Notes under the pieces: model-generated
Seen by the model: only the letters and a program-made list of their open reading frames with translations
The model's database searches: none
What the model was told of the DNA's origin: nothing
Shown here: positions 1 to 64,000 of the stretch, one piece after another
Numbering within the stretch: the stretch's first letter is position 1
Layout: each line of letters begins with the position of its first letter
Made by a program: the position numbers and the translations under genes
DNA from: Octopus sinensis
Lineage: Eukaryota
Reading direction: 5' to 3'
NCBI RefSeq assembly: GCF_006345805.1
Contig: NC_042997.1
Coordinates: 107,446,001 to 107,510,000 of the forward strand
Length of the DNA: 64,000 nt

Positions 1-439
1 CAGTTTAAGAACAGTTGAGCCATTTAATGTTATATTTATGTTGAAAATATAGGAATTGTTTTATAAAAGAGACACTCAGAAGCTTGTTTAAAATTGAAAT
101 TTTTCTTGCTAAATGTCTAGTGTACAGAATTAGTTTATAACCAGACAAGCTAAAATTTCAATGCGGCTCTAACTTTATAGTGGCTTAATGGTGTAACAAC
201 TGTAAAAAGTTATTCAAATACCAACAGAACCACCCACAGTTCATAGATGAATATAGGCAAGAATAATGTGATGAAAACCTAAAAAATATAAATTAATAAC
301 AATGGGCAACAACAACCTTGTCCTTAGTGTCTTGAGGGATGTTCTAAGTGTACTTTGTATGTAAATCTAAAAATGAAATTGGATTTTTATTATCAATTGT
401 AGTTTTCTTATGACATTATGTTCATTTTTCTTCTCATTT

Positions 440-770
440 AGAAAAAAATTACATAAAAAATATATTAATATAACTCCCAAAACTTAACATTAGGAAAATA
501 AATACCCTGAGCTATATTTCAGGTATAAAGTGGGTGATCAGGACAAGACTTAAGCCTCTTGTGTTTTTTGTGTGATGTGAATGTCTATTAAAAGTGACTT
601 CACAGATCATATCAAATATCATTTGCTATTCCAATGATTTAATGAGAAACCAAAGATCACATAAGGGACTGTTATTTCAGCTTTGTCAGTACAAAAGGAA
701 TCATTTAAAAGGCAAATGACTTAATTACCCTAACTTAACATCTGCAATGAGACTGTCTCCCCTCAATGCT
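440..770 (+). mobile_element. Chapaev3-like DNA transposase remnant
   Basis: Degenerate LYFRYKVGDQDKT and KPKDH..DCYF motifs, with stops. Confidence 0.5.
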
Positions 771-799
771 AAACTTACAGCACCTAATCCTACTTTGGC

Positions 800-1520
800 T
801 CTACAAGTCATATGCAAAGATGCAGAAAATGAGATTCAATGGCTTCAGTGACGAGTTTAGTGCAAAACTAGGAGTTTATCAAGGCTCAGCTCTCACTCCG
901 CTCCAATTCATCATAGTCCTGCAGGCCATCACAGAGACATTAACTCTTTAATATTTAAAGCAGCTAAATCTGGCCTCTCACACTTACTTTGTCATTCTAG
1001 GAATGAACAATCACATCAAAATCTCAAAGCTATGAGGATAATGCAAGATTAATTCAAAACAATATGAATGAATGAGCATAACATTCGACAGGGTAAGCTG
1101 GATGCTAAAGGGTTAACATTGGCTATCCAATGGAAACTCTTGTATGCTGATGATCTTCTCATGGCTGAATCTATAAAGGAATTAGAAAGGAAATTCTGAG
1201 AATGAAAGCTAAACCTAGAATCCAAGAGATCTTAAGGTAAACTTAGCAAAGATGAAATTTTTTAATAAGGAGGAAAGATAGGCCTCTGGTACCTTCAAGG
1301 AAATGACCTTGGTGAAATTTCCAAAATGGGGTAGATATAAACTGCATATAAGCTATGGACTAGAGTTGTTGAATTTTAGGCAGCCTCTGTGAGATATGCA
1401 ATAAAAGTGTGCAAGAAAAAAGACTCCACTGGTATAGATGGGTGATGCATATGAATGAGGCCAACTGTATAAAAGGAGTGCTGGTGACTCAATGTGGCTG
1501 GAGCTTGCAAAAGAGGGAGA
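800..1520 (+). mobile_element. RTE LINE RT fragments
   Basis: GVYQGSALTPLQFI and KLLYADD motifs, interrupted and degenerate. Confidence 0.7.
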
Positions 1521-1818
1521 TCTTATTTCCAGACAATAAGACCGTCTCTCTCCTTAATGGCAGGTCAGCCTTGGGGAATTCTTGATACTTAAGATTATCT
1601 CTCCTCCTCAATGGTAATTATGACATATCCTCTAGAGGTGGAGATAATTTTATTAAACCCAGAATTTGTTATTTGGCACTTGATATACCTGTAAATGTTT
1701 ACACACACAAACACATGTCTTACTGACAACTAAACTTTGACTATTAATGTTATTGTTCAAGCAGTAAAATTCTGATTATTTATTAATTACTTCTGAAATT
1801 GATAAAAGAATTTCTCAC

Positions 1819-1913
1819 CATAGGTATTTGCTGGATCCCTATATGGCAGTAAGTGTCGATCTTTTTATATGTCAGACTAATTTTATCATCAAATTCTTGT
1901 CTCTTTTCTTCAA
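1819..1913 (-). CDS. CDCA8: Borealin, second coding exon
   Basis: Acceptor atttcag, phase 1 compatible with the previous exon. Reads (F)EEKRQEFDDKISLTYKKIDTYCHIGIQQIPM then GTGAGA, resembling human [31 protein letters not shown]. The 3' boundary is less certain; later exons were not identified. Confidence 0.7.
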
Positions 1914-3702
1914 CTGAAATTCATTTATGCAAAGTTAATCAAATTCTATATTAATGAATATAAATGAATTGAAAGAAAAATATTAAACAAGTGTTGTTAT
2001 CATATTTAATATACTGGTCCTCAAACAACTAATTGGAAATCAATACAGGTTGAAAAAACAAAACAAAGTCATTAGCTCACTAACGAATATTTTAATCATT
2101 TCACAAAGTATGGAAGGCACATGATACTTAGGCACCACTGTACTTGCCAAAGTTATAATTAAGTTGATGTGGAAAATTAGTAAATTAAAACAAAGAAAAA
2201 CATTGAACTTAATGTCCAAAGTTGAGTCACGTAATTAACTCAGGAATAGGGACCTTACAGAAGAGGTGACAAATGATCAAACTGACCTTAGATACATGGT
2301 GTTCAAGATCTACCCATCTTAGTGAAACTGGGTTTCTGAAAACACAATGTGTATAAATACACACACATTCACAATTTCCCCTTCAAGCCTTCCCTACCAT
2401 CCATCTTTATTTTATCACTGACACCTCCATTACCTTCAGAACTGCATATTTCATCATCTTGTTCGATGATACCAGTTAGCTTTCTCACTTCCCTTATCAA
2501 CCACCCATCTTTCTTAACATTGTCCCTCCCCTCCACTCTCCACTCACATTTTGCATTGTTCTCTCACCTGTGCTACCAAATTAACTCTCCTTCTCAACCA
2601 TTATACATCATTCTCTCAATCACACAACGCCTGCTTCCCCCTTAACACTCATCCAACTTACCCACCAATATGTCAACTTTGTGCCTCTCTTCAACCACTT
2701 CTGCACTGATAGTCATTACCTAATCTTCAAACTTTCTCCCATTTCAAGTATCATTGATCACACCTCCATCCTTGCCCACCACTCACTATTTCCACCCCTC
2801 AAACCTGGCCAATCACCACAGTCATCAGCTACTTTAGATTTATCATCAGCCACTCCTCAACCCATGTTTTTCTAAATACTCACCCCACCACTCATAATCC
2901 CCATACACTCTTGTAACTGCTACCCACTCAGACTTCCTGTACTGTTCCCACTCACCCTGTAATGTGAGGGTCAACCCTGACACTTCATCACCCCTATTGT
3001 TTGTCTCTCTTTCCACTTCCACCCCATCCACTCTCCCATTTCTGAGTAGCCATGTATCTTCTCCACAAGGAACCTGCTTTTTTCTTATCGCTTCTCATCT
3101 CTAGTATAAAGCTCTACTCACTCAATTGAAGACAATGTTATGTCTTGAAAGTTGAGTGGCAACCTCACTAATGCTGGTGCCATGAAAAGAGCATCCTGTA
3201 CACTTTGTTGTTAAGTAGTTGGCCATAGAAACCATACCAAAACAGACATTAAAGCACAATGCAGTGTTCAGAGCAGTCAGATCTTGTCAACCCTCCCAAC
3301 TCCTGCTAGAATGAAAGTTGAATGTTAAAAGATGACCTTGAACTCCCACTCTCTGAGTTTTCTTTACCACTTTTTCCATGTTAACAAATATGATTCCCAA
3401 TTTCAGTGGGGAAAAATTCCTTTGTGGCATGTTCAGAAGAAGAGAGAAAAAAAAAATTTTTCCCACAGAAATCAAGAAGAGGTTCCTATAAATTTACCCA
3501 AAGGCCAACTATACAAGTGTGTGTCCTCCACCACTGTTTCCTCATAACTTTCTGAAAAATGATTGGTTTTAAATGAAATTTTCTGCATATATACTTCAGA
3601 TGATGTAAATTCCAATTACATCAGGATTTGTAAAAATAAATTTCTCTGCAGGTGAGGAGAGGAGTTTGGATAATTCACACAATTTGGCTTTGTTTCCTCA
3701 TA

Positions 3703-3990
3703 TTATCATCATCATCATTTAACATCCACCTTCCATGCTAGCATGGGTGGGGCAGCTTCACAAGAGCCAACCAGGCGGAAGCCTGCACCAGACTTCTGTG
3801 ACTGTTTTGGCAAGATTTTTACAGCTGGATGCCCTTCCTAGCACCAACCACCCAGCAGAATGGACTTGGTGCTTTTTTCGTGGCACAAGCACAGGCAAGG
3901 TCAGTTTTGGCAAGGTTTTTATAGCTGGATGCCCTTCTAAACACTTTACAGTGTGGATTGGGTGCTTTTAAGTGACACCTGCAACTGACA
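3703..3990 (-). mobile_element. RTE-tail SINE/non-autonomous element
   Basis: (CAT)n tail plus ccatgctagcatggg and cagctggatgcccttccta shared with many copies in the window. Confidence 0.7.
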
Positions 3991-4819
3991 GGGTCACCAA
4001 GTACCTTGCAAGACAAAAAAATAAAAAATAAAACTTTCAAAAGAGGTGATCTTGTGTCGGATGATGAAAGGTTATAGTGAAACAGAAACAGGTGTCTTGC
4101 TGTAGGGGAAGTATAAGGTTACCCAGCCAGGGAGAGAGAAAGAGTGAGTGGGAGACAGCATACAAGTGTGGCGATCAGAATACAAATGGGATGGTTGAGT
4201 AAAGGAAGAGATACAGATGGTGGCAAGCGCCAGGGCATACCCCTGAGGTTCGAATGCCATAATGTAAGTGACAGGATATTGCGAAGGAAGTGTGATTAAA
4301 GAGTGCAGAGGGAGGGGGAGTGAGTGACAAAAACCTGGGTATATAGAGTCGGTGGGGGAGAACTACTGGATAGCAATGATACAGAGGAACAGGGCCGTGA
4401 GGTCAGGATTGGGGAGTGAGAACTAGGCATAGTGTACGAAGGAAGAAATGTAGATTGGTTTGTTGGGGGTAGGGTGAGCGAAAAGTTTTCTTGTTATATG
4501 TAGATGGAACACACAGGTCAAGGGCTAGCAGATAGTAATAGTACAGTGAGACAGGGCATGGAGGTGAAACACATAGGTCAGGGGTTAGTGGAGAGCAATG
4601 ATACAGTGGCACAGCGCCAAGAGGACAGGATTAGAGTGTGGGAGATAAGCATAGTGCACGAAGTGGAAATGTGAGGAAGAGATGTAGAGACATAATTTGG
4701 TTTGTTATGGTAGAGTGTGCGGTAAGTTTTCTTGTTGAGTGTGGATGGGACACACAATGCTTCTAGAACTCAGTTCCACTGACGTGGGCAGGTCTTCTCA
4801 AAAACTTCATATTGCCAGA

Positions 4820-5765
4820 CATCTGAGTCCATTGTCATTTCCTCCATAAGGCCCAACATCCTGAGATCAGTCCCCACCACTTCTGAGGGTATCATCCATT
4901 TTCAGTGATCAGCACTTCTTTATGCAGCTGTCCTCATTCATGTGCATCACATGTCCAACCCAACGTAGTCTTCTCTCTTGCATGCTGCATTTGATTCCTC
5001 TTATGCCCAACTTTTCTCTCAATACATTTGCACTTTGTCATACATGTGCAATGATGTTGCACATCCAACAGAGCATACTACCTTCATTGCTCTCCGGTCT
5101 ATGCATGTCTTCTGCATTCATAGCCCATGTCTCACTACCATACAGTAAAGCCATTTTTACACAAGCATCATATAATCTACCTTTCACTCTGAGAGAGTCC
5201 TTTTGTTGCCAACAGAGGTAATATCTCTCTGAACTTCCTCCACCCAATTCTTATTCTAGAAATAATACTTTCAGAGCAACTTCCACCATTGCTCATTTGG
5301 TGACCTAGATAACAGAAACTATCTACAATCTCAAGAGAGCCTCCTGGGCATTTGAGAGAGTCTAAGTCCTGTGTGCTCTTAGTGCTTATTGTTCCTGAAC
5401 ATCTGCCACATGCAAAAAATTCTACCTGTGATTCCACTGCACCTCTTATGTGTCCATAGTTTACATTGGGTGCAGTGAATGGAATTTCTTCCAACTCCTT
5501 TCCTACATACTGAGCAGGGCCATTTACCTGACGGAAAGATAGTTTTATCTTCTTTCTTATTAAAAACAACTTTACTCTTAGCTAGATTAACTTTAAAGCC
5601 CTTTGATTCCAGGTTTTGTTTCCATACCTGGAATTTCTTCCCCAATTCTGCAATAAGAGCAAAGTCATCAGCATATAGCAGTTTCCACAGGCATCTAGTT
5701 TTGAATTCCTCTGTTACGGCATGGAGGACTATAATGAATAGGAGTGGGCTGAGAACTGAGCTATA
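4820..5765 (-). mobile_element. RTE LINE 3' fragment
   Basis: LLYADD, GKWPCSVCRKGVG, VKGRLYDACV, LYGSETW motifs with frameshifts. Confidence 0.85.
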
Positions 5766-5829
5766 ATGAAGATGTATGTTATGTGTGTCAGTATATATGT
5801 GTGTGTGTCCATCTCATTTTCTTCCATCT

Positions 5830-7250
5830 GGTTTTCCAGGAAAGTGTCATTCTCAATCACTGGTGTAGTAGTATTATAGCTAGTTGCTACAAGAGTAAAG
5901 GTGATGCCTTAGATACAAACAACTACAGAAGTATCAAATGGCTGGACCAGGTCATGAAAATTACAGAGAGAGAGAGAATTATAGCTCAATTGGTTAGGAA
6001 TAGAATTGCACTAGATGAGATGCAGTTTGCTTTTGTACCTAAGAAGAGTCCCACAGATGCCATTTTCCTAGTGAGACAGTTGTAGGAAAAGTATTTGGCC
6101 AAAAGTAAGCCATTGTACTTAGCTTTTGTTGACCTGAAGAAAGCTTTCGACAGTCACCCTGCCGTTATCTGGTGGTCTCTAACGAAGTTAAGAGTAGAAG
6201 AGTGGCTTGTTAGAGCTCTACAAGTCATGTACAGTGGTGCTGTCAGTAGGGCGAGAGTTGGCCACAAATAGTGATGAATTTAGCATACAAGTAGTTCATC
6301 AGGGTTCAGTTCTCAGCCCCACTGTTATTCATCGTAGTCCTCCACGCCATAACAGATGAATTCAAAACTGGATGCCTGTGGAAACTACTATATGCTGATG
6401 ACGTTGCTCTTATTGCAGAATTGGAGAAGAAATTCCAGGTGTGGAAGCAAAACCTAGAATCAAAGTTAACCTAGCAAAGACCAAAGTTGTTAGCAAAAAA
6501 AGCAGATAAGAGTCCGTTTCCATCAGGTAAATGGCCCTGCTCAATATGTAGGAAAGGAGTTGGAAGTAATTCTATTTGCTGCACCCAGTGTAAGCTATAG
6601 ACACATAAAAGGTGCAGTGGATCTCAGGTGGATTAACAGATAAAGTCACCTTTGTATGTGACAGATGTGCAGGAACAATAAGCACTAAGGACACACAGGA
6701 CTTAGACTCTCTCAAATGCCCAGGAGGTTCTCTTGAGGTTGTAGATAGTTTCTGTTCCCCAAGTGACCAAATTAGCCATAGTGGAGGATGCTCTGAAAAT
6801 ATTGTTAACAGAATAAGAAGAGGATGGAGGAAGTTCAGAGAGCCGTTACCTCTGTTGGCAACAACAAAAGGACTCTCTCTTCAAGTTAAAGGTAGATTAT
6901 ATGATGCTTTTTGTAAAAATGGCTATACTCCATGGTAGTGAGACATGCATAGACTAGATGGAAATGAAGGCAACATTCTCCATTGGATGTGCAACATCAG
7001 TGTGCATGTATGACAAAGTGCAAATGTATCGAGTGAAAAGTTGGGGATAAGAGGAATCAAATGCACCATGCAAGAGAAGAAGATGACTACGTTGGTTTGG
7101 ACATGTGATGCATACGATTGAAGGGCAGAGGCATGAAGAAGTGCTGATACCTGAAAGTGGATGATGCCTGTGGAAGAGGGAAACTCAGGGACCAATCCCA
7201 GGTTGTTGGGCTTCATGGACGAAATGACACTGGACTGAAATGTCTGGCGA
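5830..7250 (+). mobile_element. RTE LINE RT/3' fragment
   Basis: YKSKGDALDTNNYRSI, TDAIFLVRQL, AFVDLKKAFD, LLYADD motifs; disrupted. Confidence 0.85.
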
Positions 7251-7837
7251 TATAAGATACTTGAGAAGACCTACCCACATCAGCGAAACTGAGTTCCACC
7301 CGTTAAAATTCTTACAAAATAAATTCAAATTATTTTTTAAAAAATGAATGAGTTTTAGATCATGTTCTCGATACTGTTTTCTCACATGCAGAAGAAATTC
7401 GTTTTCTAAAGAGTGGGTTACAACTACATTGACAAAATTTAGAGACAGAGAAAATTGGGGGCGGGGTTGAATTTCGGACGGTTCTTCCAGGTTCGATTTT
7501 ACTAATTTTTGTTAAATGAAGTTTTTTTGTTTCTTTTTCTCTTTTCAAACATCAAATTAATCGTAATTTACAACCTTAGAAAGAAATTTCCTCAAAAATG
7601 TAATATAAAAAATATCTTAACAAGCGTTACGAAGAAACAAAGCCTGGGGTCACAATCTATAGATATGTCAGTTGTTTAAGCATCAAGTGAAACCTGATCT
7701 AGCAGACATTTCAACCATGACCATCCCATCTAAGACTGTGTCATCACTGGTTGGCAGGCATGAACGTTACCACAATCAAAGATGGCTTAGGGAAGGGAGC
7801 TCTAGAAACGATCGGCCTATATTTATAAGCTACTTAC

Positions 7838-7970
7838 ATTTACGGTCAAAATCGCCGAGGAAGACTTGCAGTTTCGCCTGTTGTTCTGCTTTCGTCAAAT
7901 CCTTTCCTTCGTCTCCATTGGGAAGAGCCGGGACGCATCGCACTTTCTTTGTCGGTCTTTTACGGGGCAT
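7838..7970 (-). CDS. CDCA8: Borealin (chromosomal passenger complex), first coding exon
   Basis: Reverse complement reads MPRKRPTKKVRCVPALPNGDEGKDLTKAEQQAKLQVFLGDFDRK plus 1 nt, then a GTAAGT donor at 7837. KLQVFLGDFDRK matches the borealin N-terminal helix (human KLASFLKDFDRE, from memory). Acceptor ttattag ends at 7986, 15 nt upstream of the ATG. Confidence 0.85.
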
Positions 7971-8236
7971 TTTTTTGTTTTCAGCCTAATAAATCAATAA
8001 ATCGTTATTTCATAGGTGACGAATTCACATATTGTCATGTATATAAATTAGCAGCTGTAAACGGTGACTAATAACGAGAGATATTTAAAAAAATCTTTGG
8101 CGGAAATTCAACGATGGAGACATAATAAAAACAATAATAATCTATTTAGTCTGTAGTGGTTTAGTAGTACCGTGGTTTATTATAAGATATTAAACGTTCG
8201 TGTAAATATGGTGAAAACGAAAAATATGACATTTAC

Positions 8237-8335
8237 CTGGAGGGTAACTAAGAGAAATAGAAAGAATTTAAAGAGAAGAAATAATAAAAGCAAATCAGTT
8301 GGAAAAATTTAAAAGTAGCCGCCGAAGATGGTGCT
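8237..8335 (-). other. Putative non-coding first exon of borealin
   Basis: Minus-strand donor CCAG|GTAAAT at 8237/8236 pairs with the acceptor at 7986. The upstream end is approximate, near a YY1-like ACCATCTT motif. Confidence 0.45.
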
Positions 8336-8500
8336 CAGCGATGTGGAGGCTCTCGACCAATCAGCGCTCACGATTTCGTCACATGTCATTCCTATGACTG
8401 TGTTCGGAATTGCACTTGTTTTGTTCGAGAATGACAGAATAATAATCTGAAACGAAGTTTTGATGACTTTTTTCACCGACATACACCTTTCCCCCGTGTT
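8300..8500. promoter_or_regulatory. Candidate bidirectional promoter between CDCA8 and AIRIM
   Basis: Locally CpG-rich unique DNA. NF-Y-type GACCAATCAG (CCAAT 8357-8361), YY1-like AAGATGGT near 8325, TCACATG E-box near 8380. Confidence 0.5.
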
Positions 8501-8522
8501 ACGTCCCTGATAATATTGCTTT

Positions 8523-8659
8523 CAAATTTTGGTTCAAGGCCAGCAATTTCGGGGGTAGGGTAAGTCGATTACATTGACATCGGTACTCAACAGGTACCTA
8601 TTTAATCAACCCGGAACGGATGAATGGTAAAGTCAACCTCGGCGGAATTTGAACTCAGA
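8523..8659 (-). mobile_element. Truncated tRNA-derived SINE flanked by a 22-bp direct repeat
   Basis: B-box-like gagttcaaattcc on minus strand; related to the SINE at 41043. acgtccctgataatattgcttt occurs at 8501-8522 and 8660-8681. Confidence 0.7.
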
Positions 8660-10048
8660 ACGTCCCTGATAATATTGCTTTACGTGAAATTTCGTTATAC
8701 GAAATTTACAAAATATTAAAAGTTAATGGGAAAATAAATTTGACGTAACAGTAAGATTGAATGTAAACATTTCCGTAACGCGGTGCACTTTATTATTTTT
8801 ATTTATTTATTTCAAGAAATAGCATTAATTAGCTAAGGTAACATTTATAATAGCAGTCGCCTAAACTTCTATTTTATCAATCTTTGCGATGAGATTTCAA
8901 CTCGGAACCAGAGAAAATAGATTCTATAGGGTCTTTGCAAATCGCCAATGGAGATTGTTTGAAATATAGGGGACAGGTTCTTTTTTTTTCTTTTGTTGTT
9001 TTTTTTCAAAACCATTTTTCCTCAACTTTCATTGTGACTGAGGTTGCTAAGAAAATATCTAGCTAATTTTCGATGCTTTGTGTCTCAATTATTGGAGAAT
9101 AGAGTCGTGGCTTACAGTTTTCTAAATTACTGGTTGACAGTGAGTCTGTAATCATTTTTGTGTAACGCGCTTTTTTTTCCGATGTTTATATAATTCCATG
9201 GTATACAACAACAGACACATCCAATGTGTGCAATGGGTATCCGCACATTTCTGACTTCTGAATTCCCCTCAAAAGGTTCAGCCAGTCCATCTCGAGTGTT
9301 GCGCAACAGGATCGAATATCGAACCCGAGACCGCGGTATTGCGAAATGTGTTTATTAATCTCAGCCACTTTGGTTTTTCACAGCTTCATTCTTTATCAAC
9401 TAATCTTAATAAAGAAAGAAAGAAAAAAGGACGAACGATTTCAAACTGTTATAAACTTGTTACAATAAATCTATTCTCGAAGTAATTTCTCTTGAAGCGT
9501 GTTCCCATTAAAGTTCCCTCTTAGACACATTTCTGTAGCTTCTTCCATTGTTGGCGCCAAACTGTTTACCGACAATTTATTTAATCATTCACAATGGTTT
9601 ACATGCTGGGAAATATTTCAAAGTAATGTTTGTAAACGGTTCACACTTTGTTTTTCATAATGAATTTGTGTTTATGAACGAGTGTTTAAAAAACTATTAT
9701 AGTTGGTTCTTAGATCTGCCTCGATCGAGTAAATTTATAACCAAAGGCAGTCCAGCCATGACCACCTAGTCTTCCTGTTTATGGATGACGTCATTGAATA
9801 ATTTATTTTTTAAAGAACGCATATGTAATTTGGCTGCTATTTTCAGCAGGCTGAAGTACCACACATGCTCCGAGAGAAAAAGTGTATCGCAGCTTACTCT
9901 TTATCAAAGTAAACCAGATGACTGATGTCCGTCGCTTTCTAAATTACATTCTTTATACTTTAGCTGCGAGCAACCTTCTAATAAACGAAGTTTCCAACTG
10001 TTTAGTTAGAAAAAAAATTAATCAAAGAATCTGTAAGCTAAATTGAAC

Positions 10049-10704
10049 AGATCCGAATACGATTTTGCCTAAAATTCACGTTTCCAAAATTTTCATTTTC
10101 CCCACCCTGTCCCCAATTTCTTAATTTTTAACTTTTTTCAAATTTTTTTTAATCATCGTTGAAAAATACAGAGATTACGAATCTGGGAATTTTTAAAAAC
10201 TTTTAATTTTTCTGTAAGAAGCCCTCAATAGCCCTTCCGGGGGCCCTCATCCATTCATCACCTCAGCTTTCAAAAAAAAAACAAAAAACCTCAAATGTTT
10301 AACTTTCGATTGATGTTTCACTCATTGCGTAGAATTCTACTGAAATAGCAGACGTCAAATATATCAGACCATCACCAGAAATCCCGACACGCTAGAAGCA
10401 ACAGCTAAACGACATTATTTCTGGGCAAAACTTACCCTCTTTCAAAAAAGCTAAAAGTAAAACATTTGGAGATGATGGGTGGAGGTTGGAGCAGGGGATT
10501 TGAGTGTTTCTTTAAGAGAAATTAGAAAAAAAAAAATTCTTAAAAATTCGTAATCTCTATTTTTGTATGTAGACTGAAAAAAACCCGAAAAAAGTTAAGA
10601 ATTAAAAATTTGGGCTAGGGAGGGTTAGGGTTATTAACATTTTGAAAACGTGTTTTGGGGGGCAAAATCCTAATCCCCAATTTGGAAAACAGGAACTCGG
10701 ATCT
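10049..10704. mobile_element. Degenerate MITE/foldback with ~150-bp imperfect terminal inverted repeats
   Basis: gatccga...ttttgcc...cacgtttccaaaat...agagattacgaat is mirrored by attcgtaatctct...attttgaaaacgtg...ggcaaaa...tcggatc. Confidence 0.5.
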
Positions 10705-11169
10705 TTTCCCTTTGAACGGCAGATTGAGAAATTAATTTTTGTAACTAAACACTTTCAAACTTCCGTCCAAAGGGCAAAGACCCATATATATATATTTTCC
10801 TCTGTCTTCCCTTCTCTGGATCTTTCCTTCTCCTATGTTTCCAACGAAGAGCTCCGCTTGAAACGTTAAACCCTCCTTCTTTCCTGAGCGTCCAATAATA
10901 CTATATTTGTTCCACGTCCTCGCATTGGGTTTTTTTGTGCTTTCTTGTTTGGATTAACTTATATATCACCACGTCAACTACGATGAAAAAGTGCGAGAAA
11001 GATATGGTATATAATTTTTTTGTATGTGTGCAGGGGTTCTTTGAGACATGTAATATATTTTAAGGGTTAGACAAGGGTAAAAAGGTTGAGAAACACTGCC
11101 CTAGAGGGACGAAAGACCAACTCTACTCCAGCAGGATTTGAACTCGGAATGTAAAGGGAGGTAACTAGA

Positions 11170-12700
11170 GGTTTTATCGGCCGAGTTTCGGAAACCTTTC
11201 TCGGTTATAATATTTTATGAAACCATTCATTAGTTTTAATAGAATTTATAATAGATCAACCCTTTTAAAGGAAAAAAATATTAGGAACTTTTCGATGACG
11301 TTTCATTTAGAATTCTTACATTTCCTCGGAATGTTTAAAATCCTTGCAAGCAGGAAGAAATGAAAGAAGCCCGAGTTAACGGTGTAACCGTTTAAGTAGG
11401 GAACCATTCTGTTATTCTATTATTCTGCTGCCACTTGCTGTCCTCGCCACAACATTGGGAAACTTTACTCACATCGTTGGAAGGTAACACTTGATGTTAA
11501 TTGAACTTTTTAATTTGGTTCTTTAAACAAAGAACTTAATTTGTATTTTAAAGGAAGAACTCAACACTTCCATTCTTCTCTGCTTTATTTTTTGTTAGGA
11601 TTCTTATTAAAACCAATGGACACATGTGAACGGTGTTTTATAACCATGTCTTATAATAAACATCTCTAATTTATCTTTCCAGCTTCATTAATTTCTATAA
11701 TCTTTAATTAATTTATATAATCTTTAATTATCCTAACATATTAAGTTTCGACAAGAATTCGCAGTGGATTATTGTAGAGTTGCTGCCTGAGATTTGTGTT
11801 TAATACAAGTTGTAAAGCATTCAATATCAATTATAAACCATTTAACACCAGTTATAAATCATTTGTTGTTTCAGGTTCTCTGAAAATAACAAAGCTTCTA
11901 TTTAAAAAATATTTATTAGGAAGTAATATTTAGCCCCATTTATTAATTATTTATTAAGATGTCTGTTGTGGCGCTTTGGATTGAAATAATTCAAGCTTCA
12001 TGATTTAATGTCTTTATAGGGATTTGTGTTGCCGAAAGATCGCCAACAGATTCGTAATTCTTTGCTTAATAACCTTTATCTGTAATTATTGTAAAATTAT
12101 TGTATTTTTATTTAGTTCTAACAGCTGTCAGATTAATTAAAGTAAGGCAAATAAATTGTGATGAATCTTGTGGACATTCACAATAATTTCATCCGCAAAG
12201 ATAAAAATATCTTTTAGAAAGTAATTATGTTAGTTTTATTAATGAAGATTTTGTAGTTGTTTAATAACTGTCTCTTAAGGAATTACTTCTCAGTAAAACC
12301 AGTTTTATTCAGGCAGGCTTCTTGTTCTTGCAAAAAGTTAACTCGGTTCTCTGTTGAAGTTGGTTTTAATTAATACTCGATCATTTTACGACTTGTTCTA
12401 CAATATATTGATGTTGAACTTACTATTTACCTTAATAAGGATGATTATCAGAGATCATTAGAATAAAAATGGGTTTTCATGTTTATAGATAAATTGGCAA
12501 AGTGTTTCACTTTGTTCCGATAGAAAATGGAATATTTTATGTACTCTATTTACTGTTTCATTACGGAATCTCTTCAGTTCCTTGTGTGTTACAATAAATT
12601 CCATACGAGTTATTTTGGCACATTGATTGCATTCATTACTAATTCCGGAATGATAAGAGGAACAAGATAAGTAGCAAGGGTAAATTTTGATCGAAATTTA
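11170..12700 (-). mobile_element. Highly decayed Penelope-like element (tentative)
   Basis: AT-rich decayed coding-like sequence with a CCGED relic resembling GIY-YIG. Boundaries approximate. Confidence 0.3.
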
Positions 12701-14536
12701 CCGTAGCAAGAAGTACTGAACGTCTGGGAATGTGTTTGGTTCGAGCAATCTTTATTCATTTGTACAAAAAGTAGTATGTTCATAGCTCTTTAGACCTTCC
12801 TAGAGAATGAAACTGGAATAACTATTGATGCTAAACATTTAATTTGAATTAAAGGTTAGTGACTGGCAGGAAAAGTTAGACTAGTGAGGAATTACTGTGG
12901 GGGTGACCAGATGAAGATGGATGCAAATAAGTTGGGGTGGAGTTGGTATAAAGTGGAATTTTGAGAGAGCAGAGCTCATTGCGTATAAAGGATTGAGGAA
13001 GGACTTCATTGAGAGGTAAAATGTTAGGAGAAAAAGGGAAGTTAATTCACATAGGTTAAGTGGCATGTGTAAAACTCTGTAAATTATGGAGAAAAAATGA
13101 AAAAGGGAATCAGTAAATGATGAAATTCGAGGTATGCACTGCCCCCCCCCCCCAATCATACCATGTGCATAGGGTAACTGTGTTCCCCTCTTAAACTTTT
13201 TGAGACTCCACAAAGCATTCACAGTAGGTGATTATGAAGCTGAGGAACTCAAACTACCATCCACCCTCTGAAGCCTCTTCATCTGATGCTTCGGTAAGGC
13301 AAGATACATTTTAGTATCTTTTGCACAGACAATATTTCCCAAATGATTTGCTGAAATTGTAGGTGACATCACCTTCTTTTGAACTGGGAACTGGATGTAA
13401 ACCTACATATGTGGAGGGGGCGGGAACTTATTGTTCCGGAACTAGAAAAAATTGACTTGAGAGTTTGGAACAATTCACTTCCCAGATATGTTTTCAACTC
13501 TTTGCACTTGTCTGATCAATCAAGGCACTACCTGCTTTCTCTGAGTACCTGATTTTCTGAAGGTTCAGTCAACACTTAACGTGTGGTAAACATTGGTGAC
13601 TTGATTATCTGGATGAGCTCTGCATCTTTATTGCCCTCAAAGTTGGAACTGATGTGTGTTGGGGAATAAGGTGTTGTAGTGGTAAGTTTCTTAAATCTAG
13701 AGTATTTTTCAATTATTACTGTTGACTGAATGCATGTCGTGTTGGTTGCTATAAGATGAACTTAGTTAAATAAATCCTACCCAGGGTAAATACCTCGTTA
13801 GTTGTGAAACCTATGAGATTGTGTAGGGTTTTAATGGGAAGAGACCTGATCAACTCTTTGCCATCTGGCTCAGAGGCAGATACTTTACCTGAGATACCCA
13901 ATGGTGACTTATTTGCTCCATCACATCCTAATGCTGCACTTGTTTTGTGCATTCAGAATGCTGAACAAAACAAGGCACTGAAATATCTAAATCTGTCAGT
14001 AAATTATGTTTTTCAACCTGTAGCTTTTGAGCCTTTGGAGAGTATTGGACCTCTGGTAAAGAAGATTTTTACTTTGTTTTATGCCCTATCTTGCTGAAAT
14101 TTGAAATGATGCTCAGGAAAGTGCCAAGCTGTTCCATTGTCTCACCTTTGCAATCACTTGCAGTATCACTATGAATGTTTTAGGGAGTCTCTAAAATTTT
14201 TGAGTAGAATGCTAATTTGCTGAGGAATATCATTTAAGGGGAACACCAGTTTGCCCCAAGTATATCATTTTATAGGGCAACACCTGTTTACCAAGGTATA
14301 TCATCTAATTCACTAACATAAATTGGTAGAATAAAAAAAAGAAGAAACATTTGTTTTTTATTTTCTTATTTTAATATGCAAGTAAACCTTATCCATCTCT
14401 TTCTGGGTTGTAAATGATATTTATAAATTATTTTAAAAATATTATTCAAAATAATTTCTCTGGTGACTTTATATTAAATATTTAGAACATTATGTAAACA
14501 AATTGTTTTCTTTTTTCTTTTGCAGTAGAATGAAAC

Positions 14537-14820
14537 ATGCCAAACATTGTCCAAGTTCAAAAAACCGAAGTCTTGAAATGCAAGCTTCGTCATGCATTTC
14601 TTGCCGTACAACATTGTGCATCTGTGTGGCAGGAATGTGCTCGTCAGCAAGAAGTGCAACTTAAGGAACTTTTTAACCTATGTGAACAATACCAGTGTTG
14701 TTATGAAGCAAATGTGGAATCTTTAGAGCTCCCTGCTAGTCTGAATGAAGTAAAATCCAAGTTACTTTATGTTATTGTGGAGAAGATAGAACAAAAACTG
14801 TGTGCAGTTCAAGCCACAAT
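14537..14820 (+). CDS. AIRIM: AFG2-interacting ribosome maturation factor (C1orf109), coding exon 1
   Basis: Polypyrimidine tract plus CAGTAG acceptor (14523-14528), ATG at 14537, GTAAGT donor at 14821 (phase 2). The helical pattern W..C......L.NL.EQ resembles human C1orf109. Confidence 0.85.
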
Positions 14821-14999
14821 GTAAGTGTTGTGAGTTAATTACTAAGACCACAGGGGTTCAGTTTCTCATTTGACTCTAATACAAGATTTGTACATGGATG
14901 GCCATCATCTCCTCACTCTCCTACCTTTGGAAGTATTCTTTCCTCTTCCATCTTCTGCTACAATTTCCATTTGAAATGCAAATCAAATGGAAATTGTAG

Positions 15000-15325
15000 T
15001 TAAGATACCTGTGCTGGTGACACGTTAAAAGCACCATCCGAACGTGGCAGATGCCAGCTCCACCTGACTGATGTCCATGTCGGTGACATGTAAAAGCACC
15101 AACCGATCATGGCCGTTTGCCAGCCTCATCTGGCCCCTGTGCTGGTGGCACGTAAAAAGCACCCACTACACTCACAGAGTGGTTGGTGTTAGGAAGGGCA
15201 TCCAGCTGTAGAAACACTGCTAGATCAGACTGGAGCCTGGTGCAGCCTCCTGGCTTCCCAGACCCCGGTCGAACCGTCCAACCCATGCTAGCATGGAAAA
15301 CGGACGTTAAACGATGATGATGATG
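15000..15325 (+). mobile_element. RTE-tail SINE with internal tandem subrepeats
   Basis: Three copies of ggtg(g/a)cacgtaaaagcacc; ends cccatgctagcatggaaaacggacgttaaac(gat)n. Further copies at 16615-16770, 18920-18961, 20075-20292, 22775-22996 and 28690-28898; inverted copy at 15370-15530. Confidence 0.8.
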
Positions 15326-16362
15326 TGTGTAGATAAGATGCATGTATAAATATGTGTGCGTGTATAATTATCATTATCAATTAACGTCTGTTATCCATGC
15401 TGGCATGGGTTGAACAGTTCAACAGCAGATGGTGAGACAGAGGATTGCACAATGCTCAAATGTCTGCTTTGGCTTGGTTTCTGCAGCTGGATGTCCTTCC
15501 GAATGCCAGTCATTTTACAGAATGTACTGGTTACGTTTTATGTACAGCCAGCACTAGTGAGGTTAACCAAGTAACTCACGAGACCCTTCAGCTGAGGGTG
15601 GGGGAAGTAGTATTGAGATAGGTTGACAGATGTCACATGATGACAGGTTAAAGCCCCAGGCACAGGTTTCTTGCTGCTGGGGAGACATGTGGTTATAGTG
15701 AAGATGTGTCAGAGCATCAAATTACAGGAATGTTAAATTACCTTGAACAAACAGACAACACGAAGTCGAGATACTCTTCCTGTGTAGAAAGTAATTTATT
15801 TAGTGTTGGTGCTGAGACAAACTGTACTCGGTAGTAAACTGTGTAAGGTGGTTGGTAAACAAATAGGCACAGTTTAGAATAGAGACAATCCTTTAGTTTT
15901 GTTGAGGACAAGACAACCTCTCAAGTGTTGATACCATGGTAAAACATACCCAGTTGTACAGTGTTTAGTGTTAAAAAGAACATCCAGCCATACAAACCCT
16001 GTGAAGAAAAGAATGTATAAGGAAAATGTGGTTCCTGACTCATCTAGAAAGGTGGTGACTCAAATAGCAGCTGACTCAGATTATGAGGACCTATCTAACC
16101 CATGACAACCTAGAAAGTGGGCGAAAATAATGATGATGATGATGATGATAGAGGTGGACGTATGGAATTGGACAGTGTGAGTGAAATCTGTATGTCATGT
16201 TATGCCATTAGTTCTGATCTTGAAAAGATAATGTTTATCTTTTGGGTTTGTACATATTTTTTTTTATTAATGTTTGTATCTGAATTGGCAGACATCGATA
16301 TGATAAACTTATTAACTGCATTCTATTTTATTGAAGTAATGTCTCTGTCTTTTCATTTTTAG

Positions 16363-16524
16363 ATGTGAATTTCAAAAATCTTATGACAAAGTGAATCAAG
16401 CAAGAATCAATGCTTTTGAACAAAAACCCGACATGGTTTACTTGACTGAGAGTAGAGCCATGTCCCCAACTCTGGCTACCATGTTGGAATGGTTAGATGA
16501 TACAGAAAGACAGGTTTTTGTACA
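16363..16524 (+). CDS. AIRIM: AIRIM/C1orf109 coding exon 2
   Basis: Acceptor tttttag, phase compatible. SPTLATMLEWLDDTER matches human SPSVADMLEWLQDIER. Ends at U12 donor ATATCCTTT (16525); alternative GT donor at 16514. Confidence 0.88.
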
Positions 16525-17129
16525 ATATCCTTTGTTGATTTCATTCTTTACATTATTGATCACTTCATTTTTTTTTTAAGGAATAAATCAGCTGAATATT
16601 AATTGAATATTAGTGTCTCGGAGTGGTTGGCGTTAGGAAGGGCATCCAGCTGTAGAAACTCTGCCAGATCAAAATTGGAGCCTGGTGCAGCCATCTGGTT
16701 CGCCAGCCCTCAGTCAAAATCATCCAACCCATGCTAGCATGGAAAGCGGACGTTAAACGATGATGATGATGTCTCCCGCTGTCCACATGGAAAGCCAATT
16801 TGATGACTGATTGATTGATAAGTTAGTGAAATATATTCCAGTGGTTCTGAAACCTGTAGAACTTTCTCCCAGGCTGGTGAAATTGATGCGTGATGAATAA
16901 CCTGGCCACCTGTAGGTCAGTGTTTGCAGGAATGAGGAACATATCATTTGCTTTGATTACTTGCAATAGATTGACCTAAGCTCAAGTGATGAGGTTAAGC
17001 TGATACAAACAAGTGTGTGTGTTTCAGTTCTTAGTCCCCTCTTATTTATCTAGCCCTCCATGCCATAATAGAGGGATGAGTAGTGATACATCCACCCATC
17101 TTGGTGAAATTGAGATTCTGGAGGCTATA

Positions 17130-18340
17130 TATATATAATTTCAGGAAACCAGTCAGTTCACCTGATGACCTATAAATCTGGTGACCATACTAGCCAGATT
17201 GACTACATTCTCATTGGAAAGAAAGATTCATGGTTGCTCATAAATGCAGAAACTTTCCCAGGTGAAGAATGTATCTCTCAGCATAGTGGTTTCAGACTAT
17301 GGGCATGAAGGATTCCAAGAAGCAAGCCAATTTGGAAAAGGACCTGGAAGCTTAAGGCTCTTCTGAATAGCCAGGGATTTAGAGACTGAATCCTAACTGA
17401 AGCATTTATTGAGAAGGAGGTAGAGTTACAGACAGGTAACATAGAGGATAACTGGAAGTTCCTACGAGACAACTTATCAAGAGCCACAGACCAAATTTGT
17501 GGCTGCTTGCCAAGTCCCAGCCAGACCTGGAGTGACATGGTAGTGGAAGAGTGTAGTTGGCAGGGCCATTAGAGCAAAGAAGCAGGCCTGGAAGAGTGGC
17601 AGTAGCAGGGAACTATATTGGGTAGTGAGAATAGAAGCTAGGAGGCAGGTATACTTAGCTAGGGGTGAAGCAGATAGGAAGAAGTTTGCCAATGTGCTGT
17701 GGTGTGAGGATCAACAGCTTGAAGTGTTTTGATTTGCAAGACAGCGAGTCAGGGAAAATTGTGATGGAGAGAAATGCATTCACATGGATGATGGTTCACT
17801 TGCAGTTAGGGACTCTGCAAAGAAAGGGGCTTGGAAGTGTCACTATGAAAGGCTGCTAGATGTAGAGAATGCATGGGAGAAGGAGAGTCTGTCTAATGTG
17901 GATCTAACAGAGGGACCAGCTATCCAAATAGACCATAACTTGTTAGCTAAATTAGATAGAGCCATGACAGATATGAAGACGGGGAAATCCTCTGCAGGAA
18001 TAACTGCTGAGGTGCTTAAAATATCTGGTGGTGTGGGTTATGGTCTCGCCACCCTTATAGTCAATCAGGTTGTATACTAGGGAGTTGTACCCAATGACTG
18101 GTGTAGCAACACCATAGTCACTGCTACAAAGGCAAGGGTGATGCCTTAGATAGAAATAATTACAGAGGTATCAAATTGTTGGATCAGGTGATAAAAGTTA
18201 CGGGGAAGGTCATAGCCCAACTAATTAGGAAGAGAGTTAGTCTAGATGAGATACAGTTTGATTTTGTGCTGGGGAAAAGCACCACTGATGCTATATTTCT
18301 GGTAAGGCAGCTGCAGGAGAAGTACCTGGCCAAAGATAAG
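17130..18340 (+). mobile_element. RTE LINE fragment (end of APE endonuclease to start of RT) inside the U12 intron
   Basis: SQIDYIL, SAGITAEVLK, STTDAIFLVRQLQEKYLAK motifs; stops and frameshifts. Confidence 0.85.
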
Positions 18341-18571
18341 CATGGAGAAACAGATGTGAAAAAGATGAACATATTCAATGTTAATCTATATCCATTTCTA
18401 TTTTTCTTAGTACTGGTGTAATTTTCTGGTTTCCTACAGCTATATTTGAACTGTTGTTCTTCTTATCCATAGGACTTTGCCATTTCATGAAGAGGGGATT
18501 CACTTTTGTGAAGTCTGAAACCATTTATTTCAATTTTTATTATTTTGGTTAGTGATGTATTTATTTAAAAG

Positions 18572-18610
<39 letters not shown>

Positions 18611-18662
18611 CTATATGTATGTAAGTATATATGTATGTGTGTGTGTATATATATATATATAA

Positions 18663-18781
18663 TATATACATATTAGAGGGAAACCACTATGTGGACACCC
18701 TTATGCTAGAAATAAGACCATAGCAGATCTATTTCTAGCATAAGGGTGTCCACATAGTGGTTTCCCTCTAATATGTATATA
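18663..18781. repeat. Perfect inverted repeat, 52-bp arms, 15-nt loop
   Basis: 18663-18714 is the reverse complement of 18730-18781. Confidence 0.92.
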
Positions 18782-18886
18782 ATACAATTTTACTGAACCT
18801 TCAGTTTTTTATATGCTAGACCACTGGTGTGAAATCGATGTTAATTAAATTAATATCTAATTTCTCACCCTCATTTTAAATTTATA

Positions 18887-18921
<35 letters not shown>

Positions 18922-19089
18922 CCCATGTTAGCATGGAAAACGGACGTTAAATGATGATGATATATATATATAGAGAGAGAGAGAGAAGAAGGGGGGGGGG
19001 TTGTATATAAACAAAGTATGTTTATAAATGATTATTTCAGGCAAGCTAAACTAATGAGTTTATTAATTTGCTTCCTTAACTAATTTTAA

Positions 19090-19205
19090 GCTACACCTCA
19101 AGAAATATTTACTTGATGAAATGAAATATGGTGACGTGTCAATCCTGCAGCAGCTTCTCAAATCCTGGTTACTTGATGATACTAAAGTCATCAATAAAAT
19201 CCAAG
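19090..19205 (+). CDS. AIRIM: AIRIM/C1orf109 coding exon 3
   Basis: LHLKKYLLDEMKYGDVSILQQLLKSW aligns with human YLKRKYLLSSIQWGDLANIQALPKAW. Preceded by U12 branch site TTCCTTAAC (19072-19080); donor AG|GTAAAG at 19206 (phase 1). Start is 19090 (AT-AA model) or 19091 (GT-AG model). Confidence 0.85.
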
Positions 19206-21861
19206 GTAAAGGATACTATATTGGTAATCTTTCAGTAATTCTTTTTTTCATCCTCTTACGTTTTCAGCCTGACACCAAGGTCAATATGAGGAAATAATTT
19301 ACAAACCACTTCTATAAAAATTGTCTGTTTAGGACCAGGTTTTCTATTTTAGAAAAATCTACGTGTTTGGAGATTGTGAAAAGACTGCTGGCTTTCGTTT
19401 CATTAATACTTATCTGTGGTTGTGGTTGGCAGTGGGAGCTGTGCTCTTGATCCCCTTCTGTGTATGCATCTATGTTACATTTTCTCTTACTGTCACTGCT
19501 TCTCCTTCTTTGGTTATAGAAGTGTGATTGTTGGCATTGATGAAGGTCTGATGCACTCAGCTCTTTGCTGTTCCAAAGGTCAGGAAGCCTTCAGCTGGTC
19601 TGGTTTGTCATATATGTTAGCACTGTGATTTTCTCCCTTCTACTACCATTCATTCTGCTTACACTCTTCAAACTGAAAGTGATCCGGGATGCTAGATAAA
19701 TTCTCAGATGCCACCAACATCTGGAACTTCAGAGACAAATCCATTCTATTCTTCCACAGATTGAACTTGAGTGCTATAATCTTTGTTCTTCCTCATTGCT
19801 GCCACTCCAGCCTGGTCCGTGTTGTGATTCATCTTTTGGTCACTCATCTTTCCAAGTGAAATAAGATCCCGGTAAAATCTTGGGTTGCATTGGTGGCCAT
19901 AGCCAGAATCTTAGCGTCTACCTTATTGTTAAGGGACAATTGTCCTAAGTTGTTTACTTCTTGTTATAAATCCAATGCAGGACCACGCTTTCCACAGGCA
20001 TTTTATGACTTGTACTGGACTGGGACACTGTAGCTTTCTTTCTTTTCTGTTTGAGGCAATGACAAATTCATAGTCATGGCCGATGCCAGTGTCGCGTAAC
20101 TGGCACCCGTGGCAGTGGCATGTAAAAGGCACCCATTACACTCTTGGAGTGGTTGGTGTTAAGAAGGGCATCCAGTCATAGAAATCATTCCAAATCAGAC
20201 TGAAACCTGGTGCAGCTCTCCAGTTTACCAGTTCCAGTCAAACCATGTAACCCATGCCAGCATGGAAAGCGGATGTTAAATGAAGATGATTATGATGCAT
20301 TAGTTTTTTTGTTTTGGGATGAGCTATGTACTTCAGCAACAGGAAATTTCATGAATCTCAAGCATGTGATATCAGATTTATCACTATCATCATCATCATC
20401 ATGGCAGTATAAAGGTACATTGATTGGATCAGGTCTGTTCACCCAACTGTGGAATGTGCGACGATTCGGAAGAGACCACAGCTCACATTGTATTGGAATG
20501 TCCACAGTAAGCTCAGAATAAATACAAACAGTGTTGGTATAAGATTGCAATAATACATTGGAATTTTTACAGGAAATTTAGTTTTGCATGCAGATAAAAA
20601 AAGTTATAACCATTTTGTGGGACTAGAGATGCAAACCCCCGAAAATCCAAGACATCATAAGAATATGTAAAGGTTCTTAATACAGTTGATATTCTATGGG
20701 TTCGTGTTGTGTGTGAATGTATATGTATGGACCAGTTACGAGTCTATCATTTCAATATAAACCATTCATGAACATTTGGAATCTATTGTTGTGAAGGTTG
20801 TATAGTCTGAGCCTGTTTGTGACTTCTACTGAATCATTTGTTCCCCACCACTGGAGTAATAACATTTTTATGAGCCGTAAAGGGATGTCACAACTAACCA
20901 CACGTATAGAATTATCTGTATATCACTGTCATCCATATGGGTAATCATTCTAGCATAAACTAATGGCTACCTGTAATAGGGGAAATATGATTGAGCTGTA
21001 ACCACATCCAACTGAATAACGAACCTCATTTGAATTTGGTTTCTGCGGTTGAACCACTCAATTACCTCCCTTGTATTAATTCAGAGGCCAAGTTGCATTT
21101 GGTGTTGAATTAGGGGAACTACTGTAATCTTTTTGCCTATCTTACCTATATCTAATATTGATGGGTTGACTAATTTAATAGTGAGCTATCTGCTAAAGTC
21201 TAGTGTGTGCTCTTTCACTTTATTGGTACAGGTTTTCCATTTTATCTGAGTGGATTATCAAATCCAGGGAATTATGGACACTTAATCTGTAGTGTGGAAC
21301 TTGTTTCTATTTCTTTTAAACAAACTTCTTTTACAGCGTGGAAGGTGTTTATAAGCGTTTTAAGAAACACACAAAAACCATTAGATTCACTTCAACATTT
21401 AAATTTAATTTGTCAAAATATTTTCGTCGCTTTGAGACTGCGACCTGTTCACTGACAAAATTCCATGCTGCATTTTAAATGGCTTATAAACACCTTCCAT
21501 TCTGCAATTGTTTTTGTTCCAGCATACGATCTCAGATCAGGTCACTTGCTATGCAAGTACATCTCCGCAAACTTCTTTTAATCATGGATAATCATTCAAC
21601 TATGGTAGTAGTTGAATAATATTCTCAAGGTTGCAATTTACTCACATGCAGCATCTTTCAGAGCTTGTTGCTAATTCAGTTCTGAACCAAATTGAAAACT
21701 CTTAACACTTTTGAAGAGGATTGGTCCCTAGCTACATTTTGGCATAAAAAATTGAGATTTGATCCAGTAGAAAAAAGTTTACATCAAAATTTGTAGCGAC
21801 GTTTTTGGAGAGTAAGTAATGCAACCAATCAAGTTTAGATCTAAATAACTTTTTTTTATAA

Positions 21862-22091
21862 TAAAGATTGTTTGCCAATATAACATGGCAGTCCTGGTTT
21901 AGGACTAATGTTGCTGTAATTTAGCCCCAGGAGACACCATCTACAGCTGGCTATACAACACAATCTGTGTCCTTATATTTTCGAACAGATCGTGTTGTAT
22001 AGTCAACTGTAGATGATGTCTCCTGGGGCTAAATTACAGCAACATTCGTCCTAAACCAGGACTGCCATGTAATGTTGGCAAACAATCTTTA
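21862..22091. repeat. Near-perfect inverted repeat, ~107-bp arms, ~16-nt loop
   Basis: 21862-21968 pairs with 21985-22091 with about seven mismatches. Confidence 0.9.
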
Positions 22092-23432
22092 CTACAAGGT
22101 ACTGTTGCTGAATATCTCACGTTGTGAGATTTAGAAATAGTAATTTTCGAACTTTTTTTAACTTTAAAAGCAAAATATATTTATCTTAGCTTCAATGATA
22201 GAAGAAAGCATGAAGAATTTCATAGTTTTGTTCCTATGCAACAAAAATGTGTATCAAAAAAGTTGTGAGGTAAAATATCATGAAGAAAAATTGAAGTACT
22301 TTGATTAAGCTTAAATGAAAGAGCTCAATTTGAGGAATTTCATGGTATCAATCTCTTGCAATGAAGTTTTAAAAGAAAAATTATGAGTGCTTGTTTCTCA
22401 AATTTGAGGGTGATAATATAATTGTATACTTTTTTATGAATATAGTTAAGGGGGCTTTTAATATGTGAGCGACATCATTGAGGTAAGGAAAAAAAATTAT
22501 CAATGACACCACTAATTGACACAATATTAGTAAGCATTACAGCATATCCTGGAAAAGACATGGATTACATGGAAAAATGCAAGCAAGAGAAATAATATTC
22601 TTATGATTGTAAACCTGGAAAATAACAGGACAAGTTATTACATTTGGAAAAGTTCAGAACAACTTATTAAATCTGGTAAAATATAGAACAAGAAAATTTT
22701 TACTTAAAATATTGCAGCTAAGAATAAAATTTGAATATTAAAAATCATTTGATTTTAATTTACAAAGTAACATTGTGGCACGTAAAAAGCACCATCCATC
22801 CGTGGCCATTTGCCAGCCCCGTCTGGCACCTGTGCCAGTGGTACGTAAAAAGCACCCACTACACTCACGGAGTGGTTGGTGTTAGGAAGGGCATCCAGCT
22901 GTAGAAACATTGCCAGATCAGACTGGGCCTGGTGCAGCCTTCTGGCTTCCCAGACCCCAGTTGAACCGTCCAACCCATGCTAGCATGGAAAGCGGAATAC
23001 TTTAAAAATGAGAGCCAGAAGTCCCAATATAGCTAAAGTTTTATGACAAGTAGAATAGTATATATGGTACGCAAATTCATTATGTAAAAAATAGGCATTG
23101 GGTCAAGACAGAAAATGTGGAGACTTGGCAGTAATAACTAATTTTTGTATTCATCATCATCATCATCATCATCATTTAACAATAGTCTTTTGTCAGAAAC
23201 TTCCTAATTAGCATTTATTGTGAAAAACTGATTTTGATTGTTTGGTCTCAACTCAAATGATCAAGAATGTACCGAGATTGGATTATTTAAAGATCTTTCT
23301 TTTTCAGTATTTATGATGGGTTTTATGACAAATATTCTTTTGTACCATCATGATTTGTTGTTACCTGTTTAACAAATATTAGAATATCCTGATTGCATCT
23401 TTTTCACGAATGTCAGTTTGTCCCAAAACATA

Positions 23433-24297
23433 AATAATAATAATAATAATAATTGTGTACAGTGCTCAGGTGCACTACAACTCATCTAAAGTGTATATAT
23501 AATCAGGTGTAGTTTCGGCGGATTTCGGAAAGCATGAGGGCCTTAAAGGATGCAGTGTCATGGCAGTCAACAACTGACGCAGGCAGTTTATTCCATGCTT
23601 CAGCAACTCTGAGCATGAAAAAATGTTTCCGAAAGTCATGGGAGCTGTGTTGTTTTCTGACTTTGTAGGCATGTCCACGTGTGTTAGACACATGGAGATC
23701 AAAAAGGTGTTCAGTGTTGTTGTTGGTGAGGTGGTTGATGATAACTTTGTGGGTGTTTACCAACGCCGGAGCTTCAGTGAATCCATGCCCAGGGAAACAA
23801 GGCGCTCAGAATATGGTAGGTGTCTGATGGAGGGTATGCGTTTGGTTGCACGTCTCTGGACAGATTCCAGAAGGTCAATGTTCTGAGCAAGATAGGGGTT
23901 CCAAACTGATGATGCGAATTCCAAGTGTGGTCGTACCATAGCTGTATACAGTTTTAAATAGATGGCTGGAGAGCGGCTAACAAAAGTCTTGCTGAGTGAT
24001 GCCAAGACACCCTCGGCCTTCGTGACAATTTTAGAGATATGCTTTGTCCAACGCAAATCACTGCTGACAGTGATGCCTAGGTCACGCTCGCAAGAGGATT
24101 TCTTGATATCAGTGTTGTGGAGGGAGTATGTGGACGCAGGGTTTTTCTCCCAAAATGTATGGTGGTACACTTGTCCACAGCCAGTTTCAGTTGCCAGTCT
24201 GTGATCCATTGCTGCATTGTGTCTAGGTCTGATTGCAGGAAAGAGTTGTAGACATCAGGATCAGTCCTCTTGATTTCAAGGTACAGCTTGCAAGACA
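23433..24297 (-). mobile_element. 5'-truncated CR1-clade LINE, little decayed
   Basis: ERDLGITV, YTAMVRPHLEFASSVWNP, LESVQRRATK, NTRGH..K, FFMLRVAEAWNKLP; short 3' UTR and (TTA)n tail. Confidence 0.88.
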
Positions 24298-24432
24298 TTT
24301 GTCAGCAAACAAACCCTTACTCACTGTTCTTTCTTTCACATTGAGTTTTTATGCTTTTTAATGGAAACATTTAATGTTTTCATCAGTGTTGAAGTTTCTG
24401 TAAATTTTATTGTTTGTTTCTTTGTTTTCCAG

Positions 24433-24473
24433 AAAGACTTCTTTATTTGGAGGATTTCATGAACGAACCTTAA
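24433..24473 (+). CDS. AIRIM: AIRIM/C1orf109 last coding exon
   Basis: Strong acceptor tttgttttccag, phase 1 gives ERLLYLEDFMNEP-stop (human DILLNVSFFLEE-stop). Total 200 aa. AATAAA at 24756-24761. Confidence 0.8.
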
Positions 24474-27400
24474 TTAAGGATTGGGAATCAAGCAGGATCT
24501 CATTGGGTACATTCTCCGGATCAATACTAAAAGAAAACAAAATTTATTTGTAATTAATTGGGTTAAACATGTCATTGCTCTCAGGGAAAATACAAGTGTG
24601 TTTCAATAGACACCACAGATTGAAAAGTTTTAGATGAAAGTCAAAGAGGAACGTGAGAAATGGTGACTTTTGGAAGCTATTTTATTTCTGTCTAAATCTT
24701 GTTCTATTTAACAATTTGAATAGTTATTTGGTATTGAGGCAGCAGTTAAGGAATCAATAAATGTTCATTGATCTATATGGAGAAATGCTTTACCTAAATT
24801 CTAAAATCTTTATTCAGCTGATTTGATTTGGTAAGCACTAAGCTTCATTTTATTTGTGGATTGTAAATTTACTCAGCAGATATCCTTAGATTAAAACAAC
24901 AGTCGTTGTTGTTGTTAGCGGCTTTGTTGAAATGTTACTGGTGTTTGTTGTGAGTAATTTATTGATGCTTTACATTAGGGTTGTTTGTGTGAGTAGCTCT
25001 TTCTTGGAACAGTAGCTGAGTACTGTGTAGATATTGCAGAGGTGAGGAGTTGTATTAGAAAGTTTGTTTTTGAGTAGTTGGTACTCATTGGGTTGATGTG
25101 AGGACTTGGTACGCTGTATAGTTTTTATTCTTTATTGAGAATATTAATATTAGTGGTAGCTATTGTTGAAGAAGTTACTTTGAGGATGTAATATCGTGTC
25201 AGGACACTCAGTGCATGTCGCAGTTAGTTGTCAGAGGAACTCTGGAGTATTGCTGCCAATATTAAACTGGATTAGACTGCCTCAGTTATATCTCTATGTT
25301 CCAGTTTCAAATCCTGCCAAGGCTACATTTGTCCCTTTAAACTAAATTCTAGCAATGTTTTTGTTTCTTATAAACCTTTGGCCTCATTAGACAGAATTTC
25401 ATGTGATAATATAAAGGTGCAGTAGCAGAATTGGTAGTTTTTGTGATAGTAACTGCCTAATGGTATTTAGTTTTGTCTTTCTACATTCCGAGTTCAAATC
25501 TTGCTGGGTCAAATTTGCCTTTCACTCCTCTGAGATCAGTAAAATAACTATTAAAAGATAACTGAAGTTGAATTATTTAAGTATATTTCCCTTCTTAAGC
25601 ACACTTAATGCCTATTCCAGTGTGAGGGATGAATATTGGTTAATAGAGATGGGGTGGGTTTGACAGAAATAGTAAAGTGCCAAATGAAATTTCTTAGTTT
25701 ATTCTTGGTTAAAAAATCAATCTCCTGAAAATTTATAAAATAAATACCAAAAAATAAGTTGGCTTCATTTAAATAATTCCACTCCTACAAATTAAGGGTT
25801 CTGTTTAAGGATGGTCTGAAAATCAAAGGGGGACATCACAAGCTGAAGATGGCATCTTAAGCTAAGGGAGACATCAAAAGCTAACTTCATCTAAAAGAAA
25901 TAACTTGGTATTTTCAAATTAAAAATAGAATTTTACTTGATTATGGAATGAAAAGGCTAAAAGTAATTAAAATGCTTGTAGTAATACTGCTGTTTGTTCA
26001 CAAATTTTCGTTAAGAATAAATAAAAAAACTGTTTAAAGAAATTGTTTTAATTATTGAAATAGGTTGTTAAATGTAGAATTGTTAGCATAACATGAAAAA
26101 ATAGTTGTTTTAGATAATTTGAGCTTTGCTTAGTTTAGAAGGTTACTTCACTTTCACTGACAAATTTAGATATTTCAAGAAATCTGATGTGATTGATTTT
26201 TTAAAAATGATTTTACATCAATTTATTGGGGCAATTACTTTTGGAACTGGGTATACGTCCTACCACTTTCCACTCAGCTGGAGCAAATAGATCTCAGTGC
26301 TTTGCTCAAACATATAAGACAATGGAAGTTGTAAAATTTGAACTTATGACCTTGAAGTTGCTAGGCCAACACTTGAACCTTACTGGTAACAAAAAATAAA
26401 AAATGAAGTAATAAAATTTAATTTCATAGTGGCCTGTTGTCAGAAGACAAATTTTTTTTATCTGAATAAAAAATAAATGATTCTGAAGTATTTGAGATAT
26501 TAAGTTATTGCAATAATTAGTTTCTCTTGAGATTATTACAAACCTTTGCAAGTTTCTAATTAATAATCATATTGATTAATTTAATAATTGTTGATTGTTG
26601 TTTTTATTGTTAAGCATTTCCACCAATTATGAAAACTGTCAATCACAAACAGTTAAATATTAAACCATTAAAACTGATATTAGTGTTTTATGTGAGATGA
26701 AGGTGCCAGGCTTTTAACTACATTGTCATGTTTGAACCTTATTGCGACAGCTGTTGTGTTGTGGCCATAATTCTGTTTCCCTCAGTTGATCTTACTAACA
26801 CCAGAAGACTTGAGTTGTACTTTGCTATAAATAATGGGGTTAACCATGATATTACATCCAGCTGTTAAACTAATCACTCCAACAGGAAACAACTTTGTAA
26901 AAGCACCATTCTATTCCTGCTAGCATGATCTATGGATATAGAACAGTTTGGTCAAAAAAAATATATCTCTGGTTTTCTTTTACATATTTCTGGTTCAGCA
27001 CTAAATTTCTTTGTTGGCCATTTTATTGCCATCATAAATTATCATGATCCCCCCCCCCATTTTTTTTTTTAATCTTACACCAGAACATTGATGAGTGTGA
27101 TATATTATTAAATATAACAAATGATCATATTCCAAATGTTTTTTGTTTGGTTTTGAAAATAAAATAAATTTAAAACTGACATCTTTTTTTTTTATTCTTT
27201 TGGTTTTTTTCATGGTATCAGTTTTATTACTTTTTTATTTTCATTTTAATCTGTTAAGTTATGTCTTGTAACTTACAGACAGTTTATGCAGTAAGGGATA
27301 GATATGAAAATTTATTGAGTCTAGTGACATTTGGTAAAGAGATACAAAGTGGTTTGAAAACCAGCAACAGATAGCAATGCATAGAACCTTGGGAAACTAA

Positions 27401-27989
27401 ACAAGAACAATCCACTCCAAAGGCTTAAATCCAGATTGAAATTACTGTTTTGAGATGCCTACAGATTATGAAACAGAGGTCACCTTTTAGGCTTTTACTT
27501 TGAAAGTATTGACTCCAGTTTCATTTCAGTCATGGAAATATGGGTACATTCTTTACTCTGTGATGGTGTTTTTAGCATGGCTAGTTACATCTTGTTTCAG
27601 AAAGACCACTTAATCATTGTTGGGTGGTGTGATGGTTTGTGCTTGGACATGTTTTTCAGCAACTCCTTGCAATGATATAAAGCAGTTGTAGCAAAAGATA
27701 TATTTCTGCAACATTCCTCTAAGCATATCAACCGTTTTACTTGGAGTTGTTTACCATGCCACAAGTTACCCCATCAAGACTGCTTTTTGACTTTCTCAGA
27801 GTTGTATCTATGAAAACAGCTACTTGTCTTTTCATTCTGGTCATTTCAAGGTGACACTGTTCGATTTGTAGGAAAGGTGTTGGCAGGAACTTCATACAGT
27901 GTAACCAGTGTCAGCTTTGGGCACACAAGAGGTGTAGTGGATTAATCAGAAGGTTATCAGAGAAGGTAGTGTTCGTATGTGGAAGATGC

Positions 27990-28898
27990 ACATGAACCAT
28001 TCAGAAAATTGATTCTCCCAAATGCCTTGGTCGCTCATTAGAGGTAGTAAATAATTTCTGCAACCCAGGGGACCAAATTAGTAGCAGAGGAGGACGGGCA
28101 GAGAGTGTAATAACTAGAATAAGAATAGGATAGAGGAAATTCAGAGAGCTGTTACCTTTGTTGGTCATGAAAGGTTTCTCCCTCCGAGTGAAAGGAAGAT
28201 TGTGTGATGCATGTATAGGGACAGCAATTCTACATGGCAGTGAGATGTGGGCCCTGAATGCAGAGGACATGTGAAGGTGAGGGTGGAATAAGGCCAGTAT
28301 GCTCTGATGGGTGTGTAATGTAAATGTACATGTTTGACAGAGTGTTAGTGTTTTGAGAGAAGTTAGGCATAAGAGGAATTGTTTGTTGTGAGCAAGAGAG
28401 AAGACTGTGCTGGTTCGGTCATGTGATGTGGATGGATGCCGACAGTTTCATAAGGAAGTGCCAATCTCTCAAAGTAGATGGAACACGTGGAAGTGGGAGA
28501 CCCAGGAAGATATGGGACGAAGTACTGAAGGGCGACCTCAAGACACAGAACCTTCCAGGCGAGATGACAAAGGACCAAGATGTCTGGCGCTTTGCTGTAC
28601 TCAGGGAGACCCGTGCTCTGCAGTAGAAGCGTTAAGACCGGTCTCCCTGGGGGTAAGGATTGGCCTGTAAGAATCCTGTACCAATATCACGTAAAATGCA
28701 CTCGTGGCGGCGCCCGTGCGGGATCACGTAAAAGCACTCAACACACACTAAAGTGGTTGGCATTAGGAAGGGCATTCAGTTGTGAGAAACAATTCCAAAT
28801 CAGACTGGAGTCTGGTGCAGCTCCCCAGCTTGCCAGCTCTAGTCAAACCGTACAACCCATGCCAGCATGGGCAATGAACGTTAAATGATGATGATGAT
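27990..28898 (+). mobile_element. RTE LINE 3' end followed by the SINE-shared (GAT)n tail
   Basis: VKGRLCDAC, LHGSEMW, RGSGRPRKIWDE motifs, then the same 3' tail as the SINEs. Confidence 0.8.
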
Positions 28899-29739
28899 CA
28901 GAAAACCCCTAAAACCCTACAAAGTGTAAATTGTTTCCTTGACTGGAGTCAAACTGGTCCCAAGTGATTACATCCTCCACAAGAAATCACAACAATTTGG
29001 ATCTGTTATTGACCATTACTCCTGAAACTTATCAGCTTCACGTGTGAGGCCCTTTTAGCCAGCTCTGATCTCACTAGGATCATTGCCAGTTTGTCACTTT
29101 TGGACCGAGAAAAAAGGAAAGACCTCCTTCAAATTGTTTAATTTGACTGTAACAATGCTGACTGTAACTCTTATTGTACTGAGTTACTGCAGCCAAATTG
29201 GCCGGTATTTTACGGCTCTCGAAATGTCAATACTAGCCTTTAATACATCTGGGCCACATGTGAAGTATCAGTACGATATAAAGGCGTTAGAATCCTCCAA
29301 AGCACAATGTGAGGGACTGCAGCATTCAGACTTGTCAGAAAAGCACAATGAGATGCTGATCGTGAATACTAATTAAATAGAACAGAAAAAAAAGGTGCAA
29401 CAGAGCAACTAACCTTATCAAGCAGGTGACTAACAAAAGCAGTACTTGAACATAGCAACCAACCTGGATAGTAAATTGTCCTGGAGATATATGTGTTCAA
29501 AACTCTCCAGTCAGTTCTCTTTGCAATCTCTACATAGGTCAATAGTATCATCTTTACTGCGACTGGCACCAAATTACATAACATATATTGATTTTCTCTT
29601 GCAATGCTGCGATTTCACTTTAAGCCTAAGTGTGACTATGCTTGCCCTAGTCTTGGTGGTGTTATTTATCTGCTTGTTAAATGTGGAGGCCTCTTTCTAC
29701 TGTGCCAACTTTCACTCCACTCTCTGTTCTGCCTTAAGA

Positions 29740-30445
29740 TAACCGTGTTACTCCAGAACTGGAATACTGCCAATGTTATTCCATGCTCAAGAAATATGAC
29801 GACACATCACCTCTCAATTACTGTCCAATCAGCCTCACAAACTGTCTCACCAAATTAGTGGAATCTTGTGTCAGAAAAATACTCAGAACCTCTAGAACTC
29901 TTGTAACCTTGTTCATGGGTAGATGTTATCTACTTCGACTTCGCCAAAATCTAATTCTGTGCCATACAAACTATTTATGTCGAAACACTTTGCAATGGAA
30001 GCGAGAGTTAATCTTTATAACTGGTCCATGATTCTTAGTTCAAAAGAGGTAGTCACAGCACTAGGTTGACATTCTGCACCTTGTGAGCCAACATTTGATG
30101 TCCCATAGAGATCTATTCTTGGTTCCCTATTGTTTGTAGCATATACTAACAAAAGAGAAGCCAATTCGAAGCATGTTATTATGTTAAAATATGCAGACAA
30201 CATTAAGATGTACCTTGAGATAAAAAAAAAAACAAAAACAAAAACATGTCCTCTACGTTACAGATCTTTCCTGCAAAACGACCTTGAAACAATGAAGAAA
30301 TGGATTGCTGACAGGCAACTCAAGCTGACTGTAGACAAATGCATCACTATATATTTTAGTAGGAAATTCCTGGAATTTACCTATTCCCTCTACAACACAA
30401 ACTTTATGAAGTCTGCTGGCGAATATGACTTAGGTATTAATGTTA
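29740..30445 (+). mobile_element. Decayed CR1 LINE RT fragment
   Basis: NYCPISLT, LKYADNIKMY, QLKLTVDKC; same family as the copy at 23433-24297. Confidence 0.7.
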
Positions 30446-30599
30446 TCAACTACATTTGTTTCTTTTTGTCCTCTATAATCATATTTAGCCTCCTTGCTTC
30501 AGTTGTATGATCAGTCTTTATGGGAAAGTCCCGTAAAATAATTCCGGTTCTCTGCCACAGCCTCCACTTCATGTTCATACCGTTTCTCTGTCATTTTGA

Positions 30600-31560
30600 G
30601 CCCACATACTCGGCTAACGCCCCAATGCACTCTTTTGTATACAGTCAGACTTGCGTTTATACTGTTTTTGTGCTAGCTTAGAGCATTCACTCATAAAACG
30701 GTTAATACTTTCGTCTCCTTTCCTACAGATTCTACGTTTGTTCTCTGACGTTTGTCAGTCTTTGCCTTTATCAGATTTGTCCTAATGTTTTTTTCTTGAT
30801 CGGTTATAATTAGCACTTTAGTTTCTCACTTCAGGTTCCTGTCGGTCAGTCAGTTTACTTCCAATTCTTGGTTTGTTGTATGAATCGGCCATGTCATTCT
30901 ATTTCTTTCTCTCTGCTTGCTCTTTTGTTCTTCCTCTTGTTCTTGAATTCTCCGATTGAGTCAGTAATTTTTTTGGACAATTCTAGCTGCTGAGTCTGTC
31001 GGTATTACTTTTAGGGTGGTGTGCATTGTGCAATTCATACAGCTACCCTTGGTCTTCTACCAAAATTTTGAACCTTTTTCCTATTTCAGTAGAACATCTA
31101 AATACTGGCATAGCCCATGTATTTATTACTTTAATGATATTCCTTCCATTTAAAATTGCACCCTCTTTAAGGCTTCTCTTGTACTCTTTAGTGGCTTTCT
31201 TATTCATTTCTCCTTCGTTTTGCAGTACTCCAAGATACTTGTATCCCCCATTATTCAATAGAGGTTTAATGATATTGTCTTGTGATTATTTTGTGTGTTA
31301 ATCCTTCGTGATCAACACTGAATTTATTTACCTCAAATCGCATTCCAGTATCTTTGCTGAATACTTTTTCTGTTTGGATTAGAAAATCCAGGTCTTTTTC
31401 CATTTTTATATACAGCTTGAGGTTATCCATACAGAGCGGGTGATTGATTTTCACCTTGGTTTTGGTAAACTCATAGCCAGACCAGAATTTTTTCAGTATA
31501 CTTTACAGAGGGATTAACACAAAAATGAAGAGTAACTGAGACAGCGCATCTCTCTGGAAA
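30600..31560 (-). mobile_element. Decayed R4/Dong-like non-LTR RT fragment
   Basis: INHPLCMDNLKLY, YKYLGVL, LNGRNIIKVINTWAMPV. Confidence 0.65.
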
Positions 31561-31899
31561 ATCCTCATATTTCCTATCAGAAAAACACCCTCCTTACAGA
31601 TAATGTTCTGAAGGGTTCTCGGTTTAGTCGCCAACGGCCCAACTTTGTAGATACTGATCTGATATCAATCCCTTCAGACACCTCTTGTCATGGTTTTGAT
31701 GGGGAGAGAAATATAACGCGCTTGGGTTGATGAGATAAGGGAGAAGAGAGGAAAAAATAAAGGTGGGAAACTACGGGTTTCATAGTGCGAGCTTAGCGCT
31801 AGTAAATCCACATAGCAGAGGTGGTTTCGCATCGGCCGCAAAGAGAGGAGGAAAATTTTATTGCTAGAAATAGAAATCTGCTAGAAATAGTTGGTTTCA

Positions 31900-32400
31900 T
31901 TGGACAAATGTAAAGTTCTCTGAATTGACTCTCAGTCGCTTTGCATGGTTCAATGCCTCATCAATTTCTTTTGTATTTCTTCCCGGTTGTTGTCTTCACC
32001 AAACACAATCTCAAGTCATCACTTTTATCTCTGAGTATTGATGGTATCCAAGTTTTTCATTTACATGTATTCGTACATGGGCTCCTGGTTCAAACGATGA
32101 GGTGTTTTTCCTGCCTATTGGCCATAAACACTTTTTAGTAGCCTTTGGCACTTAGCGGTACATCCCGAACTTTAAATGTCTTTTATTCATGAGGGTACAA
32201 TAGCTGACATGATGCAGACAAATTCGTCCCCGAACGACAGTTTATAAAGAGTTGCGTACATTGCTTCCATTTCAATTTTAATTTTTCCATTCGATTTAGG
32301 GAATCGTGGAACTGAATGTAGTATGATGGCAGTCCTACACTTTGGTAACCTCTCTGAATTCAGCAGACTATATTTGTGAGGCATTGTTTGAAATCAGGAT
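31900..32400 (-). mobile_element. Decayed Gypsy integrase fragment
   Basis: PRFPKSNG resembles the P.yPqSNG integrase motif; heavily degraded. Confidence 0.4.
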
Positions 32401-32805
32401 ATTTACTATTCCACATGAGACGAAACCTGATTTTAAATTGTTTACTTCTGTGAAACTAGTTTGATCTCTTAACTGTTTTACTTTTGTAAACTCGAGCATA
32501 TACTTATGTTCATCGGTTGTGTATACGTGGGTAGGTGTCTTCTGCTATAGCCTCGGTCCGACCAAAAACTTTGTGATTGTATTTTGGTTTTGGGAATTAT
32601 ATATAATTTAATAAACAATATGTATTTTTATGCGCTGCTATTAGTTTCACACGATGAAAGCATGGCAGACAGTATTTTTTAACATGTATGGTGTCCACCA
32701 GAAAGTAATCGCAGCACATAAAAACATATATTGTGTTTATTAAATAACATTTATCTCTCGCCAGATGGAGGACTTTTTTGTGGATCTTACCATCACGGAA
32801 CACTA

Positions 32806-32905
<100 letters not shown>

Positions 32906-32909
32906 GTAC

Positions 32910-35110
32910 ACATACACAAAAAGCCGACAAAATTAAGAAAGAACTGCATCACTACTTTAAAAACCTGCACTTCTCTATCACAGTAGAAACACAACTACAG
33001 TCAGTAAACTTCGTAGATGTTACCTTCGACCTGGAACCCAGTATCAATAAGCCCAAGGAGAAATATAACGAAAAACATTCAGTTGATACATAAAACAATC
33101 TAACTACGCCAAAAGCATTATCAAAAGCCTAGTAAAGAACATTTCACTCAGATTTTCCTCTCTATCTTCAAATGAAAAGCATACTAAACGAAATAGCAAC
33201 TCCGTATAAAGAAACTCTCAATAACAGCAGTTACAAGGGAAAAGTGCAACATATAAACAACAAACCTCCTACAAGTAATGAAATACGTGAGCATATCAAA
33301 GAGGAAAAAATCATCTGGTTTAATCCCTCTCTTTAACATATACGTATTTACATCAATAGCTAAATTATTTTTCAAAATACTGCAAAACACTTCCACCACA
33401 ACCACAAAAACTTCAAACTAATAAACAAACACAATGTTAAATTCTCATACTCCACTGCCTACAACTTTGAAAAGCCTGTAGTCAATTACAATCACCAAAC
33501 ATTGTCTAAAAGTGAAAACGTGAACCATTCACATAATAACAATTGTAATTATAGAACACATTCATTCTGCCCTCTTGAAGGAAACTGTCTTTCAAAAAAT
33601 ATTACGTACAGCGCAACGGTAACCGCGAGCACAGCACAAACAACTATATCTACATATGTATAGAATAGACAGCAAACCAGTTCAAGACATGCTACAATCA
33701 ACATACACACATGCTACAATCAACATTACGCAACCCAAACAAGTAAAATTATACGCCACTATCCTAACATAAAATTTAAAAAAATACTCTGTTTAGCATA
33801 AACTGGAAAATATCACACGCACAACCATACAAAGGTAACGACGAACCTACCAACTTTATACTACATTCTCAAGAATCTTCCCACATTCTCACGTTGAAGA
33901 ACCAAGTTCTGAACCAAAATTCTGAACTAATCTCTTCATGCAAGCACAAACTCATAAAAACGTTAAAACATTTCACACTAATATTTTTTTGACGGATAAA
34001 CATGTAAATATTTACCAGTTCCCCTCCCTCTACTTACACCGTGAACTACCCCCATAATATACATAAAAAACACTTTTACGACTTTACACTAAACAGCTAC
34101 TATGGAAATCATCTAAAAGTTTCCCCTATCTCCAACCGAAATCTTCACAAAAGATATAATAATATAAGTCCACAAACCTACAATAAGCACTCAAAAAAAT
34201 AAATGCTTGCATGCAAGTTAGAATAACCATTTCTTTTTTAATTTTAAATTTCAAATTTTGAAATAAATTTTTTTAAAATTAAATTTTATTTTTATTTCAT
34301 TTTTTATACATGAGTATATATACACCTTTTATAAATCCCCACTTTCGCATATATCCAGAGGCTTAAAATAATATATTATAAAATACTCACGTTTGAAACA
34401 GAATTGAAACACTTGGCGCACATATTCTACCCCCATAGCACAGGTTAAAATTTCTTCATATTAACCAAATTGCTTATGGAGCAATAAATCCCTAAAGGCC
34501 AACAGCCTTTACACCTGTCCAAATCCTTTTAGAACATCAAAGCACAAAATAAACAAATTTCTATATTAACAACATCATCACATACCTGACTAACAAGCCC
34601 TACCTTCCAAATAAATAAGGGAAATACTCTAAATGACTGCAACAATACTGACTGCTAACATTCTGTTACCAAGATTCTATTACCAAACACTTGACTCTCA
34701 GTTACTAAGATTTTAAATACTGGGCTAAACTCCGAATTTTTTACCTTTGCATTGTCAAAGCATAGGGTTAAATCTAACAAAAACCCAAAATAACTAAAAC
34801 TACTGGAAGATCATAGACATACCTACCAAAAGGAACACATTCTAAATATTCTCACAAAACTCTAAATACATGAATAAACAATAACATAACCACAAATTTA
34901 ATCAATAAAAACTTCTTCAAAACACCTCTCCATAACAACCCACCCTAAAACCTAATTACCACCCCACTCAACCCTATACATCCAAGGAAGATTTTAGCCC
35001 CACAGAAACTGTAAAGAATCAAAATTAACTTCAATGCATCGCAGTCAGACGATGGCTTAGGTGGCCGACACTTCGAAGTCACTGTCAATGATATTCTTGC
35101 TTAAGAAGAA
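32910..35110 (+). mobile_element. Penelope-like element remnant (RT thumb, GIY-YIG, long 3' region)
   Basis: VNFVDVTFDL, IIWFNP, CPLEGNCLSKNITYSATV, LNQNSELISSCKHK with frameshifts. Confidence 0.75.
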
Positions 35111-35479
35111 TATATTTGTACTCTTCAAGAGTATAGAGTAACCTATCCGATGAATGTGAAATTGTTTTTATTGTAACTGAACATGTGTGTGTGTGCATGT
35201 TTTTGAAGCTGTTTGCACCCCCCCACCTTGATAACTGGTGTCGATGTGCTTATGTTCGACTTAGCGGTTCGGTAAAAGAGGTTGATAGGATAAGTACCAA
35301 GCTTAAAAAACAACTAGTCCTGAGGTCGATTCGTTCAACCAGAATTCTTCTAGGCGGTGCTCCAGCATGGCTACAGTCTAACGATTGAAACAAATAAAAG
35401 AGAAAAGAGAAAAGAGATATGTGCATATCTATGTAGTTGCGGATAAGATTGTGCGACATTCATGCTTCACTAAACGTGT

Positions 35480-35516
<37 letters not shown>

Positions 35517-36032
35517 AAGTCTCTCCGAGCCGCCGTAGTACGAGCTGCGGTAAATACTAGTCTCACTCCTGGAGATTAATCAAATGTAGAAGGATGATGT
35601 AGAGAAGAGGCGACGTATTGGGCTACTTTAGTCACAGACTTCGTTTCGATTCTGGTTCGGAGCAATTCCACAGTGTCGTTAATGTTGTTCGGAGAGCTAT
35701 AAACATTACTACTCACAATTTTTGTATCCAATGTAAAGATGAAACTCTTCTCCCAATCTCTTAACTAAATTCGTACGAATTATTTTCTATTCTTGCCGCC
35801 ATTTATTACTCGTATTTCTGATGTTGCTACCGTTTGGAACTTGTGTGATCAATCCACGACTGGTGCTAGATCTCAGGGATTGGCTTGCAACGGAGTAAAA
35901 CTCACAAATAACATTCCTGCATACACACACGCGCGCGCCCGCATACACACACACACATACATACATACATACATACATACATACATACACACATACATAC
36001 ATACATACATACATACATACATACATACATAC

Positions 36033-37495
36033 AATGCATTTGCAGTACCAGTGCTGATCCCAACATTTGGGATACTTGATTGGTCTGTAGAGGAAATCCA
36101 CTCCATAGATATAAAAACCCGCAAAATCCTGACAACAACTGGGAACTTCCAGAGAAACAGTGATGTTGACAGGCTCTACCTAAGAAGAAATGAAGGTGGT
36201 AGAGGCCTGAGATCAGTACAGACGGCCTTCGAATGCCGTATAATATCACTCAGGCAGCATCTGTTAAACAACACCATCAAAAATAAATATATATAAATGC
36301 AGTGCTGAAAAGTGAAGTGAGCACTGATATGTCCTGCATTATGGCGACGTATTCCGTCGTCTGCGTGACTAGACCCAACTGCGTACCTCGCTGACTGACA
36401 CTACTTACTGAATCTGTTCACTATTTATTAGTAGTGGACCAGCCCACTTCTCAGCTGGGGGCGTCCGCCACAATAGCAACATTGTACAAGTTGGCAGTGA
36501 GCACCTCAAGAAGCATGATTTCCTATACAGCCCCCAAACAGCTGGGATCTCTTACTTCAGAGAAGACCTGGATGGAGAGCACTCAGCATACAAAAAAAAA
36601 AGAAAGAAAAGAAAAGGACTATGCATAGATATGTTGTCCGGAAGCTTGAAGAAGACAGTAGAATTTACACGAAGTGCAACCTCTTTATGACACAAGACCA
36701 CTACATCACATCACACTTTGAGGGCACGCATTGCAGGAACAGGAAATTGCCACAAAGTACCTGGTGAACAAGAGAGACAGTGACGCTCTTGTAATCCTAA
36801 GGTGCAATCACATGTGTAGGCTATGTCATGTTTCTGTGGAAGACATCACGCATGTGATTAGCTGCTGTCCTAAAATGTCGCCATGGCACTACATCCCTAT
36901 GCGGCACTATGTTTTTACTAAAACAATTTACAGTGCCATCCGCAAAAAGATTATTCTGAAATAAACTTAGAAAATCCCTCCGTTATGGAATACATTCATA
37001 AACACCAACTCAAGGAATACTGGTGGAACATTCCCATCAAAACTTCTGTCAAATGTAAGCATAACAGGCCGGATATTGTTGTTTGGGACGGAGAGCCATA
37101 TGTATGTACCATCATGGAGGTCAGCTGCCCTGCGGATATAAATATCCCTTTGAACATCGAAGAAAAAGAGGATATCTATGGACACCTGCTTCGAAACCTC
37201 CAGTTTCTATATCCAGGCTATGAATTCATATTCATACCAATAATAATTGTTAGTAACTGCTTAAAGGAGAATCTGGATAAACTAGGATTTTCAGAAAGAG
37301 AAATTGACCAACTAATTCGTACATTATAAGTGTAATCTATGAGTGGAACAGTAAAAATATGTGAGATTTTTTTCAAGTTCCAAATGTGAATTTTTCTGTG
37401 TTAAGTACATCCCAAAGATGGAGCCTTGTATCTATGTTGGAAACCGGTTCTCTCCTCAGTGGAAGATTTATAACAATTAAAAAATAGAAGAGATG
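36033..37495 (+). mobile_element. 5'-truncated R4/Dong-type RLE retrotransposon inside (TACA)n
   Basis: NAFAVPVL, DVDRLYLRRNEGGRGL, CRLCH...EDITHVISCCP, HNRPDIVVWD, EVSCP...EEKEDIY; (TACA)n on both flanks. Confidence 0.88.
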
Positions 37496-38149
37496 CATAC
37501 ATACATACATGCACATATGCATAACATACATACATACATACATACATACATACATACATACATACATACATACATACATACATACAACCAGGATATTGCT
37601 CTCACTTGGGAAGATATACTTTTGCAATACAAGAGCAGGAAATAACAAAATATCTGATGTACAACATCTACGCCGAACTGATGAGAAATTTGTAGTTACT
37701 CCATCTGGATCATAAGTTTAGATTTCTGCCAATAATTATTGGTAGTTAACTGACTCAGTACCAATCTTGAGAAGCTGAGTTTGATAAAACCACAGAGAAA
37801 GCGTCTGATCAGAAAGTTACAGCTATAAATAGTCAGAGGCACTGTCAAAATATGTAAAACATTCATAAAGTTTAGAGTGTAATAAGATCCACATATTCAA
37901 TAACATCCATGCATGCACGCATGTATACATGTGTAAATGCATACACGCATGCATACAAATGTACGTGCATGCATGTGTACGTACATACATACGCAAACAC
38001 GCATACAAGCATACACACATACACGCATAAGTCCATGCACATAAACACATACATGCAAGCACGTTTGCACGTAAATGGTGAGAACAGACACAACCTCATA
38101 TGTAAACAAAAAAAAATTTATCGCGCGCGCGCACACACACACACGCACA

Positions 38150-38760
38150 GACACAGAGTCGCGAAAATGATCGGCGGTTTACATATCTCCAACCTCGCTT
38201 CATAGATTCAGATATCGTATTGATCTGTTTAATCACTCTGTCGACCTTCACCTGTAAAGTCGTACCTAACCGCCGCTGCTGCACTTACCTTGCTGTTGCT
38301 GTTGTTGTTGCTGTTGTTGTTGCTGTTGTTTGTGTTGTTACTGCTGCTGTTTGTGTAGCGAGTTATTACTTGCCATCCCACTTCTCTCGCCACACACGCA
38401 CATCCTTACACGTAACTTTAATCCTTCCCAATACACCAGTCAGTTCGGTCGTCGACGAATGCTACAAACTCATTGCTTTGTTTAAAAACAATTCTGTTGT
38501 AGTTTTATCATTTTCCATTCTTACAAAAGCAACAAAAAACATCCCCACCCACCCCACTTTGTTCACGGTAAAAGTTCAATTAATTTTCTGTACAACTGAT
38601 CGATCAATTAGTCCAGAAAATCTACCTGACCGATTAAACGACCAAACGATTGCAACAAACCCAACCCGTGACCACCACAAAGAAAAACAACTACAAAAAC
38701 AGTGGTTTTATATAGTCTTTGTTTTTGCTTTGTTTATGCTGTTGTACTTTGGTTCGAGAC
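38150..38760 (+). promoter_or_regulatory. Promoter/5' UTR region of the calbindin-like gene
   Basis: CpG-retaining unique sequence, CCAAT near 38428, initiator-like TCAGTT at 38440-38445, A/C-rich leader. The TSS cannot be proven from sequence. Confidence 0.35.
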
Positions 38761-38887
38761 ATGGCGTCAAATGACCGAGTGAACCGCAGTGCGAACTTTC
38801 TGAAACAATTTCGCGACGGAGCTGGACAGTTCAAGAAAATCACGGCAAATCAGTTTATGGATGTTTGGAACCATTACGACCAAAATG
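38761..38887 (+). CDS. Calbindin-32/Cbp53E-like EF-hand calcium-binding protein (calbindin/calretinin/secretagogin family), first coding exon
   Basis: [42 protein letters not shown]+G then GTGAGG donor (phase 1). Closely resembles Drosophila Cbp53E NFMRQYRD...[19 protein letters not shown] (from memory). Confidence 0.88.
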
Positions 38888-38913
38888 GTGAGGTGGACAT
38901 TTTGCTATTTTAC

Positions 38914-40336
<1,423 letters not shown>

Positions 40337-40341
<5 letters not shown>

Positions 40342-40662
40342 TCAGTGGTTAGAGCGTCGAGCTTACGATCGTGAAGTTGTGAGCTCGAATCCCGGACCGG
40401 GCTGCGTGTTGTGTTCTTGAGCAAGGCACTTTATTTCACGTTGCTCCAGTTCACTCAACTGTAGAAATGAGTTGCGACGTCACACGTGCCAAGCTGTATC
40501 GACCTTTGTCTTTCCCTTGGATAACACTGGTGGTGTAGAGAGGGGAGGCTGGTATGCATGGGCGACTGCTGGTCTTCCATAAACAACCTTGCCCGGACTT
40601 GTGTCTAGGAGGGTAACTTTCTAGGTGCAATCCCATGGTCATTCATGACCGAAGGGGGTCTC
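40337..40662 (+). mobile_element. tRNA-derived SINE, near full length
   Basis: A box TGGCTCAGTGG and B-box-like GCTCGAATCCC, then a non-tRNA body and an A-rich tail. Confidence 0.8.
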
Positions 40663-41042
40663 TAAAAAAAAAATATATATATATATAATGTGTATGGGAT
40701 ACTTTTGGTCTTTTGTCACCTCAAACCTACGCAAATTCTTTATTTCTTTAATTTCTTTAATTGCTGAACACAGCCAAGCCCATGCTGGAGTACCACCTTC
40801 CCTGTTTAATGTGACTATTGTCTGTCTTAATCCAATAATATAACTGCGATGTAATCTGCAACCATTAAAAAATCGGTTCAAATACTACTTGGAAAAGAAT
40901 GGGAAAAATAACCTGTGGGCCAGTTTTGTCTACTTAACATACACCTCCTCGTCCTCGTCCTTCTCCTCCTCCTCCATGATCATCATGATCATGATCAGGA
41001 TCATCATGATCATGATCATGATCATGATCATCATCATCATCA

Positions 41043-41210
41043 AGGCGGCGAGCTGGCAGAATGGTTGGCACGCCAGATGAAATGCCGAGGCCGACTTTGC
41101 TTTTCATCCTTTCGGGGTCGATTAAATAAGTACCAGTAACACACTGGGATCAATGTAATCGACTTAATCCCTTCTCTCAAATTTGAGGCCTTGTGCTTCC
41201 AGTAGAAAGG

Positions 41211-41282
<72 letters not shown>
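41043..41282 (+). mobile_element. tRNA-derived SINE with (TTA)n tail, internally deleted
   Basis: ggcggcgagctggcagaa head, ttcatcctttcggggtcga core, (TTA)n tail. Confidence 0.7.
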
Positions 41283-41285
<3 letters not shown>

Positions 41286-41783
41286 TAGTTTTATTTTTAT
41301 AGCGTGCTTTCACTTCACTACCGAGCGCAGCTCTGTGTGCCTTGGGTATGTGCTGTGATTTGTTGTGATGCTTTGTTGGTTATTGTATGGAAAGTGCTCT
41401 GCGTAGGATGTGTGCAGTGCCTAGTAGTGCAATTTTCTGTATGTTATATGTGTTTGTAAGTCCTGGTGTTTTTGTTATGTATTTGTCTGAATATTTTTTT
41501 ATCATGCCCAATGCACCTACTATGATAGGAATTGTTTCTGTTTTTAGATTCCACATTCTGGTTACCTCTATTTCCAGGTCTTTGTATTTTGAGAGTTTCT
41601 CCATTTATTTTAGAGACACGTTGTCATCTGCCGGTATTGATACATCAATTAGAAAGCATTTTTTTTCTTCATGATCTCTGACAACTATATCTGGTCTGTT
41701 GGCCTTAATTTCTCTATCTGTGTGTATCGGCATATCCCAGAGTATGGTTACTTTCTCGTTTTCTGTGACCTTTTCTGGTGTGT
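41283..41783 (-). mobile_element. Dong-like RLE retrotransposon 3' end in (TAA)n
   Basis: NRPDIVV, EKLSKYKDLEIEV, TIPIIVGALG; flanked on both sides by (TTA)n. Confidence 0.88.
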
Positions 41784-41793
41784 ATTATTATTA

Positions 41794-41836
<43 letters not shown>

Positions 41837-41870
41837 GCTGCTGCTGTTGTTGTTGTTGTATGTATGTATG

Positions 41871-41904
<34 letters not shown>

Positions 41905-43134
41905 TGTATGTATGTATGTATGTATGTATGCATGCATGTATGTATGTATGTATGTATGCATGCATGCATACATGTATGTATGTATATATGTATGCATGTT
42001 TGCCAGGTGAAGAAGGGCAGCTAGAAACCCAGCCGGCCTAAAATAAATTTCTTTCAAAATGACGGATGACCTTAAGGTTCAACGACTATCAAGCAATAAG
42101 ACGGGCAGGTAAATATTCCGAGTTGGTGCCCGGCGTGCTTGAAAGCCACTGGGAGCGGGCATTCTTCAGCTTTCATGAAAGCATGTTTCTAGGAGAAGGT
42201 CACTCTGTTATAAAACCAGATATGCAAGGAATGGTATCAAACATTTTGGAGGTTATTTTGCTTGCGCTTCAGATAATGGCGCTCCCGCATTCCTGAGCCT
42301 GTGACCCATATTGGCGCTGAATATCTTGCGCTGGTTTCTCCCTGGATCATGTCAGTAGGGTCTGTGAGGTGTTGTGCAAGCCACATTGGACCTAAAAGCC
42401 TTATAGGACCTAAAACCGCCGGTGAGACTACTTTCCGATGCCCTGTTGAGGAGCAGGGCGTCGCGGCGAGCATGGAAACCGCGGGCGCGAAATCAGGTGA
42501 AGCCGATTGCTGGTGCAATAATCTTATGAACATACGTTGCTGATATTTTGCATGGGCATTCGGTCACGAGTGGACAGCCAATATGTAAATATGTGGTGGA
42601 ATTCCAGTTTGACGATAATCACTTTTTCATGACAGGTATATGCCCGTAGCAATGTTAGCTACTACTTTTAGAATGGGCCCCTGATGATTACCTAACCCTG
42701 ATTTAATTTTAATTTCGTTTTTGCGACAAATGGTGTGTGATTCATAATGCCATGCATGATATAGTCATTGAAGTAGACCGACAGCGTAACCCGTGCCAGT
42801 AGAAATTTAAACTATTAGAGGTTTTACAAAATCCGACGCTGATTTCTGTTCAGTTCTTAGGAAAGTGAATGGGTTATTTCTCTTGGGTGTTAAAATGAAA
42901 TATATTAGATATTCATAAGGATCCCTTCCAGAGGCCCTATTATCGATTTTTTAAAACAATCTGAGCATGCCATGAGGTTTCTAGACATGAGTTTTACTCA
43001 CGTGTCACGTTTCATCAAAATCGATTAAATGATGTGGGTGGAGTTAGCTAACAACTCCACAAACACACCCACAGATAGGATTTTAGAATTTCCCACATAT
43101 GTAGTAGATATATACATTCATGCATGTGTGTGTA

Positions 43135-43190
<56 letters not shown>

Positions 43191-44129
43191 TATATGTATA
43201 TGTATATATATTATATATATACATATACATATACACACACGCAAACACACACATATATATATATATATAAATTAAATAAGAGATAAAACCACTATTAGGC
43301 AACTCAAACAGTGATAGACATAAACCAAAACATAAAAAACAAAAAATAAATATAATTGATATAATATACAAAATATATATAAAATATGGAATTTAAAATT
43401 TAAATTATTAAAATTTATATTTATAATTTTTTATATTTTTATATTTTAAATTTTAAATTTATATATTTTTAAACTTTTAATTTATTTATTTATTTTTTAA
43501 AACTAACCAAAAAGTATTAAAAAGTTTAATATAATATGATATGTAATACATACACACACATATATACATACATAATAAGAGAGGCAAGAGAATAACAAAA
43601 ATATATATGATACTGAATGTGAAGTACACAGGTTACTTGAACGTATTTTTCTATACGTATCCACGCACACGTGCACGCGCGCGCGCACACGCACACACAC
43701 ACACACATAGATGAAAGACATATTTTCCGCATAGAATACTCTTCATAGTGCTCGAGAGATTTAAACTTGCAGAGGCAGCGGAATAAATATAAGGATAAGC
43801 AAGTTAGGCAAATCAATATACAAAAAATATTTAATACAAAAAAAATGTACATGTTTACAGACAAAAATGTCTCACACACAGAATAGAAATGATAGCAGGA
43901 ATTAAAGGGGTTGAATAAGAGTTTTACGTGTCCAGCAGCTCTTATTTTTTCTTGGCGGGGGTGGGTGAGTGGACTTGGTTATCCCCAGAATGATTGTAAC
44001 TTGATTTCATTATCGGATACTACCAACTTCCGTCTTCAGGGAAGAATTTTACATTTGAGATGTTGAAAGAAAGGGGATTAAATATGGAGTCTCTATCTTT
44101 CACTTCTGCTTTTCACTATGTGTGTATGT

Positions 44130-45392
44130 ATGTTCTCTTCTGTATTTGATTATTTGAAGTCTCCTGTAAGAATGGAGCAGATTTTTTAAACAAAGACACA
44201 AAGCCCCATCGTTGGAATGTAGATAAGAAAAACAGTGTCATATTCTGAACTTGAGAAAAGTCTTGCATACTTTTACTGTTCCGCTTACAGACTATTTGTA
44301 AGGTGCATATTAAATTGGTAATTTCTTTTTCTGAAAACCCTAACATTTCCAGATTGCAATTTAGGCATTTATTCACAAAACCAAGTGCACTAATTATAAT
44401 TGGTATAATATAAAACCGCCAAAACGATGGGTCGACGAAATAAGACGAGCGTTTGGAGCTACGTGGATGAGTAGGGCACGATCTAGAGAGGAATGGACAG
44501 TGTGCTGTGACTAGCGGTATTGAAACGACGATCGACAGTCTGGTTGGTCAAGTTGGTCAAGGTGATAAATGTAAATTTATGATCTGTTTACAGAAACGGG
44601 AGGTTTCCAAGCAGTTGTCCATAGTTGTTACTTTTCTCTTTGATTTTCAAAAAGATATTCACATCAGCGGGAAAGCTGACCTCTATGACTTGTCTATCTC
44701 AAACAACAATATCCGGTCTGTTATGTTTACACTTGATACAAGTTTTGATAGGGATATTCCGTCAAAATTCTTTGTGTTGATGTGTTCAGTAACAGAGGGA
44801 TTCTCTATATTTATCCCAAGACAGTCTTTTTTTCGGATGGCACTGTTTTAGCGACAAACGTTAAGTCGCATTGGGAGGTTGTACTTTGAGGGCATTTTGG
44901 GCAGCCGCTAATCGCACATGTGATGTCTTCCACAGAAACGTGGCATAATCTATTTTTTCGGCTGCATCTCCGACCGCCAAGGGCTTCGCTGCCTCTTTTG
45001 GGCAGCCGCTAATCGCACATGTGATGTCTTCCACAGAAACGTGGCATAATCTATTTTTTCGGCTGCATCTCCGACCTCCAAGGGCTTCGCTGTCTCTTTT
45101 GTTTATTATGTATTTCGTAGCGATCTGTTGCTTTTATATTGAAAATGCATAACCTTGGCAGTGGAATGTGATACAGAAGTTACAAATTCGAGAAAGGTTA
45201 CAATTCTTGTTGATATTAGCGTCGTCTTAAAGTCTTCGGGAAACATATCCATGCATAGTCTCTTTTTTCGTATGCTAAGCTTTTCACATCCTGGTCTTCT
45301 TTGAGGTAGTTTTGGGATTGTATGGGAGGTCGTCAGGAAGAAAGTACTTCATGAGAAGCTCATCGCCAAAACATAGGATGTTTTCTTCGCGC

Positions 45393-45393
<1 letters not shown>
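44130..45393 (-). mobile_element. R4/Dong-type RLE retrotransposon fragment in (TATG)n
   Basis: KHNRPDIVV and zinc-knuckle region; 3' UTR homologous to that at 37380-37495; internal 101-bp tandem duplication. Confidence 0.8.
44895..45096. repeat. 101-bp tandem duplication
   Basis: 44895-44995 and 44996-45096 are nearly identical. Confidence 0.88.
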
Positions 45394-45423
<30 letters not shown>

Positions 45424-45437
45424 TGTATGTATGTATG

Positions 45438-46636
45438 GGTTTATGATTTTTCCTTGAGGTTTATTTAAGTTCTTAAGGCAATTCAATCCGGTCGCTAACA
45501 AAACAACAAGACTTTTTGAGCCGAGAGAGTTCCCAGTATTTGTAGATATGTGGTTGAGCTGGTGTGCTGGTCGAACTGTCGATGCAGACACCCAAGTGTG
45601 TGCATCTGTTCACATAAGAATCTCAGCTGGAGAATCTTTGGAATGTCTTACAAATCTTCATTGTGCCACTATTAGAATGGATTTGGAGAAATCGCGTCAG
45701 TTTCTTTTGTCCATTCTCCGTGAAACCAAGTGTTTCTAGGTTTTTGGGCAAATTTATTGGTACAACACAACCCAATGCACCTATGACGATAGGTACATAT
45801 GAGATTTCATTTTCTGGGTACAAGAGCTGTAAGTTCCGCATTAATTCGCCATAAATGTTCTCTTTTTTCCCCTGACCTTTTGATTGTACATTCACACCTA
45901 CTGGACCTTTACAACAACGCATGACTTTTGTTTTTTGTTCCATAGAACAACATCAGGTCTGTTATGTTTGCACCGAATTGATGTTTTTATTGGGATGTTC
46001 CACCGGTATTCCTTGTTTTTAAAGGTGTGAATACCTGCTGGTTCTGACATGCCTTTGATATATACATCAGGGCAGTCCTTCTTACGGGTAGTCCTTGCAA
46101 CTATATCATGCCTCAGGGGCAGGTAGTGTCTCGTAAACATTTTGGGGCAGACGCTGATGATATGGGTGTTGTCTTCCACACTGGTATAGCAAAAGCCTAC
46201 ATTTTTTTAATCAACGTGGAGGTTTAGTGGTATCTTTGTCCCTTTTGTTTATCATGCTTTTAATAGCCATCTTCTGTTCCTGGATAGTGAAAGCACACGT
46301 ATCCTTCTTAGTTGGGATGAAATATATCTATCGCAGATCTAGGAGAGGCTTCTCTTCCTGTCAGTGCTGTTGTTACTCCCTAGCTTACAGGATATGTACC
46401 CATGCATTGCTTTTTGCGGGTATGATGCCTGCTCCCCATCCAGGTTTCTGTTTTGGTAGGCCAGTCCAGCTTCCTTTGGGTCGCATGGGACATTGATATT
46501 CTCAGAGTAACGTCACAGTAGTTCTTCCCCAACTCTGAAGATGCTATTCTCACTTTCGAATATGCATGGAATATACTCATTTCTTTCTATTCTGTTCAGC
46601 GGGTGTTGTCTGAGTGATACAATGCGACATTCAAAT
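45438..46636 (-). mobile_element. R4/Dong-type RLE retrotransposon fragment in (TATG)n
   Basis: THIISVCPKM, HYLPLRHD, KHNRPDVVLW, YVPIVIGALG; (TATG)n on both flanks. Confidence 0.82.
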
Positions 46637-47329
46637 ATGTATGTATGTATGCATGTGTGTATGTATGTATGTATGTATGTATGTATGTATGTATGTATGT
46701 ATGTATGTATGTATGTATGTATGTATGTATGTATGTATGTATGTATGTATGTATTATGTATGTATATATGTATGCATGTTTGTTTGTTTGTATGTATGTG
46801 TTAAATCCTTTATTTATCGGAATCATAGGAGGGAAGAAGTGTCCGTCAATGCCAAAATTCTGTTAATCTCAAGGTCAACTTTTAACCTAGTGTTTGTGTC
46901 AGTCAGGGTCTTCCATTGAAGGTAACCTCGGAGCTATTTTATATTATTTTTAATGTTATATAAAACTTGTGAGATATGTATAAAACTGAATTAGAAAATT
47001 ATGAACTCATAGTAAAGAATACGAAATTTCTGCTTCCTTTTTTTGACGGTTTAGTTGGGTATTTTGAGGTAACTGTAACGGAAGTCTTTATTCAGTGTCG
47101 GAAGGTAACGGTGTAGAGAAATTCACTTTAGTCAGAGTTTTCTGAAATATCTACAAATAGAACCACTGGTGCCATCTTTTTGTAGATGTTTATGGTGTAC
47201 CAGAAGCTGTTTGAGGAGAAGTAAGAGCTGTGGGGGAGACTAGCTTAAAGAAATTGTCCAGCTTCAGTTGTCTGGTGGAGTTTCTTAATTCGTTCTGAAC
47301 TGTCGAAACAGTCATGGTTAAGGGTCAAT

Positions 47330-48260
47330 CTCGGGATCAGATGTTCCTGTGAAGTGGAGGGCAATGTCCATGAGGTTCCTGCCTTCAGACAATATTGACC
47401 TTAATGGTGCCATTTCTTCACATTCATTTTCTTCTATCTTGCTCTATAGTCGTGCCTACAATTTCTTTGGCACTTACTTGACAGTCAATCATCTTCATCA
47501 GTTTCCAGCCATCTCTGAACATCATTTTCAGTTGTCTCCTATGTGACACAATTCAAAATGTTGCACACCAAAAGTCATTTGTTTTAAATTCTTGAAAATC
47601 CGAGCCAGATTCAGTAATATTGAACAATTTCTTCTCTTTACCAATGACGCAGTTTTCGGTTCTCTTTTGATACCTGTAAAGATAAAAGATGCAGAAAATG
47701 TTGCAGCGGATTTTGAAGTGCCCTCTCTTATACTTTCTGTACATTCTTCATTTTCCAACACCACCTTCAGCAACAATTATCCCTTGGTCTGTTGGCTGAA
47801 GAATTGCAAAAATGTCAGGAGGCAGAGAGTTCGTTTCTATTCCTACTAACTTTCAGTATTAGAGTGACGAGCGACTTTGTCAAAAAGCAACGATGCCTTT
47901 GAATTACGAAGAGGAGTCTTTGGAACATCTGTCTTATTACTGCAAAGACAAAATGATTGAAGAACCAGTTAAAAGAATTCCTGAAGTAATCCGTACATTC
48001 TTTGAGTTATATATTAATTCCTTATATCTTAAAAAGGGCTGTAGCTTTTTTCTCTACCACCATTAGTTTCAGGTGATGCATGTCGTCAGCATTTGTATCT
48101 CAATAAGACCGAAATTCTATCCTTTTTAAGTTCATTCAACTCATGAAGTGTCTCCACTTAAAGATGCACCGAAATATTCCCAATGCCATATCTTTTTCTA
48201 AAACAACACAGCTACCCACCAGTTACCTTAACATGAGTTTCGCAAGTAAGTTTAGACCCG
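47330..48260 (-). mobile_element. Decayed hAT/Charlie-like transposase (tentative)
   Basis: Only vestigial motif similarity (TE..R...SK region); many stops. Confidence 0.35.
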
Positions 48261-49124
48261 AGACTCCGCCCATTAGCACCGCTAGGTCGCTGTTTACCGT
48301 ACACAGCCTTTTCTTAGTTTTCCTTCCTATATTGCTCAACGGAACATTTCTCTCTTTCTCCCCCCTTCCCCTTCCTCTCCCCATCTCTCGATTTATTTCC
48401 TTCTTAAAACAACGAAATTGCGAACCAATTTGAAATAACATTTTTTGAAAGACACTCTGAGCCATAATGGTCAGAGTGCTATTGCTATGATCTATGACTG
48501 TTCTATGTGATTACATATAATGAGGATAGAACAGGGTGGAAGTATGACTGGTTTGATTGCGAAATCGGACATCACCAGCTGGTCACTGAAGGTCATTAAC
48601 GGTGTCCATTCGGCTGCAAACTCCTTCAGTTCTGAAGGAGAAATAACACAATGAAGTGACCACCAAGTCCCATTTTCTTCTTTTATCTTTTCTCCTACAA
48701 ATCTCGAGTTTTCTCGTCAGAAGAACAACCTTTCTTCTCATTCATCAAGCCATAAAAAGCAACCCAGTGCTGTAAGCAGTGGGAGCTACGTATTATTGCT
48801 AAGTGTTTCACTAGCTTACAGTGTCTTAAATGACTGGTGGGTCATAAAAACAGGTGCCCTTACAAGCTCCTTTTACGAACAAAACAAAGATTAAGTATCC
48901 GGTGTTAATCCTGCAATCAATGGATTATTGCAGGATATTGTACTTTTTGTTTCACTAAATCTTATTGACGGAGAAACATAAATGTTTTTTGCCGTAAATC
49001 TATCAAACAAATGATTATACTCCGTATTCACGACAGAGTAGAGTATAACTAGTTTGTTAATTAGTGAATTGGTGGGTTAGTTATTACGGTAATTAATTAG
49101 TTAGTTAGTTACCTAGCTAGATAG

Positions 49125-49961
49125 CTAGATAGGTAAATGGATAAATAAATAGATAAATGGATAGATAGGTTGGTAGATATGTAGTGGATGCGTGGAGTTT
49201 CGGGTAGCACTGGGGCTTCGAGACCGTCTGCCATCTCGTCGAGATCGGCTGGTGCTTCGACGCTGGGGACTAAACTTTAGGGCTTGTATTTGGGCTGTGA
49301 GAATTTGTATTTGCGCAGCTTGCTGCGTCATTAATGCACGCAAATCCGAAATCTCTGAAGAACTGGTTTGTGCACGGAAAGGATTGGTACTGTGAGCGGC
49401 TGGCGTCACCGTCGATACCGTTGGATATCTGTGCGGTACTTCGGCTATTTTGTCAGCTAGCTCCGCCAGTTCTTCAAGGGATGTGTTTTCTCTGGTGGAC
49501 GCGAGAACAACCTGGGTATTGGAGGGCAGACGCTGGAGAAAAAGTTGCTTGAAGATTTTTTCTGGGAGCGTCTCATCTCCGAGAAGCTGTTTCATTCTCC
49601 GAAGAAGCTGGGACGGCGTTTTGTCACCCAATTCTTCCGATATCAGAAGCTGGTGAAGTCTTTTTTGTTGGGATTCTGAGGTTCTGTTTATTAACGTGGT
49701 TTTAAAAACTTCATATGAAACAGAACCGGGTGGTGCCATGATAAGGTCGCGTATCACGTTCGTTATTTCTGGTGACAGAGAACTGATAACGTGAGAAAGT
49801 CGAGCCGCATCGCTCGATATTCTGTGAGAGGCAAACTGTGCCTCTATATGGTGAAACCACAATGTCGGGTCGTGGGTCCAGAATGGTGGAATTTTTAACG
49901 AGATCGCCGCTTGGAATGCCATGTCGATGTTGGCCGCTGGGTTTTGTTCCGGGAGATTCAT
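49125..49961 (-). CDS. Gypsy-type gag ORF, open, truncated before the zinc knuckle
   Basis: LKIPPFWTHDPTLWFHHIEAQF, ELGDKTPSQLLRRMKQL, LFLQRLP, LAELADKI, RSRS-rich tail. The last ~18 aa are read-through into flanking repeat. Confidence 0.85.
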   Translation of the reverse strand: MNLPEQNPAANIDMAFQAAISLKIPPFWTHDPTLWFHHIEAQFASHRISSDAARLSHVISSLSPEITNVIRDLIMAPPGSVSYEVFKTTLINRTSESQQKRLHQLLISEELGDKTPSQLLRRMKQLLGDETLPEKIFKQLFLQRLPSNTQVVLASTRENTSLEELAELADKIAEVPHRYPTVSTVTPAAHSTNPFRAQTSSSEISDLRALMTQQAAQIQILTAQIQALKFSPQRRSTSRSRRDGRRSRSPSATRNSTHPLHIYQPIYPFIYLFIHLPI

Positions 49962-50390
49962 TGTTTTTGTCGGAATTTTCAGTTGCTTCGTTGCTGGTGA
50001 TGTGCAAACTGTAATTCTTCGACGCGGTTGATGAAGCTGGTTCCAGGGAAGGCGCGATTCGTTTTACGGGGTCACCAAATGTAGTGGATGCGTGGATGTA
50101 TTAATAAATACATAAGTGCTTTGTAATAAATTAAAGATTTATTATCACTACATCAATTTGTAAGCAATGTTACACATCGCTTGTACAAAATGCATATTAA
50201 ATAGTGGTTGCAAATAATACATATTAAAGGAATGCATAATACAGGATACACATTAAAGCAGAATATGTTTGATGGTGCGTGTGTGTGCGTGTGTGTAAAT
50301 CATGCATGACAGAGTCACCTTTCTGAATATTCTTTCGTCGTCCTCATAAATGCGTGACGTTCTCTTAAACGTTGGTTCGGCTTCTCACTA
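49180..50390 (-). mobile_element. Internally deleted Gypsy LTR element: 5' LTR 50390-50080, tRNA-Trp-type PBS 50077-50067, gag, 17 bp of 3' LTR
   Basis: Minus strand ...CCACTACA tt TGGTGACCCCG. tgtagtggatgcgtgga occurs at both 49180 and 50080; gata flanks both ends. Confidence 0.8.
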
Positions 50391-51789
50391 GATACCTATT
50401 TCTCCGTTCTATTTATAACATCTCAAATAGCCAGAAAAATAGATATACCGCAAGAGTGTTATTGCGTACAGTAGGTCGCTGGTCGTCCTGTTAAACTTCG
50501 CCTGACCTGCTCGGGTCAGAGGTCGAAGGGAGACGATCCATCATTTTTTGTCAGAACAAAGAGATTCTGATTTCGCGCCTTTTTGTGCATTGGTATTTTA
50601 CGACCAATGATTCTTGGGTCTGATTTCGAATCCAAGCTTTGAGAAGGAAGTGCTAATTCTTACAGATATGTAGATAGAAGAATAGATATTTAACTGGATA
50701 GATATACAGACAGATAGAAAGAGATAAGATGATACATAGATAGGCAGATGGATAGTTAATTATATAGGTAGAAAGATAGATTAATAGATTGACAGATAAA
50801 TAGATAAATAACTAGCTAGCTTGATAGATTGGCAGATTAATTGATTGATCGATCGATCGATAGACGGGTACAGGTTTGGCAGAACAAGCAGGAGAAATAG
50901 GACTTAATACTGAGTATGTATATTCGGCAGGAAGTTACAAAAGTGACTCAAGGACCGAGAGTTTCGTTCACATATGATACTCAGCGAAACTTTGATTAGC
51001 AACCTTCACGAAATTCTGTTTCTTTTTGCTGATTAATAAATAGAGACAGATTTAGAGAGAGAAATATATAGGTTGAAAGATAGATGAAAAGAGATAGTAA
51101 TTACAATTAAACTGTCATGACTTCGGAGAACAAGATCTACAAAAGGATTCTCCTGAAGATTGCTTCAAGTGAAACCGAGGTCTCTTCCGAGATGTGAGTA
51201 AAACTTTACAATATCACAATATAGGTTTTTGTCGTTGAGTGATGTTTATTTCTTATGGCGGCCACATGATTACCCTGCTCCCTAGTCAACGCAGACCATA
51301 AACTGATACAAATGGTAAATGGTGAACGTAGTGGAAAGCATCAAGTGTAACTTAACATCAGCTAAGGACACTGTTTTATGATCTCAAAATACTTTTCTCA
51401 CCAAATAGGTTTTGTTGCATTGCTGATATTCACCGCAACTTGATAAATAAGCGCCTTCGTGTCAAAATGAACCATTTTCAAGCATTTGCACAAATGTGAG
51501 GCCATCGTGATATTGAATTTACTTCGCTGTTGGAAAGTACTAGACTTTGAGCCCAAGTATTCTTCGTGTTAAAAGAAAAACAGAACAAAACACTGCTTGC
51601 ATTTCATAGTCAAACCCAGAGACTTTTTCTCTGCATTCATTTACAATCCTTTTCAGTGTGAAATACTACTTCTTGAAATGGTCGATCCTAAGTCGAGCAA
51701 AACCATATGAAATAAGACGAAGGAGATGTGAAATATGCTTAGAGAAGTCACTCCAAATACGTCAGAGAGCAATCTAATTAAACCATAGA

Positions 51790-53340
51790 TAAGAATTAGC
51801 GATACACTGTAAGTATTTTCATAATAAATTCTTCAGCAGGTTCCTTAGGTAACTTTAAAACTATAGTGGTCAAGTTGGGTATGGTGCCTAAGGAATCCTT
51901 TGAGATTGAGTGCAGTTTCTTACTCTGTTCGTGTTGTCTTACAAGCTGTATCATCCAGTCAGTGTTACTTTGGATGTTCATTTTGAGTCTTATCGCAGTC
52001 GTTTTATAGGACATTTCAAGTATGGATTGAACCTCTGCCGCCTTCCTTTCGTGGGACTTTGAGCCTGTGGACGTCTGATTTTGGGTGGTGTATCTTGTTT
52101 AGTGCCAACAGTTTCCTGGTCTTTATGTCCGTACACTGGAGATCAATCAAATTCTAATTGATGACATTAAGACTATACTGGACAACCTGGTACCGCCAGG
52201 GTGCTTATGGCTGTACTTCTATTCTGAGAGTTCAGTTCAGTATTCAGGACCATCCTGACACGTCTATAATATTCTTTCCTGATCTTTTCATTGATCCGTG
52301 TTGAATCCTTTCCCTTCGTATATCCCAAGATACATATAGAAGTCTTCTTGGTCCAGGTTCTTGATAGACATATCATGATCCAGTTGGGTCGTTTACCACG
52401 CTGTCAGCTTACCACGTTTGAACGAAACTTTTGCACACTTGTCAAGGCCAAATTCCATATTGATGTCATCACTGAATTTCTTCACAGTTACTAGTAGCCT
52501 TTTCAGATCCTTGTCATCTTTTGCCTATAATTTCAGGTCATCCATTTAGAGCAAGTGTGAAATGAACTTGTCAGACATTTTGTAACCGTAATTTGTTCTA
52601 TTCAGCTCGTGGACAAGGGAATGAGGGAGAGATAGAAGAGGAGAGGGGTGAGTGAATCGCCCTGGAATATCCCACGATCTATTTTGACGTTTTCATGTCA
52701 CATACGAGCCTTTCTCGAGGTTGAGAAACAATTTTGCGTTCCTCAATCCCATAATGTGCTGTAGGAAACCTTTTACGATTGGAGAGATCTTCTATATATA
52801 TTCAATGCCTGTCAAATACTTTACAATAGTCAATCCATGTTATTATTATTTACTTTTATCACAGGTTTTGTTGGAACTCCTGGAGTCTTGCATGCGTAGT
52901 GGGCTTGCTACCTGCAGCCTACGGTACCATGCTAGCTGTTATTTTCAACTATTTAATACTTTTCTGTTTATTAGGCAAACCTTTTGTAACAGTTCTACTG
53001 GACACTCTATTCCAATTTACTTTTTATTCCTCTTGATGCCTTTTGACACTGTTCCCAAGGACCCAACAATAATTGGCACTATCTTCATCTCCTTCATTTT
53101 TCATAGCCGGGCTATTTTGTATTTAGGAGAGTTGTATTTATATATTTTTCGCTTTCCTTCTTGACTATTCGTGGGTCAAAGAGGCACGCACCATCACCTA
53201 CATAGCACATGTGGTGCATCGTGTCGACCACGACTAGGTCTGGTCTGTTATGCTCTAGCACCTGATCTGTTTGGATTGGGAAAGCCCAGAAGATTTTGCA
53301 AGTTTCCAACTCCGCCATTCCCTAGCCCCACCCACTTTTC
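51790..53340 (-). mobile_element. Two decayed R4/Dong-type fragments
   Basis: IFQGDSLTPLLF, MDDLKL, ELNSQNR...LAVP at 51790-52760; HNRPDLVVVD at 52960-53340. Confidence 0.7.
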
Positions 53341-53349
53341 GCACAGTTT

Positions 53350-55290
53350 CCAATGTGCTTGCTTTCACTACGCTACCGAGCACAGCTCTGTGTGCCTTGG
53401 GTATGTGCTGTGGTTTGCTGTGATGCTCTTATTTTCACTGTATTGAAAGTGTTTTATGTAGGATGTGTGCAGTGCCTTGTAGTTCAATTTTCTGTATATT
53501 ATATATATTTGTTAGTCCTGGGGTTTTTGTTATGTATTTGTCTGAATATTTTTTTATCATATCTAATGCGCCCAGTATAATAGGAATTGTTTCTGTTTTT
53601 AGATTCCACATTCGAGTTAACTCTATTTCCAGGTCTTTGTATTTTGAAAGTTTCTCCATTTCTTTTAGAGAAACGTTGTCATCTGCTGGTATTGATACAT
53701 CAATTAGAAAGCATTTTTTTCTTCATGATCTCTGACAGCTATATTTGGTCTGTTGGCCTTAATTTCTCTATGTGTATTGGCATATCCCAGAGTATGGTTG
53801 CTTTCTTGTTTTCTGTGACCTTTTCTGGCGTGTGCTTATACCATCTTTTGTAGTTCCCGACTATGTCGTGTCTGTGAATATATTCATTCTTAGCCAGGAC
53901 TGTGCAGCCAGAGATAATATGATTTATTGTTTCTTGTCCATCTCCACATATTCTGCAGTTACTTGTTATATTTCTTTTCATTATATGTTTTTTGGTAATT
54001 TCTGGTGAGGAGGCTTTGGTCTCGTGCTGCAATTAAAAATCCTTCCGTCTCTGCTTTGAGTCCTGAGCTTCTCAACCATTGCTGGGATTTTTCTTTGTCT
54101 ATTTCTTTTGCATTTAGTTTAGCCCAGTATTTGGCATGACGGGGTTTTTCTTGCCATCGTTTTATCATGGTTCGTTGCTGTTCTAGTTTTAGTTTGGATT
54201 TTATTTGTTTTACAGCTTTTGTTGCTTCTTCTTCTTCATAGTTGTTAGGTAGTATGACTTCATGTTTTTATTTGTCAGCTCCTTAAAAGACTGAAAGCAG
54301 GTTTTTGTTTTGTTCGTGTTTTGTGGATATTTGTATTAGTTTTCCTTGCTTCTGAAGTAGGTATTTCTGTAGTCCTATAGTTGTTATTTTGTAATAGTTT
54401 TTTGCTGTATAAGGCCTCTACCACCTTCTATACGTTGTATATATAACCTTTCTATGTCAGATTTTGGGTGGTGCATCCTAAATCCTGTCATTATTTTTCT
54501 TGTTTTCCTGTCTATTTTGGTTAGTTCATTTAGTGTCCAGTTAAGGATATTTAGCTGTAACTTATAACTGGGACTGCTAAAGTGTTAATACCTATTATCT
54601 TATTTTTAGCATTGAGCTCTGTTTTTAGTATTGATCTAACTCCTCTATAGTATTCTTTCTTTATTTTCTCTTTCATTTCTATGTGTTGTATCGTATCTGG
54701 TTTATGGATTCCTAAATATTTGTAAATTTGGCTTTGGTCTAATTCTCTTATTTCATTGGCTTTATCTAGTGTGATGTTGCTACTCTTAACTAGTTTTCCT
54801 CTTTTCAGGGTTGCTTTGGTGCATTTTTCTAATCCAAATTTCATATCTATTTCTTTGGTAAATCCATGTACTATCTGTTGTAGTATTTCCAGCTGTTTAT
54901 CATTTGTAGCGTATAATTTTAGGTCATCCATATATAAGAGGTGGCTGATTGTTTTGCCGTAACAGTTGTATCCGCATCCACTTCTGTTTAGCATGTCAGA
55001 TAGAGGTGTCAGTGCCAAGCAGAAAAGGAGTAGAGAGAGTGTCTCCCTGAAATATTCCTCTTCTAATGGGAAAGGCTTTGGTTTTTATGAGTCCCTCTTT
55101 TGTTTGGAGCTGTAGCATAGTCTGCCATTTATTTATAGAGTGTCATATGTATTTTATGCTTATTGGTGCTACCTTCTCCATGGCTAGTGTTTGTTTCTAG
55201 GATCCATGTGTGGGGAATACTGGATCGACTAGCCTTTCGGTAGTCGATCCAGGCCATACTTAGGCCTTTCTTCTTTCTGCAGCTGTTTTC
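53350..55290 (-). mobile_element. Dong-like RLE retrotransposon (RT, zinc knuckle, RLE), 5'-truncated
   Basis: AWIDYRKA, IFQGDTLSLLLFC, HLLYMDDLKLY, CRICGDGQETINHIISGC, EKLSKYKDL; same family as 41283-41783. Confidence 0.9.
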
Positions 55291-55415
55291 TTTTTAATGA
55301 ATAATAAATTTGTACTCTCCCAAATGTATTGAAGGATTAATTCAATTTAATGCAAAATTGTCTTTATTATACTATAAAAACATTTATGTATGTATGAACA
55401 TTTATGTATGTATAT

Positions 55416-56990
55416 TGTTGTGGAAGGATTCCGATCACCCTTCAAGTGACTAAAAGGTGGAATGACTCATTGTTATAAACAAAGAACTGTGAGCGATTGG
55501 CAGTTCGTGTTGGTATCAATTCATAGTGAGCCTTTGATATAGAGCGTTTAGTCTCGTGTAATAGCAGTGCGTCGTGTATATACTTTCTCCCCCACCTCCC
55601 AACACTGCTTCGTTGTATTATATATCCAATACGAGGATATAAAAGTGGAGACGGGTTGTTCGAAGCTTGCGTTGGACGTTTAAAATTGGTTTTTGGTATG
55701 AAACGAAAGAAAAAATCGTTTTAACATGGAAGACTTATTGGCCTCCGTGATGCAGTTGCAACAGCAACTACAGCAGCAACAACAACATCAGTTACAGCAA
55801 CAACTACAGCAGCAGCAGAAACAACAACAAAACGAGCAGTTGCTGGAATTAATGTTGAAGAAGTCTGAAAATACTTCAAATTCGAACTTGCCAGATAGCT
55901 TAGCAGACTCAATTGAAGAATTCATCTATAAATCAGAAGAGATTTCCTTCTCTGCATATTTTCGTAGATATGAAAAAATCTTCAAAGAACAGTGCAAAAA
56001 TTGGTCCGACGAGAAAAAAGTACGACTACTTTTAAAAAAGTTATCCCCAGCCGAACATGAAAATATATAGTGATTATATTCTGCTGAAGAAGCCAGGTGA
56101 GATATGTTTCGATGAAACAATATTTTATCGAAAATTTTCTGTGAAAGAAGTTTCCTGTCCAATACTCGCTGGCATTGTTTAAATTTGGTCAAAAAAGATG
56201 ATGAAAATTTCGTTACCTATGCTGGAGTGTGAAAAATTCAAATTGAATGAGTTAACCCTGGACATGTTCGAGTCTTTAACTTTTTTTCAAGGGCTTACTG
56301 TTCAAGGGCCTACTGTAAACAAAGATGCAGATATACGTTCCCGGATATTAACAAAATTAGAACAGGACCAAAATTTACCTCTGCAGGCAGTAGCAGAAGA
56401 ATGCCAGGGGATTATTAATCTACGACATGACGCAAATAAAACAGAAGAGAAAGATTCAAGCCTGTTCACCGGTAACAAATAAGAGAATAGAGAAAAGATA
56501 TCAATACAGAAGCCATGTTATGGATGCGGCGATCTACATTTTAAAAATAACTGTCCGATTAAGAATGTAAAATGTTACAAGTGTGGTAAAATAGGCCATA
56601 AAAAGTCGCATTGTAGGACAAAACCTAAAAAACGGTTCAACAGAAAAAATCACATAAACGGATTATCGGTGACGAAAAATACGAACGAGCCTCAAAGAAA
56701 ATTTGTGCATGTAAAAATTAATAACGCAAACGTAAAGTTACAATTATATACAGAGACACGAAAAAAGATTGGGAGGCCCAAATTAAATGAAACCTCGAAA
56801 ATTTCCAGTGGTGTTGCAGAGAAAAATATATATATTAAAGACAAATTGATAAGTAACATTACATTTCGTGAAAAAACCTTAAAGGCTAAAGTTTTTGTGT
56901 TAAATAATACAACAAACTTGTTCGATACTGACTTGATGGAATTGTTTAATTTATGGGACCTCCCCATAAATCTTTTCTGATCAAATGTAT
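55416..56990 (+). mobile_element. Gypsy (K02A2.6/Mag-like) LTR, gag and protease remnant
   Basis: TGTTGTG start, polyQ N-terminus, FSAYFRRYEKIF, two CCHC knuckles at ~56515-56615, protease-like region; frameshifted. Confidence 0.8.
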
Positions 56991-57725
56991 ATGTTTCAAC
57001 CGGGAGGAAGAAGAGATCTCCAGTTTTATCTGGAAAGACGTGTAGGTGTGGAGAATTCCTTATGTTAGGTATAATCCTGGAGAGAAAAGAATTTATTTTA
57101 TTAAAGAGCTTGAAAATTCTTAATATTCGAAGCAGGTCCTTTTCAAAGTTAGACAATGCGGAGCTAGTGGGTGGACCTTTGTGCGTTTTAGGTTGTAAGA
57201 GTCCTTGCCCTTGTAGGGGTTAGATGTATATGGATTTAAAGGTCCATAGTAGAGAGCCTTCCACCTCATTCGAGTTATAAAGTCCTTTGTTTTTCTGTAG
57301 TAAGAGCTCTACATAGAGATCCCTCAGTAGAATTGGGATATTTTTTGTGGATATGCCCGTCGTGCTCAATCGAGCAAAATGTATAGAAACAGATGGGATA
57401 CAGAGGAACTCTGATTAACGCTCAAATGATTTGAACTCACATTCCGAAATTTTTACTGAGAACTAAGCCTGCAGGTTCAAGAGTTGCTATAAGAGAAATC
57501 CAGGTAAGCAGATATAGAGATAATGATGCAAATGAAGAAATAAGACCATTTGGGTTAGATATATAAAATATACATGCATATATACATGTAAATAGAGAGA
57601 AAGCAAATACTGAAATTATTCAGACGATGAACATTCATGCATAAATATATAGTTATTTATATTGTAAGAGAGCAGACTTGCACCGAGTACAAAGAAAGTC
57701 GTTTGTTTTCTGTAGTAAGAGCTCC

Positions 57726-57818
<93 letters not shown>

Positions 57819-57820
57819 TG

Positions 57821-57852
<32 letters not shown>

Positions 57853-58309
57853 CATATGTATGTATATATGTACACATATATACACACACACACACACACC
57901 TACACACACACATTGGCAATACATTGTTCTCTACATTTCTAAAAATAAGTTCAATTATGGCCGCTCTCATACATCTCTAACTTACCTTATTTATCATATT
58001 TTCTCAACTTTGCTTTTCGCCGACACAATCCCCCAATTCTTTCCTTGGTTTCTAATTTATCTTATCTTTACTACTCCGCCTGCTGTTAGAAATTATTGTA
58101 TTAATCAGCCATCACGCTCGAAACATTGCCAACCGTATTCGGTTGCTTCCGGTCTTTTCCTCGATATTTCATGTCTAATCATTTAATCACTCACAATAAA
58201 TGATTCCAATAATGAAAACGTGTACACAGTATTCTCTCTCCCCACTCTCCCTGCTCCTCCTTCCTCGACCTCCACCTCTCTCTCTATATATATACAGTGA
58301 AAAAGAATG

Positions 58310-58340
<31 letters not shown>

Positions 58341-58402
58341 ACACATACCGACGTACACACACATACATACATGCATACATTCGCCTATATACTGCATATA
58401 TA

Positions 58403-58460
<58 letters not shown>

Positions 58461-58479
58461 AACAAACATACATACACAC

Positions 58480-58871
58480 ATTATTATGGCTGCCCCCTCG
58501 TTGTCGAGTATGGCCATTGCACGAAGCTTAACTGTTACTGGTGCTGTGATCGAGTGTGACTTTTTAGCCCTGCTAAAGATCTACAATGTCTTGTATAAAA
58601 TTGGCAACCAAAACCTTTACTGGTAATAGCCGGCTGTAGTTGTAACTGGGCTTCATGTACCTTTGCATGTCGTTTAAGTCCTCCTGCCGAATTACACTCT
58701 CTTCCACATGTCCGACAGATATGATTAGTATGGTGTGTTACACCACCACCAGTGGCCAGGTTGTCACTCATCTGTCTCGCTTTATGACTACGAAGATGGC
58801 TCATGAGTCCAGCTTTACTGGGGCAGGGTCTTGCACAGACATTGCATGTCAGAATCAAAGGTAGACCCTTC
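58480..58871 (-). mobile_element. RTE-like LINE 3' end with three C2H2-type zinc fingers
   Basis: CNVCARPCPSKAGLMSHLRSH, CRTCGRECNSAGGLKRHAKVH, CQFYTRHCRSLAGLKSHTRSQH, short 3' UTR; microsatellite on both flanks. Confidence 0.6.
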
Positions 58872-58924
58872 ATACATACATACATACATACATACATACA
58901 TACATACATACATACATACATACG

Positions 58925-59775
58925 CAACCCCAGCGATGCCAACACCATCACCAATAGCAGTAGCCCCTGCTCCAGCAGAGATAACACCACTGATGGTACC
59001 AGCGGAAACGGTAGCATCGGCAGCAACAAGAGCATCAACATCAGTGCCTATAACAGCAACCGGCGCAACGACATCACGCGCCCACAGAAATACGTGGGGT
59101 GCACTGGGAACTCTCTCAAACAGCATATTTCAATCATCTATCTTCTTTCAGAGTCCCGGAAAGGAGATACGTGACATTACTGATCAGCCATATCTGGCAA
59201 TAACGAGACGAGGAGATTTCCATACTTGACTGCATGGAAAATACTCGAGAACCCAGGCCCCTACTTAAACGGGACGAAACAGTACAAGTTGTGCATTGCC
59301 AAGCACACGAGGATCCTTAAAGACTTACTCATGCCGGGGGGCATCTTGAACACCAGGACAGATATTTTCGGAGCGTGCCTGCATTTTAGAAAATTCCTGC
59401 TGGCGTTTTAGAATCCGCATGGCGGCACCGCAGTCGGAAACCAATAGCCAAGGTCGGAGGGAGACAATCGTTTACCTTTGTGGTGCTTTGGTGATCGCAA
59501 GATGGCAGCGCAATTGAAGATCGATGGACAATGGCAAAGGGAGATAATCACCTAAGGTTCAAAGAGTCTCAGACCAGTAGTGTGTGGAGTCTGAAGATAC
59601 ATACATACATACATACATACATACATACATACATACATACATACATACATGCATGCATACACAACCCCAGCGATGCCAACACCATCACCAATAGCAGTAG
59701 CCCCTGCTCCAGCAGCGACAACACCACTGACGGTACCAGCGGAAACGGTTGCATCGGCAGCAACAAGAGCATGAG
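58925..59775 (+). mobile_element. Penelope-like GIY-YIG 3' fragment with partial tandem repeat
   Basis: KYVGCTGNSLKQH, WKILE, LNTRTDIFGACLH; 58925-59035 is repeated at 59662-59772. Confidence 0.7.
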
Positions 59776-59844
59776 CGAGAAAACCAAGGTAACCCCATAA
59801 ACCGGCCTACCCCACTGTAATATAAATATATAAATATAAATATA

Positions 59845-60140
59845 TATATATGCTGATTTCAAGTCGACAATTGCTGCTGCCCTCGTCAATCGTCTCCTCC
59901 ATTCTCGCAACGTCTCTTCGCAGACATCAGTCATCTCGCCGCCCATGTGGCACGATACTTGGTCATTCAGCTCTCGAAAGTTCAGAACCGGTCTGACCCT
60001 GCCCTTTGTTGGCTGCACCATTGCCATTAATGGTAGCATTCCACTCGTCACTTCCTCCTTTCACGGGATTAGGATACCCCGCTTCATCCATCTCTCTACT
60101 TCTTCAAACTCACTCCTGGCATCTTTCAAAGTATGCTGAT
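59845..60140 (-). mobile_element. LTR-retrotransposon RT fragment
   Basis: KGRVRPVLNFRELN and IVDLKSAY. Confidence 0.65.
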
Positions 60141-60349
60141 AACAGCTTAGCCTGTTCCTCAGCGTCGAGGGCGGGGGTGACCCTTTCCGGCGCCAATCAG
60201 CCATCCTCCGCTAACCGTCGAACACCACCTGAAAATCTTTATCTCTCAGTGGTGTAAGCAGTACAATCCACCCGCCTCTGGGGGCTCTTCCTCCTCTCCT
60301 GTTGCAGACTCACAGCGCATGATGACCCTGCAGCACCAAATGAAACCAT

Positions 60350-62650
60350 GTCTCCACTGACACTGACACCTCCTAGGCAGTTGATCGATATCTCGGTCCT
60401 TAGACGACCAACAGACATGATTCCTCATCAGAGCCTTCATCCTTGCCATTCCTGGATGTTTTCTGTGAAGTTGTTGCAATACACTTTTTTGTAATTTTGT
60501 TGGAGCCACCACTCTTTGGACGTCGCAGACTGAAAAACTCCTGGCATCTGAATTTTTATTCTGTTTTATTTATTTATTTTTTTAAGCTTCTTTTATTTTC
60601 ATAACATACTCATCACCTACAGCTTTCATATTTATGTCACTGGTAGTTCTTGGATAACGTTCGTCATAACTCTTTAAATTTCACTTTCTGCTGCAGTGCT
60701 GCTAAAACAGTCTCTTCTAGTGGTTCCATATTTTTGGGAATTAATCTCGAAAGGCAGTCCGCATGACCGATGTTTTCGAAGAAATGTAATGCATTTCAAA
60801 ATTATAATTTAATAATATTACACCCCAACGTTGCAGGCAATTCGCAGTATGAGCCGGTAACCCATTTTCTAGATCCATAAATCGACAGCAAAGGTCAAAG
60901 GTCTGTTTGCAATAAAAAATCTTCTGCCATGCAGAAACCTGTGAAATTCTTTAACTGCAAAAATAATTGCTAGGGCCTCCTTTTCAATTTGACTAGAACT
61001 CTTCTCTGCTGCTATTAGCGAGCGCGAAACACGAACCACTGGTTTTGTATTTCCGTCTTCGTATTTATGAAGTAGAACTGCACCTAATCCATGCTCGGAA
61101 GCATCAGACGTTGCGATGATGTCCATTTCGGGATCGTAATGTGCTAATGACAAGTCTGAGATTAGAATTTTTTTATTTCTTCAAAAGAGTTCTGACATTT
61201 AGTGGACCAATTCCACTTTAATCCATTTTTTAAATAAGTCGTTCAATGGAGCTCTTAATTTGTGCATGTCAGGAATGTAGTTTTGGTAGTAGTGTGCCAA
61301 CTCAAGAAATGCTTGTAAAGTTGGAATATTTGTCAGCGCAGGCATATTCCTTATTGCGTCTGCCCTAAGTACTTAATTTGGGGTAAAAGAATTCGCATTT
61401 TCCTTCACACAAAGTGAACCCGAAAACTTTAGTTTTCTTAAACACAGCTTTTACGTGTTCCACATGCTGTTTATGAGAATTACTCTTGATCAAAAATATC
61501 ATCCAAGTACAGGATTACAAATTCACAATTAGATAACATGGTATCCAGAATTTGTTGGAATATTGCTGCTGCAACTTTTAATCCAAAACGAAATCGTGTG
61601 TGTCTGTATAATCTTCTGTGCGTATTTATTGTCAAATACTTTGAGCATTTTTCATTTACTTTTATCTGTAAATAGGTTTCAGAAAGATCCAAATTTAGAA
61701 AAAAACTTTTTTCACCATCTAAATTTGAAAAAATTTCCGCTGCAGTCGGGAGTGGATGGTGATGTGTTTTTAAGCAATCATTCAATCCTGTAGAGAAATC
61801 AGCACACAGCCTGACTTTAATTTCTTTTAATACATACCGTGGGTGCCACCCACTTCGAGTAATCCACTTTTTGGATGACTCCATTCTTTTGTAGTCTGTC
61901 CAACTCTTCATTTACGGTTTCAATTGCCGCAAACGACACTTTTCTGTTTGCTTTAAATACTGGGACAGCGTTTTCACTTATTTGAAAATAGGCTTCTATC
62001 TTTCTGCATAGACTTTTTTTTTACGGGACAAATATTTATGTTATTGCAGTAAAGATTTATGGGGATGTGCCATAAATCGAATAGTTCTAACCAGTCTGTG
62101 CCAAACAAATTGATGGTATTATCCACAATGAATCATTTTGCTTCGCGTGTCATACCTTAGAACTCCGCTGAAAACACCTTAGAACCTTCTGTGTTTGAGC
62201 CTCGTAGTTTTGTTCTACAACGAGAACTTCTGTGTCCCAGGTTCTGACAACTATAGCACTTTTTGTTTTTAAACGGACAATCCTTTTTGTAGTGTAGGCC
62301 TCCACGACCATAACACGGATTGGGGCCTGACACTTCGTTTGATTGTGCTTCCCAGGACGATACACTTGAATTTTTGCAGAGTCTTCATCTTGTATTTTTC
62401 TCACATTATCTCTAAGATTTACCATAGTCTGACATTCTTCTCCAATGGACTATAGAGATAAATCCTGGTTCGCTTGCTCCATTTTCGAGAGAATCCTTGC
62501 CCGAATTTCTCTATCTTCAGATGGTATAAGTCCTTGCACGAAGATAAGTGATTTGAACATATCCTGAGTGAGATCTTGGATTTTGCAATTTTCGCACATC
62601 TGCTTGACTACTCCGGCACAGGCTGGCCGAACCTGGTCCCATTGTACCAA
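60350..62650 (-). mobile_element. Gypsy (K02A2.6-like) gag-pol remnant
   Basis: RLCADFSTGLN, YLDDI, SDASEHGLGAVL, SQIEKEALAIIFAV, LHRKHPGMARMKALMR; disrupted. Confidence 0.88.
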
Positions 62651-62989
62651 ATTTGGTACTTTTGGTGTGCAGTAATCCTTTTGATACTACGCTGCAATAA
62701 TTTATTCACGTTATGTAAAAAAATAAGTTTACCGCCAATGTAAGTGAACAATGTAACAATAAATACATCACATTTTATATCAAAACATATTTCCCGACAT
62801 TTTATAACGATGCAGTTAATTGGTAGCTAGTTGATATAGAACGTGTTCAATCCGTGTATCGTACGTACCATCCAATATCGCCGGCTTCCCGCCTCTAATG
62901 CAGTCAGTAACATGTTTTATACATAAGTGTCAAGTTTTTCCTTACTATTTCGTTGAACATTTATCAATTACGAGTGAGTTATAATCCTC

Positions 62990-64000
62990 ATGATGAGCAA
63001 GAATACGAAAGATAAAAGCGGTGATGAAATTGACTTCGGTTTAACTCCGACAAACAAAAGAATTAAACAATATAATCATAAATTATCGGACAAACTCTTA
63101 TTGGATTCTTGATTTTCATCCTGGTTAGAACCAAGTAAAACAAATATCCAAAGAGCATACTGGAAATGTTGTCGTTGTGAAATTCAAGGCAGTGTAACTC
63201 ATCTGGAGAGGCACGGAAAAAAAGGATAGACATGTTAAAAATGTTAATTCAGAAAATAAAAGTGGAAAGCTGACCGACTTTTTGCAGCCTCCAACTTCTT
63301 ATGTTCATATTACAAAGGTAGCAGCTGCCCAGCTTAAGCTTTGTTCTTTCATTGTAGAACATTGCTTATGGATCATTTACCTGGACTAATTCAGAATGCA
63401 TGTCCTGATTCCAAAATAACTAAAGATATTAAATGTGCAAGAACCAAAACTACTCAAATATATAAAAATGTTTTAAGTCCTTATTACTTTGAAAACCTCA
63501 TTAAACAGTTAAAAGATGCACGTTTTCATTAATTGTTGATGAAATTACTGATGTATAAAAATTATTACATAGAAGTTGTTCAAGGTGGTTACCTTTAGAA
63601 CAAATTGTCAAAAGAATACTAGAACAGTGGCCTGCTCTTCTGTTATTCTTTACTACTGCTGCCATTGAAGATAACAACTGTGCAGCTTCAAATGTGCTGA
63701 GGTCATTAACAAATCTAATCACAGAGATGCATTATGCATTTTTAGCATATATTTTGCCAGATATCATTAACTTAGATTTTCCAATCAGAAAGCTATAGAA
63801 TGCACAAATCTATTATACGTACTAATAAGGGAATATTTGGTAATTTTGTTTAAAAACAAATTGTGAAAAAATAAGAGCTACATGAAATTAACATCAATGA
63901 TTCATCAGTGTATCTTTCCGTAACTGAAATTTAGAGACGAGCAAAAGTTGAAAGCATCTACATAAAGAAAGCTTCATCTATTAATACAACTAGACTGAAA
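62990..64000 (+). mobile_element. hAT-like transposase remnant
   Basis: BED-finger relic, IKCARTKTTQIYKNVL, LIVDEITDV; frameshifts and stops. Confidence 0.7.

Follow-up and report, generated by a model that had tools for sequence, protein, structure and literature searches.

An AT-AA intron of probable U12 type in octopus C1orf109/AIRIM, at the site of a human GT-AG minor intron

Introduction

Minor (U12-type) introns that begin with AT and end with AA are rare, and AT-AA is the commonest non-canonical terminus of the minor class (Larue and Roy, 2023, PMC10639083). Table S1 of that survey gives 823 AT-AA introns among conserved animal minor introns (1.117%) and 690 among those of plants (2.958%). 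Human AT-AG introns were counted at 11 and AT-AA introns at three by Sheth et al. (2006, PMC1557818), where it is also described that AT-AN introns splice productively and that an MSH3 intron has AT-AA ends in human but AT-AC ends in mouse. Since 11 human introns are of the AT-AG kind, this combination can work as well. Switching between minor-intron subtypes has likewise been described (Sheth et al., 2006, PMC1557818; Lin, 2010, PMC2831892).

Choice of the 3' splice site in U12-type introns has been reviewed as error-prone, with an optimum branch distance of 11-13 nt and with AT-AG and GT-AC combinations that appear disfavoured (Turunen et al., 2013, PMC3584512). For the major spliceosome of yeast it was described that the last intron base pairs with the first and the A at position -2 with the branch A, that Prp8 prefers a pyrimidine at -3, and A-C was modelled for minor introns (Wilkinson et al., 2017, bioRxiv 212811).

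The closest described counterpart of the intron studied here lies in human C1orf109, which has been named as a minor-intron-containing gene (PMC6865273). The human intron (chr1:37683438-37686272, minus strand) is classified as U12 G-type with GT-AG ends, has two acceptors 4 nt apart, and is increasingly retained upon depletion of CENATAC, with a delta PSI of 0.09-0.15 (de Wolf et al., 2021, PMC8280824). No paper on the octopus intron was found in literature searches; both Octopus species are within the survey of Larue and Roy (2023, PMC10639083), and per-intron tables could list it.

Here, we describe an intron in a 64,000-nt stretch of Octopus sinensis DNA (the window). Positions 16525-19089 very probably constitute an intron of octopus C1orf109/AIRIM that is spliced out with AT…AA ends, likely via the minor (U12) spliceosome, and that shares codon and phase with the human GT-AG minor intron. 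The intron is real and ordinary in kind, the AT-AA class being already known. The first-pass annotation of this DNA had called AT-AA a very rare U12 subtype, which is correct as to rarity but overstated for the commonest non-canonical minor subtype.

Results

Judged by the sequence of its product, the host gene of the intron is octopus C1orf109/AIRIM. The full product was matched by the Pfam family PF15011 at 65.4 bits (cut-off 27), and the exon 16363-16524 alone was matched as well. Human AIRIM (PDB chain 9gwj_A) was found at 5.6e-64 with a profile built from 18 homologues, including one from a mammal, and named protein records assign a C1orf109/AIRIM gene to Octopus. AIRIM is described as a partner of the SPATA5 ATPase complex in late maturation of the 60S subunit. 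The coding sequence is distributed over the exons 14537-14820, 16363-16524, 19090-19205 and 24433-24473 (Table 1). A putative 3' end of the last exon was placed by means of 2,544 and 2,640 unplaced contig letters together with an AATAAA at 27158.

Table 1. Positions of the gene segments and splice signals at the octopus C1orf109/AIRIM locus
Feature	Position	Strand	Basis
First coding exon	14529..14820	+	ATG at 14537; contigs X1 record 3 and X5 record 16 over 14525-14820; model is P0003
GT-AG intron, ordinary, 1,542 nt	14821..16362	+	Joint 14820->16363 in X1 and X5
Exon 5' of the minor intron	16363..16524	+	Ends two bases into Gln149
U2-like GT donor within the exon, 11 nt upstream of the AT donor	16514..16519	+	Used in two public gene models; not used in the RNA contigs aligned
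AT-AA U12-type intron, 2,565 nt, phase 2	16525..19089	+	Joint in X1 and X5; product is P0003
U12-type 5' splice site ATATCCTTT	16525..16533	+	Sequence; pairing with U11 and U6atac
U12 branch-point sequence TTCCTTAAC	19072..19081	+	Pairing with U12; predicted branch A at 19079
3' splice site in use, TAA	19087..19089	+	10 nt from the predicted branch A; pyrimidine at -3
Adjoining AG	19089..19090	+	11 nt from the predicted branch A; purine at -3
Exon 3' of the minor intron	19090..19205	+	RNA contigs with 0 other letters
GT-AG intron, 5,227 nt	19206..24432	+	Acceptor placed by protein match; contig alignment ends at 19205
Last exon	24433..27163	+	Stop at 24471-24473; putative 3' end

Upstream of the first coding exon a tandem NAGNAG acceptor is present (14523-14528), with acceptors that end at 14525 and 14528, and the main RNA contigs begin at 14525. 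A separate RNA contig covers 13361-13680 (depth 58 in X1 and 8.66 in X5), and the segment 13361-13681 is bounded by an AG and by a GTAAGT donor at 13682. This segment is probably a 5' UTR exon of C1orf109; no joint linking it to the first coding exon is among those listed.

Contigs of four sequencing runs out of 24 listed (X1, X5, X9 and X18) were aligned to positions 13200-23300 of the window. X1 and X5 derive from organism A in two studies, X9 from organism B, and X18 is DNA-type; the RNA type of X1, X5 and X9 was guessed, the runs being recognised as spliced by their joins alone. One contig each of X1 and X5 (depth 81.5 and 54.9) carried both the GT..AG joint 14820->16363 and the AT-AA join. 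The latter was given as 16523->19089, skipping 2565 letters with AA..TA ends. Since one letter fits on either side, this equals 16524->19090 with AT..AA ends, and the alternative AA..TA register fits no splice signal. The join proposed by the first-pass annotation is therefore present in RNA-type contigs of two of the three runs, the third (X9) having no contigs over the exons. In each of the two runs, the contig with the AT-AA join explains the whole depth of the bin that holds exon 19090-19205 (X1: 28.3 expected, 28.3 seen; X5: 19.06 expected, 19.1 seen). Rival joins were not found among the 15 joints listed, with 762 more beyond these, and contigs drop rare variants. As far as these data reach, AT-AA splicing is constitutive.

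The intron carries both signals of the U12 class where they had been proposed, the donor at 16525 in phase 2 and the branch sequence at 19072-19080. ATATCCTTT at 16525 agrees with the RTATCCTTT 5' splice site of U12-type introns, exactly at the true intron start, and TTCCTTAAC at 19072 contains the TTCCTTRAY branch motif (19072-19080), which is complementary to U12 snRNA. Each of the two 9-mers is single-copy on the + strand of the window. With third-order composition, a donor motif is expected by chance within 15 nt of the exon end with a probability of about 5e-4, and a branch motif at 8-20 nt upstream of the acceptor with one of about 6e-5.

To judge from scores above the Rfam cut-offs, the host encodes the minor snRNAs U11, U12 and U6atac: U12 was found in this genome at 126.6 bits, U11 at 94.5 and 93.8 bits and U6atac at 96.9 bits. 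U11 can be paired with the donor in a run of 7 nt (six Watson-Crick pairs and one G-U), U6atac with the donor in six Watson-Crick pairs, and U12 with the branch sequence 19072-19078 in seven Watson-Crick pairs, to which two further pairs past the bulged A19079 can be added by eye. Of 46 scored U6atac candidates at least 43 exceeded the Rfam cut-off, spread over many contigs (e.g. L010, L011 and L012), next to three for U12 and five for U11; this excess is likely a family of retro-copies.

In combination with the AT donor, each of AG 19090, AC 19094 and AC 19096 leads out of frame and into a stop, as had been claimed. The further claim that only the AA at 19088-19089 restores the frame was too narrow: a cut after 19089 leaves the frame open, but four other A-N cuts are in frame, namely after 19080 (AC), 19083, 19101 and 19104 (all AA). 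Their distances from the branch A are 1, 4, 22 and 25 nt, and each of these cuts alters the length of the protein. The gapless match of the spliced product to human AIRIM holds against PDB chain 9gwj_A.

Four octopus protein records correspond to four different splice models, and only P0003 fits the join seen. P0003 (XP_029639338.1 of O. sinensis and XP_014777345.1 of O. bimaculoides) is identical to the AT-AA product in 200 of 200 residues, so that the correct protein is already in RefSeq; the comparison was made at the protein level. P0001 (CAI9715675.1, O. vulgaris) is reproduced by joining GT 16514 to AG 19090 (196/196 residues), P0004 (O. vulgaris) by an AT/AC 19096 model that is frameshifted (157/157), and P0005 (XP_014777349.1, O. 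bimaculoides isoform X2) by the exon skip 16514/24432 (153/154). The AG at 19090, which leads to a frameshift with the AT donor, is in frame with the 16514 donor at the cost of four residues.

Homologues were collected by a HMMER search (43 sequences) and by word-index protein searches (two each). One MAFFT alignment of 45 sequences was made, in which four had a gap at an anchor column, and P0003 and P0001 were left out of the count. The spacing between the columns of Trp138 and Tyr155 was 17 in 37 of the 39 scorable homologues, one of which (P0010) is likely a read-through model; the two remaining ones had 16 and 31. A spacing of 17 was also found in the AT-AA product and in human AIRIM, and one of 13 in P0001. 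Within the cuttlefish cluster, members of other lengths (154-216 aa) deviated at the N-terminus alone, and the junction was unchanged in 12 of 12 sequences. The models P0010, P0035 and P0046 continue at this place into a Tyr-Pro pair, which is what read-through into an RTATCC donor should produce, and the split codons of such models cannot separate A-type from G-type. A search for orthologous loci in metagenomes gave 159 pattern matches and no relative.

Gene models from other animals that read through or stop at the intron position were observed, namely P0010 (Tegillarca granosa), P0035, P0040 (Solemya velum) and P0046. This site may be widely mis-annotated.

The human C1orf109 intron is located two bases into a Ser codon, 11 residues past a conserved Trp, and the octopus intron two bases into the aligned Gln149. 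Both introns thus share gene, codon, phase 2, an RTATCCTTT donor and a CCTTAAC branch, and they are similar in length (about 2.8 kb in human and 2.6 kb in octopus). Both have a second acceptor near the true one, the rival AG being 4 nt upstream in human and 1 nt downstream in octopus, and the distance from the branch to the intron end is 11 nt in human versus 10 nt in octopus. They differ at both terminal bases, with GT-AG (G-type) in human and non-canonical AT-AA (A-type) in octopus, and the human acceptor has a purine at -3, unlike the octopus TAA.

At the 3' end the octopus intron resembles human AT-AA introns of other genes in another lineage. A table of human introns yielded 12 matches, two of them on the U2 sheet, and the ten U12 AT-AA rows were read by eye. 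The -3 base is a pyrimidine in all ten; two of ten have G as the first exon base, and the branch distance is 8-18 nt, a range that includes the 10 nt of octopus, one below the 11-13 nt optimum. AT…AA ends, the pyrimidine at -3 and the 8-18 nt distance are shared by introns of ABHD18, PIGB, MSH3, RASGRP4 and PROX2. Precedents for an AA|G junction exist in human in ABHD18 (NM_001319307.1), which has this context in common with the octopus intron, and in XM models of THOC2.

Discussion

The first-pass annotation had explained the choice of AA over the adjoining AG by distance from the branch point. Since AA lies at 10 nt and AG at 11 nt, the latter within the reviewed optimum of 11-13 nt and the former below it, distance alone does not pick AA. 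Both candidates have an A at -2; TAA has a T at -3 and AAG an A. By analogy with the yeast major spliceosome, from which the docking geometry is taken, terminal-base pairing and the pyrimidine at -3 likely decide for AA. According to this model, the ATATCCTTT donor would be read by U11 and then by U6atac, and U12 would pair with the branch sequence and bulge A19079, the predicted branch nucleotide. In the second step TAA (19087-19089) would dock rather than AAG one base on, on the one hand as an intron that starts with A would disfavour a last G, on the other hand as TAA offers the preferred pyrimidine at -3 and AAG a purine. The distance of 10 versus 11 nt would merely limit the choice to this neighbourhood. 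A single change from AC would be the simplest origin of the AA end, and any slip to AT-AG would be expected to be cleared by nonsense-mediated decay (NMD) as noise.

Besides constitutive AT-AA splicing, a regulated contest with the major spliceosome has to be considered. Here AT-AA splicing would supply the main product, and when minor splicing is slow GT 16514 would be used by the major spliceosome and joined either to AG 19090, with loss of four residues, or to the last exon, giving a 154-residue truncation. Public models fit both products (CAI9715675.1 the 16514/19090 join and XP_014777349.1 the exon skip), an aligner that merely shifts the AT-AA junction could not produce the skip form, and yUnAy-type branch candidates occur 24-36 nt before AG 19090. 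There is good documentation of cryptic U2 sites near minor introns (PMC8329584), and a U2-like donor beside a U12 donor, in annotated isoforms, is shared with the prospero twintron, SRSF10 and CENATAC (PMC8329584). Unlike these competing U12/U2 introns, the octopus route through 16514 is known from annotated isoforms alone. Neither join was among the 15 joints listed, with the skip acceptor at 24433 lying outside the aligned 13200-23300, and the form that is four residues short departs from the spacing of 37 of 39 homologues. Furthermore, O. vulgaris also has the frameshifted AT-AC 19096 model P0004, which suggests that models were forced onto canonical ends. We regard such a contest as unlikely, though the U2-like donor at 16514 is a better lead for alternative use than a switch to AT-AG.

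A broader version would combine these elements: the minor spliceosome prefers TAA to an adjacent, in-range AG, the U2 donor 11 nt upstream allows a bypass that either deletes four residues or skips the exon, and regulation of this balance couples the amount of a 60S-maturation factor, which is essential, to minor-spliceosome activity. This we consider somewhat less likely than the contest itself.

It had also been proposed that discrimination between AA and AG forms a rate-limiting step or an NMD switch. In that case a meaningful share of transcripts would be cut at AG 19090, out of frame, and destroyed by NMD, which would tune C1orf109 levels. In favour of this, the competing AG directly adjoins the site in use, and its 11 nt fall within the optimum given by Turunen et al. 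(2013, PMC3584512), who also review the choice of U12 3' sites as error-prone. Human C1orf109 likewise has two annotated acceptors 4 nt apart (PMC8280824). The AT-AG product of 159 residues would end at a stop 81 nt before the last junction. This would be enough for the 50-55 nt rule of NMD, if that rule holds in molluscs. On the other hand, the join 16524->19091 was absent among the 15 joints listed, and the 159-residue form is none of the four octopus proteins compared. As contigs and NMD would both hide such a form, the proposed switch is unsupported rather than contradicted by these absences. In addition, the AA|G context is not special, being found also in human ABHD18 (NM_001319307.1) and in the THOC2 XM models. 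A regulatory switch of this kind is improbable.

Very little speaks for an assembly or allele artefact, in which the real end would be AC and the intron an ordinary AT-AC minor intron. Base 19089 itself is not read by the RNA join, the letters of the RNA runs depart from those of the window at scattered positions (e.g. 16393), and the AA end is the one read in the window and in X18. X18 record 13, a DNA-type contig, covers 19002-20142 without gaps and with a single other letter in 1,141, the place of which was not located, and over the donor region X18 has no differing letter. A check of the acceptor for an assembly error, as the first-pass annotation had advised, gave no sign of one in this contig, X18 being very close to the window and possibly not independent of it. 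AA at 19088-19089 is hence supported by X18, and the O. vulgaris models point the same way: P0001 would need an AG at 19089-19090, and thus an A at 19089, and P0004 reaches for AC 19096, which would be unexpected if AC stood at 19088-19089. Together the two models would imply AAG at this place in a second assembly.

Least probable of all is that the main transcript uses a normal GT-AG intron from 16514 to 19090, which is in frame and annotated in O. vulgaris (P0001), but the dominant contig in both covering runs has the AT-AA join, and the GT-AG product is four residues shorter than 37 of 39 homologues and scores 61.6 bits against PF15011 versus 65.4 bits for the AT-AA product.

With AT-AA splicing as the preferred reading, an RNA-supported invertebrate AT-AA minor intron is added whose human counterpart is GT-AG, a difference at two ends of an intron site common to molluscs and mammals. 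The same intron splits the public annotation into four splice models in four octopus records. With its TAA|G end it provides a ready substrate on which pairing of the first with the last base, the base at -3 and the branch distance can be told apart in their effects on minor 3' site choice. The locus would gain in importance only with evidence that the U2 bypass or the AT-AG slip is both abundant and under regulation.

Further observations in the window

Contigs of the RNA runs were also found inside the minor intron (depths 3.9-10.6) and inside the flanking GT-AG introns (3.8 and 6.8). These contigs were not taken as a sign of retention through slow minor splicing, as they occur in the GT-AG introns as well and overlap a LINE-like repeat.

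The sequence GTATCCTT/GTATCCTTC at 46299 (+) was considered as a second minor donor and discarded, since by eye no coding exon precedes it and no strong branch motif follows. On the minus strand GTATCCTTT is present at 19208-19216, just inside the next intron, probably by chance.

Inside the minor intron, a decayed LINE-like reverse-transcriptase fragment was recognised by eye at 17200-18340, with open reading frame pieces at 17733-18080 and 18107-18421; the fragment has high repeat depth in all runs. A very abundant short repeat that ends in ATG triplets is found at 15130-15325, 16616-16771 and 22775-22990, one copy of it lying 90 nt into the minor intron.
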